Source: Escherichia coli (GTDB lineage: Bacteria; Pseudomonadota; Gammaproteobacteria; Enterobacterales; Enterobacteriaceae). From it: a stretch of DNA of 64,000 bases. The notes below the pieces were generated by a model that was given only the letters and a program-made list of their open reading frames with translations, was not told where the DNA came from and searched no databases. The stretch lies in the NCBI RefSeq assembly GCF_003991155.1, contig NZ_CP031293.1. One strand, 5' to 3'. How positions within the stretch are numbered: position 1 is the stretch's first letter; each line of letters begins with the position of its first letter. Both the position numbers and the translations under genes were made by a program. Shown piece after piece: positions 1-64,000 of this stretch.

Positions 1-1292
1 ACGTCGCCGTTTTCCAGCGTGACTTTCGGCTGAATAAACATCTTGCCGACCGGAGAGTGCTTCGCTTCGCCCTCACGCACCAGCGCACCGCCGTAATATT
101 GCGGCATCGGCTTGAAGCGCATTTCAAGGAAGTAGCGTTTTACTGGCGGCAGATAATTCAACAGCCAGGAAACGCCGTCACGTAATGTACCCTGCCAGCG
201 TTTCGGCGGAGCCAGCACGTTGCCCGCCGTCACGGACAGGTCAATCATCGCTTTGGCGTGATCGCGACGTTCTTGTTGATAGGTATCGAGCAGCGCATCG
301 CGGGCTTTCCCCTGGATAACCAACGCCAGTTTCCATGCGAGGTTAAAGGCGTCGCGCATACCACTGTTATAGCCCTGCCCCTGCCACACCGGCATGATGT
401 GTGCGGCATCGCCCGCCAGCAGTACGCGATCAATACGAAAACGTTGCGCCAGTCGCGCGTTGTGGGTGTAGACACGCTGGCGAATCAATTCAACATTGTC
501 CGGATTAGGCAGCACTTTGCTTAACAGCTTGCGCATATTTTGCGGCTCACGCAGCTGTTCTTCGGTTTCTCCCGGCATCACCATAAATTCAAAGCGACGT
601 ACCGCATGAGGCAGCGCGGCAGAAACATACGGGCGCACCGGATCACAACACAAATAGATATGCGGCGTACTTAACGGATCGTTGGCGATATCTACCACAA
701 TCCACTGATTTGGCGCAGTTTTACCTTCAAACGGCACATTCAGGGTGCGACGGACAAAACTTGCCCCACCATCACAGGCCACCAGCCACTGGGCTTTGAC
801 CGTTTCCCGCTGCCCTTCTTCCGTTTTTAGGTGCAAGGTCACTTCGTCATCTTGCTGGCTGAAGGCCTCCAGCTCGCGGGAAAACAGGCAGCGCACATTC
901 GGAAAACGCGACAATCCTTCCAGCATCACCGCATCGACCTGAGGCTGAATAAAGGCGTTACGGCGCGGCCAGCCAAATTCATCGGTCATTGGCTGAATAT
1001 CAGCAAAACAGCGACCTTTTGGGGTGAGAAAACGCATCGCGTGCCACGGCGTAGTGTGCGGCAGAACATTATCGACCAGGCCAACCGACTGCATGGTGCG
1101 CAGCGCCTCGTCATCAATACCAATCGCACGCGGGTAGTCGATCAACTTATCGAGTTTCTCCACCACCAGCACGTCAATGCCCATCTGGCCGAGATAGTTC
1201 GCCATCATCAGCCCGACCGGACCGGCACCAGCGATCGCCACCTGAACGCTATGGTTAACAGCAGGCTGGATGTCAGGGTGTTGTATTGCCAT
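1..1292 (-). CDS. mhpA: 3-(3-hydroxyphenyl)propionate hydroxylase, 5' part of gene (C-terminus lies beyond window start)
   Basis: Reverse-strand translation from ATG at 1292..1290 gives [46 protein letters not shown] with an FAD-binding GxGxxG motif; divergent from mhpR as in E. coli. The plus-strand ORFs in the track (258..524, 831..1358) are antisense artefacts. Confidence 0.85.
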
Positions 1293-1433
1293 TTCAGTAC
1301 CTCACGACTCGGACAAAATGCCGTTGCGCGCACAGTACAGCGCAACTTGTTTTGTTAAAAACATGTAAATGATTTTTTATTGTGCGCTCAGTATAGGAAG
1401 GGTGTTTTCGGCTACAATCAAAACATGCCCGAA

Positions 1434-1450
1434 TGTGCACCAGGTGCACA
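1434..1450. promoter_or_regulatory. 17-bp perfect palindrome TGTGCACCAGGTGCACA in the mhpR-mhpA divergent region; probable MhpR operator
   Basis: Palindrome read directly from the sequence; position between the IclR-type regulator and its target operon. Assignment to MhpR is from memory of the mhp promoter literature. Confidence 0.55.
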
Positions 1451-1482
1451 ACGTTGTTTTAACTATATAAATGTCAATTAAT

Positions 1483-2316
1483 ATGCAGAACAATGAGCAG
1501 ACGGAATACAAAACCGTGCGCGGCTTAACCCGCGGTCTAATGTTATTAAATATGTTAAATAAACTTGACGGCGGTGCCAGCGTCGGGCTGCTGGCGGAAC
1601 TCAGCGGCCTGCATCGCACCACTGTGCGGCGACTGCTGGAGACGCTGCAGGAAGAGGGATATGTCCGGCGTAGTCCCTCCGATGATAGTTTCCGTTTGAC
1701 CATCAAAGTGCGGCAATTAAGCGAAGGATTTCGTGACGAACAGTGGATTTCTGCACTGGCTGCCCCACTGCTGGGCGATCTGTTGCGCGAAGTGGTATGG
1801 CCGACAGATGTGTCCACGCTGGATGTTGATGCAATGGTGGTACGCGAAACCACCCATCGTTTCAGCCGATTATCCTTTCACCGGGCAATGGTCGGGCGAC
1901 GGTTACCGCTTCTGAAAACCGCCTCGGGCCTGACCTGGCTGGCCTTTTGCCCGGAACAAGAACGCAAGGAATTAATCGAGATGTTAGCCTCCCGCCCCGG
2001 TGATGACTATCAACTGGCACGAGAACCGTTAAAGCTGGAAGCCATTCTGGCGCGCGCGCGCAAAGAGGGGTACGGACAGAACTACCGCGGCTGGGATCAG
2101 GAGGAGAAGATCGCCTCTATCGCCGTACCGCTGCGCAGTGAACAACGGGTGATTGGCTGTCTGAATCTGGTGTATATGGCGAGCGCAATGACCATCGAAC
2201 AGGCAGCGGAAAAGCATCTTCCGGCGCTGCAACGGGTGGCAAAACAGATCGAAGAAGGGGTTGAATCGCAGGCTATTCTGGTAGCGGGAAGGCGAAGCGG
2301 CGTGCATTTACGCTGA
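1483..2316 (+). CDS. mhpR: IclR-family transcriptional activator of the mhp operon
   Basis: ORF 1471..2316; second in-frame ATG at 1483 gives MQNNEQTEYKTVRGLTRG and the 277-aa length I recall for MhpR; IclR-type N-terminal HTH. Confidence 0.9.
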   Translation: MQNNEQTEYKTVRGLTRGLMLLNMLNKLDGGASVGLLAELSGLHRTTVRRLLETLQEEGYVRRSPSDDSFRLTIKVRQLSEGFRDEQWISALAAPLLGDLLREVVWPTDVSTLDVDAMVVRETTHRFSRLSFHRAMVGRRLPLLKTASGLTWLAFCPEQERKELIEMLASRPGDDYQLAREPLKLEAILARARKEGYGQNYRGWDQEEKIASIAVPLRSEQRVIGCLNLVYMASAMTIEQAAEKHLPALQRVAKQIEEGVESQAILVAGRRSGVHLR

Positions 2317-2392
2317 CACCATCGAATGGCGCAAAACCTTTCGTGGTATGGCATGATAGCGCCCGGAAGAGAGTCAATTCAGGGTGGTGAAT

Positions 2393-3475
2393 GTGAAACC
2401 AGTAACGCTATACGATGTCGCAGAGTATGCCGGTGTCTCTTATCAGACCGTTTCCCGCGTGGTGAACCAGGCCAGCCACGTTTCTGCGAAAACGCGGGAA
2501 AAAGTGGAAGCGGCGATGGCGGAGCTGAATTACATTCCCAACCGCGTGGCACAACAACTGGCAGGCAAACAGTCGTTGCTGATTGGCGTTGCCACCTCCA
2601 GTCTGGCCCTGCACGCGCCGTCGCAAATTGTCGCGGCGATTAAATCTCGCGCCGATCAACTGGGTGCCAGCGTGGTGGTGTCGATGGTAGAACGAAGCGG
2701 CGTCGAAGCCTGTAAAGCGGCGGTGCACAATCTTCTCGCGCAACGCGTCAGTGGGCTGATCATTAACTATCCGCTGGATGACCAGGATGCCATTGCTGTG
2801 GAAGCTGCCTGCGCTAATGTTCCGGCGTTATTTCTTGATGTCTCTGACCAGACACCCATCAACAGTATTATTTTCTCCCATGAAGACGGTACGCGACTGG
2901 GCGTGGAGCATCTGGTCGCATTGGGTCACCAGCAAATCGCGCTGTTAGCAGGTCCATTAAGTTCTGTCTCGGCGCGTCTGCGTCTGGCGGGCTGGCATAA
3001 ATATCTCACACGCAATCAAATTCAGCCGATAGCGGAACGGGAAGGCGACTGGAGTGCCATGTCCGGTTTTCAACAAACCATGCAAATGCTGAATGAGGGC
3101 ATCGTCCCCACTGCGATGCTGGTTGCCAACGATCAGATGGCGCTGGGCGCAATGCGCGCCATTACCGAGTCCGGGCTGCGCGTTGGTGCGGATATCTCGG
3201 TAGTGGGATACGACGATACCGAAGACAGCTCGTGTTATATCCCGCCGTTAACCACCATCAAACAGGATTTTCGCCTGCTGGGGCAAACCAGCGTGGACCG
3301 CTTGCTGCAACTCTCTCAGGGCCAGGCGGTGAAGAGCAATCAGCTGTTGCCCGTCTCACTGGTGAAAAGAAAAACCACCCTTCCGCCCAATACGCAAACC
3401 GCTTCTCCCCAGGCGTTGGCAGATTCTTTAATGCAGCTGGCGCGACAAATTTCCCGACTGGAAAGCGGGCAGTGA
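2393..3475 (+). CDS. lacI: lactose operon repressor LacI
   Basis: GTG start at 2393 gives (M)KPVTLYDVAEYAGVSYQTVSRVVN (LacI HTH) and 360 aa; C-terminus ...ARQISRLESGQ. A few substitutions versus the K-12 sequence as I recall it. Confidence 0.97.
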   Translation: MKPVTLYDVAEYAGVSYQTVSRVVNQASHVSAKTREKVEAAMAELNYIPNRVAQQLAGKQSLLIGVATSSLALHAPSQIVAAIKSRADQLGASVVVSMVERSGVEACKAAVHNLLAQRVSGLIINYPLDDQDAIAVEAACANVPALFLDVSDQTPINSIIFSHEDGTRLGVEHLVALGHQQIALLAGPLSSVSARLRLAGWHKYLTRNQIQPIAEREGDWSAMSGFQQTMQMLNEGIVPTAMLVANDQMALGAMRAITESGLRVGADISVVGYDDTEDSSCYIPPLTTIKQDFRLLGQTSVDRLLQLSQGQAVKSNQLLPVSLVKRKTTLPPNTQTASPQALADSLMQLARQISRLESGQ

Positions 3476-3488
3476 GCGCAACGCAATT
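3468..3488. promoter_or_regulatory. lac auxiliary operator O3
   Basis: GGCAGTGAGCGCAACGCAATT overlapping the lacI 3' end, matching the O3 sequence. Confidence 0.8.
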
Positions 3489-3509
3489 AATGTGAGTCAG
3501 CTCACTCAT
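3488..3509. promoter_or_regulatory. CRP (CAP) binding site of the lac promoter
   Basis: TGTGAGTCAGCTCACT, i.e. TGTGA-N6-TCACT, upstream of the -35 element. Confidence 0.85.
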
Positions 3510-3523
3510 TAGGCACCCCAGGC

Positions 3524-3553
3524 TTTACACTTTATGCGTCCGGCTCGTATGTT
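3524..3553 (+). promoter_or_regulatory. lac promoter, -35 TTTACA (3524..3529) and -10 TATGTT (3548..3553), 18-bp spacer
   Basis: Canonical lacP hexamers and spacing read directly from the sequence. Confidence 0.9.
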
Positions 3554-3559
3554 GTGTGG

Positions 3560-6672
<3,113 letters not shown>

Positions 6673-6678
6673 TAATAA

Positions 6679-7977
<1,299 letters not shown>

Positions 7978-8042
7978 GCAATCAATGTCGGATGCGGCGC
8001 GAGCGCCTTATCCGACCAACATATCAGGGCGGAATGATCGCA

Positions 8043-8654
8043 ATGAACATGTCGATGACAGAAAGAATAAAAGCAGGCAAGCTATTTACCGATATGTGCG
8101 AAGGCTTACCTGAAAAAAGACTTCGTGGGAAAACGTTAATGTATGAGTTTAATCACTCGCATCCATCAGAAGTTGATAAAAGAGAAAGCCTGATTAAAGA
8201 AATGTTTGCCACGGTAGGGGAAAACGCCTGGGTAGAACCCCCCGTCTATTTCTCTTACGGTTCCAACATCCATATAGGCCGCAATTTTTATGCAAATTTC
8301 AATTTAACCATTGTCGACGACTACACGGTAACGATCGGTGATAACGTATTGATTGCACCCAACGTTACTCTTTCCGTTACGGGACACCCGGTACACCATG
8401 AATTGAGAAAAAACGGAGAGATGTACTCTTTTCCGATAACGATTGGCAATAACGTCTGGATCGGAAGTCATGTGGTCATTAATCCAGGCGTCACCATCGG
8501 GGATAATTCTGTTATTGGCGCGGGTAGTGTCGTCATAAAAGACATTCCACCAAACGTCGTGGCTGCTGGCGTTCCTTGCCGGGTTATTCGCGAAATAAAC
8601 GACCGGGATAAGCAATATTATTTCAGAGATTACAAAGTTGAATCGTCAGTTTAA
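8043..8654 (+). CDS. lacA: galactoside O-acetyltransferase
   Basis: ORF 7992..8654; in-frame ATG at 8043 gives MNMSMTERI and 203 aa; hexapeptide-repeat acyltransferase region (IGDNVLIAPNV..., IGNNVWIGSHVVINPGVTIGDNSVIGAGS). Confidence 0.95.
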   Translation: MNMSMTERIKAGKLFTDMCEGLPEKRLRGKTLMYEFNHSHPSEVDKRESLIKEMFATVGENAWVEPPVYFSYGSNIHIGRNFYANFNLTIVDDYTVTIGDNVLIAPNVTLSVTGHPVHHELRKNGEMYSFPITIGNNVWIGSHVVINPGVTIGDNSVIGAGSVVIKDIPPNVVAAGVPCRVIREINDRDKQYYFRDYKVESSV

Positions 8655-8666
8655 ATTATAAAAATT

Positions 8667-8728
8667 GCCTGATGCGCTTCGCTTATCAGGCCTACAAGTT
8701 CAGTGATCTACGTAGGCCGCATCCGGCG
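8667..8728. repeat. REP (repetitive extragenic palindromic) element pair between convergent lacA and cynX
   Basis: GCCTGATGCGCTTCGCTTATCAGGCCTAC ... GTAGGCCGCATCCGGCG: inverted REP units with the typical GCC(G/T)GATGCG core. Confidence 0.7.
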
Positions 8729-8756
8729 TGAACAAAGCGCAGGAACAAGCGTCGCA

Positions 8757-9911
8757 TCATGCCTCTTTGACCCACAGCTGCGGAAAACGTGCTGGTGCAA
8801 AACGCAGGGTTATGATCATCAGCCCAACGACGCACAGCACATGAAACGCCCAGTCCATCAAGTAATTGCCACTGATACTACGCAGCACACCAGAAAACCA
8901 GGGAGCAAGCCCGGCGATGATAAAACCGCTCCCCTGCATAAACGCCACCAGTTTGCCAGCAATAGCCGGTTGCGCAGAGTGATCGAGCGCCAGCAGCAAA
9001 CAGAGCGGAAATGCGCCGCCCAGACCTAAACCACACACCATCGCCCAGAAGACCGGCAATTGCAGCGGCAGCCAGATAAAGCCGCAGAAACCCACCAGTT
9101 GTAACGCCAGCGCCAGCATCAAAAGTTTGCGCCGATCCTGATGGCGAGCCATAGCAGGCATCAGCAATGCCCCTGCAGCTTGCCCAAGCGTCATCAACGC
9201 CAGCAAGGAACCGCTGTACTGCGCGCTGGCACCAATCTCAATATAGAAAGCGGGTAACCAGGCAATCAGGCTGGCGTAACCACCGTTAATCAGACCGAAG
9301 TAAACACCCAGCGTCCACGCGCGGGGAGTGAATACCACGCGAACCGGAGTGGTTGTTGTCTTGTGAGAAGAGGCGACCTCGCGGGCGCTTTGCCACCACC
9401 AGGCAAAGAGCGCAACAACGGCAGGCAGCGCCCACCAGGCGAGTGTTTGATACCAGGTTTCGCTATGTTGAACTAACCAGGGCGTAATGGCGGCACCAAG
9501 TCCACCGCCGCCCATCAGAGCCGCGGACCACAGCCCCATCACCAGTGGCGTACGGTGCTGAAACCGCCGCTTAATTACCGAAGGCATCACTGCCTGAATG
9601 ATGCCGATCCCCACTCCACCAAGCAGTGCGCTGCTAAGCAACAGCGCACTTTGGGGGTAAAGCTCACGCATCAATGCACCGACGGCAATCAGTAACAAAC
9701 TGATGGCGACGCTGCGACGTTCGCTGACATGCTGATGAAGCCAGCTTCCGGCCAGCGCCAGCCCGCCCATGGTAACCACCGGCAGAGCGGTCAACAGGGC
9801 AGCCACGCTAAAGCTCATTCCGCTTGCCTGGCGCAATTGCGGTAGCAGTGGCCCGACGGAGGTGAGCAGTGGTCGCATATTAAGACCAATCAGCACCAGA
9901 ACCAGCAGCAT
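8757..9911 (-). CDS. cynX: cyanate transporter (MFS)
   Basis: ORF 8757..9938; start placed at the ATG giving MLLVLVLIGLNMRPLLTSVGP (384 aa); membrane protein directly downstream of cynS in the cynTSX operon. Confidence 0.9.
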   Translation of the reverse strand: MLLVLVLIGLNMRPLLTSVGPLLPQLRQASGMSFSVAALLTALPVVTMGGLALAGSWLHQHVSERRSVAISLLLIAVGALMRELYPQSALLLSSALLGGVGIGIIQAVMPSVIKRRFQHRTPLVMGLWSAALMGGGGLGAAITPWLVQHSETWYQTLAWWALPAVVALFAWWWQSAREVASSHKTTTTPVRVVFTPRAWTLGVYFGLINGGYASLIAWLPAFYIEIGASAQYSGSLLALMTLGQAAGALLMPAMARHQDRRKLLMLALALQLVGFCGFIWLPLQLPVFWAMVCGLGLGGAFPLCLLLALDHSAQPAIAGKLVAFMQGSGFIIAGLAPWFSGVLRSISGNYLMDWAFHVLCVVGLMIITLRFAPARFPQLWVKEA

Positions 9912-9943
9912 CGTGAACGTCTTTTGATGGTTACGCATGGCTG

Positions 9944-10432
<489 letters not shown>

Positions 10433-10444
10433 TTAAAAATAAGG

Positions 10445-11104
10445 TTACGCTGCGGTCGGTTGGCGTAGCGGTATGGCACAAACGCGAGGATTAGCGGCCA
10501 GTGGCACAAACTGGCGGGTTGCGCCGTCAAAAGCTGCGATGCTGCCGCTTGCAATGTCGTAGACCCAGCCGTGCAGGGCGATCCGCCCCTCTTCGAGCGC
10601 CAGGCGCACCGATGGATGAGTTTGCAAATTAGCCAACTGAGCAATGACGTTTTCACGTACCATCGCCGCAGCTTTTGACGGTAAATCGGGATGCGGGCGC
10701 GCCTCATTAACGACGCGGGCTGAATCGGCATAACGCAGCCAGTGGGAGACGGCAGGCATATGGTCCATGCACTGACAGCTGGCAATGGCGGTCATCGCGC
10801 CACAGTTGGAATGACCGCAAATCACAATGTCAGATACCCGAAGCGCAGCGACGGCGTACTCCACCGAAGCAGAAACGCCACCGGGTTCCGGCCCGTAGGA
10901 AGGGACGATATTGCCCGCGTTGCGAATAACGAACAGATCGCCAGGCTCACGTTGCGTCACCAGCTCAGGGACCAGACGGCTGTCGGAGCAGGAGATAAAA
11001 AGTGTGCGCGGGCTTTGCTGTGTCGCCAGCTGTTTAAACAAGGCTTCCCGCTTCGGAAATGCCTCGCGCTGGAATTTAAGGAATCCATCAATAATCTCTT
11101 TCAC
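10445..11104 (-). CDS. cynT: beta-class carbonic anhydrase
   Basis: 219 aa; beta-CA zinc-ligand motifs CSDSR and HSNCG present. Confidence 0.95.
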
Positions 11105-11213
11105 CGTTAACCTCTGTCTGTCTCTGGAATGAGAGGCAGACTACTCGCCGATTGTCATAAGGTAAAAGTCTCATTTATGATGAGTTCTATTGGATTTACT
11201 TATAGGTTGGCGA

Positions 11214-12113
11214 ATGCTCTCTCGACATATCAATTATTTTCTTGCCGTGGCTGAACATGGCAGCTTTACCCGTGCCGCCAGTGCGTTGCACGTCTCCCAG
11301 CCTGCGCTTTCCCAGCAGATTCGCCAGTTAGAGGAGAGTTTAGGCGTGCCGCTGTTTGACCGTAGCGGGCGAACGATTCGTCTCACTGATGCGGGAGAAG
11401 TCTGGCGACAGTACGCCAGCCGGGCGTTACAGGAACTGGGGGCGGGTAAACGGGCGATTCATGATGTTGCCGATCTGACGCGAGGATCGCTGCGTATCGC
11501 CGTCACTCCCACCTTTACAAGCTACTTTATCGGCCCTTTAATGGCGGATTTCTATGCGCGCTACCCCGGCATCACGCTCCAGCTACAGGAAATGTCGCAG
11601 GAGAAAATCGAAGATCTGCTTTGTCGCGACGAGCTGGACGTTGGGATTGCCTTCGCGCCTGCGCATTCGCCGGAGCTGGAGGCAATTCCTTTACTGACAG
11701 AAAGTTTAGCGTTAGTCGTGGCGCAACATCATCCGCTGGCTGCCTGTGAACAGGTGGCGTTGAGTCGCTTGCATGATGAAAAACTGGTCCTGCTCAGCGC
11801 GGAATTTGCCACCAGAGAGCAAATTGACCACTACTGCGAGAAAGCGGGGCTACATCCACAGGTGGTCATTGAGGCGAACTCAATTAGCGCGGTTCTGGAG
11901 CTGATTCGCCGCACTTCCCTTTCCACATTGTTGCCAGCAGCGATTGCCACACAACATGACGGGCTTAAAGCGATTTCTCTTGCCCCACCGTTACTGGAGA
12001 GAACGGCGGTTTTGTTGCGGCGGAAAAATAGCTGGCAGACAGCCGCCGCGAAGGCATTTTTACACATGGCGTTGGATAAATGCGCGGTTGTTGGCGGAAA
12101 TGAATCGCGGTAA
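11214..12113 (+). CDS. cynR: LysR-family activator of the cyn operon
   Basis: ORF 11190..12113; ATG at 11214 gives [40 protein letters not shown] (LysR HTH), 299 aa; divergent from cynT. Confidence 0.93.
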
Positions 12114-12126
12114 CCACTGACACAAT

Positions 12127-12208
12127 TGCCTGATGCGCTACGCTTATCAGGCCTACGAGTTCAGTGCTCTACGTAGGCCGGATAAGGCGTTCACGCCGCA
12201 TCCGGCAT
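12127..12208. repeat. REP element cluster between cynR and codA (convergent)
   Basis: GCCTGATGCGCTACGCTTATCAGGCCTAC ... GTAGGCCGGATAAGGCGTTCACGCCGCATCCGGCA. Confidence 0.7.
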
Positions 12209-12245
12209 AAACTACGCTCGCTTTGTCAACACACAGCCCAGCCGA

Positions 12246-13529
12246 TCACCGTTTGTAATCGATGGCTTCTGGCTGCTCCAGATATACGGTGGTTTGTGCC
12301 GGTTGTGTGCTGGCAATCACCTTGCCGCCACGTACCGAATAACGTACCGGAACCTGACGGCGCAGCGCATCAAACCCATTTTCAGCCGGCAGGATAATCA
12401 GGTTGGCGCTGTTTCCGGCGGCAATGCCGTAATCCTGCAAATTCAACGTCCTGGCACTGTGGTGGGTGATTAAATTCAGGCCATCGTTAATCTGCCCGTA
12501 GCCCATCAGCTGGCAAACATGCAGCCCCATATGCAGCACTTGCAGCATATTCGCCGTTCCCAGCGGATACCACGGATCGAAGACATCATCGTGACCAAAG
12601 CAGACGTTAATGCCGGACTCCAGCATCTCTTTAACGCGCGTGATGCCGCGACGTTTTGGATAGGTATCGAAACGTCCTTGCAGATGGATATTGACCAGCG
12701 GGTTGGCGACAAAGTTAATACCGGACATTTTCAGCAAGCGGAACAGGCGCGAGGTATACGCCCCGTTATAGGAGTGCATTGCCGTAGTGTGGCTGGCGCT
12801 GACTCGCGCGCCCATGCCTTCACGGTGCGCCAGGGCGGCAACGGTTTCAACAAAGCGCGACTGTTCGTCATCAATCTCATCACAGTGAACATCGATGAGA
12901 CGGTCGTATTTTTGCGCCAGGGCGAAGGTTTTATGCAGCGACTCCACGCCATATTCACGGGTAAATTCAAAATGCGGAATCGCCCCCACTACGTCTGCCC
13001 CTAAGCGTAACGCCTCTTCCAGCAACGCTTCACCGTTGGGATACGACAAAATCCCTTCCTGCGGGAAGGCGACGATTTGCAGATCAATCCACGGCGCAAC
13101 TTCCTGTTTCACTTCCAGCATCGCTTTCAACGCAGTCAGCGTTGCGTCGGAGACATCGACATGGGTACGCACATGCTGAATGCCGTTGGCAATCTGCCAT
13201 TTCAGCGTTTGCCAGGCGCGTTGTTTCACATCGTCATGGGTTAATAACGCTTTGCGCTCGGCCCAGCGTTCAATGCCTTCAAACAGCGTGCCGGACTGAT
13301 TCCAGTTCGGTTGTCCTGCGGTTTGCGTGGTGTCCAGGTGAATATGCGGCTCCACAAACGGCGGTATAACTAAACCTTGTTCGGCATCCAGGCTGTTTTC
13401 AGTTATGGGCATCACGCCGGATTGCGCATCAATGGCGCTGATTTTTCCGTCCTGCAGATAAATCTGCCACAGCCCCTCTTTGCCAGGTAACCGGGCGTTA
13501 ATAATTGTTTGTAAAGCGTTATTCGACAC
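12246..13529 (-). CDS. codA: cytosine deaminase
   Basis: ORF 12246..13544; GTG at 13529 gives (M)[15 protein letters not shown], 427 aa; amidohydrolase metal-binding HIHLD motif. Confidence 0.95.
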
Positions 13530-14778
13530 TGTTAGCCTCCACATGCGTCATTGCTGCTGTCGTTTTACGATTCAAAATCGGGTTAAGGATCAGATAGCTC
13601 AGCGCGCCACCTAATACCGCGTTGACCGGAACAATTCCCGGTAACCAGTGGCCTGCGGCAATCCCCAAGGCGACCGCCAGAATCGCCACCCAATTGACAC
13701 TCATCATACGCGTGGTCGCAAAGTGCTCATAGCGGCGACGGTTCATCAGATAGTCAGCGATGATCACGCCCCCTACCGGAGGAATAGCTGCCGAAAGGAA
13801 GGTCAGCCAGCCGACAAAATTGTTATACAGCCATAATGCGCAGACCGTACCGATAATACCGTTGATTACCGAAAGGGTTTTGCTCGACATCCCGGTAATG
13901 TTGGCGAAACCTAAGCCCGACGCATAGAGCGCGTTATCGTTGGTGGTCCAGATATTCAGCCCCAGCACCACAATCGCAGGCAGCAGCAGACCCTGAGCAA
14001 TCATCACATCAGAGATATCCGCCATCCCCAGTGCCGCCGCGCCCGCTGCACCGAAAATAAACATCAACGAGTTGCCGAGGAAAAAGGCCACCATCGCCAC
14101 CAGCACCGCCAGTTTGGCATTACGACCAAACCGGACAAAGTCAGCGGTGAGCGTGCCCGCACTGATAAATGACCCCACAACCAGCGCCAGCGCGACATTG
14201 AAATCTAACGGTTGTGCGGGAACGACCGCTTTTAATGCGTCCAGGCCGCCCATGCCGTTAACGGCCAACCACACGGAATAACCGCCAAGACAGGCGATAG
14301 CCGGAACTGCAATCACCGAAAGAACCGTCAGCGCCGAAATGCCAAAGAAGACGGTTACGGTCATCAGTAAACCGGAAACGGCAATCAGCAAATTAATATC
14401 CAGCCCGGTTGCCTTGCCCACCGGAATAGCAAACATCGCCACGCCAACGCCAAACCAGCCAACCTGAGTTCCGCCCAGTAGCAGTGAAGGCAGCCATGAG
14501 CCTTTAACACCAAAAGAGAAGCGAGCAAGAAGATGAGTGGTCAGGCCGGTTTTTGCGCCAATGTAACCAAGAAATGAAGTGTAAATACCGAGGAGAAGAT
14601 TACCGATGAGGACTGCGAGGAAGAAATCATGATAGCTAAGACCGGTTCCGAGAGTGCCGCCGGTCCACATACTGGCGGAAAAGAAGGTTAATCCCAGCAT
14701 GACGAACGTCAATGCCAACACCCCTTTCCGCGCCGACTGCGGGACTGGCCCCTGGCTAAAGTTGTTATCTTGCGACAC
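13519..14778 (-). CDS. codB: cytosine permease (NCS1 family)
   Basis: 419-aa polytopic membrane [32 protein letters not shown]; its stop overlaps the codA start by 11 nt. Confidence 0.95.
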
Positions 14779-14954
14779 GAAATTCCCCCTTTTTGCTGTT
14801 TGAAACCCAAAAAATCCGCCGCATTCTATTCATCTGAAGATAAAAAGCAATCGTTTTCGTGGGGAAATATATTTTTTATATGAATGAGTGCAAAAAGGTG
14901 GGGGAAAAATTATCGGTGTAAAAACAGTGGGTAGGCATAATAAGACGCGGTAAA

Positions 14955-15008
14955 CGTCGCATCAGGCATCGGCGCATGGTGTCGGATGCGCCAGGCGACG
15001 CATCCGAC
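14955..15008. repeat. REP element between codB and prpE
   Basis: CGTCGCATCAGGCATCGGCGCATGGTGTCGGATGCGCCAGGCGACGCATCCGACA. Confidence 0.65.
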
Positions 15009-15014
15009 AATAAC

Positions 15015-16901
15015 CTACTCTTCCATCGCCTGGCGGATCTGATCCAACGACGCTGGATCATCAATGGTCGTCAGATCTCCAGGATCGCGTCCTTCGCAAA
15101 TCGCCTGGATCGTGCGGCGCAGCATTTTTCCGGATCGCGTTTTTGGCAATTGCGAGACAAACCAGACGTGCGCCGGGCGGCCAAAGTTGCCAATCTGGCT
15201 GTCCACCAGCGCCATAATCGCCTTCTCTTGCGAATGCGCCACCTCACGATCTTCCAGACTGTCGCTCTCTTTCGGAATGACAAACGCCACCGCCACCTGC
15301 CCTTTCAGCGCATCTTTCACCCCAACCACCGCCACTTCGGCAACGCCCGGATGACTGGAGATACTCTCTTCAATCTCGCGCGTCCCCAGCCGATGCCCGG
15401 CAACGTTAATTACATCGTCAGTGCGCCCGAGAATAAAGTGATAACCGTCAACGTCACGGATGCCCCAGTCAAAGGTGGCGTACACCGGGCGGGAAAACAG
15501 CGACCAGTACGTCTTCACAAAGCGGTCGTCGTCGCCCCAGATGGTCTGAATACACCCCGGCGGCAGCGGCCCTTCCACCACCAGCATCCCTTTCTCGTTG
15601 ACGCCACACGGTTCGCCGGTGACTTCATTAAGCAACTGCACGTTATAGCCATACATCGGCACGCCGGGGCTTCCCAGACGCGTCTGCCTGTCGTCCAGAC
15701 CGCGAGCAATCGCCATAATCGGCCAGCCGGATTCGGTCTGCCAGTAGTTGTCGATGACCGGCACATCCAGCGTATTGCTCACCCAACTGGCGGTCGGCTC
15801 GTCCAGCGGTTCTCCAGCCAGATAGAGCACTTCCAGCGACGAGAGATCGTGTTTGCGAATTTCAGCGGTAGGGAATTTTTTCAGCACGCGAATGGCGGTC
15901 GGCGCTGAGAACATCCGGCTAACCTGATATTTCTCGACGATTTTCCACCACACACCGCAGTCCGGCCAGATCGGTAATCCTTCGTAAACGATAGTCGCCA
16001 TCCCCGCCAGCAGCGGCGCGTAGACGATATACGAATGCCCCACCACCCAGCCGATATCCGAAGCACAAAAGAACACACCGCCCGCTTTGCCGCCAAAAAT
16101 GGTGTCCATCGAGGTCGCCAGCGCCACCGCATATCCGCCGACGTCACGCTGCACGCCTTTAGGTTTGCCGGTCGTGCCGGAGGTGTAGAGAATGCAGGAG
16201 GTTTCGTTGGATTCCAGCCACGCTACCGGCACCCGCGCGCCGATGTGTTGATGGCGCAATGACGCGAAATCGACATCCCGCCCGCTGACGCGCGCCATTT
16301 TCGCCAGCCCGCGATCCACCAGCAAAACGTGGCGCGGCTGATGCTGCGCCTGACTTATCGCATCGTCGAGCAATTTTTTATAAGGAATGATTTTGCCACC
16401 GCGCGCTCCGGCATCTGCCGAGACAATCAGCACCGGTTTAGCGTCATCAATCCGCGCCGCCACGCTGTGCGAGGCAAATCCACCAAACACCACCGAGTGA
16501 ATAGCGCCAATGCGCGCGCAGGCCAGCAGAGTAATATGCGCTTCGGCAATCATCGGCATATACACCAGCACCCGATCGCCACGCTGCACGCCCAGTGAGC
16601 GCAGCATTGACGCCACTGCGTTCACTTCGTCATGCAGCTGACGAAAGGTAAAGGTGCGCTCTTCTTCTGTTTCCGAAGAGACGGCAATCAGCGCCAGCGC
16701 CTCTGGCTGTTTCTCCAGCCAGCGGTCGATAGCGTTGTGACACAAGTTGGTTCGGCCTTCACAAAACCAACGGGCAAACGGCGGATTGCTGTGATCAAGC
16801 GTTTGCGTAAAGGGCGTCTGCCAGTCAATACGCCGGGCCTGCTCGGCCCAGAACTTCTCCGGTTCGTTAATCGAACGCTGATAAAATTCGCTAAAAGACA
16901 T
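15015..16901 (-). CDS. prpE: propionyl-CoA synthetase (acyl-CoA synthetase family)
   Basis: 628 aa; AMP-binding motif YTSGTTGKPKGV; last gene of prpBCDE. Confidence 0.95.
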   Translation of the reverse strand: MSFSEFYQRSINEPEKFWAEQARRIDWQTPFTQTLDHSNPPFARWFCEGRTNLCHNAIDRWLEKQPEALALIAVSSETEEERTFTFRQLHDEVNAVASMLRSLGVQRGDRVLVYMPMIAEAHITLLACARIGAIHSVVFGGFASHSVAARIDDAKPVLIVSADAGARGGKIIPYKKLLDDAISQAQHQPRHVLLVDRGLAKMARVSGRDVDFASLRHQHIGARVPVAWLESNETSCILYTSGTTGKPKGVQRDVGGYAVALATSMDTIFGGKAGGVFFCASDIGWVVGHSYIVYAPLLAGMATIVYEGLPIWPDCGVWWKIVEKYQVSRMFSAPTAIRVLKKFPTAEIRKHDLSSLEVLYLAGEPLDEPTASWVSNTLDVPVIDNYWQTESGWPIMAIARGLDDRQTRLGSPGVPMYGYNVQLLNEVTGEPCGVNEKGMLVVEGPLPPGCIQTIWGDDDRFVKTYWSLFSRPVYATFDWGIRDVDGYHFILGRTDDVINVAGHRLGTREIEESISSHPGVAEVAVVGVKDALKGQVAVAFVIPKESDSLEDREVAHSQEKAIMALVDSQIGNFGRPAHVWFVSQLPKTRSGKMLRRTIQAICEGRDPGDLTTIDDPASLDQIRQAMEE

Positions 16902-16940
16902 AATGCTCTCCTGTTGAACTTACGCCTTACCGCTGTTTGC

Positions 16941-18392
16941 TTAAATGACGTACAGGTCGAGATACTCATTGACCGGCATCTGTTCCAGGCGAGTTCTGTC
17001 GAGAGAAACCTCCAGAATGCGCTGCTGTTGGCGAGTCGGGAACTGGCGCGCGAGATTGATTTTGAATTTATCGACCAGCTTCGGAATTCCATCCTGACGG
17101 CGGCGAGCATGACCAATGGGGTACTCCACCACCACTTCTTCAAAGCGCGTGCCGTCGGTGAACTCAAGGGTTATGGCATTGGCGATGGCGCGTTTTTCCG
17201 GGTCGTGGTAGTCAGCGGTAAACGCCGGATCTTCAAAGCAATTGATCTTCTCGCGCAGGGCGTCGATGCGTTTATCTTGCGCAACGTTGTCCTCGTAATC
17301 TGCCGCCGTTAAGCGCCCGAACAGCAGCGGGATCGCCACCATGTACTGAATGCAGTGGTCGCGGTCAGCCGGGTTATTGAGCGGCCCTTTTTTGTCGATG
17401 ATGCGAATACAGGCTTCGTGGGTGCGAATGGTCACTTTTTCGATATCCGCCGCCGTTTTGCCTGCTGCCTGCATCTGTTCATAGAGCGTCATCGCCGCTT
17501 CAACTGCCGCCTGGGAGTGGAACTCCGCCGGGAAGGAGATTTTGAACAGCACATTTTCCATGACGTAGGAACCGTACGGACGCTGGAAGCGGAATGACTC
17601 ACCTTTAAAGGAGACGTCGTAGAAACCCCACACCGGCGCGGTCAGGGCTGACGGGTAACCCATTTCGCCCGTTTTCGCCATCAGCGCCAGACGTACCGCG
17701 CGGGATGTAGCATCGCCCGCCGCCCAGGATTTACGCGTGCCGGTGTTCGGCGCATGGCGGTAGGTGCGCAGCGACTGTCCGTCTACCCATGCCAGCGAAA
17801 CGGCGTTGAGGATTTCATCACGGGTCAGGCCAAGCATTTCGGCGACCACGGCGGTGGAAGCCACTTTCACTAACAGAACGTGGTCAAGGCCGACGCGATT
17901 AAAGGAGTTTTCCAGCGCGATGCAGCCCTGAATTTCATGGGCTTTAATCATTGCGGTCAGCACCTGTTTCATGGTCAACGGGGCTTTGCCGCTGGCGACC
18001 GCGTTGCGTGAAAGCCAGTCTGCCGTTGCCAAAATACCGCCGAGGTTGTCGGAAGGATGCCCCCACTCCGCCGCCAGCCAGGTATCGTTGAAATCGAGCC
18101 AACGGATCATCGCGCCGATGTTAAATGCCGCCTGGACGGGGTCGAGCTGGAACTGAGTTCCGGGGACGCGCACGCCGTTAGGTACGACGGTGCCGGGGAC
18201 AATTGGCCCCAGCAGTTTTTTACAGGCTGGGTATTCGAGAGCTTCAAGACCGCAGCCGAGCGTGTCGAGCAGGCAGTAATGTGCGGTGTCGTAGGCTACT
18301 CTGGAGCTGATTTCGTAGTTCATCACGTAATCGACGATATCAACGATTTCACGATCAAATTCCGGGCGGATGTTGTTGATTTGAGCTGACAT
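16941..18392 (-). CDS. prpD: 2-methylcitrate dehydratase
   Basis: 483-aa ORF (MmgE/PrpD family) [30 protein letters not shown]; operon position. Confidence 0.95.
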
Positions 18393-18425
18393 TGGGTACG
18401 TTTCCTTATTGTTATTCGTAGAGGT

Positions 18426-19595
18426 TTACTGGCGCTTATCCAGCGCGACAAACGGGCGGTCTTCCGGTCCAACATAATTGGCGGAAGGACGGATAATTTT
18501 GTTGTCCTGACGTTGTTCGATAATGTGCGCCGCCCAGCCGGTGACGCGGGCGATAACAAACAGTGGTGTGAACATCTCGGTGGGAACGCCCATCATGTTG
18601 TAGGAAACAGCGGAGAACCAGTCGAGATTGGGGAACATCTTTTTGCTCTCCCACATCACCGTTTCCAGGCGATCGGCGATGTTGTACATCTTCAGCGAAC
18701 CGCCTTCCTGCGAGAGCTGCTTCGCCACGCGTTTGATCACCTGATGACGCGGGTCAGCGATGGTATAAACCGGATGTCCAAAACCAATCACCACTTCTTT
18801 GTTTTCCACGCGCTTGCGGATATCGGCTTCGGCTTCGTCCGGCGTTTCGTAGCGTTGCTGGATCTCCAGCGACACTTCATTCGCCCCGCCGTGCTTCGGC
18901 CCGCGCAGTGCACCAATCGCGCCAATAATGGCGGAATACATATCAGAGCCGGTGCCCGCAATCACCCGGCTGGTAAAGGTGGAGGCGTTAAACTCGTGTT
19001 CGGCGTACAGCACCAGCGAAATATGCATCGCCTTTTCCCAGCTTTGCGACGGCTTTTCGCCATGCAGCAGATGCAGGAAGTGACCGCCGATGGAGTCGTC
19101 ATCGGTTTCCGGCTGAATGCGTTCGCCGTTGTGGCTGTAGTGATACCAGTAGAGAAGAATCGAGCTAAGTGACGCCAGCAGTTTGTCGGCAATATCCCGC
19201 GCACCAGATACAGTGTGCCCCTCTTTTTCCGGCAGTGTGCAGCCGAGCGCGGAAACGCCGGTGCGCATAACATCCATCGGGTGTGACGCCGCCGGTAAGG
19301 CTTCCAGCACGGTACGCACGTTAGCCGGTAAACCACGCAGGGCTTTCAGTTTCGTTTTGTAAGCGGCGAGTTCGTCACGGGTTGGCAGTTTGCCGTGGAT
19401 CAGCAGGTGCGCCACTTCTTCAAATTCACAATGTTCCGCCAGATCAAGAATATCGTAGCCACGGTAATGCAGGTCGTTGCCGCTTTTACCCACGGTGCAG
19501 AGCGCCGTATTGCCCGCCGGAACGCCGGAAAGTGCCACCGATTTTTTCGGTTTAATGACATGGGTACTGTTTTGCAGGATCGTTGTGTCGCTCAT
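18426..19595 (-). CDS. prpC: 2-methylcitrate synthase
   Basis: 389 aa; citrate-synthase signature GFGHPVY and conserved catalytic region. Confidence 0.95.
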
Positions 19596-19620
19596 ATTGT
19601 CCTCGTCATTGTTATCATTT

Positions 19621-19733
19621 GTAGGGTCGAGATTGTTGTCGGATGCGACGCTATGCGTCTTATCCGACCTACAGTTCAGTTCACCTCGTAGGCCTGATAA
19701 GTCGCGTCAGCGGCGCATCAGGCATCGGTTGTC
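19621..19733. repeat. REP element cluster in the prpB-prpC intergenic region
   Basis: GTCGGATGCGACGCTATGCGTCTTATCCGACCTAC ... GTAGGCCTGATAAGTCGCGTCAGCGGCGCATCAGGCATCG. Confidence 0.7.
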
Positions 19734-19754
19734 GAATACAACCAACGGGCGTTT

Positions 19755-20645
19755 TTATTTCACCTGACCACGGGCAAACAGGTCGTCGAGCTTCTCTTCG
19801 TACTGGTAGTAGTTGATGCTTTCGTACAGCTCGTTGCGGGTCTGCATGGTGTCGATGACGCTTTTCTGCGTGCCTTCCTGACGCAGGACGTTGTAGACAT
19901 GTTCAGCGGCGCGGTTCATGGCACGGAACGCTGAAAGCGGGTACAGCGCCATTGCGACATGGGCGCTGCGTAATTCGTCGGTGGTAAACAGCGGTGTTGC
20001 GCCAAATTCGGTGATGTTGGCGAGGATCGGCACCTGCACCGCATCGGCAAACTGGCGGTACATGGCGAGTTCGGTAATCGCCTCCGGGAACAACATCTCG
20101 GCACCCGCTTCAACATAGGCCTGCGCGCGCTCGATCGCGGCGTCCAGCCCCTCTACCGCCAGCGCATCGGTGCGCGCCATGATCACAAAATCAGGATCGG
20201 TTTTCGCATCCACCGCCGCGCGGATCCGATCCACCATCTCCTCTTTCGAGACAATCGCTTTGTTCGGACGATGACCGCAGCGTTTCGCACCAACCTGATC
20301 TTCAATATGCAATCCTGCCGCACCGGCTTTAATCATCGATTTCACGGTGCGCGCCACGTTAAAGGCCGAAGAACCAAAACCGATATCCGCATCCACCAGC
20401 AGCGGCAGCGAACAAACGTCGGTAATACGGCGAATATCTGTCAGCACGTCATCAAGAGTAGAAATACCGAGATCCGGCAGCCCCAGCGACCCTGCCGCCA
20501 CGCCACCGCCGGAAAGATAAATCGCCTGATATCCGGCACGCCGCGCCAGCAGCGCATGGTTAGCGTTGATGGTGCCAACAATCTGCAATGGATTTTCTTT
20601 AGTCAGTGCAGCGCGAAACGCTTTACCTGGAGAGTGTAGAGACAT
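19755..20645 (-). CDS. prpB: 2-methylisocitrate lyase
   Basis: 296-aa [37 protein letters not shown] (isocitrate lyase/PEP mutase superfamily); first gene of prpBCDE. Confidence 0.95.
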
Positions 20646-20692
20646 AGCCCATCCTTTGTTATCAACTTGTTATTTGCGTTAATAAACACAAA

Positions 20693-20707
20693 GCAAGGGG
20701 TGTGCCA
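20693..20707 (-). promoter_or_regulatory. sigma-54 promoter (-24 TGGCAC / -12 TTGC) for prpBCDE
   Basis: Reverse complement reads TGGCACACCCCTTGC, i.e. GG-N10-GC, about 50 bp upstream of the prpB start; consistent with the adjacent sigma-54 activator prpR. Confidence 0.75.
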
Positions 20708-20883
20708 CAATTGACTGAATAAAATTAAATGTTTAATTTCAATTTGTTAGAGATAAAGTCATGAAGTAATCCGCAAATATGTGTTTCAGTTAACGTTTCA
20801 GGCAATGTTTCACCGCGTTTCATTGCAACAATTATGAAACAAGGCTAAACCCAATATTCGGTTTCTTAACTTTGCGGTGCGCT

Positions 20884-22470
20884 ATGGCACATCCACCACG
20901 GCTGAATGACGACAAACCGGTTATCTGGACGGTATCGGTGACGCGCCTGTTCGAGCTGTTTCGCGATATCAGCCTCGAGTTTGATCACCTGGCGAACATT
21001 ACCCCTATTCAGCTTGGCTTTGAAAAAGCAGTGACCTATATCCGCAAGAAACTGGCAAACGAACGCTGCGACGCCATCATCGCCGCTGGCTCTAACGGCG
21101 CATATCTTAAAAGCCGCCTGTCAGTGCCAGTTATTTTGATTAAACCGAGCGGCTACGATGTGTTACAGGCACTGGCAAAAGCCGGAAAACTCACCTCTTC
21201 TATCGGCGTTGTCACTTATCAGGAAACTATTCCGGCACTGGTGGCGTTTCAAAAAACCTTTAATTTGCGCCTCGACCAACGTAGCTACATTACCGAAGAA
21301 GACGCGCGCGGGCAGATTAACGAGCTGAAAGCTAACGGCACCGAAGCGGTGGTCGGCGCGGGGCTGATTACCGATCTGGCAGAAGAAGCCGGAATGACCG
21401 GAATTTTTATCTATTCCGCCGCCACCGTGCGCCAGGCATTCAGCGATGCGCTGGATATGACGCGCATGTCGTTACGCCATAACACTCACGATGCCACCCG
21501 CAACGCTCTGCGTACTCGTTACGTGCTGGGCGATATGCTCGGTCAATCACCACAGATGGAACAGGTACGGCAGACTATTTTGCTGTATGCCCGCTCCAGT
21601 GCGGCGGTGTTGATTGAGGGGGAAACGGGGACGGGCAAAGAGCTGGCGGCCCAGGCGATTCATCGGGAATATTTTGCCCGCCACGATGCGCGACAGGGCA
21701 AAAAGTCGCATCCGTTTGTTGCCGTCAACTGCGGGGCGATTGCCGAATCGCTGCTGGAAGCGGAGCTGTTTGGCTATGAGGAAGGAGCGTTTACCGGCTC
21801 GCGACGTGGAGGTCGCGCCGGGCTGTTCGAAATTGCCCACGGCGGTACGCTGTTTCTGGATGAGATTGGCGAAATGCCGCTACCTTTGCAGACTCGCCTG
21901 TTACGGGTGCTGGAAGAAAAAGAGGTCACCCGCGTCGGCGGGCATCAGCCTGTTCCGGTGGATGTGCGAGTCATTAGCGCCACTCACTGCAATCTGGAAG
22001 AAGATATGCGGCAAGGGGAGTTTCGCCGTGATCTGTTTTATCGGCTGAGTATTTTGCGTCTGCAATTGCCACCACTGCGCGAGCGGGTGACGGATATTCT
22101 GCCGCTGGCGGAAAGCTTTTTGAAAGTGTCTCTGGCGGCGCTCTCCGCCCCGTTTTCTGCCGCATTACGCCAGGGGTTACAGGCAAGCGAAACCGTGCTG
22201 GTGCACTACGACTGGCCGGGAAATATTCGTGAACTGCGCAATATGATGGAGCGACTGGCGCTGTTTTTAAGTGTGGAACCGACGCCGGATTTAACGCCGC
22301 AATTTTTGCAGCTGCTACTGCCGGAACTGGCGCGCGAGTCGGCGAAAACTCCCGCTCCACGCTTACTGACACCACAACAGGCACTGGAGAAATTTAAAGG
22401 CGATAAAACAGCAGCGGCGAATTATTTAGGTATCAGCCGGACGACGTTCTGGCGGCGGCTGAAAAGCTGA
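20884..22470 (+). CDS. prpR: sigma-54-dependent activator of the prp operon
   Basis: ORF 20872..22470; ATG at 20884 gives [15 protein letters not shown]; AAA+ Walker A GETGTGKE and GAFTGS motif; C-terminal HTH. Confidence 0.93.
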
Positions 22471-22567
22471 ACTGCCGAATGCAGCGCGAACGCTTTATCC
22501 GGCATAAATTTCAATAGATGATCGCCGATAAACTTACGCATCGGGGATGTTTATATAGGGTTCAGAA

Positions 22568-22843
22568 TTACTTCTTCTTATAAATATCCGCCGTGCCGTG
22601 GATCTTATTGTCAGTCTGACCAGAGGTCAGCACCAACACATCAGCCCCTTTTTCATCCGCTTTTTTGATCAGATCTTCTTTCGCATCTGCGGTCGACATT
22701 TCATTACTGGTTGAAATATCACCTATTTTTTCATATTGCGATGCAACCTTTTCAAATTCCGCTTTGGTCATTAATTCTGCGGCATAGACATTGGTAACGG
22801 CAAACGCTAACGCACCGACTAACATTTTAGAGATTATTTTCAT
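22568..22843 (-). CDS. yahO: small secreted DUF1471 (BhsA/YdgH-like) protein
   Basis: 91 aa with N-terminal signal peptide [21 protein letters not shown]; matches YahO length and position. Confidence 0.8.
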
Positions 22844-22989
22844 ATTACGGCTCCAGAGTTGTTATCACACTATCACCCACCCACATTATTGGGTTGATTA
22901 ATAATTAGTTCAGTCAGGGCATAAACGCCAGTAACCGGAAATAAGACACTTTGTGATCTCTCTCGCACCCGATTATTTTTGGTAGAAAT

Positions 22990-23661
22990 ATGATGAAGTT
23001 ACTTCACTTATTTATGGATGAAATCACTATGGATCCTTTGCACGCCGTTTATCTGACCGTAGGACTGTTCGTGATTACTTTTTTTAATCCGGGAGCCAAT
23101 CTCTTTGTGGTAGTACAAACCAGCCTGGCTTCCGGTCGACGCGCAGGAGTGCTGACCGGACTGGGCGTGGCGCTGGGCGATGCATTTTATTCCGGGTTGG
23201 GTTTGTTTGGTCTTGCAACGCTAATTACGCAGTGTGAGGAGATTTTTTCGCTTATCAGAATCGTCGGCGGCGCTTATCTCTTATGGTTTGCGTGGTGCAG
23301 CATGCGCCGCCAGTCAACACCGCAAATGAGCACACTACAACAACCGATTAACGCCCCCTGGTATGTCTTTTTTCGCCGCGGATTAATTACCGATCTCTCT
23401 AACCCGCAAACCGTGTTATTTTTTATCAGTATTTTCTCAGTAACATTAAATGCCGAAACACCAACATGGGCACGTTTAATGGCCTGGGCGGGGATTGTGC
23501 TCGCATCAGTTATCTGGCGAGTCTTTCTTAGTCAGGCGTTTTCTTTGCCTGCTGTGCGTCGTGCTTATGGGCGTATGCAACGCGTTGCCAGTCGGGTTAT
23601 TGGTGCAATTATTGGTGTATTCGCGCTACGCCTGATTTACGAAGGGGTGACGCAGCGGTGA
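22990..23661 (+). CDS. yahN: LysE/RhtB-family amino-acid exporter
   Basis: 223-aa hydrophobic ORF; matches YahN. Confidence 0.82.
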   Translation: MMKLLHLFMDEITMDPLHAVYLTVGLFVITFFNPGANLFVVVQTSLASGRRAGVLTGLGVALGDAFYSGLGLFGLATLITQCEEIFSLIRIVGGAYLLWFAWCSMRRQSTPQMSTLQQPINAPWYVFFRRGLITDLSNPQTVLFFISIFSVTLNAETPTWARLMAWAGIVLASVIWRVFLSQAFSLPAVRRAYGRMQRVASRVIGAIIGVFALRLIYEGVTQR

Positions 23662-23677
23662 GCAGATAATTTACTCT

Positions 23678-23923
23678 CTACGTAATCAACCTGATTTGCC
23701 GGATCCCGACCATCGGCGATGATAGCCCCCGTAATGCGTGGTCCTTATTTCCGATAAGTTTACTTGAGTCTTTAGCTTCCCATTTCAGCCCACTCTCCCC
23801 TGTGTGGGCTTTTTTCATTGCTTTGACCCGTCCTGAATAGCCAAACAATGGCAATGTTTCACTTTGCAGGGATGATAATAAGGGGATCTGATTCAGAAGA
23901 GTTATGAAAAGTTGGACCGCCAT
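23678..23923 (-). CDS. yahM: small protein of unknown function
   Basis: ORF 23678..23953; internal ATG at 23923 gives the 81-aa MAVQLFITLLNQIPLLSSLQ... that I recall for YahM. No functional motif seen. Confidence 0.55.
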   Translation of the reverse strand: MAVQLFITLLNQIPLLSSLQSETLPLFGYSGRVKAMKKAHTGESGLKWEAKDSSKLIGNKDHALRGLSSPMVGIRQIRLIT

Positions 23924-24336
23924 CGAGGCCTCGAACCCCGTACCATACAACAATCCTGGTTGTCGTCTGCTCTTCCTGATGAGCTAATGGCGGTTTTTGA
24001 TATGAGCCTTACAGCATATTTTCTGTCAGGCTTGAGTGCGATACGTAAGATACAGAAAAGACCCCACACAAACATGATGGAATTATGATTTTTTTCATAT
24101 GAATGTCAACCCACACATTCACAAAACATCTGCATGAGATCATTTTTTTATACACCGTATAGCTGCGAAACCACTGCTGATGCTTTTTTAAGCGAAGCGT
24201 CGCCGATCACAACAAAATATCGGCGAAAAAGGCGGTGGAATGCCATTTGGCATACGGATATACAGATGAAATGATCACCTGCTTTGCGATTCACTCTCTG
24301 GTGGAATAACAACTCGCAGGTGGAACCCTTTCTGAA

Positions 24337-25152
24337 CTAAAGAGTGTAGCGGATTTTAACGTGCTTATTTACAGGATAATATCTGTCACCTAATTCCTGC
24401 ACTCTATTAGATATCCATTCATTTAATCGCGCATCATCTCTGTATGTTTTTACGTCCAGAACAGAGAGCAATAACCTCACCAGTGATTCAGGAAAAACAG
24501 GGTAGATATTTTTTAAGTGTAATAATAATCCATGCGCAAGCGCCTGCTTAATGGGCGCGTCGGTCTCCGGGATAGACGACATTTCGCGAAGCCATTTTTC
24601 CACATGCATACACTCTTTCCCTTTAGGGAAAAGTCTCAGCAAAGGCATATGGTGTTCAAGAAGAATACATTTGCAATCTGTTCGCACTGAATCGATAAAC
24701 TGCACTAATTTCTTAAGCCCGGTAAAGCGTCCAGCCTGCACATTTGCTTTAATATCAAGAAACGCATCATCCTGGTCATATACCCAAACTGTCCCTTTTT
24801 GATTTTCAAGTATGCGAAAAACAAACTTAACCGGGTGATCAGGGTAATCCATCCAGTCATAAAATCCAGGGAAATCATTAAACTGCACATTTATGGTGAG
24901 TGCGTTATCGTCTGACCACTCACAGTCTCGCACGGCTGCCATAAGATGAATGAGTTTGTCATCATCGACTAAATCATCACGACAATCATAAGGATAATCA
25001 TAATATTGTTTAATCAAAACCTTGAATATATCGACACAGGAAACCAGAGAGCTTTTGATATCCTCCGGTAACTGGTTGTTTTTAACCGTATTAAGTATGC
25101 TTTGTTGCGTATATGGCATCAAATTATTGTGTGGAGCTTTTAATGATATCAT
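24337..25152 (-). CDS. yahL: protein of unknown function, A+T-rich gene
   Basis: 271-aa ORF MISLKAPHNNLMPYTQQSILNTVKNNQLPEDIK; no recognisable domain; length matches YahL. Confidence 0.7.
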   Translation of the reverse strand: MISLKAPHNNLMPYTQQSILNTVKNNQLPEDIKSSLVSCVDIFKVLIKQYYDYPYDCRDDLVDDDKLIHLMAAVRDCEWSDDNALTINVQFNDFPGFYDWMDYPDHPVKFVFRILENQKGTVWVYDQDDAFLDIKANVQAGRFTGLKKLVQFIDSVRTDCKCILLEHHMPLLRLFPKGKECMHVEKWLREMSSIPETDAPIKQALAHGLLLHLKNIYPVFPESLVRLLLSVLDVKTYRDDARLNEWISNRVQELGDRYYPVNKHVKIRYTL

Positions 25153-25394
25153 CGCGATCTCTCTTAAATAAAAATAAACGTCGCAGATAATAAAGCTCTG
25201 ATTAAACCAGGCACTATCAGAAATCGCTCATAACTAACGTGTGAAGTATTGTGTCCTGGAGGGAGTTAATTTAACAATTTGAATTTACGTTATAGGTTTT
25301 ACTGCTACTTTGATATTATTTCGCTCTCCTTAACTAAAAAGTTAAGTGGAGAGCGAAGTTAATATGTTAAACCACAGGATATTTATTAATTGTT

Positions 25395-26444
25395 TCAGTC
25401 TGTTAGTGTGCGATTATCGATAACAAAACGATATTTCACATCTCCTCGCAGCATTCGCTCATAGGCTTCATTAATTTGATCGGCCCGAATCATCTCTATA
25501 TCAGCCACGATGCCATGTTCGGCGCAAAAATCGAGCATCTCCTGAGTTTCTGGAATGCCGCCAATCATAGAACCGGCTATCGCACGGCGTTTCATGATCA
25601 GGTTGAAAACTTCCGGCGATTTATGCGGTGTCGCAGGCGCACCAACCAGCGTCATGGTGCCATCGCGCTTCAGCAAGGTGGTAAAATCGTCGAGATTATG
25701 TGGCGCAGCTACTGTATTCAAAATGAAATCGAAACTCTTCAGATGAGTCGCCATCTCATCGGCATTGCGTGAGTTAACAACTTCATCGGCCCCCAGGGCT
25801 TTTGCCGCTTCGCGTTTTGACTCAGACGTGGTAAACGCCACCACATGCGCCCCCATCGCGTGGGCCAGCTTGATCCCCATATGTCCCAGACCGCCGATGC
25901 CAACCACGCCCACTTTTTTACCCGGCCCGGCCTGCCAGTGACGTAGCGGCGAATACGTGGTGATCCCTGCACACAACAAAGGAGCCACCGCCGCCAGCTG
26001 CTCTTGCGGGTGACGAATACGCAAAACATATCGCTCATGAACGACGATCTGTTGTGAGTAGCCGCCCAGAGTATGGCCCGGTTCGTCCGGCGTCGGCGAG
26101 TTATAGGTGCCGGTCATGTGATCACAGTAGTTTTCCAGCCCGTCTTCACACTCTTCACAATGTTTACAACTGTCGACAATACAGCCGACACCGACCAGAT
26201 CGCCCGGCGCATGTTTTTCTACCTGATCACCAACGGCTACCACACGCCCCACAATTTCATGACCCGGCACGCAGGGGTAAACCGTCCCCGCCCACTCGGA
26301 ACGGACCTGGTGGATATCGGAATGGCAGACGCCACAGTAAGCGATTTCAATTTTGACATCATGCGGTCCCGGTTCACGCCGGGTAATATCCATCGGTTCC
26401 AGCGGTTGTTTAGCGGAATATGCACCAACAGCTCTGATCTTCAT
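25395..26444 (-). CDS. yahK: NADPH-dependent aldehyde reductase (zinc alcohol dehydrogenase family)
   Basis: 349 aa; zinc-ADH motifs CGVCHSD and GHEIVGRV, Rossmann motif GVVGIGGLGHMG. Confidence 0.9.
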   Translation of the reverse strand: MKIRAVGAYSAKQPLEPMDITRREPGPHDVKIEIAYCGVCHSDIHQVRSEWAGTVYPCVPGHEIVGRVVAVGDQVEKHAPGDLVGVGCIVDSCKHCEECEDGLENYCDHMTGTYNSPTPDEPGHTLGGYSQQIVVHERYVLRIRHPQEQLAAVAPLLCAGITTYSPLRHWQAGPGKKVGVVGIGGLGHMGIKLAHAMGAHVVAFTTSESKREAAKALGADEVVNSRNADEMATHLKSFDFILNTVAAPHNLDDFTTLLKRDGTMTLVGAPATPHKSPEVFNLIMKRRAIAGSMIGGIPETQEMLDFCAEHGIVADIEMIRADQINEAYERMLRGDVKYRFVIDNRTLTD

Positions 26445-26820
26445 TGTGTTTACTCCTGATTAGCTATGTGTATTTGGCGATGCCTGATATGTCATCGCGG
26501 CAAAACGCGTCCATTGAATATAGCCAATATTTAAACCACCCGATCCAGCCCCAACATGCCGCGAGCCTGAATGAAACAGAGCAGCAACGTTCCCCATAAG
26601 GCGAGCGCCTATAAGTGTGATATTTGCTATCCGTAAAAGACAAAAATCGGCAAAACTGATGATATTTTCACGTAGACAAATAGTTATCTACACAACGTCA
26701 ATAAGGGCATATTCTTCAAAGATAATGTCCATTTCTGCCGACACACTCATACTCAGGCCGCCCCACTCCCTGGGGCTTAAATCTCTTACTGTTCACCGTT
26801 GCAGATATATCAAGTTCGTA

Positions 26821-28203
26821 TCAACCTGCCACACTCCCCCACACCAGTTGCCCTTTATGGAACGTTGCGGTTCTCGGCGAGATACGCGCCACCGCCTCGG
26901 CGGAACAGGAGGCGTCCACCAGCACAAAGCTGGCGTCATCCTGCGCTTTGGGCCACACGCGCTCGCCTTTTTCGTTGAGCGGCAATACATCGCCAGTGGC
27001 TAAAAACAGCGAACGGGACAAATTCTGTTCGTTAGGACGAATATAGAGCTGCGCGTAGAGATTGGCTTTTTCCAGCATGTCGCCCAGGCCGTAGGGAGAC
27101 CAGTGGTCGATAACGCTGTCGGTGCCGGTCATGACTTGTACGCCTTTGTCGTGCAACTGTTTGAGCGGCATATGCAGCGTGCCAATCGGCACCGTCGAGG
27201 CGATAGAAATTTGCTGCGCCGCCATCCGGTGCGCCAGTTCATCTACCTGTTGCTCATTGAGCGTTGCCAACGCAAAGGCGTGACTGATGGTCAGCTTGCC
27301 CTTCAGCTGTGGCGTTTTCTCTACCGTTTCAACCATATAATTGATGGCTGCCACGCCCGACGGAGTGGTTTCGTGCAGGTGAATATCGACGCCTTTGTCG
27401 TAGTCCAGCGCAATCTGGAACATGGTGTCGAGGGATTTTTCCATCGCGCCATCGACACTGGTCGGGTCCAGTCCGCCGACGTAATGCGCACCCGCCTGCA
27501 TCGCTTCGCGCATTAAGGGTTCTGATTTCGACAGCAGCAAACCGTGCTGCGGGAAGGCGACAATTTCACACTCGAAGCCCGCCTGACGTCGCGCCAGAAC
27601 CGCCTGCAAATTTTGCAGATTTTTCAGGCCGGAAACCGGTTCGATATTGCAGTGGCTGCGGGCAATGGTGGTGCCTTTCGACTGCAATAAATCGATCAGT
27701 TTTTCCGCCCGCTCCTGCGTGTACGGTTGTAACTCCGGCAGCATTTTCTGCTCGAGTTTGATCATGTCCTGGATGGTGGTGCCTGCCGGGCGATTGAGCG
27801 AGCGCCACGGCCCGCCGTAGAAAGTTTTGTCGAGATGAATATGCATGTCGCGGGTGGTGGGCAGCATCAACTTACCGCCTGCGTCATAGTGCGGCAGCGT
27901 GGCCTCCGGATGCTGCTTGTTCTCGCGCAGGGCAACAATTTTGCCGTTCTGAATCTCTACGGTCTGGTGCGCCGTGCGGGTCTGCACCGCCACACCGTTT
28001 TCGTAGTCAAAACCGGTTTCCAGCAGCACGTTGTCGAGATAGTAGTGCGGGTCAGTGATTTTCATGGTGTTATTTGCCTCGCAGTGGGTTGTGCCAGAGA
28101 CTGCCGCATGGGCGAGCGGCACTGAGGTACCAAACAGCGCGGCGGCGGTAACCATCTTACCGCTCTGGCTCAGAAATTCACGGCGGCTATTGTTTTCTTT
28201 CAT
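26821..28203 (-). CDS. yahJ: amidohydrolase-family deaminase with twin-arginine (Tat) signal peptide
   Basis: 460 aa; N-terminus MKENNSRREFLSQSGKMVTAAALFGTSVPLAHA has an SRRxFL Tat motif; metal-dependent hydrolase fold (HIHLD). Confidence 0.85.
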   Translation of the reverse strand: MKENNSRREFLSQSGKMVTAAALFGTSVPLAHAAVSGTTHCEANNTMKITDPHYYLDNVLLETGFDYENGVAVQTRTAHQTVEIQNGKIVALRENKQHPEATLPHYDAGGKLMLPTTRDMHIHLDKTFYGGPWRSLNRPAGTTIQDMIKLEQKMLPELQPYTQERAEKLIDLLQSKGTTIARSHCNIEPVSGLKNLQNLQAVLARRQAGFECEIVAFPQHGLLLSKSEPLMREAMQAGAHYVGGLDPTSVDGAMEKSLDTMFQIALDYDKGVDIHLHETTPSGVAAINYMVETVEKTPQLKGKLTISHAFALATLNEQQVDELAHRMAAQQISIASTVPIGTLHMPLKQLHDKGVQVMTGTDSVIDHWSPYGLGDMLEKANLYAQLYIRPNEQNLSRSLFLATGDVLPLNEKGERVWPKAQDDASFVLVDASCSAEAVARISPRTATFHKGQLVWGSVAG

Positions 28204-28212
28204 CTTACGTCC

Positions 28213-29163
28213 TTAGGTTTTAATAATATGGGTGCCCGTTTCGCCGCGTAGCGCCGCAGGCAGGCATTCCGGCGTGGTGATAATCACTTTTTTACCGCCC
28301 TGCTCCAGGAACGTCAGGCTGGCGATGATTTTTGGCAACATGCTGCCGGGTGGGAAATGCCCTTCCTGCATATAGCGGGTCATGGTGGCAATATCCACCC
28401 GATCCAGCACCTGCTGCTGCGGTTTGCCAAAGTGAATACACACTTTTTCGACGCCAGTGGTGATCACCAGAATGTCGGCGTGAATTTCACGGGCCAATAG
28501 CGCGGTAGAGAGATCTTTGTCGATAACCGCGTCCACGCTTTGATAATCTCCCGCTTCGGTGCGCACCACAGGAATTCCACCGCCGCCCGCGCCAATCACC
28601 ACAAAGCCTTGTTGGATCAGCGCCTTAATGGCAGGTGCTTCGACAATACGTTTCGGTTCCGGCGAGGCGACCACGCGGCGATAGCCCCGTCCGGCATCTT
28701 CAACAAAACGCCAGTCAGGGTTTGCCTTTTGTAGTTCGTCACGCTGGCTTTCACTAAAGAATGCGCCGATGGGCTTGGTGGGATGGGCAAACCCCGGATC
28801 GTTTTTATCCACTTCCACCTGAGTCACCACGGTGACGGCTTTTTTCTCGCCGTGACGCGCCAGCCGGTTATTCAGCGCCTGCTGGATCAGATAGCCAATG
28901 CCGCCTTGCGTATCCGCCACACAGTTCGCCAGCGGCGTTAAGGGCAGCCCTTCGCGCTCGTGGGCAATCTCCGCGCGGCGTAAATCCAAACCGACCTGCG
29001 GTCCGTTGCCGTGGGTCAGCACAATGTCGTAATCGGAAGCCAGCATTTCCAGCACCGTATCGGCGACGGCCTTCACCGCCTCCGCCTGATGCTCAATCGA
29101 CTGGCTGGCGTTATCTTTGATAATGCTGTTGCCACCAATGGCAACGACCACAAGTTCTTTCAT
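28213..29163 (-). CDS. yahI: carbamate kinase-like protein
   Basis: ORF 28213..29280; ATG at 29163 gives MKELVVVAIGGNSII (amino-acid kinase fold, 316 aa). Confidence 0.82.
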   Translation of the reverse strand: MKELVVVAIGGNSIIKDNASQSIEHQAEAVKAVADTVLEMLASDYDIVLTHGNGPQVGLDLRRAEIAHEREGLPLTPLANCVADTQGGIGYLIQQALNNRLARHGEKKAVTVVTQVEVDKNDPGFAHPTKPIGAFFSESQRDELQKANPDWRFVEDAGRGYRRVVASPEPKRIVEAPAIKALIQQGFVVIGAGGGGIPVVRTEAGDYQSVDAVIDKDLSTALLAREIHADILVITTGVEKVCIHFGKPQQQVLDRVDIATMTRYMQEGHFPPGSMLPKIIASLTFLEQGGKKVIITTPECLPAALRGETGTHIIKT

Positions 29164-29258
29164 GTTGTTATGTCCGCTACAGAGGGTGATGGGGTTATGA
29201 GAGTGAGGTTGCCCTTCTCCCCAAAAGGGAGAAGGTATCGTAAGGTGCGGTTGGAGGG

Positions 29259-30677
29259 TCAGACGCCGTAACGTTCGCACCAGCCAAGAATGGCTTTCTC
29301 GAAGCAGGCGAAGGGTGGATGCACAATGCCCGCGCCAATCATGCCGACGCCCGCATCTTTATGGGCAATGGCGGTGTTGATCACCGGCAGAATGCCGCTG
29401 CTACCCACGCGGGTGATGTCGATTGCCGACGGCACGCCCATAAAACCGAGCAGCGGAATGGTCACGTTGGGGTTTTCGCCGAGAGTGATTTCGCGCATCT
29501 GACGGGAGAAATCGATAGCCTCTTCCACCGTACCGCCCACCAGCGCGACGATTGCAGGCGCGGTCGCCATAGCAAATCCGCCAATGCCGTAGGTTTCGGT
29601 GATGGCGCTGTCGCCGATATCCAGCCCCGAATCTTCCGGCTTATAACCGGCAAACATCGGGCCGATCACCTGCTGCGCCGGACCGGTAAACCATTGCCCC
29701 GGTAATCCGCTGACCCGCAGACCGAACTCGACGCCGTTACGCGCCATGGTGGTCACCACAGTGCTGTATTCGATGCCGTGCGCCGCATCCATCGCCGCTT
29801 TACACATCGCCATCCACGTCGGGCCGGAGAAGTAGTCACTGCTGGCGACAAACTCAAACACTTCGCGCTGTTGCTCGACGGAGTAGCCCGCCTGAATAAT
29901 CCCCGGCGTCAGCGCCTGAATCAGCAGCGTCGTCCCGGCGTTATTGCGGTTATGGCACTCATCGCCCATATGCAGCGCCTGCGCCAGCATTAAGCGCAGA
30001 TCGATTTCGCCGATAATTTTCATCGCGTCGCGCAGCATGGGTCCCTGCACATCGCGCATCCAGTTGAGGCGGTCGATCACGCTCTGGTCATTAGCGCCCA
30101 TACGCAAAATCTTCGCCATCTGCTCGCTCATGTTGGTATAAGCGATGTTGCCGTAGGTTTTGTTTTTCACGATGTGCATAAACATCGAGGCCGAGGTGAC
30201 GCCCGCCATCGATCCCACACAGTCGTGCTCGTGGCACGGCGAGAAAGTGATCTCACCGGAAGCCGCCAGTTCAGCCGCCTCGTCGAGATCTTTCGCCAGC
30301 CCTTCGAACACCAGCGCCCCGGTGACCGCGCCTTTCATCGCGCCGCACATTTTTTCCCAGGTGACCGGCGGCCCGGCGTGAAGAATGGTTTTCGGCGTCA
30401 TGCCCGGCACCACGTTAATCGCCTGATCAAAACCAATCAGCACCGGATGTGACTGAATAATGCGTTCCAGCGCCTGCTGGTTAGCGGCGGCGATTTTGTC
30501 TGCCAGCGGCGAATCGGCAATGTTGTCCAGCGCCTGCACCACCTGCATATTGCCCTGCCCCGGCGGCGTCCAGTCGAGTTGAGTCACTTCTACATGCTGC
30601 TTTTTCAAATCATCGCTAAACATGGCGATGCCGACGTTAATAACGTTCAACGGTTGGCTAAACAGTGACGGGCTCAT
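29259..30677 (-). CDS. yahG: DUF1116 protein (YlbE paralogue)
   Basis: 472-aa ORF; start ATG shares one nucleotide with the yahF stop (TGATG), indicating translational coupling. Confidence 0.8.
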   Translation of the reverse strand: MSPSLFSQPLNVINVGIAMFSDDLKKQHVEVTQLDWTPPGQGNMQVVQALDNIADSPLADKIAAANQQALERIIQSHPVLIGFDQAINVVPGMTPKTILHAGPPVTWEKMCGAMKGAVTGALVFEGLAKDLDEAAELAASGEITFSPCHEHDCVGSMAGVTSASMFMHIVKNKTYGNIAYTNMSEQMAKILRMGANDQSVIDRLNWMRDVQGPMLRDAMKIIGEIDLRLMLAQALHMGDECHNRNNAGTTLLIQALTPGIIQAGYSVEQQREVFEFVASSDYFSGPTWMAMCKAAMDAAHGIEYSTVVTTMARNGVEFGLRVSGLPGQWFTGPAQQVIGPMFAGYKPEDSGLDIGDSAITETYGIGGFAMATAPAIVALVGGTVEEAIDFSRQMREITLGENPNVTIPLLGFMGVPSAIDITRVGSSGILPVINTAIAHKDAGVGMIGAGIVHPPFACFEKAILGWCERYGV

Positions 30678-32224
30678 CAGGCTTCCTCCCCTTTGCAGAT
30701 AAATTCACGCGCCAGCAATCCGGTATTGGTGCTGCTGCTCGCCAGAATCACTCCGGCATCAAGCAGCATCTGGCTTTGTTGTTCTAATGATGGCGTATCA
30801 AGATCGGTACCCAGCACATAGGCGAGAATGATCAACTCGCGTCCTTCGGCAGCGGCGATCGCTTTCGCCTCTTTGATCGCCTCGATGGTGGAACCGACCG
30901 GATCTTCATGCGATCCAAACCCGAGCACAAAATCCATCACGATCACCGCCACTTCTGGATCGCGCGCTTCTTCGATCAACCGGCTGATGCGGTTGGTCGG
31001 GTCAATCATTGGATGCGGCTTGCCGTTGGTAAAATCGTCATCGCCAAAGTCGAGGAAGGTATGTTTGACGCAGCGGTTGATATCTTTCAGGCGGAATTCA
31101 GGATCGGGCTGGATGTTGCTGTAGACATCGCCGTGTTTTTCCATCACCGCGAACATGGTTTCGTCACACAGCGTACCGCCGCAGAACAGGCCACGAATGT
31201 ATTTCTGTTGTGGCTTCAGGCGAGCGCGCACGTCAGCAATCAATGGCTGGTTCAGGGTATGCAGATCGAGATGTTCCTGTTTCACGCCGGAGAGCATTAC
31301 CGCTTTCAGCGCCGCTTCTTTGCTGCCGCGAGCAAACTGTAGCCCCTGCTCATCCACTGGCGTTTCGCCACGACCGAGGAAGCAGACCACCACCGGCTTG
31401 CGGCAGGCACGTGCGCGTTCCAGCACTTTGCGGGCCACCGCAGGCGCAGGCGGTTTGGAGATAAGCACAATGATTTCAGTTTGCGGATCGTTTTCCAGCA
31501 TCCCGATGGCATCGAGCATCATCAGACCGCCGATTTTCTCGCTCAGGTCGCGCCCGCCGGTGCCAATCAGTTGCGAAACGCCGCCGCAAAATTCATGGAT
31601 ACGGACGCTCAGTTCCTGGCTGCCGGTGCCAGATGCGCCAACAATGCCGATGTTGCCGCGACGCACGGCGTTACCAAAGCAGAGCGCCGCGCCGTTGATA
31701 ATCGCCGTACCGCAGTCTGGCCCCATCATCAGCAGCCCTTTTTCGTGGGCCAACTGTTTGAGCGCCAGTTCATCTTCAACTGAGACGTTATCGGAAAACA
31801 GCATCACGTTAAGATCGTTTTGCAGCGCCTGACGCGCTTCGCGAGCGGCAAACAGACCGTTGACCGAAATCACCGCCAGGTTACTTTCCGGGATATGCTT
31901 TTTGGCGCTGGCAATAGTGGCATAGCGTGCTTCATGTGAACCAGTTTGAGCTTTGGTGTTGAACAGTTCTTCAATCTCCACCAGCAACTGCTCGTTGTCT
32001 GCGCCCGCTTTGCCGTTGATGACAATCATCAGGTCGCCGTTTTTCGCCTGCTCCAGTTCCGGCGTCAGCAGCCCTAAATTCTTCAGCACGCCTTTGTTCA
32101 TTTCGGTCGCCATCGCCACAAATGCCTGCTCGACGCCGTCGAGTTTATTTGCACGCGTGGAGATAGACATCAGCGAGACAGAATCAAAATAGGTATTCGG
32201 TTTAATGACTATTTTAACTGACAT
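30677..32224 (-). CDS. yahF: FdrA-like acyl-CoA synthetase (NDP-forming) / succinyl-CoA-ligase-alpha-like protein
   Basis: 515 aa; CoA-binding glycine-rich segments (GIVGASGTG, ISKPPAP); overlaps yahE by 11 nt. Confidence 0.85.
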   Translation of the reverse strand: MSVKIVIKPNTYFDSVSLMSISTRANKLDGVEQAFVAMATEMNKGVLKNLGLLTPELEQAKNGDLMIVINGKAGADNEQLLVEIEELFNTKAQTGSHEARYATIASAKKHIPESNLAVISVNGLFAAREARQALQNDLNVMLFSDNVSVEDELALKQLAHEKGLLMMGPDCGTAIINGAALCFGNAVRRGNIGIVGASGTGSQELSVRIHEFCGGVSQLIGTGGRDLSEKIGGLMMLDAIGMLENDPQTEIIVLISKPPAPAVARKVLERARACRKPVVVCFLGRGETPVDEQGLQFARGSKEAALKAVMLSGVKQEHLDLHTLNQPLIADVRARLKPQQKYIRGLFCGGTLCDETMFAVMEKHGDVYSNIQPDPEFRLKDINRCVKHTFLDFGDDDFTNGKPHPMIDPTNRISRLIEEARDPEVAVIVMDFVLGFGSHEDPVGSTIEAIKEAKAIAAAEGRELIILAYVLGTDLDTPSLEQQSQMLLDAGVILASSSTNTGLLAREFICKGEEA

Positions 32225-33077
32225 AATTCCCTCCGTAGGTTTGGCTCAGCGCACAACCATCGGCCATGCCATACAGCATGTCGCAGCCGGAACTGGAGCC
32301 AATATGTTTAATTTTTTCTATTGCCTGAGTTGCGTTCCCAGGGATGTCATAAATAATGTTATGAATAAAACGATGAATATTTTCCCGGCAGCGTTGTTGT
32401 AATGCGGCTTCCAGCGTTATGGCACTTAATAACGTGGTATTATTTCTGCCGCGTTGCAGACCGAGATAAAATTCCTCTTTGTATTTTTCCGCCGGATGTC
32501 CGGAAATAAATAAAATAAGCGCCAGACCTGTTAAATAATCGTCGGCTGATGGCGTAAGGCCAATCCCTAAGCCCATCATACTGGCGACTGCTGAGGCGAT
32601 ATTTTGTTTATCGTTTACGGCCTGAATAACTGCCCGTCGTTTAATATGTAATTCTTTATTTAACGCCTGATAAAACGGATTATCGCCGCAATAATTAAAC
32701 AGGGTTTCATTTTCCCCCAGGTGCTGATGAATAATGTCATGCCACTGTTGCCAGACGATAAGGTGAAAATTCACAGCGGTCATTTGCAAGGTTGGGGACA
32801 GCCAACGCTGGCAATGACTCATCTCTATATGAAGATGTTGACCAACCGTAATGCCTTGATCGTCAAACTGAACCTTATCACCATGATGGAACAGACCATT
32901 AAAGTGAGTGAGTGCCAACCGACAACTGTTTGGCGCATTGTCGTACTCTTCACAAAGCAGCGTCAGCAACTGCTGGCGGGCCGGAAGTGCGATATTTACC
33001 GCTCTGGCAAAGACCTGTTCAACCTGTCCTTGCCCCCGCTGCGCCAGAAAATCCGCATCCGCAGTTAGCGCCCACAC
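32214..33077 (-). CDS. yahE: DUF2877 protein (YlbF paralogue)
   Basis: 287-aa ORF between yahD and yahF; no catalytic motif recognised. Confidence 0.75.
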   Translation of the reverse strand: MWALTADADFLAQRGQGQVEQVFARAVNIALPARQQLLTLLCEEYDNAPNSCRLALTHFNGLFHHGDKVQFDDQGITVGQHLHIEMSHCQRWLSPTLQMTAVNFHLIVWQQWHDIIHQHLGENETLFNYCGDNPFYQALNKELHIKRRAVIQAVNDKQNIASAVASMMGLGIGLTPSADDYLTGLALILFISGHPAEKYKEEFYLGLQRGRNNTTLLSAITLEAALQQRCRENIHRFIHNIIYDIPGNATQAIEKIKHIGSSSGCDMLYGMADGCALSQTYGGNYVS

Positions 33078-33116
33078 ACACCGTCTTTCTGGTGTGTTGA
33101 TAGCAAGCCTCCCGGT

Positions 33117-33722
33117 TTATGCGCCTGCGGCAATCAGTAACTGCGCAATCTCTTCAAAGCCTCGTTCCCGCGCCAGTTCCAGCGGTGTTTTGCCATATTT
33201 ATCCGTCAGATGCGGGCTGGCACCGTGTTCCAGCAATAACTGGACAATCGCCTGCTGTTTAATCCCGCCATCATTAAGCACAATCGCTTCCAGTAGCGGC
33301 GTCCAGCCTACATGGTTGGTCTGGTTAACGTTAATCTCCGTATGCGCCAAAAGCTCTTTTACAATACTTAAATGGCCTTTTTCACAGGCAGGCGTCAGGC
33401 CGACACCGCCAAAACGGGTTACGCAATTAAGATCGGGTTTAGCCGGTAAAATAATTCGTAGTAGCGTTAAATCATCGTTCAGACAGCTAATTAAAAAAGG
33501 ATTTAAACAGGTATGATCTTGCTTATTAATATCCGCTCCAGCGTCAATTAATGCCTGAACGCAAGCATATTGCTGATATAAACTTGCCAGCGTAATTGCC
33601 GTTTTCCCCTGACGATCGCAGGTATTAATATCGACACCCAGCGCAAGGCAGGTTTTTACTTTATCGATATCACCCTGTTGCGCAGCCAATAAATAGTCGG
33701 CAGGTAGATTTTTTATAGTCAT
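33117..33722 (-). CDS. yahD: ankyrin-repeat protein
   Basis: 201 aa; repeated ankyrin signatures (G-TPL--A---GH---V--LL--GA), e.g. GWTPLLEAIVLNDGGIKQQAIVQLLLEHGA. Confidence 0.85.
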   Translation of the reverse strand: MTIKNLPADYLLAAQQGDIDKVKTCLALGVDINTCDRQGKTAITLASLYQQYACVQALIDAGADINKQDHTCLNPFLISCLNDDLTLLRIILPAKPDLNCVTRFGGVGLTPACEKGHLSIVKELLAHTEINVNQTNHVGWTPLLEAIVLNDGGIKQQAIVQLLLEHGASPHLTDKYGKTPLELARERGFEEIAQLLIAAGA

Positions 33723-33979
33723 TCACATTCCCCTGGTTTTTGTGGCTGTTTTCGATGAATTGAGAATAGCAACGATAATCTGATAAAAGAACCCGCTTAA
33801 ATTTAATTCGCCGTATTTCGCCTTTTTGTTGAATGATGTTCAACAATCTTTTCGCAGTGTGCGGTAGTGCAATATTTGTTTCTTTGACCCGATACCCTTT
33901 CACTCAATCAGGTTTTATTTCTCTATAGTCTGCACATGTAAGAGTAGCTTTCGTCCATGTCTAACCAGAGGGGAACAAG

Positions 33980-34477
33980 ATGAACGGACTCACGGCAACG
34001 GGTGTCACCGTCGGTATTTGTGCAGGGCTTTGGCAGTTAGTGTCTTCACATGTCGGGCTCTCTCAGGGATGGGAATTATTAGGAACCATTGGCTTCGTCG
34101 CCTTTTGCAGTTTTTATGCCGCAGGCGGCGGTAAATCGGGGTTTATCAGAAGCCTGGCGGTTAATTATTCCGGGATGGTGTGGGCGTTTTTCGCCGCGCT
34201 GGCTGCCGGTTGGCTGGCCTCGGTGAGTGGATTGTCCACGTTCTGGGCGAGCGTGATTATGACTGTACCCTTCTCGGCGATGGTGGTCTGGCAAGGGCGT
34301 TTCTGGTTACTGTCTTTTATTCCTGGAGGCTTTCTCGGCATGACGCTATTTTTTGCCAGCGGGATGAACTGGACGGTGACATTACTGGGTTTTCTGGCGG
34401 GTAACTGCGTGGGGATAATTTCAGAATATGGCGGACAAAAATTAAGCGAAGCGACGACTAAACGCGACGGGTATTAA
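33980..34477 (+). CDS. yahC: inner-membrane protein of unknown function
   Basis: 165-aa hydrophobic ORF divergent from yahD. Confidence 0.75.
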   Translation: MNGLTATGVTVGICAGLWQLVSSHVGLSQGWELLGTIGFVAFCSFYAAGGGKSGFIRSLAVNYSGMVWAFFAALAAGWLASVSGLSTFWASVIMTVPFSAMVVWQGRFWLLSFIPGGFLGMTLFFASGMNWTVTLLGFLAGNCVGIISEYGGQKLSEATTKRDGY

Positions 34478-34568
34478 AAGTTATTCAAAAATGATTATCT
34501 ATCTTTAACCGATACCTCTACAGTCATGGCTGGAGAAATTCATATTCGATAATGGCGGGAATGGTTTA

Positions 34569-35501
34569 ATGAACTCAATTTTTACCGAAGAGAATCTGTT
34601 GGCATTTACTACCGCTGCGCGTTTTGGCAGTTTCAGTAAAGCCGCAGAAGAGTTGGGTTTAACCACTTCCGCCATTAGCTACACCATCAAGCGAATGGAA
34701 ACAGGGCTGGATGTGGTGCTGTTCACTCGCAGTACCCGAAGCATTGAGTTAACGGAGTCCGGGCGTTATTTTTTCCGCAAAGCTACCGACCTGCTGAATG
34801 ATTTTCACGCCATCAAACGCAGCATCGATACTATTTCGCAGGGTATAGAAGCACGGGTGCGCATTTGTATTAACCAACTGCTTTATACGCCCAAACACAC
34901 CGCACGCTTATTACAGGTACTGAAAAAGCAGTTTCCAACCTGCCAGATTACCGTGACGACCGAAGTGTATAACGGCGTCTGGGATGCGATTATTAATAAT
35001 CAGGCGAATATTGCTATCGGCGCGCCCGACACACTGCTGGACGGCGGCGGCATTGATTACACGGAGATTGGCGCGATTCGCTGGGCTTTTGCTATCGCCC
35101 CGGATCACCCGTTAGCCTTTGTGCCGGAACCCATCGCCGAAAGCCAGCTGCGTCTCTATCCTAATATCATGGTGGAAGACACCGCGCATACGATTAATAA
35201 AAAAGTGGGCTGGTTGCTGCATGGGCAGGAGTCGATTCTGGTGCCAGATTTCAACACCAAATGTCAGTGCCAGATTTTAGGCGAAGGAATTGGTTTTTTG
35301 CCGGATTACATGGTCCGTGAGGCGATGGCGCAATCCCTGCTGGTTACCCGACAAATCCATAATCCGCGCCAGGATTCACGCATGTTACTGGCGACCCAGC
35401 ACTCTGCCACCGGTCAGGTGACGCAGTGGATTAAAAAACAATTTGCGCCAAATGGCATATTAACGGGGATCTATCAGGATTTACTGCATCGGGAGAATTA
35501 A
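34569..35501 (+). CDS. yahB: LysR-family transcriptional regulator
   Basis: 310 aa; N-terminal LysR HTH (FTTAARFGSFSKAAEELGLTTSAISYTIKRME). Confidence 0.88.
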   Translation: MNSIFTEENLLAFTTAARFGSFSKAAEELGLTTSAISYTIKRMETGLDVVLFTRSTRSIELTESGRYFFRKATDLLNDFHAIKRSIDTISQGIEARVRICINQLLYTPKHTARLLQVLKKQFPTCQITVTTEVYNGVWDAIINNQANIAIGAPDTLLDGGGIDYTEIGAIRWAFAIAPDHPLAFVPEPIAESQLRLYPNIMVEDTAHTINKKVGWLLHGQESILVPDFNTKCQCQILGEGIGFLPDYMVREAMAQSLLVTRQIHNPRQDSRMLLATQHSATGQVTQWIKKQFAPNGILTGIYQDLLHREN

Positions 35502-35542
35502 TCGCTGCCAACCTCCCGATGCGCTGTGAATAGCGGTTTACA

Positions 35543-36631
35543 TCAACCACCGGCTTTCATTACCCATTCAGAGATAAATTTATTACCCGGTACTGGCGGA
35601 GAGTACAAATAGCCCTGCAAAAAGTGAACGCCTTTGCCGATCATTAAATCCGCCTGCTCCTGGGTTTCTACCCCTTCCGCCACGATACTCAGACCAGGCT
35701 TACGCGCCAGTTCGACAATATTGTCCACAATATGACCGGATATTTCGTCCACGCTCGCCATTTGCACAAATGACTTATCGATCTTAATAAAATCGACCGG
35801 GAACGCCTGCAAGTAACGATAGGTTGCATAACCCGTACCAAAGTCATCCAGCGCAAAGGTAATGTTGTGCTGATGAAGGCTGTCAAATATCGCTCTGGCT
35901 TCTGGCGTTACCGGAATAGGGTTACGTTCCGTTAACTCGAGAACCAGTTTGATTTTATCGTTACCTAATTTCTTAACCAGGTTCAGACACTCTTTTTCAA
36001 ATCCTGCGGCCAAAAAACATCCTGCCGAGACGTTGATGCCAATATGGAAATTATCCGGCAGCAAATGTTTTACTGGCATCAGAATATCCGCAGTCTGTTT
36101 CATCAGCTGGCGAGTCATTATGACGATAAGACCAGATGACTCCGCCAGAGGAATAAACTGATCCGGTGGGATAATTCCCGTTTGCGGATGTTCCCAGCGA
36201 ACAAGCACCTCACAGCCCGTCAGTACCCCAGTCTGCGCGCAGAAAACCGGTTGGATCCACGGTTTAAATTCATGGTTTTCCAACGCCAGACTGATGGCTT
36301 CAGGCGTGACGATATGGTGATAGTGATTATCATTAATATATTTGTGACTATTATTACCCGTGGCGGATATGATCTCCGGATTGTACTGAAAGAAAATATC
36401 CCGCCAGAAAGTAATATCGCTCTGAATCCCCAGTTTCTCAAAGAGCTGTTTCTTTTGATGTGAAATGGTCTTTGCACTGCGATTTCTGTACTGTGATATT
36501 TCTGTTACAGACATTCCCTGCATCAGCAGCTTGAGTAGCAGTCGTTCTTTCTCGGATACGCTACCAGGCAATGACAAATGAACCGTTGTACCGAACTCTT
36601 GCAGAAAAACACGAAAATCACATGAATTCAT
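35543..36631 (-). CDS. pdeL: c-di-GMP phosphodiesterase with LuxR-type HTH and EAL domain
   Basis: ORF 35543..36637; ATG at 36631 gives MNSCDFRVFLQEF (362 aa); EAL-domain motifs LVLELTE and DDFGTGYA. Confidence 0.9.
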   Translation of the reverse strand: MNSCDFRVFLQEFGTTVHLSLPGSVSEKERLLLKLLMQGMSVTEISQYRNRSAKTISHQKKQLFEKLGIQSDITFWRDIFFQYNPEIISATGNNSHKYINDNHYHHIVTPEAISLALENHEFKPWIQPVFCAQTGVLTGCEVLVRWEHPQTGIIPPDQFIPLAESSGLIVIMTRQLMKQTADILMPVKHLLPDNFHIGINVSAGCFLAAGFEKECLNLVKKLGNDKIKLVLELTERNPIPVTPEARAIFDSLHQHNITFALDDFGTGYATYRYLQAFPVDFIKIDKSFVQMASVDEISGHIVDNIVELARKPGLSIVAEGVETQEQADLMIGKGVHFLQGYLYSPPVPGNKFISEWVMKAGG

Positions 36632-37461
36632 GAACACACCTTTTATCTTTTATCGCTGTTCAGTATGAGTGATTACCTGTGGATTCCTGAGCACACATAA
36701 GGGGTAACCATAAACATTAGCGATGCCATACGTATAACATCCCACATCACTATCAAGAAGATTATCTTTACCTCTGATGCTCGCTCAAAAACAGTTACGC
36801 TAAATACCTTAAAAAGGTAATCACAAGTCAAACTCAGGAGATAATCACGCAAGAATGCAATATTAAAATTCAGATACTCATTTTTGGTAATAAAGAAGTA
36901 GTTGGACTATTTCGATATTTATAATTTCCCACTACGTATTGACGCCCATTCATGAGTAAAGGCGCATTATATGAATTTAACAATCCAGATCAACTGAAAA
37001 TACCTCAACCTCATAAACACATAGCGTCAACATTCAATGACATAATGAGTAAAGATGTTGGTTATGCATACACGTCATTACTCTATGCCTATCCCTTAAC
37101 AACCTGCTTTTTAAGACTGAATCCATTCAGCAATAGATAGCCAACATTATAACAATGACAATAAAAACAATATTTAAAACAATCAATAAAATATCAGGCA
37201 CAGACAATTAAACCTTAAACAACAAACGGTTACATTGATTTTAGTTGATTTGCGCTACGCGTTCCCCATGAATAAAGCGTCATTTCAAATTAGCACCAAT
37301 ATTTACATTAAATAAGACTAAGCTTATTGAACATTCACAACAGTCCAAACGTAGGTTTTGGGCTTCAATAGTTCTTTTCTTTTTTATTATCTGTTGCCTG
37401 GCAATCATCAATCGATACTAAGGGCTTAACTGTACAGATATAACGTATCAAGAGGTAAGAG

Positions 37462-37494
37462 AAACCGCGCCATATGCAGACATGGCGCGGTTTT
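37462..37494 (-). terminator. probable intrinsic terminator downstream of betT
   Basis: Perfect 12-bp inverted repeat AAACCGCGCCAT/ATGGCGCGGTTT around an 8-nt loop; on the minus strand the stem is followed by UUUCUCUU; 13 bp past the betT stop. Confidence 0.55.
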
Positions 37495-37506
37495 ATGCAA
37501 AAACAA

Positions 37507-39540
37507 TCACGCGTCCGGGAACATCACGCTATGGCCCGGCGCTTCACGATGGAGATGGATAAAGTTAAGATGCCGCTCGTACTGGTCAAGAATATCGGTG
37601 ATCACCTGCTCTTTGCTGTAGTCCATCAGGTCGTTGCCCTGGCTGCCTTCTAACAGGAAGGTTTCCAGCCGGTAGTAGGTCGATTTACCGCTACGTGCGC
37701 GGTAGGTAAAGCCCGGCACCGAATATTGCTGCGGCCAAATCTGATAGACAAAGTTTTGCTCTTCGCCCATATGCACCAACAAATCCAGATGCCCCAACTG
37801 TTGTCCCTCTTCCGGCGGCAGGCTTTTTAGCTCCACGTACGCGCCGCGCAACCGCAACTCCTGCGCCACTTCTTCCATTGCCGGGTAACAGACCGTCTCC
37901 ATCATCTGTTTAGTGTAACGCGTGCCCGGATAATTCATCAGGCGCGAGAGACGTTTTTTCCAGCTCAGGCGATCCTGAAGCCCCAGCGGTCGCGGTGCGG
38001 TATCGCGGTTGGCACTTTCACGGCGGTAATCTTCTACCTTCAGAGATTTATACAACCCCGCCATCACGAAGAAGATCACAAAGCTGAACGGCAGGCCCAT
38101 AATCACCGTGGTGTTTTGCAGCGCGGATATCCCGTTGGTCATCAGCATGCCGAGCGTCAGCAGGCCAATCGCCACCGACCAGAAGACGCGCAGCCAGCCG
38201 GGGGCGTCGCTGTTGATATCTTTAAGCTGCGAGGTGAAATTCCCCAGCACCAGCGCCCCGGAGTCCGCCGAGGTCACATAAAACAGCAGGCCAGTAATGG
38301 TGGCGACGGAGGCGCTAAAGGTAAACGCCGGATACTGCGCCAGCAGGCTGTAGAAGCCGCGCTCCGGATGGACCATCGCTTCCTCGGCAAATGCCGCGCC
38401 GCCGTGGATGATTTCATACAGCGCGCTATTGCCGAACACCGAGAGCCATAACAGCGTGAAGGTAAACGGAATAATCAACGTGCCCAGCACGAACTGGCGA
38501 ATGGTACGCCCACGCGAGATACGCGCCAGGAACAAGCCGACAAACGGCGACCATGCCACCCACCATGCCCAGAAGAAGAGCGTCCAGTTATTCATCCACT
38601 CAACCGGACGGTCGAAGGCAAAACTGTTGAGCGTCATGCCCATAAAGCGATTCACATAGTCGCCAACATTCAGCACCAGTGCATTAAGCAGGAACGAAGT
38701 GTCGCCCATAAACAACACGAAAAGGATCAATCCCAGCGCCAGCGCAACGTTAAGTTCCGATAACACGCGAATGCCCTTATCGACACCGGAGGTGACAGAG
38801 ATCGTTGCGATGATCACCGACAAGGCGATCAGTGCCGCTTTCGCCGCCATTGAATCGGGAATATCAAACAGTACGCTCAAGCCATAGTTAAGCTGCACCA
38901 CACCAATACCGAGCGTAGTGGCAATACCGAAGATGGTGCCGATCACCGCTGCAATATCCACTGAGTGACCTATCGGCCCGTTAATCCGTTTACCGAAGAT
39001 CGGGTACAGCGCTGAGCGGATGGTGAGCGGCAAATTATAACGATAGCTAAAGTATCCGAGCGCCATGCCCATCAGCGCATACATCGACCAGCCGGTTAAG
39101 CCGTAGTGAAACAGCGTCCAGACCATCGCCTGACGCGCGGCCTCAATCGTCTGACCCGCGCCTTCCGGCGGCTGCATATACTGCGTTACCGGTTCGGCTA
39201 CGGAAAAGAACATCAGGTCGATACCGATCCCGGCAGCAAACAGCATCGCCGCCCAACTCAGCAGACTGAATTCCGGTTTTGATTGTTCTGGCCCGAGCTT
39301 CACCGAACCAAAACGCGAACAAGCGATACAGACCACAAAGACAATATAGAGCGTTGCCGCCAGCAGATAGTACCAACCGAAGGTTTTAGAAACCCAGTCC
39401 AGCGTGCGGTCAATCCACAGGGCCGAGAAGTCGCGAAACAGGATCGTTGTCAGGGAAAACAACAAAATCAGTCCGGCGGAAGTGTAAAACACCACCGGAT
39501 TGATTTTGTCCTTTTCCCTGCTGTGTGAAAGGTCTGTCAT
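37507..39540 (-). CDS. betT: high-affinity choline transporter (BCCT family)
   Basis: 677-aa polytopic ORF MTDLSHSREKDKINPVVFYTSAGLILLFS; divergent from betIBA. Confidence 0.95.
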   Translation of the reverse strand: MTDLSHSREKDKINPVVFYTSAGLILLFSLTTILFRDFSALWIDRTLDWVSKTFGWYYLLAATLYIVFVVCIACSRFGSVKLGPEQSKPEFSLLSWAAMLFAAGIGIDLMFFSVAEPVTQYMQPPEGAGQTIEAARQAMVWTLFHYGLTGWSMYALMGMALGYFSYRYNLPLTIRSALYPIFGKRINGPIGHSVDIAAVIGTIFGIATTLGIGVVQLNYGLSVLFDIPDSMAAKAALIALSVIIATISVTSGVDKGIRVLSELNVALALGLILFVLFMGDTSFLLNALVLNVGDYVNRFMGMTLNSFAFDRPVEWMNNWTLFFWAWWVAWSPFVGLFLARISRGRTIRQFVLGTLIIPFTFTLLWLSVFGNSALYEIIHGGAAFAEEAMVHPERGFYSLLAQYPAFTFSASVATITGLLFYVTSADSGALVLGNFTSQLKDINSDAPGWLRVFWSVAIGLLTLGMLMTNGISALQNTTVIMGLPFSFVIFFVMAGLYKSLKVEDYRRESANRDTAPRPLGLQDRLSWKKRLSRLMNYPGTRYTKQMMETVCYPAMEEVAQELRLRGAYVELKSLPPEEGQQLGHLDLLVHMGEEQNFVYQIWPQQYSVPGFTYRARSGKSTYYRLETFLLEGSQGNDLMDYSKEQVITDILDQYERHLNFIHLHREAPGHSVMFPDA

Positions 39541-39597
39541 CCAGTATCCCCACTGTTATTGTTACCATTTAAAATCAAATTAGTAACAATTAAGACA

Positions 39598-39625
39598 CAT
39601 TTTATATTGAACGTCCAATCAATAA
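39598..39625. promoter_or_regulatory. probable BetI operator in the betT-betI divergent promoter region
   Basis: Reverse complement reads TTGATTGGACGTTCAATATAAAATG, an imperfect inverted repeat (TTGATTGGA / TTCAAT) matching the BetI site as I recall it. Confidence 0.5.
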
Positions 39626-39668
39626 CCGCTTTAATAGATAAACAACGCTGATGAATGGAGTGGCGAAA

Positions 39669-40256
39669 ATGCCCAAATTGGGGATGCAGTCGATCCGGCG
39701 CAGACAACTGATCGACGCCACGCTGGAAGCAATAAATGAAGTGGGCATGCACGATGCAACGATCGCGCAGATCGCCCGCCGTGCAGGCGTTTCTACGGGG
39801 ATCATCAGCCACTATTTCAGGGACAAAAATGGTCTGCTGGAAGCAACCATGCGCGATATCACCAGTCAGCTGCGTGACGCGGTTTTGAATCGATTACATG
39901 CACTTCCGCAGGGCAGTGCAGAGCAGCGATTACAGGCGATTGTTGGCGGAAACTTCGATGAAACGCAGGTGAGCAGTGCGGCGATGAAAGCCTGGCTGGC
40001 GTTCTGGGCCAGCAGTATGCATCAGCCGATGCTCTATCGTTTACAGCAGGTCAGCAGCCGTCGCTTGCTGTCGAACCTGGTGAGCGAGTTTCGCCGCGAA
40101 TTGCCGCGCCACCAGGCACAGGAAGCGGGCTACGGACTTGCCGCGCTGATTGACGGATTATGGCTGCGCGCGGCACTGAGCGACAAACCGCTGGATAAAC
40201 CTCTCGCACACTCGCTGACCCGTCACTTTATTACTCAGCATTTACCCACCGATTAA
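39669..40256 (+). CDS. betI: TetR-family repressor of the bet regulon
   Basis: ORF 39651..40256; ATG at 39669 gives [50 protein letters not shown] (TetR HTH), 195 aa. Confidence 0.93.
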
Positions 40257-40269
40257 CCGAGGAGACGTG

Positions 40270-41742
40270 ATGTCCCGAATGGCAGAACAGCAGCTTTATA
40301 TACATGGTGGTTATACCTCCGCCACCAGCGGTCGCACCTTCGAGACCATTAACCCGGCCAACGGTAACGTGCTGGCGACCGTGCAGGCCGCCGGGCGTGA
40401 GGATGTCGATCGCGCCGTGAAGAGTGCCCAACAGGGGCAAAAAATCTGGGCGGCGATGACCGCTATGGAACGCTCGCGTATTCTGCGTCGGGCCGTTGAT
40501 ATTCTACGTGAACGCAATGACGAACTCGCAAAACTGGAAACCCTCGACACCGGAAAAGCATATTCGGAAACCTCAACCGTCGATATCGTTACCGGTGCGG
40601 ACGTGCTGGAGTACTACGCCGGGCTGATCCCGGCGCTGGAAGGCAGCCAGATCCCGTTGCGTGAGACGTCATTTGTTTATACCCGCCGCGAACCGCTGGG
40701 CGTAGTGGCAGGGATTGGCGCATGGAACTACCCGATTCAGATTGCCCTGTGGAAATCCGCCCCCGCGCTGGCGGCAGGCAATGCAATGATTTTCAAACCG
40801 AGCGAAGTCACCCCGCTTACCGCGTTAAAGCTGGCCGAAATTTACAGCGAAGCGGGCCTGCCGGACGGCGTATTTAACGTGTTGCCGGGCGTGGGCGCGG
40901 AGACCGGGCAGTATCTGACCGAGCATCCGGGCATTGCCAAAGTGTCATTTACCGGCGGTGTCGCCAGCGGCAAAAAAGTGATGGCTAACTCGGCGGCCTC
41001 TTCCCTGAAAGAAGTGACCATGGAGCTGGGCGGTAAATCACCGCTGATCGTTTTTGACGATGCGGATCTCGATCTCGCCGCCGATATCGCCATGATGGCG
41101 AATTTCTTCAGCTCCGGTCAGGTGTGTACCAACGGCACTCGCGTCTTCGTTCCGACGAAATGCAAAGCCGCATTTGAACAAAAGATTCTGGCGCGCGTTG
41201 AGCGCATTCGCGCGGGCGACGTTTTCGATCCGCAAACTAACTTCGGCCCGCTGGTCAGCTTCCCGCATCGCGATAACGTGCTGCGCTATATCGCCAAAGG
41301 CAAAGAGGAAGGCGCGCGCGTACTGTGCGGCGGCGATGTACTGAAAGGCGATGGCTTCGATAACGGCGCATGGGTTGCACCGACCGTGTTCACCGATTGC
41401 CGCGACGAAATGACCATCGTGCGCGAAGAGATCTTCGGTCCGGTGATGTCGCTTCTCACTTATGAATCTGAGGACGAAGTGATTCGCCGCGCCAATGATA
41501 CCGACTACGGCCTGGCGGCGGGCATCGTGACGGCGGACCTGAACCGCGCGCATCGCGTCATTCATCAGCTGGAAGCGGGTATTTGCTGGCTCAACACCTG
41601 GGGCGAATCCCCTGCTGAGATGCCCGTTGGCGGCTACAAACACTCCGGCATTGGTCGCGAGAACGGCGTGATGACGCTCCAGAGTTACACCCAGGTGAAG
41701 TCCATCCAGGTTGAGATGGCTAAATTCCAGTCCATATTCTAA
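40270..41742 (+). CDS. betB: betaine aldehyde dehydrogenase
   Basis: 490 aa from ATG 40270 ([14 protein letters not shown]); ALDH motifs ELGGKSP and catalytic-Cys segment [13 protein letters not shown]. Confidence 0.95.
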
Positions 41743-41755
41743 CCAGGAGGTTTAT

Positions 41756-43444
41756 TTGCAATTTGACTACATCATTATTGGTGCCGGCTCAGCCGGCAAC
41801 GTTCTCGCTACCCGTCTGACTGAAGATCCGAACACAACCGTGCTGCTGCTTGAAGCAGGCGGCCCGGACTATCGCTTTGACTTCCGCACCCAGATGCCCG
41901 CTGCGCTGGCATTCCCGCTACAGGGTAAACGCTACAACTGGGCCTATGAAACGGAACCGGAACCGTTTATGAACAACCGTCGCATGGAGTGCGGACGCGG
42001 TAAGGGGCTTGGCGGGTCATCACTGATCAACGGCATGTGTTACATCCGTGGTAACGCGCTGGATCTCGATAACTGGGCGCAAGAACCCGGTCTGGAGAAC
42101 TGGAGCTACCTCGACTGTCTGCCCTACTATCGCAAGGCCGAGACTCGCGATGTGGGCGAGAACGATTACCACGGTGGCGATGGCCCGGTGAGCGTCACCA
42201 CCTCCAAACCCGGCGTCAATCCGCTGTTTGAAGCGATGATTGAAGCGGGCGTGCAGGCGGGCTACCCACGCACGGACGATCTCAACGGCTATCAGCAGGA
42301 AGGTTTTGGCCCGATGGATCGCACCGTCACGCCGCATGGCCGTCGCGCCAGCACCGCGCGTGGCTATCTCGCTCAGGCCAAATCGCGCCCTAACCTGACT
42401 ATTCGTACTCACGCCATGACCGATCACATCATTTTTGACAGCAAACGCGCGGTGGGCGTCGAGTGGCTGGAAGGCGACAGCACCATTCCGACCCGCGCGG
42501 CGGCGAATAAAGAAGTGCTGTTATGTGCAGGCGCGATTGCTTCACCGCAGATCCTGCAACGCTCCGGCGTCGGCAACGCTGAACTGCTGGCGGAGTTTGA
42601 TATTCCGCTGGTGCATGAATTACCTGGCGTCGGCGAAAATCTTCAGGATCACCTGGAGATGTATCTGCAATATGAGTGCAAAGAACCGGTTTCCCTCTAC
42701 CCTGCCCTGCAGTGGTGGAATCAGCCGAAAATCGGTGCGGAGTGGCTGTTTGGCGGCACCGGCGTTGGTGCCAGCAACCACTTTGAAGCAGGCGGATTTA
42801 TTCGCAGCCGTGAGGAATTTGCGTGGCCGAATATTCAGTACCATTTCCTGCCAGTGGCGATTAACTATAACGGCTCGAACGCAGTGAAAGAGCACGGCTT
42901 CCAGTGCCACGTCGGATCGATGCGCTCGCCAAGCCGTGGGCATGTGCGGATTAAATCCCGCGACCCGCACCAGCATCCAGCGATTCTGTTTAACTACATG
43001 TCGCACGAGCAGGACTGGCAGGAGTTCCGCGACGCAATTCGCATCACCCGGGAGATCATGCATCAACCGGCGCTGGATCAGTATCGTGGCCGCGAAATCA
43101 GCCCCGGTGTCGAATGCCAGACGGATGAGCAGCTCGATGAGTTTGTGCGTAATCACGCCGAAACCGCCTTCCACCCATGCGGTACGTGCAAAATGGGGTA
43201 CGACGAGATGTCCGTTGTGGATGGCGAAGGCCGCGTGCACGGGCTGGAAGGATTACGCGTAGTCGATGCGTCAATTATGCCGCAGATTATCACCGGCAAT
43301 CTGAACGCCACGACGATTATGATTGGCGAGAAAATGGCGGATATGATTCGCGGGAAGGATGCGTTGCCGAGGAGCACGGCGGGATATTATGTGGCAAATG
43401 GGATGCCGGTGAGAGCGAAAAAAATGAGTCGTGATGTGAACTGA
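41756..43444 (+). CDS. betA: choline dehydrogenase (GMC oxidoreductase)
   Basis: ORF 41711..43444 overlaps betB; likely start is TTG 41756, 5 nt after the RBS AGGAGG, giving (M)[17 protein letters not shown] (FAD-binding). Exact start is uncertain. Confidence 0.93.
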
Positions 43445-43975
43445 CTCAGGAACCTATCAGATTGAGAGTTACCGTTCTACTATGAGGACCGAATCCTTAT
43501 ATAAAACACTGAGGTAACTCTCATGCTTCATATCCAGTATTCATGATGCTGGCTTTTTGCTGATATTTAACCCGAACATTCCTGATACAGACTATTAATT
43601 CATTTATCTGCGGCAGATTTTATTTTCTGGATATATTATGAGTGAACAAATCAAACAGGATATCGATCTGATTGAGATTTTATTTTATCTGAAGAAAAAG
43701 GTAGATGAATACCAACAAAACTCTGGGCAGTAATAAACAGCATTCTGATAGAGAGTGCCTGTATAAAGCTGAAGTGACAATGACCGGGAAGGGAACCCGT
43801 TTTCAGGAATGGATGCCTGTCTTTTTCAATTTAAATATCCTGGCATTAGTAATGCCAGGATATTTACAGAAGAGCAGCATAACCATGACGGAACGGGGTT
43901 AAGTCAGGTTGTCCTAAACGCTATTTTCAACCTCGTATGCCTTCTTCAGGTTTATGTCCAGACTTCATATCTCTC

Positions 43976-44671
43976 TCAACAATCCTCAATAATCAGATAC
44001 ACCGCTTTCACCGGGCCATGAACTCCGACGACTTTGATAAGCTCAATATCCGCCGTTGAACTGGGGCCGCTAATGATGTTAATGCAGGAAGGCATTCGTT
44101 CACCGGCCTGCGCTTTCTGATGCAATTTTTCTGCGAGTTGCGCTACACGCGGCAGGATAGTGCTTTTACGCAGGATAAAAAGAGAAGATTCCGGGAGCAG
44201 GCTCAATGAACGCCCGCGCCCGGCGGCGGAAAAAAGAACCACGCCTCCCGATTCGGTTAAACCATATTCAGCATACACTACGCCAACTTTAGCCTGCTCT
44301 GCTTGTGATATGTTCTCAATACCTTTCGCCGGATCCCAAACAACGGCATTGCATTCCTGCTGCAAACGTTCGCTAATCCCCAATTCCTCCAGCCTCGTGT
44401 CACCGCTAATCACGATCGACTGATCTCCCAGCTCTTTACACAGACGTATTGCAGCTTCTGCCGCCTTCGCCTCGCTGGTCAGTTCACAGCGCGTCAACAT
44501 AACATCGCTGGCAAACTGGATAAACGCGTCACAGCGCTGCTGTTGGGTAAGTTGGGTAAGCCGCTCGTTAGCATAGTTGTTTAGCGGCGCATCTTCTGCT
44601 TGCGGTTCAAGTCGCAGCGGGCGACCCAGTGCCTGAGCAACGTTATTCAAAAATTCGCTCCGATTATCCAT
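43976..44671 (-). CDS. ykgG: LutC-like protein (DUF162)
   Basis: ORF 43976..44824; ATG at 44671 gives MDNRSEFLNNVAQALGRPL (231 aa); 8-nt overlap with the ykgF stop. Confidence 0.85.
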   Translation of the reverse strand: MDNRSEFLNNVAQALGRPLRLEPQAEDAPLNNYANERLTQLTQQQRCDAFIQFASDVMLTRCELTSEAKAAEAAIRLCKELGDQSIVISGDTRLEELGISERLQQECNAVVWDPAKGIENISQAEQAKVGVVYAEYGLTESGGVVLFSAAGRGRSLSLLPESSLFILRKSTILPRVAQLAEKLHQKAQAGERMPSCINIISGPSSTADIELIKVVGVHGPVKAVYLIIEDC

Positions 44672-46091
44672 TCTTTTTCTCCTGCGCCTGATGTTTCTTA
44701 AACCAACTACGGAAACTCTCTCCGTCAGCTTCAGGAAGATCGCGTGCTTCCATCCAGTCGCTAATCGCGCCAAATTTGAGTGGTGTTTTGCCGCCATTGA
44801 TAAACCAGCTTGCCGCATGAGCACCAGCCATCATCCCAACTTTCCACAATCCTGGATGACTATTGGCATAAGCGAACATTTTTATCGCCCGTTGCTCTGC
44901 TTTTGCGGTGATCCCTTTTTCAGCCATCACCCGACGATGACGCAAAATCAGTTTTGACAGCGGAATACGCACCGGACACACGCTGTCACAAGCGGTGCAT
45001 AAAGAGCAGGCGTAGGGTAAATCTTTAAAATCTTTATAGCCGCCAAGTAGCGGAGAAATCACCGCACCAATTGGCCCTGGATAAATAGAGCCATATCCAT
45101 GACCGCCAATATGGCGATATGCCGGACAAGTATTCATACAAGCCCCGCAGCGAATACAGCGCAGCACATCCCGAAATTCAGAGGCCAGCACCTCAGAACG
45201 CCCGTTATCGACAATAACCAGATGAAACTCTTCAGGACCATCAACGTGCCCCGCTTCGCGCGGTCCTGTCAGCCAGGTGTTGTATCCCGTCAAACGTGCA
45301 CCAACGGCACTGCGCGCCAGCATGGTGATCAATACATCTACCTCGGCAAACGTGGGGGCAATACGCTCCATTCCCATCACTGCAATATGCGTTTTAGGCA
45401 GCGTGGTACACATTCGCGCATTACCTTCATTGGTCACCAGGCATACCGAACCGGTCTCTGCCACCGCGAAATTACAGCCGGTAATACCTATTTCAGCACT
45501 GAGGAAATCTTCGCGGATTTTTTGCCGGATGAATAAGGTCATTGCTTCAGGCGTTTCCGACCCCTCATAGCCCAGACGTTCGTGTAGCACCCGACGGATC
45601 TGATGGCGATCTTTATGAATTGCCGGGACCACAACATGAGAGGGCGGATCTTGATCCAGCTGGAGAATGTATTCACCCAGATCGGTTTCAATCACCTGAA
45701 TGCCAGCATCCTGCAACACATGATTGACACCAATCTCTTCGGTCACCATCGATTTAGATTTCACCACCTTCCGGGCATTTTTGCGTTGGGCAACCTGTAA
45801 AATGTAGCGGGTAGCGTCTTCTTTGGTTTTTGCAAAATAGACGTGACCGCCGTTTTGCGTCACTTTTTCTGAGAGCTGGTACAGATAAGCGTCGAGATTA
45901 CTCAGAACATGATCACGTATCTGGGCGGCCCGATCGCGCCATTCCTCCCAGTGCCCCAATTCATCGACCATTTTTTGCCGATTTGCCCCGATACGCTGCT
46001 GCGCGTTTGCCACCGCTTTGCGCATGATCGGATCTTCAATTTGCTGACGGATGCGTGTCTTAAAATCTGTATTACTGGTTTTGATCGACAT
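44664..46091 (-). CDS. ykgF: LutB-like iron-sulfur oxidoreductase
   Basis: 475 aa; two 4Fe-4S ferredoxin motifs, CIRCGACMNTCP and CSLCTACDSVCP. Confidence 0.88.
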   Translation of the reverse strand: MSIKTSNTDFKTRIRQQIEDPIMRKAVANAQQRIGANRQKMVDELGHWEEWRDRAAQIRDHVLSNLDAYLYQLSEKVTQNGGHVYFAKTKEDATRYILQVAQRKNARKVVKSKSMVTEEIGVNHVLQDAGIQVIETDLGEYILQLDQDPPSHVVVPAIHKDRHQIRRVLHERLGYEGSETPEAMTLFIRQKIREDFLSAEIGITGCNFAVAETGSVCLVTNEGNARMCTTLPKTHIAVMGMERIAPTFAEVDVLITMLARSAVGARLTGYNTWLTGPREAGHVDGPEEFHLVIVDNGRSEVLASEFRDVLRCIRCGACMNTCPAYRHIGGHGYGSIYPGPIGAVISPLLGGYKDFKDLPYACSLCTACDSVCPVRIPLSKLILRHRRVMAEKGITAKAEQRAIKMFAYANSHPGLWKVGMMAGAHAASWFINGGKTPLKFGAISDWMEARDLPEADGESFRSWFKKHQAQEKKNG

Positions 46092-46101
46092 CTTTATATC
46101 C

Positions 46102-46821
46102 TCAGCGACTCATCAGCACTTCAGCAATATGCATCACTTTGACTTTCTGCCCTTCCCGTTGTAATCGTCCACTGATGTTCAGCAGGCAACTCACGTCAGC
46201 ACCAATTAAATACTCAGGGCGGGCTTCCATCAGGTGCACAACCTTTTCTTTCACCATCTCGCCGGATATTTCGGCCATTTTGACCGAGAACGTGCCGCCA
46301 AATCCGCAGCAGGTATCCTGTTCAGCAAAGGTCAACAGCTCCAGTCCACGCACATTTTTCAGCAGCGTAAGTGGTTCGTCCTTCACCCCCAGCTTACGGG
46401 CCAGGCTACAAGATGGGTGATACACCGCTCTCCCTTGCAAACTGGCACCTACATCGACTACCCCTAATGTATTAACAATAAAAGAGGTGAGATCCTGCAT
46501 ACGCGCGGCAACCTTTTCGGCACGTGATGCCCATTCAGGTTCATCCGCCAGATACGTCGGGTAACTTTTTACGGCATAGGTGCAAGAGCCAGCCGGTGAA
46601 ATAATGGGATCGTCGTTATCCTCCAGTGCGGCGATCAGATTTTTCATCCCTGGAATCGCTTCTTTGATATAACCACTATTGATCGCAGGCTGACCGCAGC
46701 ATCCCTGTTTCTCCGGGAAATTTACGCGACAGCCGAGTTTTTCCAGTAGCAGCACGGAGTCTCGTGCCATTCTTGATTTCAGGGCGTCACCAATACAGGT
46801 GACAAAGAAATTGACATTCAC
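46102..46821 (-). CDS. ykgE: LutA-like cysteine-rich (CCG-domain) oxidoreductase subunit
   Basis: 239 aa; cysteine-rich motifs CCG and CSCA-type; first gene of ykgEFG. Confidence 0.85.
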   Translation of the reverse strand: MNVNFFVTCIGDALKSRMARDSVLLLEKLGCRVNFPEKQGCCGQPAINSGYIKEAIPGMKNLIAALEDNDDPIISPAGSCTYAVKSYPTYLADEPEWASRAEKVAARMQDLTSFIVNTLGVVDVGASLQGRAVYHPSCSLARKLGVKDEPLTLLKNVRGLELLTFAEQDTCCGFGGTFSVKMAEISGEMVKEKVVHLMEARPEYLIGADVSCLLNISGRLQREGQKVKVMHIAEVLMSR

Positions 46822-47346
46822 AACTAATACTCCATTACTTCATGCCCATTTATGCCCGATGGTTCCCCCCTTCCGGGGGATCAATCATCAATAAATATGG
46901 CGTTCTTTTTTAATTGGCTAGCAACATACCACCCCTCATTTGTATGACAAATGATAATCTTTCATCTAAACTTCAAATGCAATAACTAATTTTATTTCTT
47001 TCGGCATCGCTCACATTTTATAGGGAAATCGACGATCATTTTTGGCATAAGAAATCCATTTAAAAAGGCTACACCCCTTATACCTATTCAGAGCTACTTA
47101 TTCAGGGGTTATTGAGATATACACTGATGGTGCACAAAAAAATCACCGACAATAATCACGCATCAAGTAATAGTCGGGATTTTATTTAATTGAAGCAATT
47201 TAGTTTGCATTTTTATTTAAAAACTGAGCTAGAGTCCATCAAAAAAATATATAAAGCCCAAAACCACCGTTGGAAATAGAAATAGTTGAAAGGCTCACAA
47301 CTCCCGGAATGCGGATTATCTTTGCCCTGATTTCTGGCGGTTTTAT

Positions 47347-48201
47347 TCAGGGTGCAAGCTGTCTGACCCTTTCCCGATATTCTCCCGGGGTACAACCAAA
47401 CTCGCGAACAAACGCCTTGTGAAAAGATGATTCACTGGCATAGCCTACTGACTCAGCGATCACCACAACAGGGAGCGTTTCCCGGGAAAACATCTGGGCC
47501 GCTATTTGTAGACGCAACTTTGTTAATACAGCCAGCGGCGTGGTTCCGGAAACATCACGGAAAAGCTGGGCAAAACTTGCCCGGGACATGTGGGCGATGC
47601 TGGCCAGCGATTCGACGGTCCAGGCGTGTCCTGGCATTTCCAGCATTTGCTGTATTACCGCACCAAGACGTGGATGTAGAAGCAAACTGAGAATGTTTTT
47701 CTCTGTATTAACCTGTGCAATCCACTCACGCACCGCGAGGGTAAAGAATGTAGCGCAGATCTGGCTACACAGAGCATCCACTCCCGGCATTGCCGATCTG
47801 GATTCCTGTTGTAAAAACGGGATCGCCTCCCTCAGCCAGTTATATTCCACGCTATGGTTCACTGGTGCTACAAACAGCGTTTCCGGCAAAGACGTTAAAA
47901 AATAACGCGCCGAATGTTGCAGCCGAAGAGTGCCACAGACAATACAGGTCGATTCATTATCGACATGACTCAGGCGATGAGCTGAATTTTGTGGTAGCAG
48001 GACCACATTTCCCGGGCGTAATGTAAAAATCTCTCCCGTCGGCATTTCCAGCTTCGCCGCTCCTTGCGTTAACGCATGCCAACGAATAACCGACAATTCC
48101 CCGGCACCATGTGGAAGTTGCCAGTCACTTCCTAACACGCAATTCTTATCGATCGTTCCTTGTGGAGCGTTAAGCATCAACAAACGGCTAAGAGCATCCA
48201 T
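47347..48201 (-). CDS. rclR: AraC-family reactive-chlorine-responsive activator
   Basis: ORF 47347..48252; ATG at 48201 gives MDALSRLLMLNAPQG (284 aa); C-terminal AraC HTH; divergent from rclABC. Confidence 0.9.
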   Translation of the reverse strand: MDALSRLLMLNAPQGTIDKNCVLGSDWQLPHGAGELSVIRWHALTQGAAKLEMPTGEIFTLRPGNVVLLPQNSAHRLSHVDNESTCIVCGTLRLQHSARYFLTSLPETLFVAPVNHSVEYNWLREAIPFLQQESRSAMPGVDALCSQICATFFTLAVREWIAQVNTEKNILSLLLHPRLGAVIQQMLEMPGHAWTVESLASIAHMSRASFAQLFRDVSGTTPLAVLTKLRLQIAAQMFSRETLPVVVIAESVGYASESSFHKAFVREFGCTPGEYRERVRQLAP

Positions 48202-48427
48202 ATCAGACTCCTGAGTGGTTTTTTGATTACAAACACCAACAATCTTAGTCAATAATTAATCTAATACCATCAAATAGTTAATCATGATTTTTGTTTTGTG
48301 ATTCTGATTAAGAAAAAGAAAATACCAGACGATAAGACAAAATATCAAGCGTTGTGAAGAAATGTTATTTGCTCTTTTGCGTCTATAGTCATGATGTCAA
48401 ATGAACGCGTTTCGACAGGAAATCATC

Positions 48428-49753
48428 ATGAATAAATATCAGGCAGTTATTATTGGTTTTGGCAAGGCTGGAAAAACATTAGCCGTCACGCTGGCAAAAG
48501 CAGGTTGGCGTGTGGCTCTCATCGAACAATCAAATGCAATGTATGGCGGGACCTGTATTAATATCGGCTGTATCCCAACCAAAACATTGGTTCATGACGC
48601 ACAGCAGCACACAGATTTTGTCCGTGCCATACAGCGTAAAAATGAAGTGGTTAATTTTTTACGTAATAAGAATTTTCATAATCTTGCGGATATGCCCAAT
48701 ATCGACGTGATCGACGGCCAGGCGGAGTTTATCAATAATCATAGCCTGCGTGTTCATCGGCCTGAGGGAAATCTGGAAATTCATGGCGAGAAAATTTTTA
48801 TTAATACCGGTGCAAAAACCGTGGTTCCGCCAATTCCTGGAATTACCACCACGCCTGGTGTATATGACAGCACCGGATTACTTCATCTAAAAGAATTGCC
48901 TGGGCATTTAGGTATTTTGGGCGGCGGATATATTGGCGTTGAGTTCGCCTCTATGTTCGCTAATTTTGGCAGCAAGGTAACCATTTTAGAAGCAGCTTCG
49001 CTGTTTTTGCCTCGGGAAGATCGGGATATTGCTGATAACATCGCGACGATTTTACGCGATCAGGGCGTCGATATTATCCTCAATGCCCATGTGGAGCGAA
49101 TCAGTCACCATGAAAATCAAGTGCAAGTGCATAGCGAGCACGCCCAACTGGCGGTGGATGCACTGTTAATAGCTTCCGGTCGTCAACCGGCTACCGCTTC
49201 TTTACATCCAGAAAATGCCGGTATCGCAGTAAACGAGCGCGGGGCAATTGTCGTTGACAAGCGATTACATACCACCGCAGACAATATTTGGGCGATGGGA
49301 GATGTTACCGGCGGGCTGCAATTTACTTACATATCACTAGATGATTACCGCATTGTACGTGATGAGTTACTGGGTGAAGGCAAACGTAGTACTGATGATC
49401 GGAAAAATGTGCCTTATTCCGTATTTATGACACCGCCACTGTCCAGGGTTGGTATGACAGAAGAACAAGCCAGAGAGAGTGGTGCTGATATTCAGGTGGT
49501 GACATTGCCTGTAGCTGCAATTCCGCGCGCCAGAGTGATGAACGATACCCGTGGGGTATTAAAAGCGATTGTTGATAATAAAACCCAACGTATATTAGGG
49601 GCATCACTGCTGTGTGTTGACTCCCACGAGATGATCAATATAGTGAAAATGGTGATGGATGCCGGGCTGCCTTATAGCATATTACGCGATCAGATATTTA
49701 CTCATCCGTCGATGAGCGAATCACTCAATGATCTATTTTCATTAGTCAAATAA
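48428..49753 (+). CDS. rclA: pyridine nucleotide-disulfide oxidoreductase
   Basis: ORF 48401..49753; ATG at 48428 gives MNKYQAVIIGFGKAGK (441 aa); redox-active disulfide motif GGTCINIGCIPTK. Confidence 0.9.
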   Translation: MNKYQAVIIGFGKAGKTLAVTLAKAGWRVALIEQSNAMYGGTCINIGCIPTKTLVHDAQQHTDFVRAIQRKNEVVNFLRNKNFHNLADMPNIDVIDGQAEFINNHSLRVHRPEGNLEIHGEKIFINTGAKTVVPPIPGITTTPGVYDSTGLLHLKELPGHLGILGGGYIGVEFASMFANFGSKVTILEAASLFLPREDRDIADNIATILRDQGVDIILNAHVERISHHENQVQVHSEHAQLAVDALLIASGRQPATASLHPENAGIAVNERGAIVVDKRLHTTADNIWAMGDVTGGLQFTYISLDDYRIVRDELLGEGKRSTDDRKNVPYSVFMTPPLSRVGMTEEQARESGADIQVVTLPVAAIPRARVMNDTRGVLKAIVDNKTQRILGASLLCVDSHEMINIVKMVMDAGLPYSILRDQIFTHPSMSESLNDLFSLVK

Positions 49754-49861
49754 ACTCAAAATCAGACGCCAGAACAAATATTCTGGCGTCTCAGAGAAAA
49801 TAATCTTATTAATTCCCTGTTATTATATAACTTCTTAATCACTTCATTGATGGTATTTTAT

Positions 49862-50098
49862 ATGTTTAAAAAACCTGTTTTATTTGCAACACTATTATCT
49901 GGCGTTATGGCATTTTCCACCAATGCAGATGATAAAATAATTCTGAAACATATCAGCGTCTCGTCAGTATCAGCATCACCGACAGTTCTGGAGGATGCCA
50001 TTGCTGATATGGCCAGAAAATATAATGCTTCATCCTGGAAAGTCACATCGATGCGAATTGATAATAATTCAACCGCAACAGCAGTATTGTATAAATAA
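49862..50098 (+). CDS. rclB: small periplasmic DUF1471 protein
   Basis: ATG at 49862 gives MFKKPVLFATLLSGVMAFSTNA (signal peptide), 78 aa. Confidence 0.78.
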   Translation: MFKKPVLFATLLSGVMAFSTNADDKIILKHISVSSVSASPTVLEDAIADMARKYNASSWKVTSMRIDNNSTATAVLYK

Positions 50099-50109
50099 GG
50101 ATGTTTACA

Positions 50110-50703
50110 ATGGAGAAATACCTGCACCTGTTAAGTCGGGGAGATAAAATTGGCCTGACATTGATTCGTCTGAGTATTGCGATTGTTTTTATGTGGATTG
50201 GGTTATTAAAGTTTGTCCCTTACGAGGCAGACAGCATTACACCATTCGTCGCAAACAGTCCACTAATGTCGTTCTTTTATGAACACCCGGAAGACTATAA
50301 ACAGTATCTGACTCACGAAGGCGAATACAAACCAGAAGCAAGAGCATGGCAAACGGCTAATAATACCTATGGTTTTTCCAACGGTCTTGGCGTCGTGGAG
50401 GTGATTATTGCTCTGCTGGTTTTGGCTAATCCTGTCAATCGCTGGTTAGGTTTATTGGGTGGGCTGATGGCATTTACCACGCCGCTGGTAACACTCTCAT
50501 TTTTAATCACCACCCCGGAGGCATGGGTACCCGCATTGGGTGACGCTCATCATGGTTTCCCTTATTTATCCGGTGCTGGTCGCCTGGTATTGAAAGATAC
50601 TCTGATGCTGGCAGGTGCTGTCATGATAATGGCAGATTCGGCGCGGGACATTCTTAAACAACGCAGTAATGAATCCAGTTCAACGTTAAAAACTGAATAT
50701 TGA
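50110..50703 (+). CDS. rclC: inner-membrane protein (DUF417)
   Basis: ATG at 50110 gives MEKYLHLLSRGDKIGLTLIRLSIAIVFMWIGLLKF, 197 aa, hydrophobic. Confidence 0.82.
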   Translation: MEKYLHLLSRGDKIGLTLIRLSIAIVFMWIGLLKFVPYEADSITPFVANSPLMSFFYEHPEDYKQYLTHEGEYKPEARAWQTANNTYGFSNGLGVVEVIIALLVLANPVNRWLGLLGGLMAFTTPLVTLSFLITTPEAWVPALGDAHHGFPYLSGAGRLVLKDTLMLAGAVMIMADSARDILKQRSNESSSTLKTEY

Positions 50704-50864
50704 TAATCCGAACACTGTCTGTTGTTCACTTTTTCAGGCGTCAGGCTTTCCTTGCTAATGGGTGAAGCCTGACGCCATATTACCTGAAACAGGACAATGT
50801 AAGGTTCAATATAACTCCCTTATTAAAACATTTATGTCGTCTCAGGTAAAATAAGTGATTAATA

Positions 50865-51734
50865 TCAATCATGTATTTTTACAGCAAGACAACCACGAAC
50901 AAACTCAGGATTAAAATGTTTTACCGATTCCCCAACATAACCCAAATCTAGCGAACTAATTTGCGCCATTTCTTTCTCTGTCAGTGAGAAATCCCAGATA
51001 GCAAAATTTTCTTCGATACGCTGTTGATGTGTTGATTTCGGAATAACGACCACTCCCCGTTGAATATTCCAACGCAGAATGACCTGAGAAATCGATTTTT
51101 GATGGGCATCTGCAATACTCTGAAGCAGATTATTTTCAAAGGGTTTATGTCGTCCACCACCTAACGGAGCCCATGCTTCAGGCTGCACGTTATAATACTT
51201 CATGATTGCCAGCGCCTCTGGTTGGGCAAAATAGGGATGCAACTCGACCTGATTGACCATCGGTTTAACTCTTACCGTTTCACAAAAGTTCGCCAGAACA
51301 TGAGGGTAGAAATTGGAAACCCCAATCGCTTTTAATTTGCCCTCCTCATAGGCATCTTCGAGTGCACGCCACGCACTAAAATAATCGCGCATGGCCTGGT
51401 GCAATAAATAGAGATCGAAGTATTCTAGCCCCGATTTTTTTAATGATGCTTCAATACCTGCTGCTGCAATATCCTGATTCAACATATCCTGCACCCACAA
51501 TTTAGACGTTATAAATAACTCTTCTCGGGTACATAAACCTTCAGATATGGCTTCACGAACGGCTTCACCGACGGCATCTTCATTACCGTATACCGCTGCA
51601 GTGTCGATGAGTCGATAACCCGTGCGGATAGCATTCAACACTGACTGTTTGCACACGTCTTTATCGGTAACCTGAAAAACACCAAATCCCATCATCGGCA
51701 TTTTCAGATTGTTACTTAATACGGAAAATTCCAC
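50865..51734 (-). CDS. aldo-keto reductase family oxidoreductase
   Basis: ORF 50865..51749; probable GTG start at 51734 preceded by GGAGGG; AKR motifs ([32 protein letters not shown]). Paralogue of the AKR at 57780..58631. May correspond to an intact form of the K-12 ykgQ pseudogene (uncertain). Confidence 0.8.
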   Translation of the reverse strand: MEFSVLSNNLKMPMMGFGVFQVTDKDVCKQSVLNAIRTGYRLIDTAAVYGNEDAVGEAVREAISEGLCTREELFITSKLWVQDMLNQDIAAAGIEASLKKSGLEYFDLYLLHQAMRDYFSAWRALEDAYEEGKLKAIGVSNFYPHVLANFCETVRVKPMVNQVELHPYFAQPEALAIMKYYNVQPEAWAPLGGGRHKPFENNLLQSIADAHQKSISQVILRWNIQRGVVVIPKSTHQQRIEENFAIWDFSLTEKEMAQISSLDLGYVGESVKHFNPEFVRGCLAVKIHD

Positions 51735-51981
51735 TGTCAGTCCCTCCATTAGGTATGAACAATGAGTCTACGTTAAAACGTAACCTCAAATTAGTATGTG
51801 GATTTTGATATCACTTATGCAAAAAATTCATTAATAATGTAGGACTGAAACCTCTCTATTTTTGGGGCAATGAAGCAGACGCTATCAGTGCTTTTGCCTT
51901 GGGACTTGCTGTTTTTGATACACTTAGGGCCCAGGACATAACGAAAATGTGCGATATGACAAAGAATTAACGGAGTATGTG

Positions 51982-52839
51982 ATGATCAGGCAGAAGATTC
52001 TACAGCAGCTCCTGGAGTGGATTGAGTGTAATCTTGAGCACCCTATTTCAATCGAAGATATCGCACAGAAATCTGGCTACAGCAGACGCAACATCCAGCT
52101 TCTGTTCCGAAATTTCATGCATGTGCCTTTGGGAGAATACATTCGCAAACGAAGGCTTTGTCGTGCCGCCATTCTTGTCCGGCTCTCCGCGAAATCTATG
52201 CTTGATATTGCACTCTCTTTGCATTTTGATTCACAGCAATCATTCAGCCGCGAATTTAAAAAGTTATTCGGCTGCTCTCCCCGTGAATACCGCCACCGTG
52301 ATTATTGGGATCTCGCAAATATCTTCCCTTCTTTTTTAATACGTCAACAGCAAAAGACGGAGTGTAGATTAGTCAACTTTCCTGAGACACCTATTTTTGG
52401 CAATTCATTTAAATATGATATTGAAGTGTCGAATAAATCACCGGATGAAGAAGTCAAACTGCGACGTCATCATTTAGCCAGATGTATGAAGAATTTTAAG
52501 ACGGATATCTATTTCGTCTCCACGTTCGAACCGTCAACAAAATCGGTCGATTTGCTCACAGTTGAAACTTTTGCCGGTACGGTATGCAAACAAACCGATT
52601 CAGAGATGTCGAAAGAGTGGACAATTAACCGAGGACTGTATGCCTCTTTCCGCTATGAAGGTGAGTGGGAGCACTACCCTGAATGGGCGCGAAACCTCTA
52701 TCTGATGGAATTACCCGCCAGGAGGTTAGCCAGAATGAACGGCAGTGATATTGAGCGGTTTTATTACAATGAAGATTTCGTAGAAAAGGATAGCAATGAT
52801 GTTGTTTGCGAAATATTTATCCCTGTTCGTCCGGTTTAG
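51982..52839 (+). CDS. ykgA: AraC-family regulator with a C-terminal effector-binding domain assigned as GyrI-like by memory
   Basis: ORF 51949..52839; ATG at 51982 preceded by GGAG; N-terminal AraC HTH (ISIEDIAQKSGYSRRNIQLLF). Appears full length here. Confidence 0.78.
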   Translation: MIRQKILQQLLEWIECNLEHPISIEDIAQKSGYSRRNIQLLFRNFMHVPLGEYIRKRRLCRAAILVRLSAKSMLDIALSLHFDSQQSFSREFKKLFGCSPREYRHRDYWDLANIFPSFLIRQQQKTECRLVNFPETPIFGNSFKYDIEVSNKSPDEEVKLRRHHLARCMKNFKTDIYFVSTFEPSTKSVDLLTVETFAGTVCKQTDSEMSKEWTINRGLYASFRYEGEWEHYPEWARNLYLMELPARRLARMNGSDIERFYYNEDFVEKDSNDVVCEIFIPVRPV

Positions 52840-52963
52840 CCTGTAAATCCATCACATAAGATTTACCCTACCCTGCCACCGTCTAATCGGTACCAGGGTA
52901 GGTATTCAGTAAATAATGGCGCTGCGCATGTCAACGCCATTATTATTTATTACATCATCGCTT

Positions 52964-55900
52964 TTATTTCTCCTCAGCGCCTTCAGTATCTGCAGGAACG
53001 GCGTTAATTGTCACAGTCACTGGTTTCATTTCATACCCTCCATATGTCAAAGAGTTGAATGTGAATGTGTATGTACCTGGCTTGTTGGTACTAAATGTAC
53101 GCGTGATTTTCCCGTTCGCGAAATGGTCATTTTTCGACGGCAGGAACTGATAATCCGCCTCTGTCACCCCTTCCGGAGCCTCAATGTCGACCCACATGGT
53201 TCCTCCTACGGGGTTGACACCCGACATCAGAGTAACCGTCAGTGTTGCAGTTGTCTTCCCGTCCGCCACCAGAAAATCTACACGCTCTGGAGATGCAGCG
53301 AGCTCCGCGTTTTTATCATCCGCGACGAATTTAGATTCGGCAGTTTTCGTCGATTCCTGACCATCGGCCTGTTCCACTTTCGCCGTGAGTGTATATGTCG
53401 CTGCGACAGTGGTCGTGGCGGTGAAAATAGCCTGCCCTTGCTCATTCGTTGTCGCCGTCCCATTGGGAGTCAGAACTAAATTTTCCGGGCTGGCAGTCAG
53501 CGTCACTTCGCTATCTTTCAGCAGGTTGTTATTGGCATCAGTCACCGTAACTTTATACGTCTGTTTGGTTTTGCCATCCGCCACTGCACGGTTGCCAATC
53601 ACCTCAATACTGGAGATGGTCGCCGTAGTGTTATCGGCCACAAACGTTACAGACTGCGCATTCGAAGGCTGGTCATTTCCTGCTGACGCCGTGATCTCAT
53701 AGGTTCCGGCAGTCACGGAAACCACTTTCAGTTCCGCTTTACCCTCCTTGTCGGCGTTCACCATGATATTACCGTCTGCAAGCGGTTTGACGCCCCGAGG
53801 CAGATTAAAGACGACCACAGCGCCAGGAAGAAGGTTGCCGTATTGATCCTTAACCGTTGCCGTCAGCGTAAAGGCATCTTTGCCGTTTGCCACTTTTTGA
53901 GCAGCGGCGTCTACCTCCAGGCTCGCCTGACCGGTACTGAAATCCGCCTTGAATTTCACCTTGACCGTCTTCTGAGAGTTTTTCACCGAGGCCTCGATCT
54001 CAAGTTCCCCGGCAACCGTTGACATCAGCTCAATGTCAGCTTTACCTGCCGTATTGGTTGTTACCGTATTCCCCGTCTTGCTGGTCACGCCCTGCGGTAA
54101 AGTCAGCGTAACTTCTTGCCCCTGCAACGGGTTACCATAGCTGTCCACGACGGTCAGGGTTATCTGGTTAGCAGACTGTCCATTAGCCAGTTGGTTATTA
54201 ACCTTCACTGTCATATCACGAATCTCAGCCTTAGATGCGTCACCTGCAACGTTCAGCACCAGTGGCTGAGCAACGGCATTTTGGCCATTCACTCGCGGCA
54301 TCACAGACAACTGACCCGCGGCAGATCCCAGCGTTAAGGTCGCCACGTAGACCCCATTACTTTGCTCTGTCCAGCTTCCTGCTGAAGGTCGCTCACTCCC
54401 CGTGCTGGCGGCACCGCTAAACACTGGTGCATCGAGCTTCAGGCCACTAACAGGGTTCCCATACGCATCCTTCGCGGTGAAGGTAAGTTCCGTCGTCGCT
54501 TTGACGGTCGGAGCCTTATTGTCAGCAACAAGCGTAGAGTTCGCTGATGACATCTCCCCCGCAACGACAGTCAACCGCGCAGCATCGGTGGCTGCTGGCT
54601 GACCGTTGAATAGCGGCATAACGAGAAGCTCACCCGTCTTTCCCCCTGTGGTCAGCGTAGCGACATAGGAACCATCGCCCTGCTCGGTCCAGTTGGATAC
54701 CGTCGCCCCTTCAGACGCAGCACCCGTCAGGCTTGCCGACAGGGAAAGGCCACTGATAGCGTTGCCATGCGCATCTTTTGCAATAAGCGTCACGGTTGTG
54801 CTTTCGCCTGCTTTTACGCGGTCTGCGGCTACAGAGACTGTCGACTGGCCTGAAGATAACGCATCAGCCACCACGGTCACTTTAGCCGCATTCGCTGCCG
54901 CGTCCTGCCCATTGAGCTTCGGCATAACCTCTAATTCCCCCGCCGTAGTGCCGAGAGTAATCTGCGCAGTCCAGGTCCCGTCGCCATTATCCGTCCAGCC
55001 TGATGCCATAGACCCCGCAGCGGCTGCGCCAGATAATGACGGTGCATCTGGATTGAGGCCAATTACAGGGTTGCCATTGGCATCTTTTGCCGTCCAGATT
55101 GCCGTAAGCGTACCACCAACCACCGGTTTATCCGGATTCAGGGCGATGGTCGAATGTGCTGCATCAAGCGGCCCGGCGACAAACTTCAGCGTTTGTTGTA
55201 ATGAGCCCAACTGATACTGCTCGCTAAAGGCACGCACAACAACGTTTCCGGCACGGGTCGAAGAAACCGTGGCGCTGTAAACCCCTGGTTTTATTTCCGA
55301 AATGGCACCAATGGTTACACCATTAGTGTCTTGCGGAACAAGTCGCAGGCGGCTGGCTTCTCCCGTCACCGGATTACCCTCGGAGTCCACCGCTGTCAGT
55401 GTCAGCGTGTAGACTTGCTGACCATCAGCAACCACATCACCTGACGGCTCGTTAGCGCTCAGGGTGGAGTTTGCCACATCCATCATCGTGGCCCGCAGTT
55501 CTGCAGTGACAGTTTTGCTCATGTCATCAACGCTAACAGTAATCGTTGCCTCTCCTGACTGCGTTCCGGTAGTAAAGACAGACTGATACACCCCTGCTTC
55601 AGTTTCGGTGAACTCACCCAGTGTTGGCTTTGCCTGTGATTTAGTGGCCTTCAGGGTACGAGTCACAATATTTCCAGCCGGTTTGAACGTCAGCTCAGTC
55701 TTGATCTGATCTTTCATGCCCGTGACTGGCTGCCCCTCGGCGTCGCGCAGAGAAAGCACCAGTGGCTTTTGCTCACTACCGTTAGCAAGCATTTGAATAC
55801 GGCTCTGACCGTCAAGCGTTAACGCCGTGCGCTCGGCACTCATACCTGCTCCGGTAATGACCACCTCTGTCTGCACGTGTTTTGAGGCATTGCCTTTGTT

Positions 55901-57214
55901 ATCGTAGGCAACCGCAGAAATCGCATAATAATTGTCTTTGCCTGCCTGGTAAGCCGGGAGCGTCACTTGCCACTGATTGCCCTGCCCCGTAATTTTTCCG
56001 CCTGCGGCCAGCAAAGACGGCGCTTCCCATTGCACATTTTTCAGACCGTGAGTTGCTTTGCTGACCACAAGCCCCAGGGAAACCGTCTGGCCGCCCTTGC
56101 CTTCAATACGCTCAGGCAGAGCAATACGGATCACTTCAGATTTGCGATACTCAAGAACGATATTGTTATTACGCTCAACCAGGTCATAGCGGCTGCCTGC
56201 CAGCATTCGACGCTCGCGAATACTGTCTGTATCGAGTTGTTTTTCCAGAGGTTCGCCAATCCGATAATTAACTTCCAGGCCAAAGCGAGTGTCATTCTCA
56301 CCACTCTTGCCCTGCTTATGCCCGGCACTCAGGGTCAGAAGAGGCACTGGCGTGTAATTCACTTCAGCGGTAATCGCATGTGGATCTTTCTGGCGTTTAT
56401 CTTTACCAAACAGCCCGACTTCATCGCCATAATACTGTTCATACATCAGGCTTGCGCCAAGCTGCGGCCAGGCAGGTAAATAGCCCTCAGCACGAATATC
56501 CCAGCCATTCGCCGGGCGTTCCTGATAATCCTCAACATCCGGCGATTTTTTCCAGCCAGAAGCCCGGATATAACCATTGGCGCTCAGTTTCAAATAATCA
56601 CGCCAGTATTCCGCACCAACACCAATGCGGGTATGACTACGGGATAAATCATGATCGATAAAAGTATTCACCCCCGCCATCCAGTCATTTCCTGAAAAAT
56701 GACGCCAGCCAAAACCAATATTTGACTGAGTACGATCGTCGGTACGATGTATTGTCCCCTGAGTGAACAACATATTTGTCGGTGTATCATAAATCGGATA
56801 AAGCATTTCCAGCGAAGAATCCTTCAGCGAGAAATCTTTATCGACATTCAGTTTGACGCGCGCAGTACCGTATTTCCCGAGCCACTCCTGTATTTCCTGG
56901 TTAGCTTTAGCGGTGGCCATTCCGGTAATAAAATTACGTGTCGCATCGCTATCTGGCTGACTGCTTAAAAATGTCCCGGCATTTGCGGCAAACGACGCGA
57001 CATTTTTCTCCACGTTATTATCAGCAGTTACCGTAGTATTTCCCATGCTCAACCGTGGCTGAACCGCATGCTGCGCACGTGCCGCCATTACTGGGGTAAA
57101 GGTGACAGCGAGTGGAAAAAGAACCTGAACAGAGATATTTGCCCACGCCACGCAGCGGGCCAGAACTGAATAACGAAATTGTGGTTGTTTATGACCTATT
57201 TTATAACGTGACAT
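52964..57214 (-). CDS. eaeH: intimin/invasin-like adhesin (inverse autotransporter with bacterial Ig-like repeats), full length
   Basis: 1416-aa ORF; N-terminal signal and beta-barrel region, then a long run of Big-domain-like repeats rich in T/A/G/V (LTVVA... patterns recur); length matches FdeC/EaeH. Confidence 0.85.
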   Translation of the reverse strand: MSRYKIGHKQPQFRYSVLARCVAWANISVQVLFPLAVTFTPVMAARAQHAVQPRLSMGNTTVTADNNVEKNVASFAANAGTFLSSQPDSDATRNFITGMATAKANQEIQEWLGKYGTARVKLNVDKDFSLKDSSLEMLYPIYDTPTNMLFTQGTIHRTDDRTQSNIGFGWRHFSGNDWMAGVNTFIDHDLSRSHTRIGVGAEYWRDYLKLSANGYIRASGWKKSPDVEDYQERPANGWDIRAEGYLPAWPQLGASLMYEQYYGDEVGLFGKDKRQKDPHAITAEVNYTPVPLLTLSAGHKQGKSGENDTRFGLEVNYRIGEPLEKQLDTDSIRERRMLAGSRYDLVERNNNIVLEYRKSEVIRIALPERIEGKGGQTVSLGLVVSKATHGLKNVQWEAPSLLAAGGKITGQGNQWQVTLPAYQAGKDNYYAISAVAYDNKGNASKHVQTEVVITGAGMSAERTALTLDGQSRIQMLANGSEQKPLVLSLRDAEGQPVTGMKDQIKTELTFKPAGNIVTRTLKATKSQAKPTLGEFTETEAGVYQSVFTTGTQSGEATITVSVDDMSKTVTAELRATMMDVANSTLSANEPSGDVVADGQQVYTLTLTAVDSEGNPVTGEASRLRLVPQDTNGVTIGAISEIKPGVYSATVSSTRAGNVVVRAFSEQYQLGSLQQTLKFVAGPLDAAHSTIALNPDKPVVGGTLTAIWTAKDANGNPVIGLNPDAPSLSGAAAAGSMASGWTDNGDGTWTAQITLGTTAGELEVMPKLNGQDAAANAAKVTVVADALSSGQSTVSVAADRVKAGESTTVTLIAKDAHGNAISGLSLSASLTGAASEGATVSNWTEQGDGSYVATLTTGGKTGELLVMPLFNGQPAATDAARLTVVAGEMSSANSTLVADNKAPTVKATTELTFTAKDAYGNPVSGLKLDAPVFSGAASTGSERPSAGSWTEQSNGVYVATLTLGSAAGQLSVMPRVNGQNAVAQPLVLNVAGDASKAEIRDMTVKVNNQLANGQSANQITLTVVDSYGNPLQGQEVTLTLPQGVTSKTGNTVTTNTAGKADIELMSTVAGELEIEASVKNSQKTVKVKFKADFSTGQASLEVDAAAQKVANGKDAFTLTATVKDQYGNLLPGAVVVFNLPRGVKPLADGNIMVNADKEGKAELKVVSVTAGTYEITASAGNDQPSNAQSVTFVADNTTATISSIEVIGNRAVADGKTKQTYKVTVTDANNNLLKDSEVTLTASPENLVLTPNGTATTNEQGQAIFTATTTVAATYTLTAKVEQADGQESTKTAESKFVADDKNAELAASPERVDFLVADGKTTATLTVTLMSGVNPVGGTMWVDIEAPEGVTEADYQFLPSKNDHFANGKITRTFSTNKPGTYTFTFNSLTYGGYEMKPVTVTINAVPADTEGAEEK

Positions 57215-57764
57215 TGAGATAATTTCCTGATGAACGAATTAACGAACATAGGCAGACACAAATAATGGCGTCTGCTTGTCAGAAAAACCGGGGATTTCCC
57301 GGTTTCCTTTTCCGCAGAAAAGGAAATACCTTTATGTAAGAAAGTACACCGCCACCTAATATATCCAGTGCCTGTAGCCTCTCATCAGGTGGTTGGGCGC
57401 GGGATTATATTTTTATTTATGGGTGAAAATTTAGCTTTTTGTGCAAGTCATTAAATAGATACCTAAGTTATATTTCTTACTCTGCGGACAGTGAATAATT
57501 CATTATTCAGAGTGAATAATAATGACCTGCCTTTAATTAGCAACTATTGGAAATACGTCGAAGTAGGTATATACGCCAGGATAAACCGATATATTTTTTA
57601 TGGATATTCATTTTCCTTCATCAGACTGTGAATTGCAGGGATATCGAACTTGCACGACTCATCGCAACACTCAAACAGATTTATGAATTTCGTTCATAAC
57701 CCCTGACAAATCCTGCCGTCTAATCGAGCTTTTCCCTTTACGTTATGCTTCTCATGAACGATAA

Positions 57765-60688
<2,924 letters not shown>

Positions 60689-60770
60689 CTAAACTTTCAG
60701 GAGATTTATTATGAATAAACGTATCCTCACGATTGCGCCATTCTTCTTACCGATATTCTGACACACATCA

Positions 60771-61697
60771 TTAACTTTCTATTTTTACTCTTTTCTCCAC
60801 CATAAAATCAATAAAAGCACGAACTTTAGAGGGCATTCTCACCCGTGATGAAACATATATATAAAATCCAGGAAATGAAACGGCCCAATCCTCAAGAATC
60901 GGCTGTAACTTGCCCGCATTGATATGCTCAGCGATTGCAAAATCCAGATGTTGAATGATACCCGTTCCATTCAGCGCCATTCGTATCATGCTTTCGTCAT
61001 CATTAGAAATATACTTACCTGACACCTCTATTTCGAACTCTTCATTACCCCCCACAACATTCGAAAACTCCCATGCTGAGAGTGCACCGCTACTTTTATG
61101 CCGCAACCGAAGACAATTATGGTTACTCAATTCCTGAGGAGTTTCAGGAATACCGTGTTCTTTTAAATAATCTGGCGATGCCACAGTAACCAGTTTAATA
61201 AGCGGAGAAACAGGAACGGCAGTCATATGCTCATCCAGTCCTTGCTCAAGACGTATGCCCACATCACAGCCGTCCGCAATAATGTTAGATAAACCGTCAT
61301 CCATAATGAGTTCTATCTTTGTTTTGGGGTAACGAGTAAGAAACTCGCCAATATGAGGCTCAACAAGCATCCGTGCTGCAACACGGGAGGAATTTATTCT
61401 CAACAGGCCTGTAGGTTCAAGTTGGGTATCACCAACATCTTTCAAAGCATCATCAATTTGCCCCAAAGCCGACACCAGCACTTCATACAGACGCTGTCCT
61501 TCCTCAGTAAGCGACATATTGCGGGTCGTACGGTATATCAGCTTGGTGTTAAGACGTTCCTCAAGAGATTTTAAATTCTGGGACAATGCGGCCCGCGTAA
61601 TACCCATTTCAGAAGCGGCTCTGGAAAAACTGCCGGCACGAACAATAAGCGCAAACCAGGCAAGAGAAGGCAAAATTGAAGGCTCTATTTTCATCAT
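60771..61697 (-). CDS. LysR-family transcriptional regulator
   Basis: ORF 60771..61760; ATG at 61697 gives MMKIEPSILPSLAWFALIVRAGSFSRAASEMGITRAALSQNLKSLEERL; divergent from the hydrolase gene. Confidence 0.85.
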   Translation of the reverse strand: MMKIEPSILPSLAWFALIVRAGSFSRAASEMGITRAALSQNLKSLEERLNTKLIYRTTRNMSLTEEGQRLYEVLVSALGQIDDALKDVGDTQLEPTGLLRINSSRVAARMLVEPHIGEFLTRYPKTKIELIMDDGLSNIIADGCDVGIRLEQGLDEHMTAVPVSPLIKLVTVASPDYLKEHGIPETPQELSNHNCLRLRHKSSGALSAWEFSNVVGGNEEFEIEVSGKYISNDDESMIRMALNGTGIIQHLDFAIAEHINAGKLQPILEDWAVSFPGFYIYVSSRVRMPSKVRAFIDFMVEKRVKIES

Positions 61698-61853
61698 TGT
61701 AAACCTTAACTTAACACTGTGATAGATATTAGACCATTGATGATAACCAATACAAGTCATACTATTACGCCGTTCTCGATATGAACACGAATGCCAGTTG
61801 CGGATAATAGAAATGATATTTAAATCTGTTTAGGCAAATCCCCGGAGCTTGAA

Positions 61854-62774
61854 ATGAAAACTGTTTCGATAAAACATACTTACTGGGATATAGCTGCTGA
61901 TATCTATTTCCCTGACGATTTTAATAGTGAAAAAAAGTATCCTGCCATTATCAGCGCCCATCCAATTGGAAGCTGCAAAGAACAGACATCGGGTAGTGTG
62001 TATGGTGCCGCCCTGGCAAAAGCTGGCTTTATCGTCATTGCTTTTGATGCCAGTTTTCAGGGAAGCAGCGGTGGAGAACCGCGTTATCTGGAAGATCCAA
62101 CAATGCGAGTAAAAGACTTCAGCATTGTCGTTGATTATCTTACCAGCTTACCTTACGTTGATGCCGGGCGTATTGGTGTACTGGGTATTTGTGGTGGAGG
62201 TGGATATGCCATTAATGCCGCAATGACAGAACGTCGAATTAAAGCTATTGGTACTGTCACGGGTGCAAACTACGGGCGTCTTATGCGTGAGGGATTTACA
62301 GCGTTTAATCCTATCGGAGCACTCGAAGCAATGGCGCAACAAAGAACAGACGAAGCTAACGGCGCAAAACTTCGCGTAGATGATTTGCTCCCTTCTTCTC
62401 CGGAAGCAGCTCTTGAAGCGGGATTAACAGAAATAGACCTTTTTGAAGCAACAGAATATTATCGTTCGCCACGAGGCTGTGCACCTAATGGGGTAAATCG
62501 TTCGCTATTCTCACATCAGACTGTTGCCGTGGGTTGGGATGCATTTCATCTTGCAGAAGTCCTGTTAACTCAACCAATAATGGTTGTGGTGGGCGATAGA
62601 GTGGGCGCATTTGGTGCCTACCGTGACGGCTGCGAAATTATTGGCCGCGCTGCCTCAAAACATAAAGAGCTGGTCGTGGTTGAAGGTTATTCACATTACG
62701 ACCTGTATGATAAGCCAGAACCTGTGAAACAGGCACTCGACAAATTAATTCCTTTTTATAAAACACATTTGTAA
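61854..62774 (+). CDS. alpha/beta hydrolase (dienelactone-hydrolase-like, Cys nucleophile)
   Basis: 306 aa; nucleophile-elbow-like GICGGG and a C-terminal SHYDLYD histidine region. Confidence 0.7.
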   Translation: MKTVSIKHTYWDIAADIYFPDDFNSEKKYPAIISAHPIGSCKEQTSGSVYGAALAKAGFIVIAFDASFQGSSGGEPRYLEDPTMRVKDFSIVVDYLTSLPYVDAGRIGVLGICGGGGYAINAAMTERRIKAIGTVTGANYGRLMREGFTAFNPIGALEAMAQQRTDEANGAKLRVDDLLPSSPEAALEAGLTEIDLFEATEYYRSPRGCAPNGVNRSLFSHQTVAVGWDAFHLAEVLLTQPIMVVVGDRVGAFGAYRDGCEIIGRAASKHKELVVVEGYSHYDLYDKPEPVKQALDKLIPFYKTHL

Positions 62775-63018
62775 TAATCTTACAGGGAGATTCCTTATCT
62801 CCCTGACATTTATCCTTTATTGACTACACAACAATAATAAAATTACTCAAAAAGAAATTTCATTAAAGAAACAGAAAAGCAGCAACTCAATTATTAAGAT
62901 TATTAGAAACCCTTTGAAGGAATTATAAATAAAGCCATAATTCTTGGTTCCAAAGCTGGCAACAACTAACCAGTTAAAACATACGCATCAAAATCAGATA
63001 AACATTTGAGGTATTGTT

Positions 63019-64000
63019 ATGACAAATAAACACCCATCATTGTTTTCTCCTTTTATGCTGACAGAAAAAATAAAGCTACGTAATCGTATCGTTATGGCTC
63101 CTATGACGACCTGGTCAGCGAATCCTGATGGAACCATCTCTGAGCAAGAACTCGAATTTTATAAACGTCGCTCACAAAATGTTGGTTTAGTAATAACAGG
63201 ATGCACCTATGTCACGCCAAGCGGCATTGGGTTTACTCATGAATTTGCCGCGTATGACGACCGTTTCATTAACAGCCTTGAAAAGTTAGCAGCTGCAGCC
63301 AAAAGTGGCGGTGCTCCGGCTATTTTGCAGATTTTCCACGCCGGTAATAAAGCCATCCCGGAGCTTGTGCCAAATAACGATGTTATTAGTGCCAGCGCAT
63401 CAAGCGTAAAATCTGGTGACTTTATGAAGAGAGTGGTACAAAGCAGGGAAATGACTGAAAACGAAATTCAGGAAACCATTAGAGCATTCGGAGATGTCAC
63501 AAAAAGGGCGATTAAAGCAGGTTTTGATGGCGTTGAACTTCATGGTGCGCACGGATTCCTTCTGCAGAATTTCTTCTCCCCTCTATTTAACCAGCGTAAT
63601 GACCGATGGGGAGGAGATCTCGAAGGACGTATGCGCTTCCCGCTGGCCGTATTACAGGAAGTAAAAAATGTAGTCTATGAATATGCGACAAAGCCCTTTG
63701 CCATCGGTTACAGAATATCTCCTGAAGAATCTGCAACAGGGGGGCTGCGGATAGAGGATACTTATAAACTCCTTGATCGGCTCATTTCATCCGGTATTTC
63801 GTATATACATACCTCACTGGTCAGTATTAACGATAGCTACCCTGTTGAGTCGCCAAATGGCCCCCGAACTATTGAATTGATTTTAAATCATATTGCAGGC
63901 AGAGTGCCGGTAATCGCTGCAGGTAAAATACGCACACCGTCTCAGGCTCAAGAAGCAATTTCCACTGGCCTGCCACTTGTTGCGATCGGTAAAGGGCTGG
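63019..64000 (+). CDS. NADH:flavin oxidoreductase of the Old Yellow Enzyme family, 5' part (runs past window end)
   Basis: ATG at 63019 with RBS GAGG; MTNKHPSLFSPFMLTEKIKLRNRIVMAPMTT and LHGAHGFLLQNF are OYE hallmarks. Not in the ORF track because no stop is reached. Confidence 0.85.
   Translation, partial: MTNKHPSLFSPFMLTEKIKLRNRIVMAPMTTWSANPDGTISEQELEFYKRRSQNVGLVITGCTYVTPSGIGFTHEFAAYDDRFINSLEKLAAAAKSGGAPAILQIFHAGNKAIPELVPNNDVISASASSVKSGDFMKRVVQSREMTENEIQETIRAFGDVTKRAIKAGFDGVELHGAHGFLLQNFFSPLFNQRNDRWGGDLEGRMRFPLAVLQEVKNVVYEYATKPFAIGYRISPEESATGGLRIEDTYKLLDRLISSGISYIHTSLVSINDSYPVESPNGPRTIELILNHIAGRVPVIAAGKIRTPSQAQEAISTGLPLVAIGKGL

Follow-up and report, generated by a model that had tools for sequence, protein, structure and literature searches.

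Ankyrin-repeat proteins of the YahD family accompany YahG-type gene clusters across phyla, and Escherichia coli YahD is probably a dedicated partner of YahEFG

The window, a stretch of 64,000 nucleotides from an Escherichia coli genome (contig NZ_CP031293.1), contains yahD and the metabolic genes that follow it (Table 1). It is chromosomal DNA and matches several complete E. coli genomes at 100% identity. The yahD open reading frame runs from an ATG to a TAA and encodes a product of 201 amino acids that is already annotated in RefSeq as an “ankyrin repeat domain-containing protein”. The gene lies on the minus strand, a detail omitted from an earlier note on this DNA, and is followed on the same strand by yahE, yahF, yahG, yahI and yahJ, in that order. 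YahF scores 489 bits against the NCBIfam FdrA subfamily model (cut-off 433), and the matches of YahJ to the cytosine-deaminase models of NCBIfam fall under the cut-offs of those models. On the other side of yahD, the regulator gene yahB is kept beside the cassette throughout the Enterobacterales, and in five genera yahC belongs to the conserved cassette. yahC and the permease gene that other genera carry between yahG and yahI are mutually exclusive, and the E. coli cassette, which has no such permease gene, may be partly decayed, the permease having been lost. The yahDEFGIJ genes have been described as a possible operon (PMC4765031) and as one of the remaining E. coli regions densely packed with uncharacterised genes (PMC11551758); a literature search found no papers addressing the function of YahD.

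Table 1. Genes and sequence elements at the yahD locus, in window coordinates.
Feature	Coordinates	Strand	Description and basis
yahJ	26821..28203	-	Amidohydrolase related to cytosine deaminases, 460 aa; Pfam Amidohydro_3; NCBIfam PRK06846, 715 bits
yahI	28213..29163	-	Carbamate kinase family, 316 aa; NCBIfam PRK12352, 648 bits (cut-off 266); Pfam AA_kinase
yahG	29259..30677	-	AllG family (DUF1116), 472 aa; Pfam PF06545, E 5e-89
yahF	30677..32224	-	FdrA/AllF-like, CoA_binding and Ligase_CoA domains, 515 aa; Pfam
yahE	32214..33077	-	AllH family (DUF2877), 287 aa; Pfam PF11392, E 2e-28; annotation
Predicted hairpin ACACACC-N8-GGTGTGT	33076..33097	-	3' arm covers first two bases of the yahE GTG
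yahD-yahE spacer	33078..33116	-	39 nt
yahD CDS	33117..33722	-	ORF and sequence, Pfam, AlphaFold2, RefSeq annotation, dN/dS
Shine-Dalgarno-like AGGGGAA	33728..33734	-	Ends 5 nt before the yahD ATG; read from upstream sequence
Perfect dyad TTGTTGAA-N5-TTCAACAA	33826..33846	.	yahC-yahD divergent region, 124 nt upstream of the yahD ATG
yahC	33980..34477	+	DUF1097 membrane protein, divergent from yahD; Pfam, synteny
yahB	34569..35501	+	LysR-family regulator; Pfam HTH_1 and LysR_substrate, synteny

The sequence CAGGGG(A/C)ATG upstream of yahD is conserved in Kluyvera and Citrobacter farmeri. Farther upstream, the perfect dyad includes a T-N11-A core, and about 15 loci from some nine genera have the pattern ATTGTTGAA-N5-TTCAAYAAT, with a variable centre, ahead of yahD. 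The dyad is a candidate binding site of the adjacent LysR regulator YahB. No sigma-70 consensus turned up in a scan for promoters in front of yahD. On the downstream side, the spacer between yahD and yahE is exactly 39 nt because the GTG start of yahE lies at 33077, in agreement with the 39 bp given in the earlier note, and the spacing is identical in Kluyvera, Raoultella and C. farmeri. Directly past the yahD stop codon and inside this spacer lies a GGAGG (33108..33112). A hairpin is predicted at the yahE end of the spacer, and 15 out of 15 species fold one at this position (z −0.3 to −4.5), with stem sequences that differ among them. RNAalifold applied to the spacer found no common register and chose another, weak helix of five pairs, and support for the hairpin comes solely from the per-species folds. 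No terminator-like site was found between yahD and yahE. Gene order, the lack of such a site, the conserved upstream dyad and the published operon proposal (PMC4765031) indirectly support yahD as the first gene of a predicted yahDEFGIJ operon, the position that the earlier note had given it.

Pfam matches YahD to ankyrin-repeat (ANK) families at scores well over the gathering thresholds, namely Ank_4 at 94.2 bits (cut-off 22.7), Ank_2 at 94.2 bits (27.3) and Ank at 81.1 bits (21.1), with E-values between 4e-27 and 3e-23. These are the only families that Pfam finds, with no signal peptide and no second domain, and the N-terminus, MTIKNLPADYLLAAQQGD, has a hydrophilic sequence and adopts a helix from residue 3 onwards. 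The AlphaFold2 model (pLDDT 95, pTM 0.88) consists of 12 helices in six pairs, representing six ankyrin repeats, and its best fold matches are ANK structures. The description of YahD as an ANK-only protein of about 200 amino acids is thereby confirmed. The gene is under purifying selection, with a dN/dS of 0.07-0.14 in comparisons with five other species. At a coverage of at least 80%, 5058 of the 5426 complete E. coli genomes carry yahD and 5039 carry yahFG, and yahD and yahFG are present or missing together. The dN/dS values and the presence in most E. coli genomes clearly rule out a chance open reading frame, and yahD is a real gene. Homology of YahD to AllF, AllG or AllH was also considered and rejected; only ANK families were matched in Pfam and NCBIfam, and judged by these profiles YahD is not a paralogue of any known AllFGH-type subunit.

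A genome-collection scan with a seven-sequence YahG alignment retrieved 80 loci from 80 species by the YahG-type gene alone. A YahD-family ANK gene is found within the cluster in 68 of these loci, which span the Enterobacterales, Bacillales, Shewanella/Vibrio, Pasteurellaceae, Burkholderiales and some Actinomycetota. That the YahD ankyrin family accompanies YahG-type clusters across phyla is the new observation of this work. The cluster proteins are either ANK-only (n = 47) or fusions of ANK with TPR, as verified by Pfam (n = 20), and all family matches align full-length to YahD as one module of about 195 amino acids. The place of the ANK gene in the cluster shifts, yet the gene is kept in Proteobacteria, Bacillota and Actinomycetota. 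ANK-only genes lie directly upstream of yahE (n = 35) or of yahF (n = 12), ANK+TPR genes lie directly upstream of or overlapping yahI (n = 11) or upstream of yahE or yahF (n = 5), and an ANK gene lies elsewhere in the YahG-type cluster in four cases. In 12 loci yahE has been lost while yahD is kept, so the link is not specific to YahE. Eight Actinomycetota clusters and one Paenibacillus cluster are without an ANK gene, which is therefore not universally required.

The allFGHK genes of K-12 contain no ANK gene, and none was found in one F-G fusion cluster and one distant AllG cluster that were checked, or in the ExPEC tkt1-island set according to its gene table (PMC3349570). When 5.8 billion proteins were searched with a profile, the matches were mainly Enterobacterales, together with long generic ANK proteins outside yah clusters, and the search did not widen the test of yahFG adjacency that starts from the ANK gene. 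Ten extended AllG-family proteins were examined and no natural fusion of ANK to E, F, G or I was seen: seven were F-G fusions or fragments, one was fused to GntR and one to a DNA methylase, and the last had no identifiable extra domain. A functional link of YahD to the YahEFG system is well supported because of its presence in 68 of 80 clusters and its joint presence and absence in E. coli. The co-occurrence of yahD with yahEFG that the earlier note had proposed to check is thus strongly positive and reaches well beyond the enterobacteria, and the interpretation offered there is partly supported.

We defined the cluster-associated YahD family by four motifs, RFG[GA], EKG[HYF], GW..[LI].E[AS] and L.[DN]GG, on the module of about 195 amino acids. 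YahD carries all four, as do 68 of 71 family sequences, and the three that do not include a distant, out-of-cluster Streptomyces copy (L071). ANK proteins outside the cluster share RFGG and GW..L.EA without EKG, and E114 and K115 are invariant in the cluster-associated members only. The invariant residues R103, F104, E114, K115 and W140 occupy repeat consensus positions 2, 3, 13, 14 and 5, which we take to be the target-contact positions randomised in DARPins (Binz/Plückthun design), and E145 occupies position 10. E114 and K115 are situated on the canonical binding groove, and most of the groove residues, those of RFGG and GW..L.EA, may be scaffold features rather than a partner-specific site.

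Since its family adjoins yahEFG in 68 of the 80 species, which belong to several phyla, YahD is probably a dedicated binding partner of the YahEFG enzyme system and not a stray foreign gene. We lean, with modest confidence, towards YahD being a cytoplasmic protein-binding accessory component of YahEFG-type carbamoyl-transfer clusters whose groove docks on a Yah protein. YahD would act by binding protein, with the concave groove of repeats 4-5 and its E114/K115 pair docking most likely onto the YahF-YahG core. Docking could serve to stabilise the enzyme, to assemble or regulate it, or to tether it to YahI. The YahEFG-type clusters are linked to a carbamate kinase (YahI), a deaminase or amidohydrolase (YahJ) and permeases of the nucleobase type, and probably break down a nucleobase-derived ureido compound, with phosphorolysis giving carbamoyl phosphate and, from this, ATP, NH3 and CO2. 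The scaffold or chaperone role raised in the earlier note is a reasonable inference by analogy, given that ANK and TPR, which many species combine, are both folds that bind proteins.

The signals as to which Yah protein is bound conflict with one another: the adjacent gene is yahE, yahF or yahI according to lineage, and distance correlation favours YahF. In a mirror-tree analysis, the pairwise distances of YahD track those of YahF best (partial r 0.55-0.74), followed by YahG, although the analysis is crude and its pairs are non-independent, so that no significance can be attached to these values; the same crude analysis gave no residual correlation with YahE or YahI. AlphaFold2 prediction of a YahD-(G4S)6-YahF fusion, run on a shallow paired alignment of 14 sequences, without PAE and without YahG, YahE or YahI, reached a pTM of 0.56 with no confident docking, which is the value expected from two undocked bodies.

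A further-reaching version, which we put forward tentatively and regard as rather doubtful, would make YahD an integral fourth part of a carbamoyltransferase system of a new kind, with a ureido compound derived from a nucleobase as its substrate. In such a system, the E114/K115 groove would dock YahF-YahG, the ANK+TPR forms would tether the carbamate kinase for direct hand-over of carbamoyl phosphate, and YahD may replace the AllH-like subunit where yahE has been lost. YahD would then be the first ankyrin protein known to us to serve as a dedicated subunit, conserved across phyla, of a catabolic enzyme complex in bacteria. If confirmed, the proposal of an accessory subunit would extend the roles of bacterial ankyrins from effectors to core metabolism, and the linkage across phyla already turns an annotation oddity into a testable proposal of an ANK accessory subunit with named residues. 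Intact permease-bearing cassettes, including those on IncF plasmids of ExPEC strains, offer better experimental hosts than E. coli K-12.

The same groove could instead hold a small molecule. In that case, repeats 4-5 would bind a nucleobase, a nucleotide or carbamoyl phosphate, and YahD would be a substrate-presenting or sensing subunit, which we consider unlikely. The invariant groove set is aromatic, acidic and basic (F104, W140, E114, E145, R103 and K115), and clusters occur with nucleobase-type permeases, either of the NCS1 type (in Paenibacillus and in locus L088) or annotated by PGAP as “xanthine permease”. The ANK domain of RNase L, which binds 2-5A through an aromatic residue in repeat position 5 and through Glu in position 10, ranks among the better matches of YahD to natural proteins in the PDB, and W140 and E145 sit at these two contact positions. 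However, BLASTP places YahD repeats 4-6 on RNase L repeats 5-7 and not on the 2-5A-binding repeats 2-4, so the likeness is positional rather than homologous and gives only a weak lead. Small-molecule binding is also rare among ANK repeats, and the recurrent TPR fusion suggests protein partners.

The conserved LysR-type dyad and the promoter-proximal place of yahD would fit a transcription regulator, for example a co-factor or anti-activator of YahB that tunes the operon. In practically every Enterobacterales locus yahB is the neighbour of yahD, and in Avibacterium and Sutterella it lies immediately upstream and points in the same direction. Against this, the ANK gene is kept without an adjacent YahB-like LysR gene in Bacillales, Shewanella and Burkholderiales, one Firmicute locus has a PucR-type regulator instead, and YahD shows no residual distance correlation with YahB (partial r −0.11). 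We judge a regulatory role to be quite improbable.

The base composition of yahD bears on whether the gene is a passenger, that is, a foreign and possibly eukaryote-like ANK gene with no role in the neighbouring metabolism. ANK proteins are rare in E. coli; a PSI-BLAST search with the A26.8 VHH as query listed YahD and ArpA as ankyrin-repeat proteins among its E. coli matches (PMC7033237). The GC3 of yahD is 0.43, compared with 0.64-0.73 in yahF to yahJ. yahE shares this low GC3, which is also seen in most of the other Enterobacterales genera examined, although the gap is smaller in Enterobacter and Leclercia and there is none in Zophobihabitans or Providencia stuartii; yahD is not marked as separately acquired, because its composition is shared with yahE and recurrent across genera. 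The GC and codon-usage comparison suggested in the earlier note therefore does not set yahD apart. The whole cassette lies between unrelated flanks in Kluyvera, Raoultella and C. farmeri, and a second complete cassette, with a YahD 71% identical, is located on E. coli IncF plasmids between IS1 and IS100. The yahFGIJ genes are 93-97% identical to those of Pseudocitrobacter and yahDE are not. By these comparisons, the cassette as a whole is mobile and mosaic, yahFGIJ without yahDE were recently exchanged with Pseudocitrobacter, and yahD is ancient in YahEFG-type clusters. The signal of recent transfer thus falls on yahFGIJ and not on yahD, the linkage is kept across phyla in several gene orders and under purifying selection, and the nearest structural relatives (5D66 and 3HRA) are bacterial. 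A passenger is very improbable, and this reading is already largely refuted by the comparative data. The remnant of horizontal acquisition that the earlier note had offered as its second option is not supported for yahD itself. Least credible is action on an unrelated cell machine (cell division or envelope) or in phage defence, since the 17-fold enrichment in filamentous cells of a UTI89 overexpression library fragment (PMC6206680) concerns several genes (yahD, yahE and part of yahF) in a type of experiment with frequent artefacts, the matches to ANK-containing PADLOC models and to NCBIfam are generic ANK over parts of the profiles (NCBIfam far under cut-off, 71 bits against 500), and the neighbourhood is consistently metabolic.

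Among known proteins, the best structural match to the YahD model is 5D66 (ABAYE2397 of Acinetobacter baumannii; TM 0.90, rmsd 1.8 Å, 42% identity), followed by 3HRA (EF0377 of Enterococcus faecalis; TM 0.87, 36% identity). Both are structural-genomics ANK proteins of about 200 amino acids with six repeats, like YahD, with no assigned function. Sequence searches of the PDB returned mostly DARPins and eukaryotic ankyrins and flagged the same two entries. A Deinococcus ANK protein of similar closeness to YahD (43%) lies outside a yahFG context and is without EKG. A type IV secretion ANK effector of the Legionella/Coxiella kind was considered and rejected, the best NCBIfam match, AnkG, reaching 71.5 bits where the cut-off is 500, and the rest lying far below their cut-offs as well. 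An anti-phage ANK protein was likewise rejected, as the PADLOC matches are partial and generic (positions 236-364 of 392 in the PDC-M72A profile and 740-832 of 880 in “Ankyrin”) and the neighbours are metabolic. ArpA is a far larger multidomain protein from an unrelated locus outside the window. Like YahD, it is an ANK-containing protein of an enterobacterial chromosome, the other one in E. coli K-12 (PMC7033237).

AnkB of the Pseudomonas aeruginosa katB-ankB operon is the closest earlier example of a bacterial enzyme helped by an ANK protein. AnkB is reportedly a small ANK-only protein, co-transcribed with the enzyme gene and necessary for full enzyme activity, and is described as a membrane-anchored or periplasmic partner of catalase. 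YahD does not qualify as a periplasmic catalase helper of this type, as it has no hydrophobic N-terminus and no catalase gene lies within 12 kb on either side. The assembly chaperones gankyrin/Nas6 and the DARPins are ANK-only and act by partner binding in the concave groove. The invariant residues of YahD are found at the same repeat positions, a likeness in mode of action only, as gankyrin and Nas6 are eukaryotic, DARPins are artificial, and the similarity is that of ANK in general rather than of family membership.

The closest comparison for the enzymes themselves is AllFGH, which was shown in 2024 to be the oxamic transcarbamylase of the E. coli allantoin pathway (PMC11326118), and the yah enzymatic core has been interpretable only since that assignment. 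By Pfam and NCBIfam, YahF, YahG and YahE are paralogues of AllF, AllG and AllH, and YahI, like AllK, is a carbamate kinase; the chemistry is likely the same, with ureido phosphorolysis to carbamoyl phosphate followed by ATP formation. The two clusters differ in gene order, F-G-H in all and (D)-E-F-G in yah, and in the length of the G protein, about 419 amino acids in the AllG type and 472 in YahG, which has an N-terminal extension of about 57. Compared with the all cluster, the yah cassette has an extra amidohydrolase and a LysR regulator. The characterised AllFGH functions without any ANK protein (PMC11326118), and the YahD family is a marker that separates YahG-type from allFGH-type systems.

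The reading frame of yahD encodes a protein for which Pfam returned ankyrin (ANK) families far over their gathering scores (E 4e-27 to 3e-23) and no other family, while no NCBIfam family claims it. The window is a piece of E. coli chromosome, and the region around the gene is 100% identical to several complete genomes of the species. An AGGGGAA motif ends 5 nt from the ATG, exactly 39 nt separate the stop codon from the GTG of yahE, and a terminator scan found no terminator-like site between the two genes. The reading frame, the Pfam matches and this spacer confirm the earlier note's description of an ANK-only gene of about 200 aa lying 39 bp upstream of yahE, which had omitted only the strand. 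An AlphaFold2 model built from the family alignment (pLDDT 95, pTM 0.88) contains twelve helices arranged as six pairs, and, as the N-terminus is hydrophilic, the protein is expected to be cytoplasmic. The closest structural matches are two structural-genomics proteins without assigned function, A. baumannii 5D66 (42% identity, TM 0.90) and E. faecalis 3HRA (36% identity).

Positions of the features described, in the window unless a retrieved locus carrying YahG-type genes (L-number) is named
Feature	Sequence	Position	Strand	Description
yahL	window	24337-25152		GC 0.39, against 0.51 for the whole window
yahJ	window		minus	amidohydrolase; closest named relatives are cytosine deaminases
yahI	window		minus	carbamate kinase (648 bits; cut-off 266)
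yahG-yahI gap	window	29164-29258		95 nt; in K-12 this gap holds REP23/'yahH' (PMC4765031, PMC11551758)
yahG	window		minus	AllG family (PF06545)
yahF	window		minus	FdrA/AllF-like; NCBIfam FdrA subfamily match over cut-off
Orthologue of UTI89 361,550-364,162	window	~31600-33800		yahD, yahE and part of yahF
yahF/yahE junction	window	~32200-32230		overlap of the two genes; recombination breakpoint
yahE	window	GTG start at 33077	minus	AllH family (PF11392)
yahD-yahE spacer	window	33076-33113		GGAGG and hairpin
yahD	window	33117..33722	minus	ATG to TAA, 201 aa; RefSeq 'yahD: ankyrin repeat domain-containing protein'
Dyad	window	33826..33846		between yahC and yahD
yahC	window	33980-34477		DUF1097
pdeL-betT intergenic region	window	36600-37500		strongly AT-rich, GC 0.34-0.35
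ANK+TPR gene	L047	11428-12621		
ANK+TPR gene	L063	6959-8227		
ANK+TPR gene	L081	5371-7440		
Permease-type gene	L013	11528-13084		~516 aa, between yahG and yahI
Double cluster	L076	6883-17781		Avibacterium gallinarum
Firmicute cluster	L088	7958-17423		
Plasmid cassette	L094	9684-18117		pCys-1 (NZ_CP041299.1)

Kluyvera, Raoultella, Citrobacter, Pseudocitrobacter and other genera have YahD orthologues of 71-83% identity, each 201 aa. The eight-gene block, in which yahB-yahC diverges from yahD-E-F-G-I-J, is whole in Kluyvera, Raoultella and C. farmeri, with completely different flanks in each and a 39-nt yahD-yahE spacer in all three. A reverse search with YahG as sole query yielded 80 loci from 80 species, all ORFs of which were compared to the E. 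coli Yah proteins and to profiles made from the matches. A YahD-like ANK gene lay inside the cluster in 68 of the 80, and every match aligned to YahD end to end as a single module. ANK-only genes stood directly upstream of yahE in 35 loci (mostly Enterobacterales, plus Lysinibacillus, Paenibacillus terrigena and a Propionibacteriaceae MAG), directly upstream of yahF in 12 (Enterobacter, Leclercia, Lelliottia, Avibacterium, Sutterella and an Actinomycetaceae MAG), and about 5 kb off on the opposite strand in one Streptomyces locus. ANK+TPR genes (~400 aa) lay directly upstream of or overlapping yahI in 11 loci, all Bacillales, upstream of yahE or yahF in five, and elsewhere in the cluster in four. 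Of the 12 loci without an ANK gene, eight are Actinomycetota, two are truncated contigs and two are Paenibacillus, one of which keeps a 100-aa remnant. These 80 loci are not phylogenetically independent, and the gene is retained in at least seven distinct arrangements across three phyla. Among 5426 complete E. coli genomes, yahD was present in 5058 and yahFG in 5039. Given how rarely bacterial genomes carry ANK genes, this linkage is not a matter of chance, and the co-occurrence with yahEFG that the earlier note had put forward as a check on its scaffold or chaperone proposal was positive. The ANK gene was absent from the K-12 allF-allG-allH-allK cluster, from one F-G fusion cluster of the AllG family, and from another operon whose YahG-like gene is 40% identical; the ExPEC tkt1-island set, another AllG-family context, also has none (gene table of PMC3349570; PMC12928451).

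In the majority of Bacillales, Shewanella/Vibrio and Burkholderiales loci the ANK module is fused to a TPR region of ~200 aa, and in 11 Bacillales loci the ANK+TPR and carbamate kinase genes stay adjacent even 2-5 kb off yahEFG. In the Avibacterium gallinarum locus the LysR gene and the FdrA/AllG-like gene pair are each present twice, next to one another, and an ANK gene accompanies the first pair only. A membrane protein gene of permease type, labelled 'xanthine permease' by PGAP and without a Pfam or NCBIfam match, separates yahG from yahI in 36 Enterobacterales loci. It and yahC are mutually exclusive: yahC is absent from all 36 and present in all five permease-less loci (Escherichia, Pseudocitrobacter, Kluyvera, Raoultella). 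In the Firmicute locus L088, a PucR-type regulator faces D-E-F-G, followed by an NCS1 (cytosine/purine/allantoin) permease, carbamate kinase and a small CDA-type deaminase; regulator, permease and deaminase replace YahB, YahC and YahJ, a gene content that hints at an amino-substituted nucleobase as substrate.

Even a profile search found no yahE in nine Enterobacter, Leclercia and Lelliottia loci (L019, L021-L027, L045), and in the cassettes of these genera a GC-rich hairpin, GGCCAGCC-N6-GGCTGGCC, comes after yahD, with yahF immediately beyond it. Indications as to the partner of YahD are mixed. Since yahD is kept in 12 loci without yahE, YahE is not its sole partner. No complete locus lacked both genes, against ~1.5 expected under independence, a difference that is not significant. 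In a mirror-tree style comparison, YahD distances tracked YahF best (partial r 0.55-0.74) and YahG next, and neither YahE nor YahI. Because the distances pointed to YahF, a YahD-(G4S)6-YahF fusion was modelled with AlphaFold2 from a shallow 14-sequence paired alignment, without YahG or PAE; its pTM of 0.56 (pLDDT 82) is the value expected of two undocked bodies and, with such input, does not count against an interaction. The AllG-family natural fusions examined join F to G, and none fuses ANK to any partner.

The ANK consensus is DxxGxTPLHLAAxxGH, of which positions 2, 3, 5, 13 and 14 contact targets in DARPin design. Eleven YahD representatives of <70% mutual identity share R103, F104, G105, P111, E114, K115 and G116 in repeat 4, and N136, G139, W140, L143, E145, L149, G152 and G153 in repeat 5, which carries a six-residue insertion (family motifs tRFGG..l.P..EKGh and VNh.N..GW.pLlEAiiL.dGG). 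In DARPin numbering, R103, F104, E114 and K115 correspond to consensus positions 2, 3, 13 and 14, and W140 to position 5; E145 is position 10, on the groove-facing helix. Out-of-cluster ANK proteins scoring well on the family profile (a Deinococcus plasmid protein of 43% identity and the long proteins P0271-P0276) keep RFGG and GW..L.EA and are missing EKG; E114 and K115 are therefore the cluster-specific invariants, and the remaining invariant residues may be features of a wider scaffold type. YahD very probably belongs functionally to the YahF-YahG(-YahE)/YahI system, and on balance we favour a protein-binding ANK accessory of that system. The YahD groove would bind one of its components, and binding would stabilise, assemble or regulate the enzyme; alternatively, YahD could tether carbamate kinase to it. 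That YahD is instead a small-molecule binder is unlikely.

Upstream of yahD, at 124 nt from the ATG, stands a perfect 8-N5-8 dyad, TTGTTGAA-N5-TTCAACAA, whose core is T-N11-A and which recurs at yahD, with varying centre, in ~15 loci of ~9 genera. It is a plausible candidate operator of the adjacent LysR regulator YahB; a role for YahD itself as partner of YahB is quite improbable. Directly past the yahD stop codon, the spacer holds a conserved GGAGG and a hairpin whose 3' arm extends into the GTG of yahE. A hairpin folds there in 15 of 15 species (z -0.3 to -4.5) with stem sequences differing by genus, and RNAalifold found no common register. These elements may couple yahE translation to yahD translation. 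The two genes also lie in one frame, and no second stop codon intervenes.

The earlier note's other reading, yahD as a remnant of horizontal acquisition, was not upheld. GC3 is 0.43 in yahD and 0.46 in yahE, against 0.64-0.73 in yahF-J. A difference in this direction also appears in Pseudocitrobacter, Kluyvera, Raoultella, Citrobacter, Serratia, Buttiauxella and Atlantibacter, is smaller in Enterobacter and Leclercia, and is lacking in Zophobihabitans and Providencia stuartii. Since low GC3 recurs across genera, it is a property of yahD and yahE together and not the scar of a separate yahD acquisition. The cassette is clearly mosaic: against Pseudocitrobacter (L009), nucleotide identity is 93-97% over yahJ-I-G-F (dS ~0.2) and drops sharply at the yahF/yahE junction to 63-77% over yahE, D, C and B (dS 1.2-1.7), so the recent exchange involved yahFGIJ and not yahD; against E. 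albertii, identity is even at 91-97% from yahJ through yahD. The dN/dS of yahD is 0.07-0.14, and that it is a passenger gene is very improbable. Conjugative plasmids of the IncF type in E. coli, a good number of which come from avian or urinary isolates, carry the cassette as well; there it lies between IS1 and IS100, keeps the permease and encodes a YahD homologue of 71% identity; 71 plasmid records hold a homologue of 60-80% identity. On pCys-1 this second E. coli cassette (LysR diverging from ANK-DUF2877-FdrA-DUF1116-permease-carbamate kinase) adjoins a set of tkt1-island type, made up of carbamate kinase, cytosine permease and LysR genes.

We give hardly any credence to action on an unrelated cellular target or in phage defence. 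A UTI89 overexpression fragment carrying yahD and its neighbours was 17-fold enriched in filamentous cells, the responsible gene being left unresolved (PMC6206680), and the PADLOC matches of YahD reflect generic ANK similarity.

The gene and its ANK annotation were already on record, and yahDEFGIJ had been named a possible operon (PMC4765031). A full-text literature search turned up neither work on the function of YahD nor a paper that connects FdrA/DUF1116/DUF2877 systems with ankyrin proteins. Three points appear new: that the linkage extends across phyla, that ANK+TPR variants exist, and that the EKG residues are cluster-specific. They offer a solid, testable lead on an uncharacterised gene cluster, with the mechanism as a proposal. 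Oxamic transcarbamylase was shown in 2024 to consist of AllF, AllG and AllH, all three genes being required in vivo, in a paper that mentions neither the yah paralogues nor ankyrin proteins (PMC11326118). Whereas AllFGH activity in vivo needs AllH, the Enterobacter, Leclercia and Lelliottia cassettes are without the AllH-family yahE. Taken together, the three new points amount to a form of the AllFGH-type system that includes an ANK protein.

Follow-up and report, generated by a model that had tools for sequence, protein, structure and literature searches.

The long A+T-rich interval between betT and pdeL of Escherichia coli is most likely the pdeL control region in its ehaA-less form

The window analyzed here is a stretch of 64,000 nucleotides (64 kb) from Escherichia coli (contig NZ_CP031293.1; positions are counted from its first letter). 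In all likelihood, the interval that separates betT from pdeL in this window is the E. coli pdeL regulatory region, in a form that lacks ehaA. Read on the minus strand from betT, the interval would consist of a terminator, a PdeL-binding palindrome (CIB, the Cra-independent box), the small gene yahV, a Cra box, a diverged second PdeL box (CDB, the Cra-dependent box), a sigma70 promoter and a leader of ~330 nt that ends at pdeL. The length of the gap results from two distances, ~330 bp from pdeL to the promoter and a further 150-360 bp from the promoter to the activator sites. No large gene is hidden in it. The gap is, however, not empty, as it also holds the switch that has been mapped in K-12 and that makes pdeL expression bistable in that strain. 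The pdeL control region is already known and has been studied in K-12, so that nothing in the window is new in kind. A comparative point is modestly new: the module of Cra box, PdeL box and promoter is shared with ehaA, and constraint among the K-12 elements is confined to the Cra box, the CIB and the promoter.

The original prediction pointed to an unusually long A+T-rich gap upstream of pdeL, and this description is accurate. The gap measures 869 bp up to a GTG at 36637 and 875 bp up to the RefSeq ATG at 36631. The boundary that had been given earlier (36638) goes back to this GTG, which is in frame and two codons upstream of the pdeL ATG. In a RefSeq genome that is 99.9% identical in this region, betT and pdeL are annotated on either side and the pdeL ATG corresponds to 36631. 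Both flanking genes are on the minus strand, betT at 37507..39540 (BCCT domain) and pdeL at 35543..36631 (GerE/LuxR HTH and EAL domains), according to the open reading frames and a domain search. The GC content of the interval is 34.8%, compared to 50.9% for the window, and this is the most A+T-rich stretch of the 64 kb. Only 0.14% of the 869-nt segments have a GC content as low as this, and each of them overlaps the betT-pdeL gap. In a crude gene map of the window, the gap ranks second in size (median gap: 102 nt), and the largest one is partly an artefact of a frame overlap between ykgG and ykgF. In a repeat search, nothing appeared in the interval apart from the terminator hairpin and a single pair attributed to chance. 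Another A+T-rich gap (~530 nt, 43445-43975, 31-40% GC), which is devoid of a long open reading frame, separates the ends of betA and ykgG; the corresponding place in K-12 is presumably that of ykgH. The features of the interval are listed in Table 1.

Table 1. Features of the betT-pdeL interval, with their positions in the window and the identity between the window and the haplotypes L008 and L009
Feature	Position	Strand	Basis	Identity to L008/L009
betT-pdeL intergenic interval	36632..37506	-	ORF map and RefSeq pdeL start	
betT intrinsic terminator (hairpin at 37462-37493 plus a U-tract with interruptions)	37454..37493	-	fold and inverted repeat	
CIB, PdeL palindrome TTCAATAAG-N6-CTTATTTAA	37308..37331	.	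EMSA oligos 4991/4997 and figure legend	92-96% (flanking DNA 58-67%)
yahV homologue, 24 codons, GTG start	37127..37201	-	alignment to annotated K-12 yahV (b4730)	53-61%
Cra (FruR) box GCTGAATGGATTCAG	37117..37131	-	same sequence as the box scrambled in the K-12 CB- reporter	100%
CDB position, diverged	37103..37116	-	scramble primers for AB2402 and AB2401	43-57%
62-codon antisense frame, not a gene	36952..37140	+	ORF list; no Shine-Dalgarno	
sigma70 promoter TTGATC-16-TATAAT	36966..36993	-	best promoter-scan hit, 10/12 to consensus	91-97%
pdeL 5' leader, ~328 nt, inferred	36632..36959	-	promoter-to-ATG distance	
Leader uORF, product MWDVIRMASLMFMVTPYVCSGIHR	36671..36745	-	candidate short frame	
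Last 114 nt of leader				87-89%
Other spacer segments				58-81%
pdeL third codon positions				82-88%

The betT terminator hairpin is indeed at the distal end of the gap, where it had been predicted. It has 14 pairs (-24.3 kcal/mol, z = -4.7), contains a perfect 12-nt inverted repeat and is followed by the tail UUUCUCUU. A strict consensus scan for terminators did not call this hairpin, from which we conclude that the U-tract is imperfect.

In K-12, pdeL is co-activated by Cra and by PdeL itself (Reinders et al., bioRxiv 10.1101/2021.10.01.462762). PdeL binds to the CDB, which is adjacent to the Cra box, and to the palindromic CIB, which is farther upstream; a tetramer of PdeL that contacts the two boxes together is favoured when c-di-GMP is low. 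The K-12 promoter is silenced by H-NS, which competes with PdeL at the CIB, and pdeL is derepressed in an hns mutant. Scrambling of the Cra box, the CDB or the CIB in reporters resulted in less pdeL transcription, and the CDB was reported to be strictly needed for control by c-di-GMP (all from 10.1101/2021.10.01.462762). The interval is the very DNA that served as “pdeL promoter region” in the K-12 reporter fusions (primers 4398/4399, which extend from just past the betT stop codon into pdeL). The K-12 elements were placed on the window by means of the oligonucleotide tables of this preprint (bioRxiv 10.1101/2021.10.01.462762). If the K-12 mechanism holds for the window, H-NS would coat the A+T-rich DNA and silence the promoter, while Cra, bound to its box, would help PdeL to bind alongside. 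At low c-di-GMP, PdeL tetramers would connect the CDB with the CIB, remove H-NS from the DNA and bring RNA polymerase to the promoter. The outcome would be a bistable autoactivation of pdeL, which has been seen in K-12 and is extrapolated here.

The likeness to the K-12 control region is extensive. It comprises the locus, the gene order and the order and spacings of the elements. The interval as a whole is 93% identical, and neither the Cra box nor the promoter hexamers differ. The Cra box occurs once in the 64-kb window (0.02 matches expected) and is the same (15/15) in all seven haplotypes compared. The CIB matches its K-12 counterpart at 23 of 24 positions, and in both sequences it precedes the Cra box by ~195 nt; its core, ATAAG-N6-CTTAT, is found only once in the 64 kb. 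Divergence from K-12 is concentrated in 37050-37300, where the segment from yahV to the CIB is only 84-88% identical, and 36640-36900 is almost invariant. The other difference concerns the CDB. At its position, the window has TCTTAAAAAGCAGG and K-12 has TCTTAATGAGTGGG, with 10 of 14 nucleotides identical and 4 of 14 different; the half-site CTTAAT reads CTTAAA in the window, with the position being retained. Because the CDB is diverged here, and more so in other Escherichia lineages, PdeL autoregulation in the lineage of the window may not be identical to that in K-12. The more general expectation of a long control region with binding of nucleoid proteins and regulators is nonetheless confirmed by the K-12 experiments, and the Cra box, the CIB and the promoter are present in the window.

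The promoter assignment is based on several lines of evidence. The hexamers TTGATC and TATAAT have been given for the spacer between betT and yahA (pdeL), which is also flagged for H-NS, in a genomic SELEX analysis with the sigma70 holoenzyme (Shimada et al. 2014, PMC3946193). In the K-12 study, the “RNAP interaction” primer 4283 ends just past the position equivalent to the -10 hexamer of the window, and the “P1” mutant of the authors has scrambled hexamer flanks but intact hexamers (10.1101/2021.10.01.462762). The promoter is 91-100% identical in all haplotypes compared, and in all seven it follows the Cra box at a distance of 153-156 nt. From consensus, SELEX and conservation, we infer that pdeL transcription starts at ~36957-36960. 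A literature search for a pdeLp/yahAp start site and for a small RNA or UTR of pdeL returned nothing relevant. Some observations count against our interpretation: the Cra site is centred near -165, which is unusually far for a direct activator, the “P1” scramble leaves the hexamers themselves untouched, and, as described above, the interval is only 93% identical to K-12 and has a diverged CDB. Visual inspection pointed to another possible promoter just past the CDB on the downstream side, which was dropped because of its poor hexamers and their lack of conservation in other haplotypes. The original prediction would have been refuted by one promoter near pdeL in an otherwise unbound interval; the conserved promoter is, however, ~335 bp away from the ATG, and the DNA upstream of it is bound by several proteins in K-12. 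The leader is inconspicuous as an RNA, the fold of 351 nt having a z-score of -1.5, which is not exceptional, and no paralogues of it were found elsewhere in E. coli.

It should be mentioned that the only GATC of the interval (36988-36991) overlaps the -35 hexamer TTGATC. Haplotypes of the ehaA type and those from outside E. coli have TTGATT at this position and thus no GATC. In a dam mutant, pdeL was among the most reduced genes (log2FC -3.08; PMC11741368).

PdeL with both of its domains was found in Escherichia only, and 3650 of the 5426 complete E. coli genomes contain the interval (coverage >=80%). Two more distant haplotypes, L008 (Escherichia sp. E1V33) and L009 (labels with L are our own), lack the bet operon and have kept the spacer beside ykgG. 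Among the complete E. coli genomes, no haplotype of the L009 type is closer than ~75%. The genes betABIT are absent from L008, L009 and L011, and ykgG directly adjoins the region of the Cra box and the promoter; therefore, it is pdeL/ehaA, rather than betT, that the control region accompanies. When the window is compared to L008 and L009 (Table 1), evolutionary constraint appears clearly for three short elements only, which are the Cra box, the CIB and the promoter. The comparison thus sorts the K-12 model into conserved parts (these three) and parts that are not conserved (the CDB and yahV). A specially conserved leader or uORF was considered and rejected, since there is no excess of constraint: the identity of the last 114 nt (87-89%) is similar to that of the third codon positions of pdeL (82-88%).

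According to a different interpretation, the interval is functionless xenogeneic filler, an H-NS-silenced leftover of horizontal transfer, and pdeL is driven by a short promoter beside the gene. Such filler would account for the fact that the interval is part of a replaceable haplotype block (from the betT terminator to about codon 105 of pdeL), that most of it diverges faster than synonymous sites, and that IS1 and IS3 have repeatedly inserted into it; it may also be noted that ehaA-type genomes have only 141 bp upstream of pdeL. We nevertheless consider this interpretation very improbable. The three short elements are 91-100% identical, at constant spacing, across haplotypes that are otherwise only 53-70% identical. 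The promoter scan revealed no promoter-like site beside the pdeL ATG, the only other minus-strand hit in the leader reaching 9/12. For K-12, the idea is contradicted by the scrambled Cra box, CDB and CIB reporters described above (10.1101/2021.10.01.462762).

As to the insertion sequences, IS1 is found at three points (L052, NZ_CP030919.1; L053, NZ_CP016182.2; L054, NZ_CP024275.1) in a spacer portion that corresponds to about 36750-37100 of the window. Two of the points are in the leader, ~100 nt and ~200 nt past the putative start, and one is between the Cra box and the promoter, with ~200 bp having been lost. A fourth genome (L006, NZ_CM151390.1) carries IS3 in the leader. H-NS-silenced A+T-rich regulatory regions, such as those of bgl and flhDC, collect IS insertions. 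The pdeL spacer resembles such regions, being A+T-rich, repressed by H-NS in K-12 and interrupted by IS1 or IS3 at >=4 points in other genomes.

The statement that the gap contains no credible open reading frame did not hold, as there is an intact homologue of yahV. The frame may have gone unnoticed because it is too short for a reader or for an ORF list with a 30-codon limit. In K-12 MG1655, synthesis of YahV was observed by chromosomal SPA tagging and immunoblotting (VanOrsdel et al. 2018, PMC6001520), and YahV has been discussed as a single-helix membrane peptide (PMC9976479). The window copy agrees with K-12 yahV (b4730) in position, strand, length and GTG start, and its TGA stop codon (37127-37129) likewise falls within the Cra box. 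The product in the window is MPDILLIVLNIVFIVIVIMLAIYC, with one predicted hydrophobic helix, and that of K-12, also a hydrophobic single-helix peptide, is VCDILLNVLNIVFIGIAIILVIIC; 17 of 24 residues match and 7 of 24 differ. All nine nucleotide differences between the two genes change an amino acid (9/9), so that there is no sign of purifying selection in this comparison. Four E. coli haplotypes retain the intact frame; it is absent from L008 and from all ehaA types, and it is different in L009. Pfam and NCBIfam contain no model for a YahV family. RefSeq labels are inconsistent: genomes of the K-12 type have “protein YahV”, another haplotype has “hypothetical protein” and window-type genomes have no annotation, with the frame being intact in all three. 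These comparisons characterize yahV as a young, weakly constrained and E. coli-specific small gene, which is still a recognised gene. For annotation, this means that the gap holds a small-protein gene which was validated in K-12 and which RefSeq has left unannotated in the haplotype of the window.

It may be asked if a further functional gene is hidden in the interval, either a small RNA, the 62-codon antisense frame or the leader uORF. In vitro run-off arrays showed that the betT-yahA spacer is transcribed in both directions, and thus also opposite to pdeL (PMC3141248). By eye, a perfect TATAAT that lacks a good -35 can be seen on the plus strand at 36920-36925, ~25 nt ahead of the 62-codon frame; the antisense transcripts of the run-off arrays (PMC3141248) may originate there. 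The 62-codon frame shares its DNA with three elements of the other strand: the promoter, the position of the CDB and the Cra box. It is intact in three E. coli haplotypes, among them K-12 and L725. We rejected it as a gene, because it contains stop codons in L008 and L009, has no ribosome-binding site and matches no Pfam family above noise; the original prediction had already noted the lack of a ribosome-binding site, which is correct, as no Shine-Dalgarno precedes the frame. For the uORF, the alignment indicates that frame and stop codon are kept in L008 and L009. However, L008 has an ACG in place of its first ATG, and conservation of the segment does not exceed that of the synonymous positions of pdeL. 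None of the peptides encoded in the interval matched a family. A small RNA, which had been envisaged for the gap, found no support: Rfam returned no match at E<=1 for either strand of 36300-37800, and the leader fold is, as described above, not exceptional. On naked A+T-rich DNA from H-NS-silenced regions, spurious promoters are expected, which weakens the argument from transcription in vitro. A further functional gene is thus improbable, and we retain the interpretation of the interval as the pdeL control region, with yahV as the small gene it contains.

In 1399 of 5426 E. coli genomes, the same chromosomal slot has a different content: betT is followed by a spacer of 573 bp, ehaA (3984 bp), 141 bp and pdeL. 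The autotransporter gene ehaA is O-island 15 of E. coli O157:H7 (PMC8565820). Strains with this form include O157:H7, O104:H4, O111:H8, O55:H7 and many others. In most E. coli genomes that lack the interval, only the betT terminator matches, and this is the sole part of the interval that ehaA-type genomes have in common with it at high identity. The gene order in E. whittamii is ykgG, spacer, ehaA, pdeL, with the same Cra box, PdeL palindrome and promoter ahead of ehaA, and in E. albertii, fragments of ehaA are found beside pdeL. The ehaA spacer contains an identical Cra box, a promoter (TTGATT-16-TATAATGCGC) at 153-154 nt and one ATAAG-N6-CTTAT palindrome, and it shares part of the leader. 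It differs from the window in the place of the palindrome (39 nt after the start of the Cra box, compared to 195 nt before it in the window), in lacking a yahV frame and in its -35, which is without GATC. Local alignment of the two spacers gives a score of 84, compared to 41 +/- 6 (maximum 66) for dinucleotide shuffles; they are ~59% identical over 265 nt, with patchy similarity extending ~200 nt into the leader. The alignments argue that the two spacers are homologous and very diverged.

The terminator and pdeL are shared by the two forms. Homology stops at ~36642, just before the ribosome-binding site of pdeL, and resumes inside pdeL at reduced identity. When PdeL from the window is compared to that from O157:H7 (L007, 7579-8667), 22 of the 23 amino-acid differences are in residues 1-104 (codons 1-104, 36320-36631 in the window), which correspond to the HTH and the linker; the EAL domain hardly differs. 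In RefSeq, the O157 protein has no name beyond “EAL domain-containing protein”.

This raises the question of how the ehaA-less form came about. One possibility is that cassette and leader once headed ehaA, that ehaA was deleted in the lineage of the window, and that the adhesin promoter, orphaned together with its leader, became fused to pdeL. This is an account of origin, and it is compatible with the present function as the pdeL control region. It is backed by the position of ehaA between spacer and pdeL in the 1399 E. coli genomes and in E. whittamii, by the fragments in E. albertii, by the identical Cra box, the palindrome and the promoter at the same spacing, and by the alignment score and the patchy homology that reaches into the leader. 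We regard it as rather unlikely even so. The window has no coding trace of ehaA, either in a tblastn search with EhaA or with the ESPR model, and the proximal 130 nt of the leader have no counterpart in the ehaA locus. The data agree just as well with the opposite polarity, in which ehaA was inserted into a pdeL leader that already existed. Two diverged Escherichia lineages have the ehaA-less form, which indicates that this form, too, is old. Given that the two forms are only ~59% identical, allelic replacement by recombination is also possible.

An ehaA remnant in the leader of the window was rejected as a candidate: the tblastn matches of EhaA were noise, and there was no match to the Pfam ESPR model (5.6e-12 for the EhaA N-terminus as a control). 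The uORF product MWDVIRMASLMFMVTPYVCSGIHR bears a likeness by eye to the EhaA signal peptide, which was also rejected, as it has no ESPR match and the nucleotide identity is ~33% in a codon-by-codon comparison made by eye. The searches also returned two matches outside Escherichia. A Stappia sp. contig of 385 nt (L012) and a 5.1-kb metagenome-assembled sequence labelled Collinsella (L017) contain E. coli pdeL (99% identical) or the O157-type arrangement of betT terminator, ehaA and pdeL; both are probably assembly contaminations.

The comparison of the two forms suggests a single ancestral regulatory cassette, which precedes ehaA and pdeL in part of the genomes and only pdeL in the rest. Going a step further, we tentatively propose that the Cra box, the PdeL palindrome and the sigma70 promoter could be an ancestral Escherichia cassette, which drives ehaA, and not pdeL directly, in about a quarter of E. 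coli and in E. whittamii, and that the leader in the window could be an orphaned ehaA leader. If this is true, the PdeL switch, which senses Cra and c-di-GMP, would control a surface adhesin in EHEC O157:H7, O104:H4, O111 and others. This is a testable prediction outside the window: sensing of c-di-GMP and of carbon flux would be linked to an adhesin in EHEC-type strains.

Follow-up and report, generated by a model that had tools for sequence, protein, structure and literature searches.

The 531 bp that separate betA from ykgG in the Escherichia coli DNA analysed here (contig NZ_CP031293.1; the whole stretch of 64,000 nucleotides is referred to as the window) are best explained as the ordinary E. 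coli betA-ykgH-ykgG interval minus one lineage-specific deletion. We consider this explanation probable, a judgement that covers it as a whole and includes the role proposed below for a long palindrome next to ykgG. The deletion removes 573 bp from the inside of ykgH. All the features of the gap other than the deletion junction are older than the deletion, namely a relic of an IS481-family insertion sequence, a hairpin behind betA, the ykgH promoter region, the RNA of the ykgH 3' untranslated region (3'UTR) and the palindrome. The locus matters little by itself, as it adds one further allele to a series of eroding ykgH genes, and the deletion and the palindrome are both ordinary features.

Layout of the betA-ykgG interval

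The betA stop codon occupies positions 43442-43444 and the stop codon of ykgG, on the minus strand, begins at 43976, leaving a gap of 531 bp (43445-43975) with a G+C content of 0.34-0.38 (around 35%) as compared to 0.54-0.59 in the flanking genes. A preliminary description of this DNA had pointed to an A+T-rich gap of this size devoid of a ykgH-sized reading frame, and had placed a ykgH of roughly 222 aa between betA and ykgG in K-12. Both statements hold. Indeed, the largest open reading frames touching the gap are of 31 aa (43638-43733, plus strand), 65 aa (43705-43902, plus strand) and 70 aa (43809-44021, plus strand), and in MG1655 and other K-12 records ykgH is a gene of 669 bp and 222 aa located between betA and ykgG and oriented as betA. 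The ykgG gene is convergent with both betA and ykgH. The features of the interval, in window coordinates, are the following:

43418 to 43444, plus strand: 3' end of betA (K-12 alignment, translation, annotation of strains e1-39 and M25631H)
43428 to 43535, plus strand: relic of the left end of an IS481-family element, about 108 bp (homology to intact plasmid copies)
43534 to 43558, plus strand: terminator-like hairpin CCAGTATTCATGATGCTGG (43534-43552) followed by CTTTTT, 90 nt past the betA stop (terminator scan)
43610 to 43637, plus strand: retained ykgH promoter region, GCGGCA-16-TATATT, in K-12 GCGACA-16-TATATT (K-12 scan, alignment)
43638 to 43733, plus strand: ykgH remnant, a 31-codon reading frame in which MSEQIKQDIDLIEILFYLKKK is joined to VDEYQQNSGQ (alignment with K-12, e1-39 and M25631H, prefix and suffix arithmetic)
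43734 to 43826, plus strand: ykgH 3'UTR, a candidate Hfq-associated small RNA (Term-seq mapping, probe mapping, identity with K-12)
43832 to 43866, no strand assigned: perfect 17+1+17 palindrome with arms at 43832-43848 and 43850-43866 and a 21-bp core at 43839-43859 (inverted-repeat search)
43867 to 43975, minus strand: 3' untranslated spacer of ykgG (minus-strand fold of 43830-43975, terminator scan)
43976 to 44671, minus strand: ykgG (lutC-like), last gene of ykgEFG (lutABC-like L-lactate dehydrogenase) (list of open reading frames, annotation of homologous records)

An in-frame deletion within ykgH

The deletion was mapped by base-by-base alignment of the window with K-12 and with the near-identical relatives e1-39 and M25631H. 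The alignment is colinear on either side of a single junction, GAAGAAAAA / GGTAGATG, which falls at 43699/43700 to 43700/43701 with a 1-nt G microhomology. In the 96-nt remnant, 63 nt from the start of the 669-nt K-12 ykgH are joined to 34 nt from its end, with one G shared; 573 bp, corresponding to 191 codons (22-212), are gone in frame, and residues 1-21 are joined to residues 213-222. What remains of ykgH is its start, its first 21 and last 10 codons and its stop, together with the upstream region and the entire 3'UTR. The two predicted transmembrane segments of YkgH (K-12 b0310) were lost along with its periplasmic part. The predicted product of the remnant, MSEQIKQDIDLIEILFYLKKKVDEYQQNSGQ, keeps neither hydrophobic segment, and the 31-codon frame cannot encode the two-transmembrane YkgH protein. 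As for YkgH itself, searches returned no Pfam or NCBIfam match and no PDB sequence match, with only sub-threshold matches to Wzz and GNVR.

The preliminary description had taken ykgH to be absent or replaced. The full-size gene is missing, but replacement is wrong: the alignment with K-12 defines the indel as one clean 573-bp in-frame internal deletion in the same DNA, with K-12 having the full ykgH at this place and not the same 531-bp interval. Substitution of ykgH by foreign or unrelated DNA, to which the low G+C content of the gap would lend itself and nothing further, is already refuted by the alignment, in which all 531 bp run colinear with K-12, about 94-98% identical to either side of one junction and with no added sequence, and can be set aside. 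The breakpoints lie within two similar A-rich decamers, GAAGAAAAAG and CAAAAAAATG, that match at 7 of 10 positions, and slipped mispairing between them is a plausible cause of the deletion.

A 60-mer spanning the junction is found in 77 of 5,426 complete E. coli genomes, SMS-3-5 included, once in each and always in the chromosome. SMS-3-5 and the window are 99.2% identical over 3,060 bp, gap-free. The PGAP annotation treats the remnant as a partial pseudogene in both SMS-3-5 and e1-39, and in SMS-3-5 also calls an overlapping 65-aa "hypothetical protein"; the 31-codon fragment and this overlapping 65-codon frame are annotation artefacts of the deletion.

Full-length YkgH has been lost in other ways as well. 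A sister allele, present in 90 genomes and among them in strain ST648, carries a 168-bp in-frame deletion that leaves a 166-aa protein (SMS-3-5 and ST648 both belong to phylogroup F). An internal stop interrupts ykgH in O157:H7 and in RM19259, and an IS1 truncates it in 2021CK-01361. In e1-39, an IS1 is inserted in the 3'UTR of the allele with the 573-bp deletion, with a 9-bp duplication, CGTTTTCAG. Since the 168-bp deletion falls within the span of the 573-bp one and the flanks of M25631H are 99.7% identical to the window (731-bp query), stepwise decay is a parsimonious, if unproven, course of events; in it, the full-length gene would first have lost the 168 bp, next another 405 bp, and would finally have received the IS1. 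The window allele joins a series indicating that ykgH is dispensable and is eroding independently in several E. coli lineages, and as a lineage-specific gene remnant it is nothing out of the ordinary. In strain engineering, ykgH routinely serves for neutral integration, which fits with this dispensability.

The betA end and the IS481-family relic

The left border of the gap is itself a composite. A run of seven A (43418-43424), in place of six in K-12, moves the betA stop, and BetA is therefore 562 aa long here as compared to 556 aa in K-12; in keeping with the alignment, betA is annotated as 1689 bp in e1-39 and M25631H, which share this betA allele, and as 1671 bp in K-12. The K-12 stop, as well as the last six codons and the stop of betA in the window, lie inside the IS481-like relic. 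Past the betA stop, the hairpin at 43534-43558 is the probable, predicted terminator of betIBA.

The relic holds an inverted-repeat-like end, the leader and the first 3-4 codons of a transposase (ATGCTTCATA). Intact IS481-family copies are found on plasmids of E. coli and E. albertii, such as pN96-1 and CP057646.1 (33,280-34,320, with a 346-aa transposase), and the plasmid transposase frame matches the NCBIfam family transpos_IS481 (E=2.5e-41). Homology to the insertion sequence stops after ATGCTTCATA, with neither a transposase frame nor a right end left; the segment is a relic as judged by its sequence, not an element.

An 11-bp inverted repeat that had been noticed in this segment is real, with the start at 43463 and not at about 43471, a difference of roughly 8 nt. 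Its arms, TGAGAGTTACC (43463-43473) and GGTAACTCTCA (43513-43523), are 100% complementary and 39 nt apart. Identical arms occur in the intact IS481-family element, where they bracket the leader, with the 3' arm placed between the transposase Shine-Dalgarno sequence (GAGG) and the ATG (GAGGTAACTCTCATG). Inverted repeats over the ribosome-binding site and start codon are the usual means by which insertion sequences leave read-through transcripts untranslated, and by analogy the 11-bp repeat may have had the same anti-read-through role in this element.

The inner edge of the relic (about 43527-43530), just ahead of the hairpin behind betA, is a recurrent breakpoint of island insertions and deletions in other lineages. 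In B2 and O157 strains an autotransporter gene lies between betA and ykgH, and homology to the window resumes at 43530. In E. whittamii, bet and ykgH are gone, the segment corresponding to 43365-43527 is kept beside ykgG, and homology ends at 43527.

The ykgH promoter region and the 3'UTR RNA

The deletion left the promoter region of ykgH in place. Genomic SELEX lists the ykgH promoter as a constitutive RpoD promoter and reports H-NS binding at the ykgH-betA spacer (PMC3946193). Judging from its sequence, the promoter may be active in the lineage of the window.

The 3'UTR is of interest on account of the RNA that derives from it. In RIL-seq, the "ykgH 3'UTR" was named as a putative Hfq-dependent 3'UTR-derived small RNA with a target motif (PMC5145812); in a follow-up it scored high and RNA-seq reads did accumulate there, with a negative northern in K-12 (PMC8175672). 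The sequences of the northern probes from this follow-up map to 43779-43816 of the window. The 93-nt 3'UTR differs from that of K-12 by one substitution, and its end is formed by a small hairpin, CAGGAAUGGAUGCCUG (43804-43819), followed by UCUUUUU (43820-43826). A B2 allele bears a G-to-U change by which this small hairpin becomes a clean 6-bp stem.

A curated K-12 Term-seq list places a ykgH-sense 3' end at MG1655 324,603(-), entered three times in a file that spans three growth conditions, with two of the counts being 43,492 and 126,276 (PMC7815308). By coordinate mapping and by identity at 51 of 51 nt up to the mapped 3' end, this position corresponds to 43826 of the window, the last U of CAGGAAUGGAUGCCUG-UCUUUUU, and the K-12 RNA ends with CCUGUCUUUUU. 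At the other end, a promoter scan of the window gave no convincing call for the 5' end of a small RNA.

The 3'UTR RNA and its 3' end had already been published for K-12, and the 11-bp inverted repeat belongs to an insertion sequence relic; nothing at this locus should surprise a specialist. What the strains carrying the window allele, e.g. SMS-3-5, do provide are natural backgrounds that are null for the ykgH coding sequence and intact for the 3'UTR, in which it can be asked whether the "ykgH 3'UTR" RNA regulates independently of the protein.

A long palindrome next to ykgG

The preliminary description had singled out CCTGGCATTAGTAATGCCAGG, at 43839-43859, as a perfect 10+1+10 palindrome. Position and symmetry were exact, and the palindrome proved to be longer than these 21 bp, since the perfect arms extend to 17+1+17. 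No other perfect hairpin-type inverted repeat of at least 12 nt occurs in the 64-kb window. A stable hairpin can form from either strand, as RNA or as DNA; the RNA folds reach -23.3 kcal/mol on one strand and -22.7 kcal/mol on the other (z of -7.5 and -7.3 against shuffled sequences), a stability far past chance. It starts 5 nt past the position of the ykgH RNA 3' end; in MG1655, it spans 324,560-324,600, with its first base about 3-5 nt beyond the mapped ykgH-sense end.

Of 5,426 complete E. coli genomes, 5,141 (about 95%), K-12 included, carry the palindrome at a single locus, the two matches counted in each genome being the two strands of that locus; it is therefore not a consequence of the indel. 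The single copy per genome, with no second copy in the window, rules out a member of a REP or MITE repeat family. An Rfam search of 43300-44100 at a permissive threshold turned up only chance matches of the hairpin to families of eukaryotic miRNA and snoRNA. The palindrome is unannotated in K-12 and belongs to a familiar class, that of hairpins in convergent spacers.

Several alleles can be distinguished within E. coli. O157 and RM19259 have a perfect 20+1+20 palindrome, relative to which the lineage of the window has lost basal pairs 18 and 20. O26 has C at the centre, B2 strains have T at the centre along with one G·U or A·C position, the arms are changed at two positions in K-12, M25631H also has a variant allele, and in ETEC1747 an IS2 is inserted in the right arm. 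Among six alleles the central base is G, T or C, as expected of a loop position, and on either strand the folding energy of every intact allele lies between -21 and -29 kcal/mol. Five arm positions vary in the allele comparison, none of them with a compensating change, and the density of variable sites is no lower than in the flanks (6 of 41 positions in the palindrome, 10 of 95 and 9 of 109 in the flanks). The allele comparison within E. coli thus yields no evidence of selection on the palindrome.

Covariation was judged within E. coli alleles only, since the other genomes recovered lack a comparable locus. A search of genome contigs with YkgG retrieved 74 loci. The three recovered loci that are labelled as Escherichia (two of them from species other than E. 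coli, the third from a genome that was deposited under that name but has 89% DNA identity) are without the whole bet-ykgH block, and in Citrobacter and other genera the sequence downstream of ykgG is unrelated to the window. In Citrobacter, Kosakonia and Mixta, a strong hairpin or a canonical terminator directly follows ykgG. In E. coli, transcription past ykgG meets no strong hairpin before the palindrome, 110 nt after the stop, as neither the minus-strand fold of 43830-43975 nor the terminator scan revealed another one in between.

Possible roles of the palindrome

A bidirectional terminator for the convergent betA and ykgG transcripts had been put forward in the preliminary description. This proposal holds loosely at best: the hairpin is stable on both strands and lies in a convergent spacer, but betA has a terminator-like hairpin of its own (43534-43552), the ykgH-sense end mapped in K-12 lies upstream of the palindrome and a canonical U-tract is lacking. 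In particular, the palindrome was not called by the terminator scan, and neither strand has a canonical U-tract, with 5 or more U in 8 nt, immediately 3' of the stem. The tail, AUAUUUAC, contains 4 U among its 8 nt on each strand and takes part in the pairing of the predicted hairpin. The real stretch of U, UCUUUUU, precedes the hairpin on the ykgH strand, so that on the ykgG strand it is an A-run that follows the hairpin.

Published K-12 data on transcript ends bear on both directions of transcription. The only Term-seq 3' end at 3245xx-3246xx is 324,603(-), just upstream of the palindrome, and no end is listed at the palindrome base. The list contains no ykgG-sense (plus-strand) 3' end at the palindrome either, with the qualification that ykgEFG may be poorly expressed in the media used. 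K-12 minus-strand coverage drops tenfold (160 to 16) across 324,578, with 3.5-fold more read-through upon inhibition of Rho by bicyclomycin (PMC7815308); the bicyclomycin calls use 800-nt windows and are too coarse to be pinned on the palindrome itself, and the drop is explained equally well by the mapped end at 324,603. In the opposite direction, ykgG-sense transcription was called Rho-terminated at 324,913(+), inside antisense ykgH (Adams et al., PMC7815308), and some ykgG-sense transcription must therefore pass the palindrome.

On these grounds we tentatively favour the possibility that the palindrome is a weak structure-based barrier, or a 3'-end stem-loop, common to the convergent ykgEFG and ykgH units. 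It would work as an RNA stem-loop on both strands, with a 10-bp G+C-containing upper stem between partly complementary UAAAUAU and AUAUUUA tracts. For ykgEFG transcripts it is the first stable structure past the stop and could serve as a weak intrinsic terminator or as a block to 3' exonucleases, with Rho completing termination further on; for ykgH-sense read-through it would act as a backstop behind a weak primary terminator. Its location, immediately past a mapped RNA 3' end and in the space where two transcription units converge, speaks in favour of a hairpin role. Since the deletion removed the antisense-ykgH region in which Rho terminates in K-12, the palindrome and the betA-side hairpins would alone separate ykgEFG from betIBA in the lineage of the window.

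The main rival is a palindrome with no function at all, i.e., a neutral palindrome or quasi-palindrome, recently arisen or mutationally maintained in A+T-rich, H-NS-bound and probably acquired DNA, that slowly decays in each lineage. The uncompensated arm substitutions and a variability at least as high as that of the flanks are in line with such decay, as are the different single defects that lineages bear relative to the perfect 20+1+20 of O157. The region is low in G+C, with H-NS binding reported at the upstream ykgH-betA spacer (PMC3946193), IS1 and IS2 insertions adjoining or within the palindrome are tolerated, and the base shows neither a canonical U-tract nor a mapped 3' end. However, a perfect 41-bp palindrome is not a chance product, all intact alleles retain a folding energy of -21 kcal/mol or lower on each strand, and functional hairpins are to be expected in just such a place, between convergent units and directly behind a mapped RNA 3' end. 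Moreover, E. coli lineages are too young for missing covariation to weigh heavily. We thus regard absence of function as unlikely, although it deserves to be taken seriously.

A more ambitious interpretation is that the deletion has made ykgH, once a gene for a protein, into a compact RNA gene. The ykgH promoter would drive a transcript of about 190 nt that combines the 31-codon frame with the Hfq-associated 3'UTR RNA, this RNA, nearly identical in sequence to that of K-12, would be what selection retains, and the palindrome would insulate it from ykgEFG. The insulation would be called for because the deletion took away the antisense-ykgH region that is Rho-terminated in K-12. We consider this improbable. 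Against it speaks a separate observation, i.e., that e1-39 tolerates an IS1 inside the 3'UTR RNA.

The palindrome might also be read at the DNA level, as an operator of a dimeric regulator or as a sigma54-type site. Dyad symmetry is perfect, TGGCAT-N5-ATGCC shows on both strands the GG/GC spacing of a -24/-12 element as read from the sequence, a weak genomic-SELEX peak of the RpoE holoenzyme is listed in the convergent ykgG/ykgH spacer (PMC5493296), and the two K-12 substitutions create TGGTAATACCA, a box of the FadR/GntR type. However, the spacer is of the 3'-3' kind and the scan found no promoter-like site nearby, the strict sigma54 pattern is not matched, the sigma54 ChIP-seq supplementary data examined contain no ykgG/ykgH site, and the LldR genomic-SELEX tables contain no ykg site. 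A perfect arm of 17-20 bp is also far longer than typical operators, and half-site positions differ between lineages. An LldR or PdhR-type operator, suggested by TGGTAATACCA in K-12, was rejected on the basis of the same LldR tables and of the absence of the box from the window allele. The dimeric-regulator site envisaged in the first reading of this DNA accordingly found no support among the regulators checked (sigma54 ChIP-seq supplements and LldR genomic-SELEX tables), and we judge an operator or sigma54-type role to be quite improbable.

Least tenable is a palindrome acting as the primary intrinsic terminator of ykgH and of its 3'UTR small RNA candidate. It is the strongest hairpin downstream of ykgH, and the 3' ends of small RNAs are normally terminator hairpins. 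Yet the abundant K-12 end at 324,603(-) precedes it, coming after a separate small hairpin and UCUUUUU, and an end made at the palindrome or trimmed to it would fall at its downstream base, near 324,560. This role is contradicted for K-12 and is very improbable overall. Indeed, with the mapped ykgH-sense 3' end lying 3-5 nt ahead of it, the palindrome cannot be the primary ykgH terminator; it is not the main terminator of this gene.

Returning to the barrier or stem-loop role that we tentatively favour, a near-perfect palindrome of 35-41 bp offers a clean test case of whether long hairpins that lack U-tracts can act as barriers between convergent operons.

Comparison with known systems

The features of this interval can be set against four better known situations. 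As compared to the IS481-family plasmid element (e.g., that of CP057646.1), the segment at about 43428-43535 aligns with the left end, the leader and the start codon and has identical 11-bp arms; unlike the plasmid element, only about 108 bp are left in the window, and they form an old relic that is present in E. whittamii too.

With the other ykgH decay alleles of E. coli, the window allele shares the locus and the loss of the full-length protein. It differs in being the most extreme in-frame loss, with 191 of 222 codons gone, and in being found in only 77 of 5,426 complete genomes.

The K-12 "ykgH 3'UTR" small RNA candidate has, but for one base, the same sequence at 43734-43826 of the window, including the probe targets and the hairpin with its UCUUUUU end. 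The difference lies in the host coding sequence, which here has 31 codons and would thus place the putative RNA only about 190 nt from the ykgH promoter.

Bidirectional intrinsic terminators at convergent gene pairs form a general class known from the SEnd-seq and Term-seq literature. The palindrome resembles them in being symmetric, in lying in a 3'-3' spacer, in being stable on both strands and in having an upper stem that contains G+C, flanked by a lower stem rich in A/U. Unlike them, it is without an uninterrupted U-tract, the sole mapped 3' end is upstream of its base, and some ykgG-sense transcription passes it and is terminated by Rho later on.

The IS481 relic and the betA 3' end

The betA gene of the window ends in DNA left behind by an insertion sequence. 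In particular, the encoded protein has 562 aa versus 556 aa in K-12, i.e., six additional codons (window 43418-43444), and an A-run near the end of the gene, which is A6 in K-12, is A7 in the window, thus shifting the stop from a TGA at the edge of the IS481 relic to a TGA 18 nt downstream. The C-terminal tail, ...KKMSRDVN, is coded by IS481-relic DNA.

The age of the relic can be approached through Escherichia genomes that have been compared with window 37444-43967, namely Escherichia sp. E1V33, E. whittamii and SCPM-O-B-8794, the last deposited as 'E. coli'. The betT-betIBA-ykgH block is entirely missing from all three, and their ykgG adjoins DNA homologous to window ~36001-37444. In E. whittamii, a betA 3' remnant and the IS481 relic (together window 43365-43527) are kept directly after ykgG as the only part of the block, and the presence of the relic in this species too indicates that it predates the split of the two species. 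The relic also borders an insertion in other lineages. Indeed, in B2 strains and O157:H7 an autotransporter gene, annotated as hyxB or as an adhesin and degraded in the O157 copy, sits between betA and ykgH; in ST131, O157:H7 and A25 the breakpoint lies at window ~43530, with homology picking up again exactly past the relic.

The ykgH-ykgG spacer and its palindrome

Insertion sequences are found in the ykgH-ykgG spacer of two other strains:

Window equivalent 43798-43806: IS1 in e1-39, inside the ykgH 3'UTR terminator region, with a 9-bp duplication of CGTTTTCAG
Window equivalent ~43862: IS2 in ETEC1747, inside the palindrome right arm

Two small ORFs run across the ykgH 3'UTR and the palindrome:

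43705-43902, plus strand: 65-codon ORF, labelled 'hypothetical protein' by PGAP in SMS-3-5 (WP_012311773.1)
43809-44021, plus strand: 70-codon ORF

Neither has family matches, and both are probably spurious.

As to regulator-type motifs, the K-12 allele of the palindrome (L001 ~2570-2590, equivalent to window 43840-43860) carries an A-to-G and a G-to-A substitution, which jointly give TGGTAATACCA, a perfect FadR/GntR-type box (TGGT-N3-ACCA) lying 2 nt off the palindrome centre. The box may be a coincidence, and no ykg sites are present in the LldR genomic-SELEX tables. The neighbouring ykgG is part of a lactate-utilisation operon.

Both strands of window 43839-43859 read TGGCAT-N5-ATGCC, which has the GG/GC spacing of the sigma54 -24/-12 element; the sigma54 ChIP-seq supplements searched contain no site at ykgG or ykgH. 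A strict sigma54 promoter pattern has one exact match in the window versus 0.5 expected by chance, TGGCACACCCCTTGCT (20692-20707, minus strand). The convergent ykgG/ykgH spacer also has a listed genomic-SELEX peak for RpoE holoenzyme (PMC5493296), of low intensity (5.6) and located at W3110 coordinate 323,832, corresponding to window ~43820-43830, where no convincing match to the sigmaE -35/-10 elements was seen by eye.

YkgH homologs on plasmids

Full-length YkgH homologs, with 29% identity, are carried as cargo by small mobilizable plasmids, and 41 plasmid records match YkgH at <60% identity. Two loci are compared here:

L001 1795-2463: K-12 ykgH
L089 1407-2081: plasmid YkgH homolog, Enterobacter cloacae 5.2-kb plasmid

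In both proteins the N-terminus has a sub-threshold Pfam match to Wzz and the C-terminus one to GNVR, which suggests that YkgH could be a small-scale version of a polysaccharide co-polymerase-like protein.

Follow-up and report, generated by a model that had tools for sequence, protein, structure and literature searches.

The open reading frame and its locus

The gap between betA and ykgG in an Escherichia coli genome contains a short open reading frame, raising the question of whether it is a missed small protein gene, the remnant of a larger gene or noise. The stretch of DNA analysed here, referred to as the window, comprises 64,000 nucleotides of contig NZ_CP031293.1 (RefSeq assembly GCF_003991155.1), in which annotation places the choline dehydrogenase gene betA upstream of the gap (41756..43444, + strand) and ykgG, of the LutC family, downstream in convergent orientation (43976..44671, - strand). 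A sequence-only reading of the window had reported a 31-codon frame at this site, and its sequence and translation have been reproduced exactly: on the + strand, the frame opens with an ATG at 43638, comprises 31 sense codons and ends with a TAA at 43731-43733, with MSEQIKQDIDLIEILFYLKKKVDEYQQNSGQ as its product. The A+T-rich composition remarked upon in that reading was also borne out, the frame having a G+C content of 32%, compared with 38% for the gap and 51% for the whole window. The ribosome-binding site had been described as weak, and GGA at 43629-43631 is indeed the only Shine-Dalgarno-like element, with 6 nt separating it from the ATG. The region in which it lies (43610..43637, + strand) is, by its sequence, the native upstream region of ykgH, and is identical to that of K-12 from the GGA through the ATG.

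Judged as a bare open reading frame, the 31-codon frame is within what chance would produce in an A+T-rich gap. Two ATG-initiated frames of at least 31 codons occur in the 531-bp gap, where 1000 shuffles gave 1.4 +/- 1.1 and 42% of the shuffles reached two, and further overlapping frames of 27-70 codons are present on both strands. The frame rises above chance because of its homology to both ends of ykgH.

Identity with ykgH

The 31-codon frame is very probably ykgH carrying an in-frame internal deletion of 573 bp, an ordinary gene remnant and likely a non-functional relic. Alignments were made with the ykgH alleles of K-12, NMBU-W10C18, B2 and O111. Over nucleotides 1-63, the frame agrees with the 5' end of the gene at all but one position for K-12 (62 of 63) and at every position for the NMBU-W10C18 allele (63 of 63), and nucleotides 64-96 match the 3' end of the K-12 gene at all 33 positions. 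At the protein level, residues 1-21 are shared with K-12 YkgH at 20 of 21 positions and with NMBU-W10C18 at 21 of 21, while the last 10 residues are all identical. The K-12 product has 222 aa and reads MREQIKQDIDLIEILFYLKKK-IRV...LVKKM-VDEYQQNSGQ. According to these alignments, the remnant allele (43638..43733, + strand) consists of codons 1-21 joined in frame to codons 213-222 and the stop codon. The retained 5' part (43638..43700, + strand) corresponds to the predicted cytoplasmic N-terminal tail, with its KKK end just before the first transmembrane segment (TM1), and the retained 3' part (43701..43733, + strand), VDEYQQNSGQ followed by TAA, to the predicted cytoplasmic C-terminal tail after the second (TM2). 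The DNA missing from the window amounts to 669 - 96 = 573 bp, or 191 codons, and appears against the intact alleles as one clean gap within ykgH, with near-identical flanks.

Synteny and nucleotide identity both assign the frame to the ykgH locus, as it lies between betA and ykgG, is convergent with ykgG and is collinear with the intact alleles on both sides, in the spacer upstream and around the start codon as well as in the 3'UTR and the hairpin that separates ykgH from ykgG. The remnant has in common with K-12 ykgH (WP_001209100.1) the betA/ykgG locus, upstream region, start, stop, 3'UTR and terminator, but is missing the entire central domain and the hydrophobic helix on either side of it, which makes it a deletion allele or pseudogene. 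It does not encode a full-length YkgH (about 222 aa, with a central domain between two transmembrane segments), residues 22-212 being absent. The sequence-only reading had weighed a remnant of a missing gene against noise; the first alternative stands, as ykgH minus codons 22-212, and the second falls, as both ends of ykgH align.

The deletion junction and the ancestral state

The two retained parts of ykgH meet between 43700 and 43701, with the G at 43700 assignable to either side. The left breakpoint is CTGAAGAAAAAG|ATT and the right breakpoint GTCAAAAAAATG|GTAGAT, and the window reads CTGAAGAAAAAG|GTAGAT. In alleles with this breakpoint intact it has the form CTGAAGAAAAAG|NTT CGT, with codon 22 polymorphic in its first base: it is ATT in K-12, B2 and IAI39, TTT in NMBU-W10C18 and GTT in O111 12A. 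The breakpoints fall within two lysine-codon A-runs, AAGAAAAAG and AAAAAAATG, which border the two hydrophobic segments. On the nearest haplotype (IAI39, with ATT as codon 22) the perfect microhomology at the junction is 1 nt, beside the imperfect A-runs, and an ancestor with GTT as codon 22, as in O111, would raise it to 3 nt (GGT). A direct repeat as a strong cause of the deletion has been rejected, given 1 nt of perfect microhomology, or GGT only with the GTT allele.

Comparison of the alleles indicates that the polarity of the change is settled, with the long form of ykgH as the ancestral one, because the full-length gene occurs in K-12, O157, O111 and B2 and full-length relatives share the same architecture. 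In the ancestor, betA and ykgG would thus have had a complete ykgH of 669 bp between them, and one deletion of 573 bp, possibly by slippage or illegitimate recombination between the A-runs, would have brought codon 213 directly after codon 21. As 573 is a multiple of three, the original start and stop codons are in a common frame, an outcome expected by chance in 1 of 3 cases.

Distribution and existing annotation

When the complete E. coli genomes, of which 5,426 were covered, were compared by megablast with the betA-ykgG gap, about 4,990 aligned to it in two separate segments. The typical examples listed have an aligned span of 1,104 bp, compared with 531 in the window, and the extra 573 bp are annotated as ykgH. 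A 120-bp probe across the junction is contiguous in 190 of the 5,426 genomes (3.5%). Carriers of the deletion include SMS-3-5, MRY15-117, MRY15-131 and many poultry, human and wastewater isolates. SMS-3-5 is taken here to belong to phylogroup F, and the allele offers a convenient marker for lineages of the SMS-3-5 type.

The remnant is already recorded in databases. In e1-39, SMS-3-5 and ECCNB12-2, RefSeq (PGAP) annotates a 22-codon pseudogene corresponding to 43638..43703 as "hypothetical protein, incomplete; missing C-terminus", and the exact 31-aa sequence has been deposited as a hypothetical protein (BAX14686.1, UniProt A0A2X5JH41) and occurs on at least 1000 contigs. The sole refinement made here to the "missing C-terminus" note is that the native C-terminal 10 codons and stop remain in frame, the value of which is mostly one of annotation hygiene.

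The parent protein and what the deletion removed

In the literature, ykgH has the status of an uncharacterised predicted inner-membrane protein gene, and the locus has been mentioned in several metabolic-engineering and genome-engineering papers. A ykgH mutant from the Keio collection also appears among those listed in a screen for curli (PMC5745457). High-identity YkgH is nearly restricted to Escherichia and has few distant relatives; an exhaustive HMMER scan has revealed full-length relatives of 211-229 aa with 21-29% identity (21-31% at the widest) and the same architecture. By Kyte-Doolittle analysis, YkgH is hydrophobic over two segments (about 14-45 and 184-214), whereas in the 31-residue product no such segment is found, the best 19-residue window scoring 0.17. 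The topology of YkgH is predicted to have both termini in the cytoplasm, because of the KKK before TM1 and the KK after TM2 (positive-inside rule), and the central domain in the periplasm. The deletion would accordingly take out TM1, a periplasmic domain of about 145 residues and TM2, and any product would be a soluble peptide of 31 residues in which the cytoplasmic N-tail is joined to the cytoplasmic C-tail.

Profile comparisons and a structural model suggest that full-length YkgH may be a polysaccharide co-polymerase (PCP) in miniature, of the Wzz/Wzc-like kind. The K-12 protein scores 18.5 bits against Pfam Wzz (PF02706), below the gathering cut-off of 25.5, and weak matches to this family are present in 6 of 13 YkgH family members (best E = 8.5e-4). 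Against Pfam GNVR (PF13807), K-12 YkgH has E = 0.56, and 3 of the 13 members, all distant relatives, match with a best E of 5.1e-8. The YkgH family profile matches WzzB (6rbg) with E = 0.006. Single-sequence AlphaFold prediction was uninformative (pLDDT 51), and an alignment-based model (pLDDT 84; L001:1694-2362, alignment A1), which has two transmembrane segments, was used instead. When this model was searched against the PDB with Foldseek, the top 30 matches were all Wzc, WzzE and KpsE, with WzzB at rank 35 (probability up to 1.0, best E = 3e-4, query TM-score 0.45-0.51). YkgH appears to resemble the PCPs (Wzz/WzzE/FepE, Wzc, KpsE) in its N-terminal IDLxEL...K.K motif ahead of TM1, its modelled periplasmic alpha/beta-plus-helix domain, its predicted C-terminal TM2 and its basic tail. 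It differs from them in its length (222 aa, compared with 325-720) and much shorter periplasmic domain, in falling below the Pfam gathering threshold and in being located outside any polysaccharide gene cluster. Nothing of the PCP fold is left in the window remnant.

In the B2 strain MS20673, ykgH lies directly 3' of the autotransporter gene hyxB and not of betA. A YkgH homologue with 29% identity (P0094), on an unrelated contig (L022), is also located downstream of a large autotransporter gene. There are hints here of an association between ykgH and autotransporter genes.

Decay of ykgH in other strains

A number of other lesions have been detected in ykgH. In IAI39 the gene lacks 168 bp through another in-frame deletion (residues 43-98; L024:27300-27800), and is annotated as encoding the 166-aa hypothetical protein WP_000003127.1. 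This allele is similar to that of the window in being an in-frame internal deletion, on a local haplotype that differs from the window at 1 position from 43444 to 43978. It is distinct in that only 168 bp are lost, both transmembrane segments are kept and the breakpoints are others. In O111:H2 12A, ykgH has an internal stop codon, and in KMi006 it is interrupted by an IS2 insertion. Protein databases also hold many frameshifted or fusion YkgH fragments with breaks at residues 25-38, within TM1. These many independent lesions argue for a dispensable locus, and ykgH emerges as a frequently decaying, H-NS-associated, A+T-rich gene. As further observations, some of the fragments broken at residues 25-38 may read into inserted DNA, Z1323CEC0015 appears, from its match span, to have the 168-bp deletion of IAI39 too, and the ykgH match span in K-12 GM4792 is about 29 bp under expectation.

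The ykgH 3'UTR as a possible RNA element

The intact ykgH 3'UTR occupies 43734..43872 (+ strand) in the window, and a candidate Hfq-associated, 3'UTR-derived small RNA has been mapped to it in RIL-seq studies (PMC5145812; PMC8175672). A perfect 16-bp hairpin, AAATATCCTGGCATTA GTA ATGCCAGGATATTT, identified by folding and by an inverted self-match, is located at 43832..43866 between the convergent ykgH and ykgG, without assignment to either strand, and is probably a bidirectional terminator. The 147-nt ykgH 3'UTR that includes this hairpin folds with -48.7 kcal/mol (z = -5.1).

These properties raise an alternative to the ordinary relic, in which the locus matters as RNA: the 3'UTR would be an Hfq-binding candidate small RNA, the transcript would have been cut to about 240 nt by the deletion and the 31-codon frame would be a passenger. 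Conservation and strong structure of the 3'UTR speak for this possibility, as does its high score as a small RNA candidate (PMC8175672). The target of the published northern probe, at 43779-43808, is intact and identical to K-12, with the reverse complement of the probe, ACAATGACCGGGAAGGGAACCCGTTTTCAG, present and conserved. Nonetheless, the candidate was not seen in K-12 by northern blotting with either of two probes (PMC8175672), and an Rfam search of 43300-44100 returned no family, only sub-threshold miRNA noise on the hairpin. In strain e1-39, moreover, an IS1 element is inserted in the 3'UTR at about 43795-43807, inside the probe region; the betA-ykgG gap of this strain is otherwise identical to the window and has the same deletion, so that an interruption of the 3'UTR is tolerated on the same haplotype. 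Retention of the 3'UTR also needs no selection, because the deletion ended upstream of it. Taken on both sides, a role of the locus as RNA is considered unlikely. Strains that carry the stub amount to natural ykgH nulls with the 3'UTR preserved, and could help to separate protein from RNA functions.

The remnant as a possible small protein

The stub may still be transcribed and translated at the low level set by the ykgH signals, because the upstream region, start, stop, 3'UTR and terminator are untouched. A second alternative to the relic holds that the resulting 31-residue peptide is a functional small protein, its fused cytoplasmic tails having been kept by selection. The frame is intact, with native start and stop, the allele is widespread (found in 190 complete genomes and on at least 1000 contigs) and none of the 6 variants in its 90% cluster departs from a length of 31 residues, although such clustering displays same-length variants only and leaves truncated forms invisible. 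Against this, Pfam and NCBIfam searches with the peptide gave no match, no hydrophobic segment is found and the rare variants include non-conservative changes (L11P, I12S, D8H). The sequences are not diverse enough for purifying selection to be shown or dN/dS to be run. The many other ways in which ykgH is broken elsewhere also weigh against selection for the peptide. A functional peptide is therefore very improbable, and the stub product is most likely without function.

Validated small proteins of E. coli, such as YkgR (33 aa, from the same chromosomal neighbourhood), are products of free-standing genes with conservation across strains, and a single pass through the membrane is common among them. 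The 31-residue product is of similar length and is likewise easily missed by length cut-offs, but its frame came about only when part of a larger gene was deleted, its occurrence is lineage-restricted and a hydrophobic helix is lacking. It is not a conserved, free-standing frame under constraint: the frame exists in the 190 complete genomes with the deletion, and the remaining genomes carry either the long gene or some other lesion at the site. In the papers searched, the one that brings together ykgH and ribosome profiling deals with the 3'UTR and not with the deletion allele. The suggestion made from the sequence that a small protein might have been missed here is thus not supported, since the frame owes its existence to the deletion, is confined to 3.5% of complete E. 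coli genomes, matches no family, retains no structural element of its parent and is flagged in RefSeq as a pseudogene fragment. What was called as a missed small frame turns out to be a pseudogene remnant.

The same junction on other haplotypes

An identical junction has also been detected with AAT or CGT as codon 2, on different flanks. Three contigs, L009-L011 (SRR21143366, SRR4241870 and ERR10986918), share one common haplotype, which has diverged by 2.2% from the window and by at least 2.1% from every one of the 5,426 complete E. coli genomes; having been seen in three sequencing runs, it looks real. Several contigs (among L012 and L014-L021), mostly from metagenomes, carry the junction with K-12-like or hyxB (B2-like) flanks. 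Among the complete genomes, those with the deletion have the window-type haplotype only, and queries with K-12-like and L009-like junctions found no complete genome that pairs those haplotypes with the deletion. The same junction on several flanks may reflect recurrence or spread of the allele, short-tract recombination or, for the metagenome contigs, chimeric assembly.

Recurrence or spread of the allele is not predicted by a purely neutral one-off deletion, and would speak against it. A further alternative, prompted by the junction on several haplotypes, regards the precise loss of codons 22-212 as the product of a hotspot or as a selected loss, in which case the transcript of about 240 nt might act as a dual-function small RNA and micro-peptide; this is a slight prospect at best. 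That the frame is a chance opening in an A+T-rich spacer, unrelated to any gene, has next to no probability, for, even with a frame count equal to the shuffle expectation and overlapping frames of similar size on both strands, it is refuted by alignments that match it base for base to both ends of ykgH at the syntenic position.

Other elements in the gap

In a genomic SELEX study, H-NS binding has been reported in the betA-ykgH spacer, and an RpoD promoter, GCGACA-16-TATATT, has been proposed for ykgH of K-12 (PMC3946193). The counterpart in the window is GCGGCA-16 nt-TATATT. The promoter assignment is doubtful because its -10 hexamer abuts the ATG, and a sigma-70 scan of the + strand upstream of the ATG revealed no convincing site, nor any better than the proposed hexamers.

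A 65-aa open reading frame (43705..43902, + strand) overlaps the 3' end of ykgH, the 3'UTR and the terminator hairpin. It appears in some RefSeq genomes as hypothetical protein WP_012311773.1 and in some GenBank records as a "universal stress protein". As a real gene it has been set aside as probably a spurious call, given the overlap with the 3' end of ykgH and the terminator, the inconsistent database names and the lack of a Pfam match.

A 10-bp inverted repeat (GAGAGTTACC / GGTAACTCTC, at 43464-43473 / 43513-43522) is located just past the betA stop codon, and is missing where hyxB takes the upstream place of betA. It is followed by a terminator-like hairpin and CTTTTTG (43534..43552, + strand), which lie 3' of betA and divide the bet operon from the ykgH remnant.

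Follow-up and report, generated by a model that had tools for sequence, protein, structure and literature searches.

The ykgEFG operon of Escherichia coli, a probable LutABC-type L-lactate dehydrogenase locus beside the reactive-chlorine genes

The ykgEFG locus and its three proteins

The window analyzed here, a stretch of 64,000 nucleotides from an E. coli chromosome that is 100% identical to several strains, contains ykgE, ykgF, and ykgG as three genes in a tight operon with the A-B-C order of LutABC and LldEFG (Table 1). A gap of 10 nt separates ykgE from ykgF, and the overlap between ykgF and ykgG suggests translational coupling. The region was found in 5238 of 5426 complete E. coli genomes. 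The span of the original prediction, 44664 to 46821, holds ykgF and ykgE but leaves ykgG, which it also described, almost wholly outside. Its account of the genes as tightly linked, with an 8-nt overlap of ykgF and ykgG, is borne out at 44664 to 44671, and rclR and rclABC, which it placed next to the operon, lie directly upstream in the window.

Table 1. Features of the ykgEFG locus and its surroundings (positions within the window)
Feature	Position	Strand	Description
Strong perfect hairpin	43832-43866	-	16 bp in predicted fold, -21.7 kcal/mol; about 110 nt downstream of ykgG; without U-run
ykgG	43976-44671	-	LutC/LldG-type subunit; 231 aa, LUD domain
ykgF stop/ykgG start overlap	44664-44671	-	8 nt, ATGGATAA
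ykgF	44664-46091	-	LutB/LldF-type subunit; 475 aa: LUD 72-294, 2x[4Fe-4S] ferredoxin 309-376, LutB_C 386-468
ykgE	46102-46821	-	LutA/LldE-type subunit; 239 aa, GTG start, two CCG cysteine-rich domains, HdrB-like
G+C-rich hairpin	46865-46879	-	CCCCCGGAAGGGGGG; in predicted ykgE 5' leader
YieP operator	46938-46952		Exact match to published palindromic motif ATTTGTATGACAAAT; begins one base past predicted -10
Predicted ykgE core promoter	46954-46982	-	-35 TTGCAT (46982-46977), 17-nt spacer, -10 GATTAT (46959-46954); read from sequence and alignment
rclR-rclABC block	about 47020-50870		Sister Escherichia species lack it as a whole
Weak hairpin followed by U7	47136-47178	-	About 170-210 nt past rclR stop; -12.5 kcal/mol, z -2.6
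rclR	47347-48201	-	Co-directional with ykgEFG, 525 nt upstream; neighbour, no part of the enzyme
rclABC	48428-50703	+	Upstream of ykgEFG, beyond rclR

All three subunit types of the LutABC architecture were matched. YkgF contains the two 4Fe-4S motifs that had been read from its sequence, C312-x2-C-x2-C-x3-C322-P and C362-x2-C-x2-C-x3-C372-P, and matches Pfam LUD (178 bits), the dicluster model Fer4_8 (54.5 bits), and LutB_C (39.5 bits). It also passes the LutB/LldF equivalog model TIGR00273 of NCBIfam (777.3 bits against a cutoff of 444.8), and RefSeq names it "LutB/LldF family." YkgE, predicted to be a cysteine-rich CCG-domain protein, has nine cysteines and matches PF02754 in two stretches (115 bits), one for each of its CCG domains; NCBIfam holds no subunit-specific curated model for it, and its best matches there are to related families, below their cutoffs. 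YkgG, described earlier as DUF162-type, carries the LUD domain PF02589 (106 bits), the present name of DUF162 (PMC3924224), and is a "LutC/YkgG family protein" in RefSeq. The resemblance of ykgEFG to LutABC is established knowledge, already present in the RefSeq annotation and accompanied by a published phenotype, and adds nothing new.

Among 81 YkgE orthologues, all nine cysteines are conserved at 99% or more, eight of them invariant and C9 at 0.99. The eight ferredoxin cysteines and C206 of YkgF are invariant as well, as is C196 of YkgG (alignments of 78 to 81 sequences). Since key cysteines recur in 99% or more of these orthologues, we read ykgE, ykgF, and ykgG from the alignments as real genes and not chance open reading frames. 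No hydrophobic segment or predicted membrane helix was found in any of the three proteins, and the complex would therefore be soluble or peripheral.

Transcriptional control and the rcl neighborhood

Both hexamers of the predicted ykgE promoter are kept in sister Escherichia species, and the prediction agrees with Reg-Seq data, in which the RNA polymerase site lies immediately ahead of that of the repressor (PMC7567609). A promoter scan also returned an overlapping candidate at 46950 to 46923. The YieP operator matches the published motif with 0 mismatches, where about 0.19 chance matches at up to 2 mismatches are expected in the window. The study that defined this motif found ykgEFG derepressed about 10-fold in a yieP deletion (PMC7642389), and YieP was identified at the ykgE promoter by mass spectrometry and knockout (PMC7567609). 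The site is kept with 0 to 2 mismatches in Escherichia, Citrobacter, Pluralibacter, Leminorella, and Proteus and with 3 in Budvicia and Limnobaculum; it is thus conserved across genera without rcl genes at the ykgEFG locus. Reg-Seq further reported that FNR activates the ykgE promoter under anaerobiosis (PMC7567609); the FNR consensus TTGATnnnnATCAA had no match at up to 2 mismatches in the 525-nt spacer between rclR and ykgE. Basal counts in K-12 are higher for ykgEFG than for rclR. Altogether, ykgEFG is an autonomous module with its own predicted promoter, repressed by the GntR-type regulator YieP.

The hairpin followed by U7 is the best terminator candidate between rclR and ykgE, is conserved in K-12 and Nissle, and is all that lies between the two genes in this respect: a terminator scan of the spacer on the ykgEFG strand gave no terminator-like site. 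A second candidate, a hairpin at 47238 to 47300, folded no better than shuffled sequences (z -1.0) and was rejected. The ykgE leader folded as a whole was no better than shuffles either (z -1.2). Downstream of ykgG, the strong hairpin is a candidate for the end of the operon transcript. An Rfam scan of 43300 to 48500 yielded no known RNA element; its sole match, to a miRNA at the weak hairpin, is at chance level (E 0.3).

We compared gene order in 80 orthologous loci from other species, each with fetched flanks of up to 8 kb on either side, and assessed the E. coli arrangement separately in the collection of 5426 complete genomes. The E-F-G order is kept in 80/80 orthologous loci, and no gene for RclR, RclA, RclB, or RclC was encountered in the fetched flanking DNA of any of them. 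Among the complete E. coli genomes, 5107 (94%) preserve the rclR-ykgE junction, which is missing from three sister Escherichia lineages among the 80 species. Homology with the sister species covers 43967 to 47019/47038 and resumes at 50871, and we read the rcl block from this alignment as a lineage-specific indel; ykgEFG would then have come to lie beside rclR-rclABC through gain or loss of that block in E. coli. Given that no orthologous locus carries rcl genes in its fetched flanks and that the block appears as an indel against sister Escherichia, the adjacency is specific to E. coli, reflects no conserved functional link, and should not be used for guilt-by-association annotation. We regard this E. 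coli-specific juxtaposition as a useful negative result on genomic context. The suggestion that placement beside rclR-rclABC hints at a stress role accordingly fares unevenly: comparative genomics, together with the operon's own YieP-controlled promoter, speaks against it, while expression under HOCl, described below, makes a regulatory link plausible. In strain MC4100, a 97-kb stretch that includes the RclR regulon is missing (Sultana et al.), and since ykgEFG directly adjoins rclR, it was most probably lost in the same deletion.

Substrate and response to hypochlorite

The substrate of YkgEFG had been described as not firmly established, a statement that no longer holds in full. Work on E. 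coli MP1 published in 2022 showed that a clean deletion of ykgEFG costs fitness anaerobically on L-lactate plus nitrate and not with D-lactate, and gives no phenotype in mouse colitis models (PMC9701030); oxidation of 2,4-dihydroxybutyrate has been attributed to three oxidoreductases, lldD, dld, and ykgEFG (PMC13279387). Engineers building strains that leave lactate unconsumed have deleted ykgF, and overexpression of ykgEFG left lactate titres unchanged. In the literature searched, we found no report in which the E. coli complex was assayed for enzyme activity. The activity of the Helicobacter pylori homologue is NAD-linked and not dye-linked, which leaves the electron acceptor of the family in doubt. 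The main physiological substrate might instead be another 2-hydroxy acid or a compound of the YieP regulon, such as a metabolite related to 3-hydroxypropionate. LldD already serves L-lactate in E. coli, the mutant's lack of a gut phenotype and the report on 2,4-dihydroxybutyrate fit such a role, and yohJK, a putative 3-hydroxypropionate exporter, is likewise under YieP control (PMC7642389). Furthermore, no LldP-family gene lies beside ykgEFG in the window. In other species, however, the orthologous operon is directly preceded by such a permease gene at 46 of the 72 loci that could be tested (co-directional in 37 of the 46, with gaps of 54 to 246 nt), and the permease thus appears as a frequent companion of the LutABC/LldEFG family and not a strict requirement, one that E. 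coli does without. The L-lactate specificity of the published defect and the YkgF score above the LutB/LldF equivalog cutoff also argue against a different substrate, as does the finding that a ykgEFG deletion brings no yohJK-like change in 3-hydroxypropionate tolerance (PMC7642389). We consider a main substrate other than L-lactate quite improbable.

Expression under hypochlorite had been proposed as a check on the stress connection, and its outcome is positive in the supplementary tables of two public RNA-seq studies, of strains CFT073 and Nissle 1917. In HOCl-treated CFT073, log2 changes were 3.19 for rclR, 3.19 for ykgE, 2.22 for ykgF, and 2.32 for ykgG. In Nissle, where gene identities were confirmed through gene order, they were 4.23 at 15 min and then 2.04 at 30 min for rclR, 2.78 and 1.27 for ykgE, 2.74 and 1.31 for ykgF, and 2.42 and 1.27 for ykgG. 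Induction of ykgEFG was thus 5- to 9-fold in CFT073 and 5- to 7-fold in Nissle at 15 min, in step with rclR. This co-induction is present in both data sets and is discussed in neither paper. Because HOCl raises ykgEFG 5- to 9-fold across the two strains, a regulatory link between the operon and chlorine stress in E. coli is plausible. With HOSCN in K-12, rclA rose 32-fold and rclR only 1.7-fold, while ykgE, ykgF, and ykgG changed by +0.5, +1.3, and +1.7 log2 in the wild type and were unchanged in rcl mutants, a weak and inconsistent response.

Judging by these fold changes, the simplest account of the HOCl response would be that transcription starting at the HOCl-activated rclR promoter partly reads through the weak terminator. 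The rise could also originate at the ykgE promoter itself, if HOCl oxidizes and inactivates YieP or acts globally in some other way. The derepression of about 10-fold seen without YieP (PMC7642389) is close to the observed 5- to 9-fold, and nirBDC, genes of the FNR- and nitrate-type, are also up in HOCl-treated CFT073, which means that broad regulatory shifts do occur under HOCl. However, ykgE and rclR have the same fold change in CFT073, ykgEFG tracks the rclR time course in Nissle, and yohJ and yohK, which YieP also represses strongly, are not among the listed differential-expression rows for CFT073, although this last point weighs little. We therefore regard induction from the ykgEFG promoter as possible but distinctly less probable than read-through. 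A further step would make ykgEFG a working member of the reactive-chlorine defense, with RclR-dependent electron input from lactate or another 2-hydroxy acid that helps cells withstand or recover from HOCl or HOSCN, for instance where both lactate and neutrophils abound. The operon does rise and decay with rclR under HOCl in two strains, the rclR-ykgE junction persists in most complete E. coli genomes, and rclR and ykgEFG point the same way without a strong terminator in the spacer. Nonetheless, the adjacency is absent from 80/80 other species, including the three sister Escherichia lineages, ykgEFG retains its own YieP-controlled promoter, and HOSCN, despite its 32-fold effect on rclA, does not robustly raise ykgEFG; an enzyme rich in Fe-S clusters would, moreover, hardly be an advantage when the oxidant destroys such clusters. 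In published descriptions the RclR regulon comprises rclABC only, the main text of the literature searched makes no link between ykgEFG and chlorine stress, and we found there no published ykgEFG phenotype in reactive chlorine survival. To our knowledge, no RclR binding motif is known. We hold such a role in defense to be very unlikely. Only slightly less doubtful is an evolutionary version, in which rclRABC, gained just ahead of the ykgEFG promoter, would have coupled an Fe-S L-lactate dehydrogenase to the hypochlorite response by way of read-through, such that bleach or neutrophil attack would increase L-lactate oxidation and favor survival or regrowth in lactate-rich inflamed tissue.

We thus favor, with a probability of about 0.85, the explanation that ykgEFG encodes a three-subunit, NAD-independent Fe-S L-lactate dehydrogenase under autonomous YieP control, that its adjacency to rcl is lineage specific, and that read-through is the simplest account of its HOCl induction. 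Under this explanation, L-lactate would be oxidized to pyruvate at the LUD subunits (the N-terminal domain of YkgF and YkgG), and electrons would pass to the two [4Fe-4S] clusters in the HdrC-like domain of YkgF and onward through the HdrB-like CCG-domain clusters of YkgE to the respiratory chain, with a benefit to E. coli expected during nitrate respiration. If read-through is the true cause, the locus shows how insertion of a cassette can place a metabolic operon under stress control, and lists of "HOCl-induced" genes should be read with caution, as they include passengers. The reproducible co-induction of ykgEFG and rclR by HOCl in two strains is a small lead for future work.

Comparison with known lactate-oxidation and Fe-S systems

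Compared through domain and family models, ykgEFG has the same three proteins in the same order as the three-subunit Fe-S L-lactate utilization complexes LutABC of Bacillus subtilis (YvfV-YvfW-YvbY) and LldEFG of Shewanella oneidensis: a subunit with two CCG domains, a subunit combining LUD, 2x[4Fe-4S], and LutB_C, and a LUD subunit. The L-lactate-specific phenotype published for E. coli ykgEFG is a further likeness, and so is control of the operon by a GntR-type repressor, YieP in E. coli and LutR for B. subtilis LutABC. The E. coli locus differs in having no lactate permease gene, which many orthologous loci possess, and in a phenotype so far confined to nitrate respiration, LldD being otherwise dominant.

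The only structures recovered by a PDB sequence search were Hdr subunits and one LutC, the sole LUD structure found, and no LutABC-type complex was among them. This LutC, from Deinococcus radiodurans (PDB 2G40), is matched by YkgG residues 131 to 227 (E 4e-9), both proteins carrying Pfam LUD; it was solved as a single subunit without partners, and the NAD docking proposed for its active site is a model only (PMC3924224). Residues 5 to 216 of YkgE align with HdrB in sequence comparison (e.g., PDB 5odc, E 1.7e-4), PDB searches with YkgE gave HdrB chains at E 6e-5 to 2e-4, and the ferredoxin domain of YkgF aligns with HdrC (E 5.8e-5). YkgE also matches the C-terminal regions of GlcF, GlpC, and TfrB. 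The likeness of YkgE and YkgF to Hdr, GlcF, and GlpC supports a role in Fe-S electron relay. Membership in HdrBC was considered and rejected, since scores fall far under the curated cutoffs (TIGR03288, 28.6 versus 345 bits; TIGR03290, 20.7 versus 160; NF041890, 32 versus 270), and the relationship to Hdr, as judged from these comparisons, is one of fold and module similarity only. The substrate module of ykgEFG consists of LUD domains, whereas that of Hdr is the flavoprotein HdrA, and we found no evidence of disulfide reduction by YkgEFG.

A further parallel is LdhH, the large subunit of a quinone-dependent L-lactate dehydrogenase (NF045670), in which YkgF corresponds to positions 2 to 464 and YkgE to positions 468 to 705. 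YkgF scores 427 bits and YkgE 185 bits, both below the 800-bit cutoff, so that the proteins are related to LdhH without being its equivalogs. What is fused in LdhH is split over two genes in E. coli, and the correspondence of YkgF and YkgE together to the fused protein supports their physical association in a lactate dehydrogenase.

The ykgEFG locus and its neighbors

The ykgEFG feature is real, was correctly described, and is already known. Gene coordinates, which are those of the RefSeq annotation transferred onto the window, bear out the tight linkage that had been read from the sequence, with an 8-nt overlap between ykgF and ykgG and a 10-nt gap between ykgE and ykgF; the span originally assigned to the operon (44664-46821) contains ykgF and ykgE, and ykgG lies outside it. 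The window is E. coli chromosomal DNA. Several sequenced strains match the 3.5 kb around the feature at 100% identity, and 5238/5426 complete E. coli genomes contain the region. The allele at 44000-47500 is a minority one (at least 99% identity in 149/5258 E. coli records, with the majority at 95 to 99%), and E. whittamii YkgF shares 99% identity with the protein encoded here. Between ykgG and betA, ykgH is mostly deleted in this strain (window 43638-43703 and ~43692-43700): compared to the K-12 locus (L082), 565 bp inside ykgH (L082 12738-13303) are missing, and RefSeq has only a short partial pseudo-ORF at the remnant.

Features of the ykgEFG region, in window coordinates
Feature	Position	Strand	Remark
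ykgE	46102-46821	minus	RefSeq
ykgF	44664-46091	minus	RefSeq
ykgG	43976-44671	minus	RefSeq
rclR	47347-48201	minus	upstream of ykgE
rclA, rclB, rclC	48428-50703	plus	upstream of ykgE
betA	end at 43444		opposite flank of ykgEFG from the rcl genes
Predicted ykgE -35, TTGCAT	46982-46977	minus	17 nt spacing to -10
Predicted ykgE -10, GATTAT	46959-46954	minus	plausible, read from sequence
Exact YieP motif copy	46938-46952		motif search of the window
Second YieP near-match, ATTGTTATGACAAAT	63013-63027		2 mismatches; distant from ykgEFG
G+C-rich hairpin, CCCCCGGAAGGGGGG	46865-46879		in ykgE leader; partly conserved in sister species
Strongly conserved block, AAAATGTGAGCGATGCCGAAAGAAATAAAATTAG	~47021-46988		upstream of predicted -35
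Weak hairpin + U7	47178-47136	minus	-12.5 kcal/mol, z -2.6
Strong hairpin	43866-43832	minus	3' of ykgG

We fetched 80 loci with YkgF relatives from 80 other species (in Escherichia, Citrobacter, Pectobacterium, Serratia, Edwardsiella, Proteus, and Pasteurellaceae), with flanks of up to 8 kb per side. The E-F-G order was retained in all 80, and homologues of RclR, RclA, RclB, or RclC were found in the fetched flanks of none. The original prediction had taken the adjacent rcl genes as a hint of function, a reading that this synteny does not support, stable as the rclR-ykgE junction is within E. coli (5107/5426 genomes). Of the 72 loci whose upstream sequence is long enough, 46 carry an LldP-family lactate permease gene directly upstream of ykgE, co-directional with ykgE in 37 loci, with gaps of 54 to 246 nt. 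This permease shares just 22 to 35% identity with E. coli LldP (loci L005-L014, L019-L036, and L049-L080 of the fetched set), and its gene, which diverges from ykgE in Citrobacter, is co-directional with it in the other loci.

Three sister Escherichia lineages share DNA homology with the window from 43967 to 47019/47038, a stretch that takes in the three ykg genes, their promoter, and the YieP operator; the homology restarts at 50871, within the gene for an aldo-keto reductase past rclC. The betTIBA choline-to-betaine block (~37444-43967) is absent as a unit from these loci. The operator has 0 to 2 mismatches in Escherichia, Citrobacter, Pluralibacter, Leminorella, and Proteus and 3 in Budvicia and Limnobaculum, and all loci that keep it lack rcl genes. 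Taken together, synteny, homology boundaries, and operator conservation show ykgEFG and the ~200 nt of control DNA upstream of it to be a self-contained module, which in E. coli sits between two lineage-specific blocks, rcl and bet. The upstream homology edge (window 47020-47040) lies ~70 to 90 nt upstream of the operator, and pdeL directly follows ykgG in the three sister lineages.

Promoter control and the hypochlorite response

The motif of the GntR-type repressor YieP, atTTGTaTGAcaAAT (PMC7642389), has an exact copy whose first base falls one base past the predicted ykgE -10. This predicted arrangement agrees with the Reg-Seq study, where mass spectrometry and a knockout pinned down YieP as the protein at the ykgE promoter and the repressor site lies immediately 3' of the polymerase site (PMC7567609). 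The same study reported an FNR-dependent effect on this promoter in anaerobic growth; a search of the rclR-ykgE spacer gave no good match to the FNR consensus. A terminator scan of the minus strand of this spacer returned no terminator-like site, and the weak hairpin with U7 is the best terminator candidate between the rclR stop and the ykgE promoter.

The original prediction had named expression under hypochlorite as a check. We found no mention of ykgEFG under hypochlorite in the main texts of the papers searched; the data are in two supplementary tables.

Log2 change with HOCl, positive when up. CFT073 values are from PMC9600549 Table S1 (by its header, negative in the file is up with HOCl); Nissle 1917 values are from PMC7527725 Data Set S2, with locus tags confirmed by Nissle genome gene order
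Gene	CFT073	Nissle 15 min	Nissle 30 min
rclA	6.12	7.69	4.74
rclR	3.19	4.23	2.04
ykgE	3.19	2.78	1.27
ykgF	2.22	2.74	1.31
ykgG	2.32	2.42	1.27
betA		0.32	0.22

All three genes were up in both datasets, which support a regulatory coupling of ykgEFG to HOCl in E. coli. Most likely, the coupling reflects read-through from rclR, whose HOCl-raised transcription would partly run through the weak terminator into ykgEFG. At 15 min in Nissle, the ykgE/F/G rise in RPKM was ~30 to 45% of that of rclR, as expected from partial read-through. Inactivation of YieP could also raise expression, since ykgEFG is derepressed ~10-fold in a yieP mutant (PMC7642389), but this explanation is weakly disfavored, given that yohJ and yohK, the other genes under strong YieP repression, were not found among the CFT073 Table S1 rows listed. 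In K-12, HOSCN raised rclA 32-fold and rclR only 1.7-fold; the log2 changes of ykgE/F/G were +0.5/+1.3/+1.7 in the wild type, with no change in rcl mutants, results that count against a general link. Basal counts of ykgEFG in this dataset exceed those of rclR, confirming an independent ykgEFG promoter. A benefit of the coupling to HOCl is judged unlikely. A separate observation in CFT073 is that nirB, nirD, and nirC (nitrite reductase) rose 9- to 20-fold with HOCl (PMC9600549 Table S1), which is unexpected for aerobic oxidant stress and could bear on the induction mode of ykgE, reported to be FNR responsive.

Substrate, mobile copies, and relation to LutABC

The original prediction called the substrate not firmly established, a statement that published phenotypes and substrates have made partly outdated. 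With a clean deletion of ykgEFG constructed in E. coli MP1, Taylor et al. (2022) found a competitive defect on L-lactate plus nitrate under anaerobiosis; there was no defect on D-lactate, nor was there one in mouse colitis models, in which LldD is dominant (PMC9701030). According to a 2026 paper that cites Malfoy et al. (2024), lldD, dld, and ykgEFG oxidize 2,4-dihydroxybutyrate, and strain engineers delete ykgF to block lactate consumption. A search of a plasmid collection with 43976-46821 returned a diverged operon copy (80 to 90% DNA identity) on 186 plasmid records. Most of these plasmids are conjugative, and most come from Klebsiella and Escherichia. In some E. coli genomes the operon is present in 2 to 3 copies, and ST127 uropathogenic E. 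coli carries a horizontally acquired lutABC-lutP island (PMC9769692).

The proposed likeness to LutABC holds at the level of each subunit. YkgF, with LUD, 4Fe-4S dicluster, and LutB C-terminal domains, scores 777 bits against a cutoff of 444.8 for the NCBIfam equivalog "LutB/LldF family L-lactate oxidation iron-sulfur protein," and its two 4Fe-4S motifs (CxxCxxCxxxCP) lie at C312-C322 and C362-C372. YkgE has two CCG domains and nine cysteines, and YkgG is a LUD-domain protein, LUD being the new name of DUF162 (PMC3924224). Among 78 to 81 orthologues from other species, the nine YkgE cysteines are at least 99% conserved (all invariant but C9, at 0.99), as are, without variation, the eight cluster cysteines and C206 of YkgF and C196 of YkgG. 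No segment of YkgE, YkgF, or YkgG is hydrophobic over a length sufficient for a membrane helix.

A PDB sequence search turned up no entry for an entire LutABC-type complex. Sequence comparison with PDB entries shows YkgE to be similar to HdrB, the ferredoxin part of YkgF to HdrC, and YkgG to Deinococcus radiodurans LutC (2G40). From these likenesses and the domain makeup, electrons would likely pass from the LUD domains through the 2x[4Fe-4S] domain to the CCG clusters and on to the respiratory chain. In LdhH, the fused large subunit of a quinone L-lactate dehydrogenase, YkgF corresponds to positions 2-464 and YkgE to positions 468-705, end to end, an arrangement that argues that YkgE and YkgF function as a single unit.

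Follow-up and report, generated by a model that had tools for sequence, protein, structure and literature searches.

We found that the convergent intergenic region between rclC and an aldo/keto reductase gene of Escherichia coli encodes a very stable stem-loop that has no U-tract on either strand. From its stability, position and conservation we propose, with a probability of roughly one half, that this hairpin is a 3′-end-defining, exonuclease-blocking stem-loop for the rclABC mRNA, probably for the reductase mRNA as well, and that it perhaps also supports weak intrinsic termination. The hairpin belongs to a known class as an unannotated member specific to E. coli, adding one further E. coli case of genes that end in a stable hairpin lacking a U-tract, presumably through Rho and exonuclease trimming. 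With it, both the rclABC oxidative-stress operon and the reductase gene next to it would have a defined 3′ boundary, the practical value of which is small, and the hairpin offers a natural test case in which two alleles have the same stem with different loops and stem lengths.

The hairpin lies in a 64-kb window (the whole stretch of DNA that we analysed, 64,000 nucleotides), in which the gene order is rclR (− strand), rclA, rclB and rclC (+), aldo/keto reductase (−), AraC-type regulator (+) and large adhesin (−); E. coli genomes that are identical or nearly so carry the same gene names in RefSeq. rclC, which encodes a DUF417 inner-membrane protein, occupies 50101-50703 on the plus strand (197 amino acids in the RefSeq model, 200 in the longest open reading frame), and the reductase gene, intact here, occupies 50865-51749 on the minus strand (289 and 294 amino acids, respectively). 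That the two genes converge had been claimed in the original prediction and was confirmed by the RefSeq annotation and by Pfam families PF04224 and PF00248. Their stop codons, at 50701-50703 and 50865-50867, enclose an intergenic region of 161 nt; the hairpin begins 34 nt past the rclC stop, and 88 nt separate its right arm from the stop codon of the convergent reductase gene. In K-12, the reductase gene is a pseudogene fragment, ykgQ. Also intact in the window are the genes for the AraC-type regulator (51949-52839) and the 1,416-amino-acid adhesin (FdeC/EaeH; 52964-57214), and the three genes correspond in K-12 to the pseudogenes ykgQ and ykgA and to an IS3-interrupted eaeH. Compared with O157:H7, the intergenic region between regulator and adhesin (52800-53300) and parts of the 3′ half of the adhesin gene (53600-54000 and 54400-54800) are very divergent, by as much as 40% per 100 nt. 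Two candidate features were set aside: an AtoC site reported for ykgA-ykgQ is irrelevant here, as it sits in the other, divergent intergenic region, and small open reading frames across the hairpin (21-30 amino acids) found no support, their frames being broken by indels between alleles.

The stem is formed by a left arm, GGCGTCAGGCTT (50737-50748), and a right arm, AAGCCTGACGCC (50765-50776), which make up a perfect 12-nt inverted repeat with eight G-C pairs. A perfect 12-bp repeat had been predicted at 50747-50776; the repeat is present and its end was placed correctly, but its start was placed 10 nt too far to the right, and the wrong start looks as if the span had been composed from 12 + 6 + 12. 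A loop of about 6 nt had also been predicted. At the DNA level this does not hold, as the arms are separated by a 16-nt spacer (TCCTTGCTAATGGGTG; 50749-50764), the most variable part of the hairpin. A short loop arises only in plus-strand RNA of the window allele, in which 50749-50752 pair with 50760-50764, these U-G, C-G, C-G and U-G pairs bring the stem, with its single bulge, to 16 pairs and close a 7-nt loop, UGCUAAU. Folding-energy calculations bore out a stable structure with z-scores of about −6: the 40-nt hairpin reached −26.9 kcal/mol as plus-strand RNA (z = −6.1) and −23.9 kcal/mol as minus-strand RNA (z = −6.6), and its fold z-scores ranged from −5 to −6.6. The suggested extension of the stem by TTCAGG and CCTGAA exists as complementarity (50729-50738 with 50783-50792, nine of ten positions) but not as a stem extension: its GG already forms the first two bases of the stem, and the pairing goes unused in the minimum-energy fold. 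Its right side reads CCGGAG in the majority E. coli allele and is thus not conserved.

Sequences on either side of the stem are unlike terminator tails. Directly 3′ of it on the plus strand is an invariant, U-poor tail, ATATTACC (50777-50784; three U in eight), and the 3′ tails of the hairpin read AUAUUACC on the plus strand and UGAAAAAG on the minus strand, with U at 3/8 and 1/8 of positions, which confirmed the earlier observation that neither strand has a clean U-tract. A T5 run (50730-50734, plus strand) lies immediately 5′ of the stem and reads as A5 past the 3′ end of the stem on the minus strand; a terminator tail would need it on the opposite side, whichever strand is considered. The TTACC of the invariant tail doubles as the 5′ base of a second hairpin (50780-50852; base TTACCTGA/TCAGGTAA), imperfect and long-range, between the first hairpin and the reductase stop. 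This second hairpin folded at −15.6 kcal/mol as plus-strand RNA and −20.4 kcal/mol as minus-strand RNA, and was partly conserved between alleles with no clean compensatory changes.

Second-order Markov simulations yielded an expectation of 0.17 perfect 12-nt inverted repeats with a 3-20-nt gap per 64 kb, and at least one such repeat occurred in 12.5% of simulated windows; the real window has three. The other two perfect inverted repeats (at least 12 nt, short gaps), at 37462-37493 and 43832-43866, are flanked symmetrically by A/T-rich sequence, as is typical of intrinsic or bidirectional terminators. By itself, the repeat is marginal against chance, and it is the conservation seen in genome comparisons that marks it as non-accidental. 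A 71-nt query detected it at the same locus in 5,037 of 5,426 complete E. coli genomes, and BLAST searches with an 11-nt word and 71- and 49-nt queries placed it at a median of one and a maximum of two places per genome. No second copy was found within the 64-kb window, and no annotated feature was found at the repeat, including in NC_000913.3. A gathering-level scan of 46000-54000 with Rfam 15 gave no match; a permissive Rfam scan of 50300-51300 gave chance-level hits, the best being weev_FSE, a generic hairpin, at 21 bits against 40 (E = 1.5). A repeat family or mobile element was ruled out, since the repeat is single-copy per genome and in the window. REP/BIME elements are likewise intergenic GC-rich palindromes able to stabilise an upstream mRNA. 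They have many dispersed copies with a consensus, whereas the hairpin is single-copy and has no repeat annotation in NC_000913.3; its sequence is also presumably unlike the REP consensus.

Comparison of alleles showed that only a 10-bp core of the stem, GGCGTCAGGC/GCCTGACGCC, is universal in E. coli, its left half being 50737-50746; the 12-bp form is a minority allele found in about 175 genomes. The K-12-type allele, whose 49-mer was identical in 3,704 genomes and 1-2 nt off in 1,168, has CC (or TC) for the TT at 50747-50748, which is paired only in the window-type allele. It has a different loop with 18 nt unpaired and folds at −22.3 kcal/mol (plus-strand RNA) or −25.2 kcal/mol (minus-strand RNA) over 69 nt. 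G-U pairs extend the helix on the minus strand in the K-12 type and on the plus strand in the window type, so the two alleles disagree on which transcript matters. Between 50747 and 50766 they differ by nine substitutions and a 2-nt indel, and the cores are 20 bp apart in the window allele and 18 bp apart in the K-12 allele.

The loop and the remaining intergenic sequence differ by about 25-55% between alleles, and the flanking genes by 1-3%; relative to O157:H7, the flanking coding sequence differs by 1-3% per 100 nt, and the bins at 50700 and 50800 by 14% and 11%. In the patch from 50747 to 50864, 30 of 118 positions (approximately 25%) differ from K-12, with 18 substitutions and one indel in the remaining 80 nt of the intergenic region, whereas the 33-nt 5′ flank and the two 10-nt cores are identical to K-12. 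The right arm, which is the same in every intact allele sampled, forms together with ATATTACC an identity island of 20 nt (50765-50784) inside a patch that is approximately 25-30% different; with differences placed at random, the probability of such an island is 0.0015 for those sites and 0.047 for any run that long. When the two main alleles are compared, the 5′ flank is conserved to the same degree as the left arm, which on its own therefore gives no sign of excess constraint. In a third allele (Eco_24-2013), a divergent 5′ flank is joined to a window-type loop and a K-12-type 3′ region, and the arms are kept bar one change, which brings to at least three the mosaic alleles across which the stem is kept. 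The breakpoints of the Eco_24-2013 mosaic in the patch fall at the conserved arms, and the comparison suggests that old alleles may have been exchanged there by short-patch recombination.

Among 11 aligned E. coli alleles and 39 homologous metagenome sequences (from 59 stretches retrieved in a flank-anchored scan), we found no compensatory base change. Apart from changes in the loop, the variants were a few single substitutions in the stem, none of them compensated, or 1-nt indels; low-coverage metagenome contigs account for the indels and for one of the substitutions, and disrupted stem variants are singletons among about 5,000 genomes. The retention of the arms within the divergent patch supports selection on the stem or arm-to-arm correction, and is not covariation. 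Because the stem is invariant save for these rare single changes, the structure is supported by thermodynamics and conservation and not by covariation. Two independent insertion events were observed at the hairpin: in strain LB858871 (L044, 401-480), IS1A is inserted within the loop, and in strain Z1323CEC0002 (L005, 245-301), in which rclC is deleted, the end of IS903B abuts the first (left) base of the stem.

Outside E. coli, the hairpin sequence was absent at the rclC loci of Salmonella, Shimwellia and Serratia and at mobile rcl loci, and reductase homologues in other genera lay in different contexts and had no such sequence beside them. An RclC search of genome contigs gave no Escherichia locus. 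The element thus appears to be restricted to the E. coli rclC-reductase junction. Other hairpins were found after rclC in these lineages. About 30 nt past rclC, Salmonella enterica subsp. arizonae carries a hairpin of unrelated sequence, GTCGGATGG...CCATCCGAC, with a T-rich run behind it, and the corresponding hairpin of subsp. diarizonae has a weaker tail. At one mobile rcl locus, L038, TTTTTT comes after the hairpin GCCAGCA-GGA-TGCTGGC, and the hairpin of another, L034, is U-poor. A hairpin is thus regularly present after rclC, with a sequence and tail specific to the lineage.

We infer from these features that rclABC transcripts end at the hairpin, with Rho involved in termination and the stem blocking exonucleases. 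The repeat would be transcribed within the 3′ untranslated tail of the rclABC mRNA on the plus strand, where it would fold into a very stable stem-loop, and it would probably also lie in the tail of the convergent reductase mRNA on the minus strand. Lacking a U-tract, the hairpin would be unlikely to release RNA polymerase efficiently alone; transcription would run on into untranslated, C-rich antisense sequence, where Rho would terminate it diffusely. The 3′-to-5′ exonucleases PNPase and RNase II would next shorten the RNA as far as the hairpin, which would leave a sharp, protected 3′ end and stabilise the message. Weak hairpin-dependent termination at AUAUUACC may contribute.

[quoted passage not shown] These stem-loops had a stability like that of intrinsic terminators, lacked U-rich tails or upstream A-tracts, and were followed by sequence enriched in C over G, and exonuclease mutants showed that PNPase and RNase II trim diffuse Rho-terminated tails to the hairpin (PMC6061677). 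All four of these sequence features are found in the hairpin on the plus strand: like those stem-loops, it is stable, lies downstream of a stop codon, has neither a U-rich tail nor an upstream A-tract, and is followed by an excess of C over G. It differs from them in that their 3′ ends and their sensitivity to bicyclomycin and exonucleases were measured, whereas the hairpin is known from sequence alone. It is also common to two convergent genes, and the 18-nt loop of its majority allele is unusually large. This loop, as found in K-12, is larger than in typical terminator-like hairpins and is a point against the exonuclease-barrier reading. On the plus strand, a C-rich, G-poor stretch follows 85-220 nt beyond the hairpin (50860-50997; C/G of 2.2-2.6 in 78-nt windows starting at 50860-50920), opposite the 3′ end of the reductase gene and antisense to it; by its composition, it is a candidate Rho-loading region for rclABC read-through. 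On the minus strand, the excess of C over G is weak (1.5-1.6).

Published transcript maps touch on this locus. For uninduced K-12, supplementary file 2 of Adams (2021) lists a Rho termination region at MG1655 318344(−), inside rclB and 13 nt from its stop, a position at the 3′ end of rclB that corresponds to about 50085 in the window. Because this region is listed in rclB, Rho acts on the rcl transcription unit in K-12. The Term-seq tables of the same study contain no 3′ end near MG1655 317.6-317.7 kb and list no Rho region at the hairpin; the lack of a listed 3′ end is to be expected, as the rcl operon stays silent in the absence of HOCl or HOSCN. Nothing at the hairpin is recorded in the TERMITe supplement, and we found no literature pairing rclC with ‘terminator’.

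We considered whether the hairpin could release RNA polymerase by itself. A consensus terminator scan of 50000-52100 did not call the hairpin or any terminator after rclC or the reductase gene, its sole match being within the reductase coding sequence; promoter-like sites in this interval were at chance level. As in canonical and bidirectional intrinsic terminators, a GC-rich hairpin (12 bp, −26.9 kcal/mol) lies in a convergent intergenic region soon after a stop codon (34 nt), but the 7-8-nt U-rich tract expected 3′ of the stem is missing. Against the usual loop of 3-8 nt, the loop measures 7 nt in plus-strand RNA of the window allele only, 16 nt between the perfect arms and 18 nt in the majority allele. 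A bidirectional terminator would have an A-tract 5′ and a U-tract 3′, whereas the plus strand here has UUUUU 5′ and AUAUUACC 3′; the only T run is thus 5′ of the stem, unlike at the repeats at 37462-37493 and 43832-43866. With a d'Aubenton-Carafa-type formula, the tails on the two strands scored 1.15 and 0.92, against 4.6 for the canonical rclC terminator of L038, which belongs to another lineage. The formula reportedly goes back to d'Aubenton Carafa in 1990. The original interpretation of this repeat, which had a weak bidirectional terminator among its options, was supported in part: a 3′-end role at the RNA level fits the position, stability and conservation, but the missing 3′ U-tract and 5′ A-tract and the excess of C over G downstream fit the exonuclease-barrier stem-loop of a Rho-terminated transcript better than a true bidirectional intrinsic terminator. 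It is possible, although we think it doubtful, that the hairpin is a weak, non-canonical and perhaps bidirectional intrinsic terminator that releases part of the polymerases without Rho at AUAUUACC on the plus strand or UGAAAAAG on the minus strand, perhaps with help from NusA or NusG. The strong GC-rich stem straight after a stop codon between convergent genes, the terminator-like 7-nt loop in plus-strand RNA of the window allele and the true terminators at the orthologous positions in S. enterica subsp. arizonae and L038 would fit this, and Dar & Sorek themselves consider that U-poor hairpins may be inefficient intrinsic terminators with Rho as backup (PMC6061677). Speaking against it are the U content of the tails, the T5 run on the wrong side, the low tail scores and the silence of the consensus scan, the lack of the symmetric A/U tracts seen at the two other perfect repeats of the window, and the 18-nt loop of the majority allele. 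This alternative overlaps the exonuclease-barrier model and differs from it only in whether Rho is needed for polymerase release. A stronger version, which we regard as improbable, would make the hairpin a U-tract-independent, two-way transcription stop or insulator common to the rclABC and reductase units, working by the hairpin alone with NusA/NusG or by polymerase collision; the fast-evolving loop and the hyperdivergent patch would then come from hairpin-associated mutagenesis or from recombination breakpoints at the conserved arms. Terminators lacking a U-tract have been proposed for mycobacteria as the ‘I-shaped’ type (a WebGeSTer class), a class that is disputed. They resemble the present element as hairpins that follow a gene without a U trail; they were defined in another phylum, and termination by the hairpin only is not evidenced here.

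The remaining alternatives concern whether the stem acts at all and, if so, whether as a cleavage site or as DNA. The hairpin might have no current function and be a relic, for example of a decayed terminator, kept by low E. coli diversity and arm-to-arm templated repair. The missing covariation, the 5′ flank conserved as much as the left arm, the pseudogene state of the adjoining reductase gene in K-12 and the tolerance of individual strains for single uncompensated stem changes, IS1 in the loop and an IS903B junction at the base would all agree with this. We nonetheless judge it unlikely, given that the right arm sits in a 20-nt island of identity within a patch that is about 25-30% different, that the stem is kept in at least three mosaic alleles with disrupted forms as singletons in about 5,000 genomes, and that other lineages hold a hairpin in the same place; a relic is less compatible with the conserved island than with the missing covariation and the tolerated disruptions. 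Control of mRNA decay by RNase E or RNase III, cutting the hairpin or the adjoining AU-rich AUAUUA, would be very improbable; an RNase target was among the options of the original prediction. The motif RN|WUU is reportedly the loose RNase E motif of Chao et al. in 2017. AU|AUU directly 3′ of the stem fits it and the tail is invariant, but a match is expected by chance at about 1 in 64 per position, and the stem of 12-16 bp falls below the roughly two helical turns that RNase III usually needs. We give least credence to a DNA palindrome bound by a dimeric regulator, a protein-binding role that the original prediction had also raised and that our results disfavour. The half-sites are conserved, 10-12 bp long and perfectly symmetric, but a dimeric operator would be expected to keep a fixed spacing near a promoter, and here the core spacing is 20 bp in the window allele and 18 bp in the K-12 allele, the site has a stop codon on each side and no promoter nearby to control, no second copy exists in the genome or window, and the arms are longer and further apart than in usual operators. 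The spacer varies in length and sequence while the stem persists, which argues for a structure and not for a spaced protein site.

Two further palindromes in this region were observed in the course of the analysis. One, AT-rich and centred on the reductase stop, is formed by AAAATAAGTGATTAAT/ATCAATCATGTATTTT (50848-50879); its A-run and T-run flanks are like those of a bidirectional terminator, it has only one G-C pair, and it folded at −8.2 and −5.7 kcal/mol on the two strands. It is almost invariant in all strains, possibly only from being partly coding. The other lies between rclA and rclB (AGACGCCAGAA/TTCTGGCGTCT; 49764-49791), starts 10 nt past the rclA stop and has 11 perfect pairs and a 6-nt loop, with a folding energy of −18.2 kcal/mol (z = −6.5) and no U-tract. 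Its core, ACGCCAG/CTGGCGT, is kept in S. enterica subsp. arizonae and diarizonae (L007, 2097-2252; L008, 2096-2251). In Salmonella and L038, a canonical terminator (GCCCTG..CAGGGCTTTTTTTT) that is missing in E. coli lies just upstream of this hairpin, of which L038 (1093-1246) has retained no more than the right half, embedded in a TTGACA-19-TAAAAT promoter-like site. A 2025 study reported rclB and rclC RNA at about tenfold below rclA RNA and called the regulation unexplained (PMC12096828). The rclA-rclB intercistronic element is an evident candidate for explaining this tenfold drop, and, although a by-product of the analysis, it may matter more than the rclC hairpin. The two rcl hairpins also have a sequence in common: TTCNGGCGTC, which is absent from the rclR-rclA promoter region, has four exact matches in the 64-kb window, three of which fall in these hairpins (49765-49774(−), 49781-49790(+) and 50733-50742(+)). 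By our own estimate, about 0.5 matches would be expected, and the sharing could reflect either chance or a common recognition motif.
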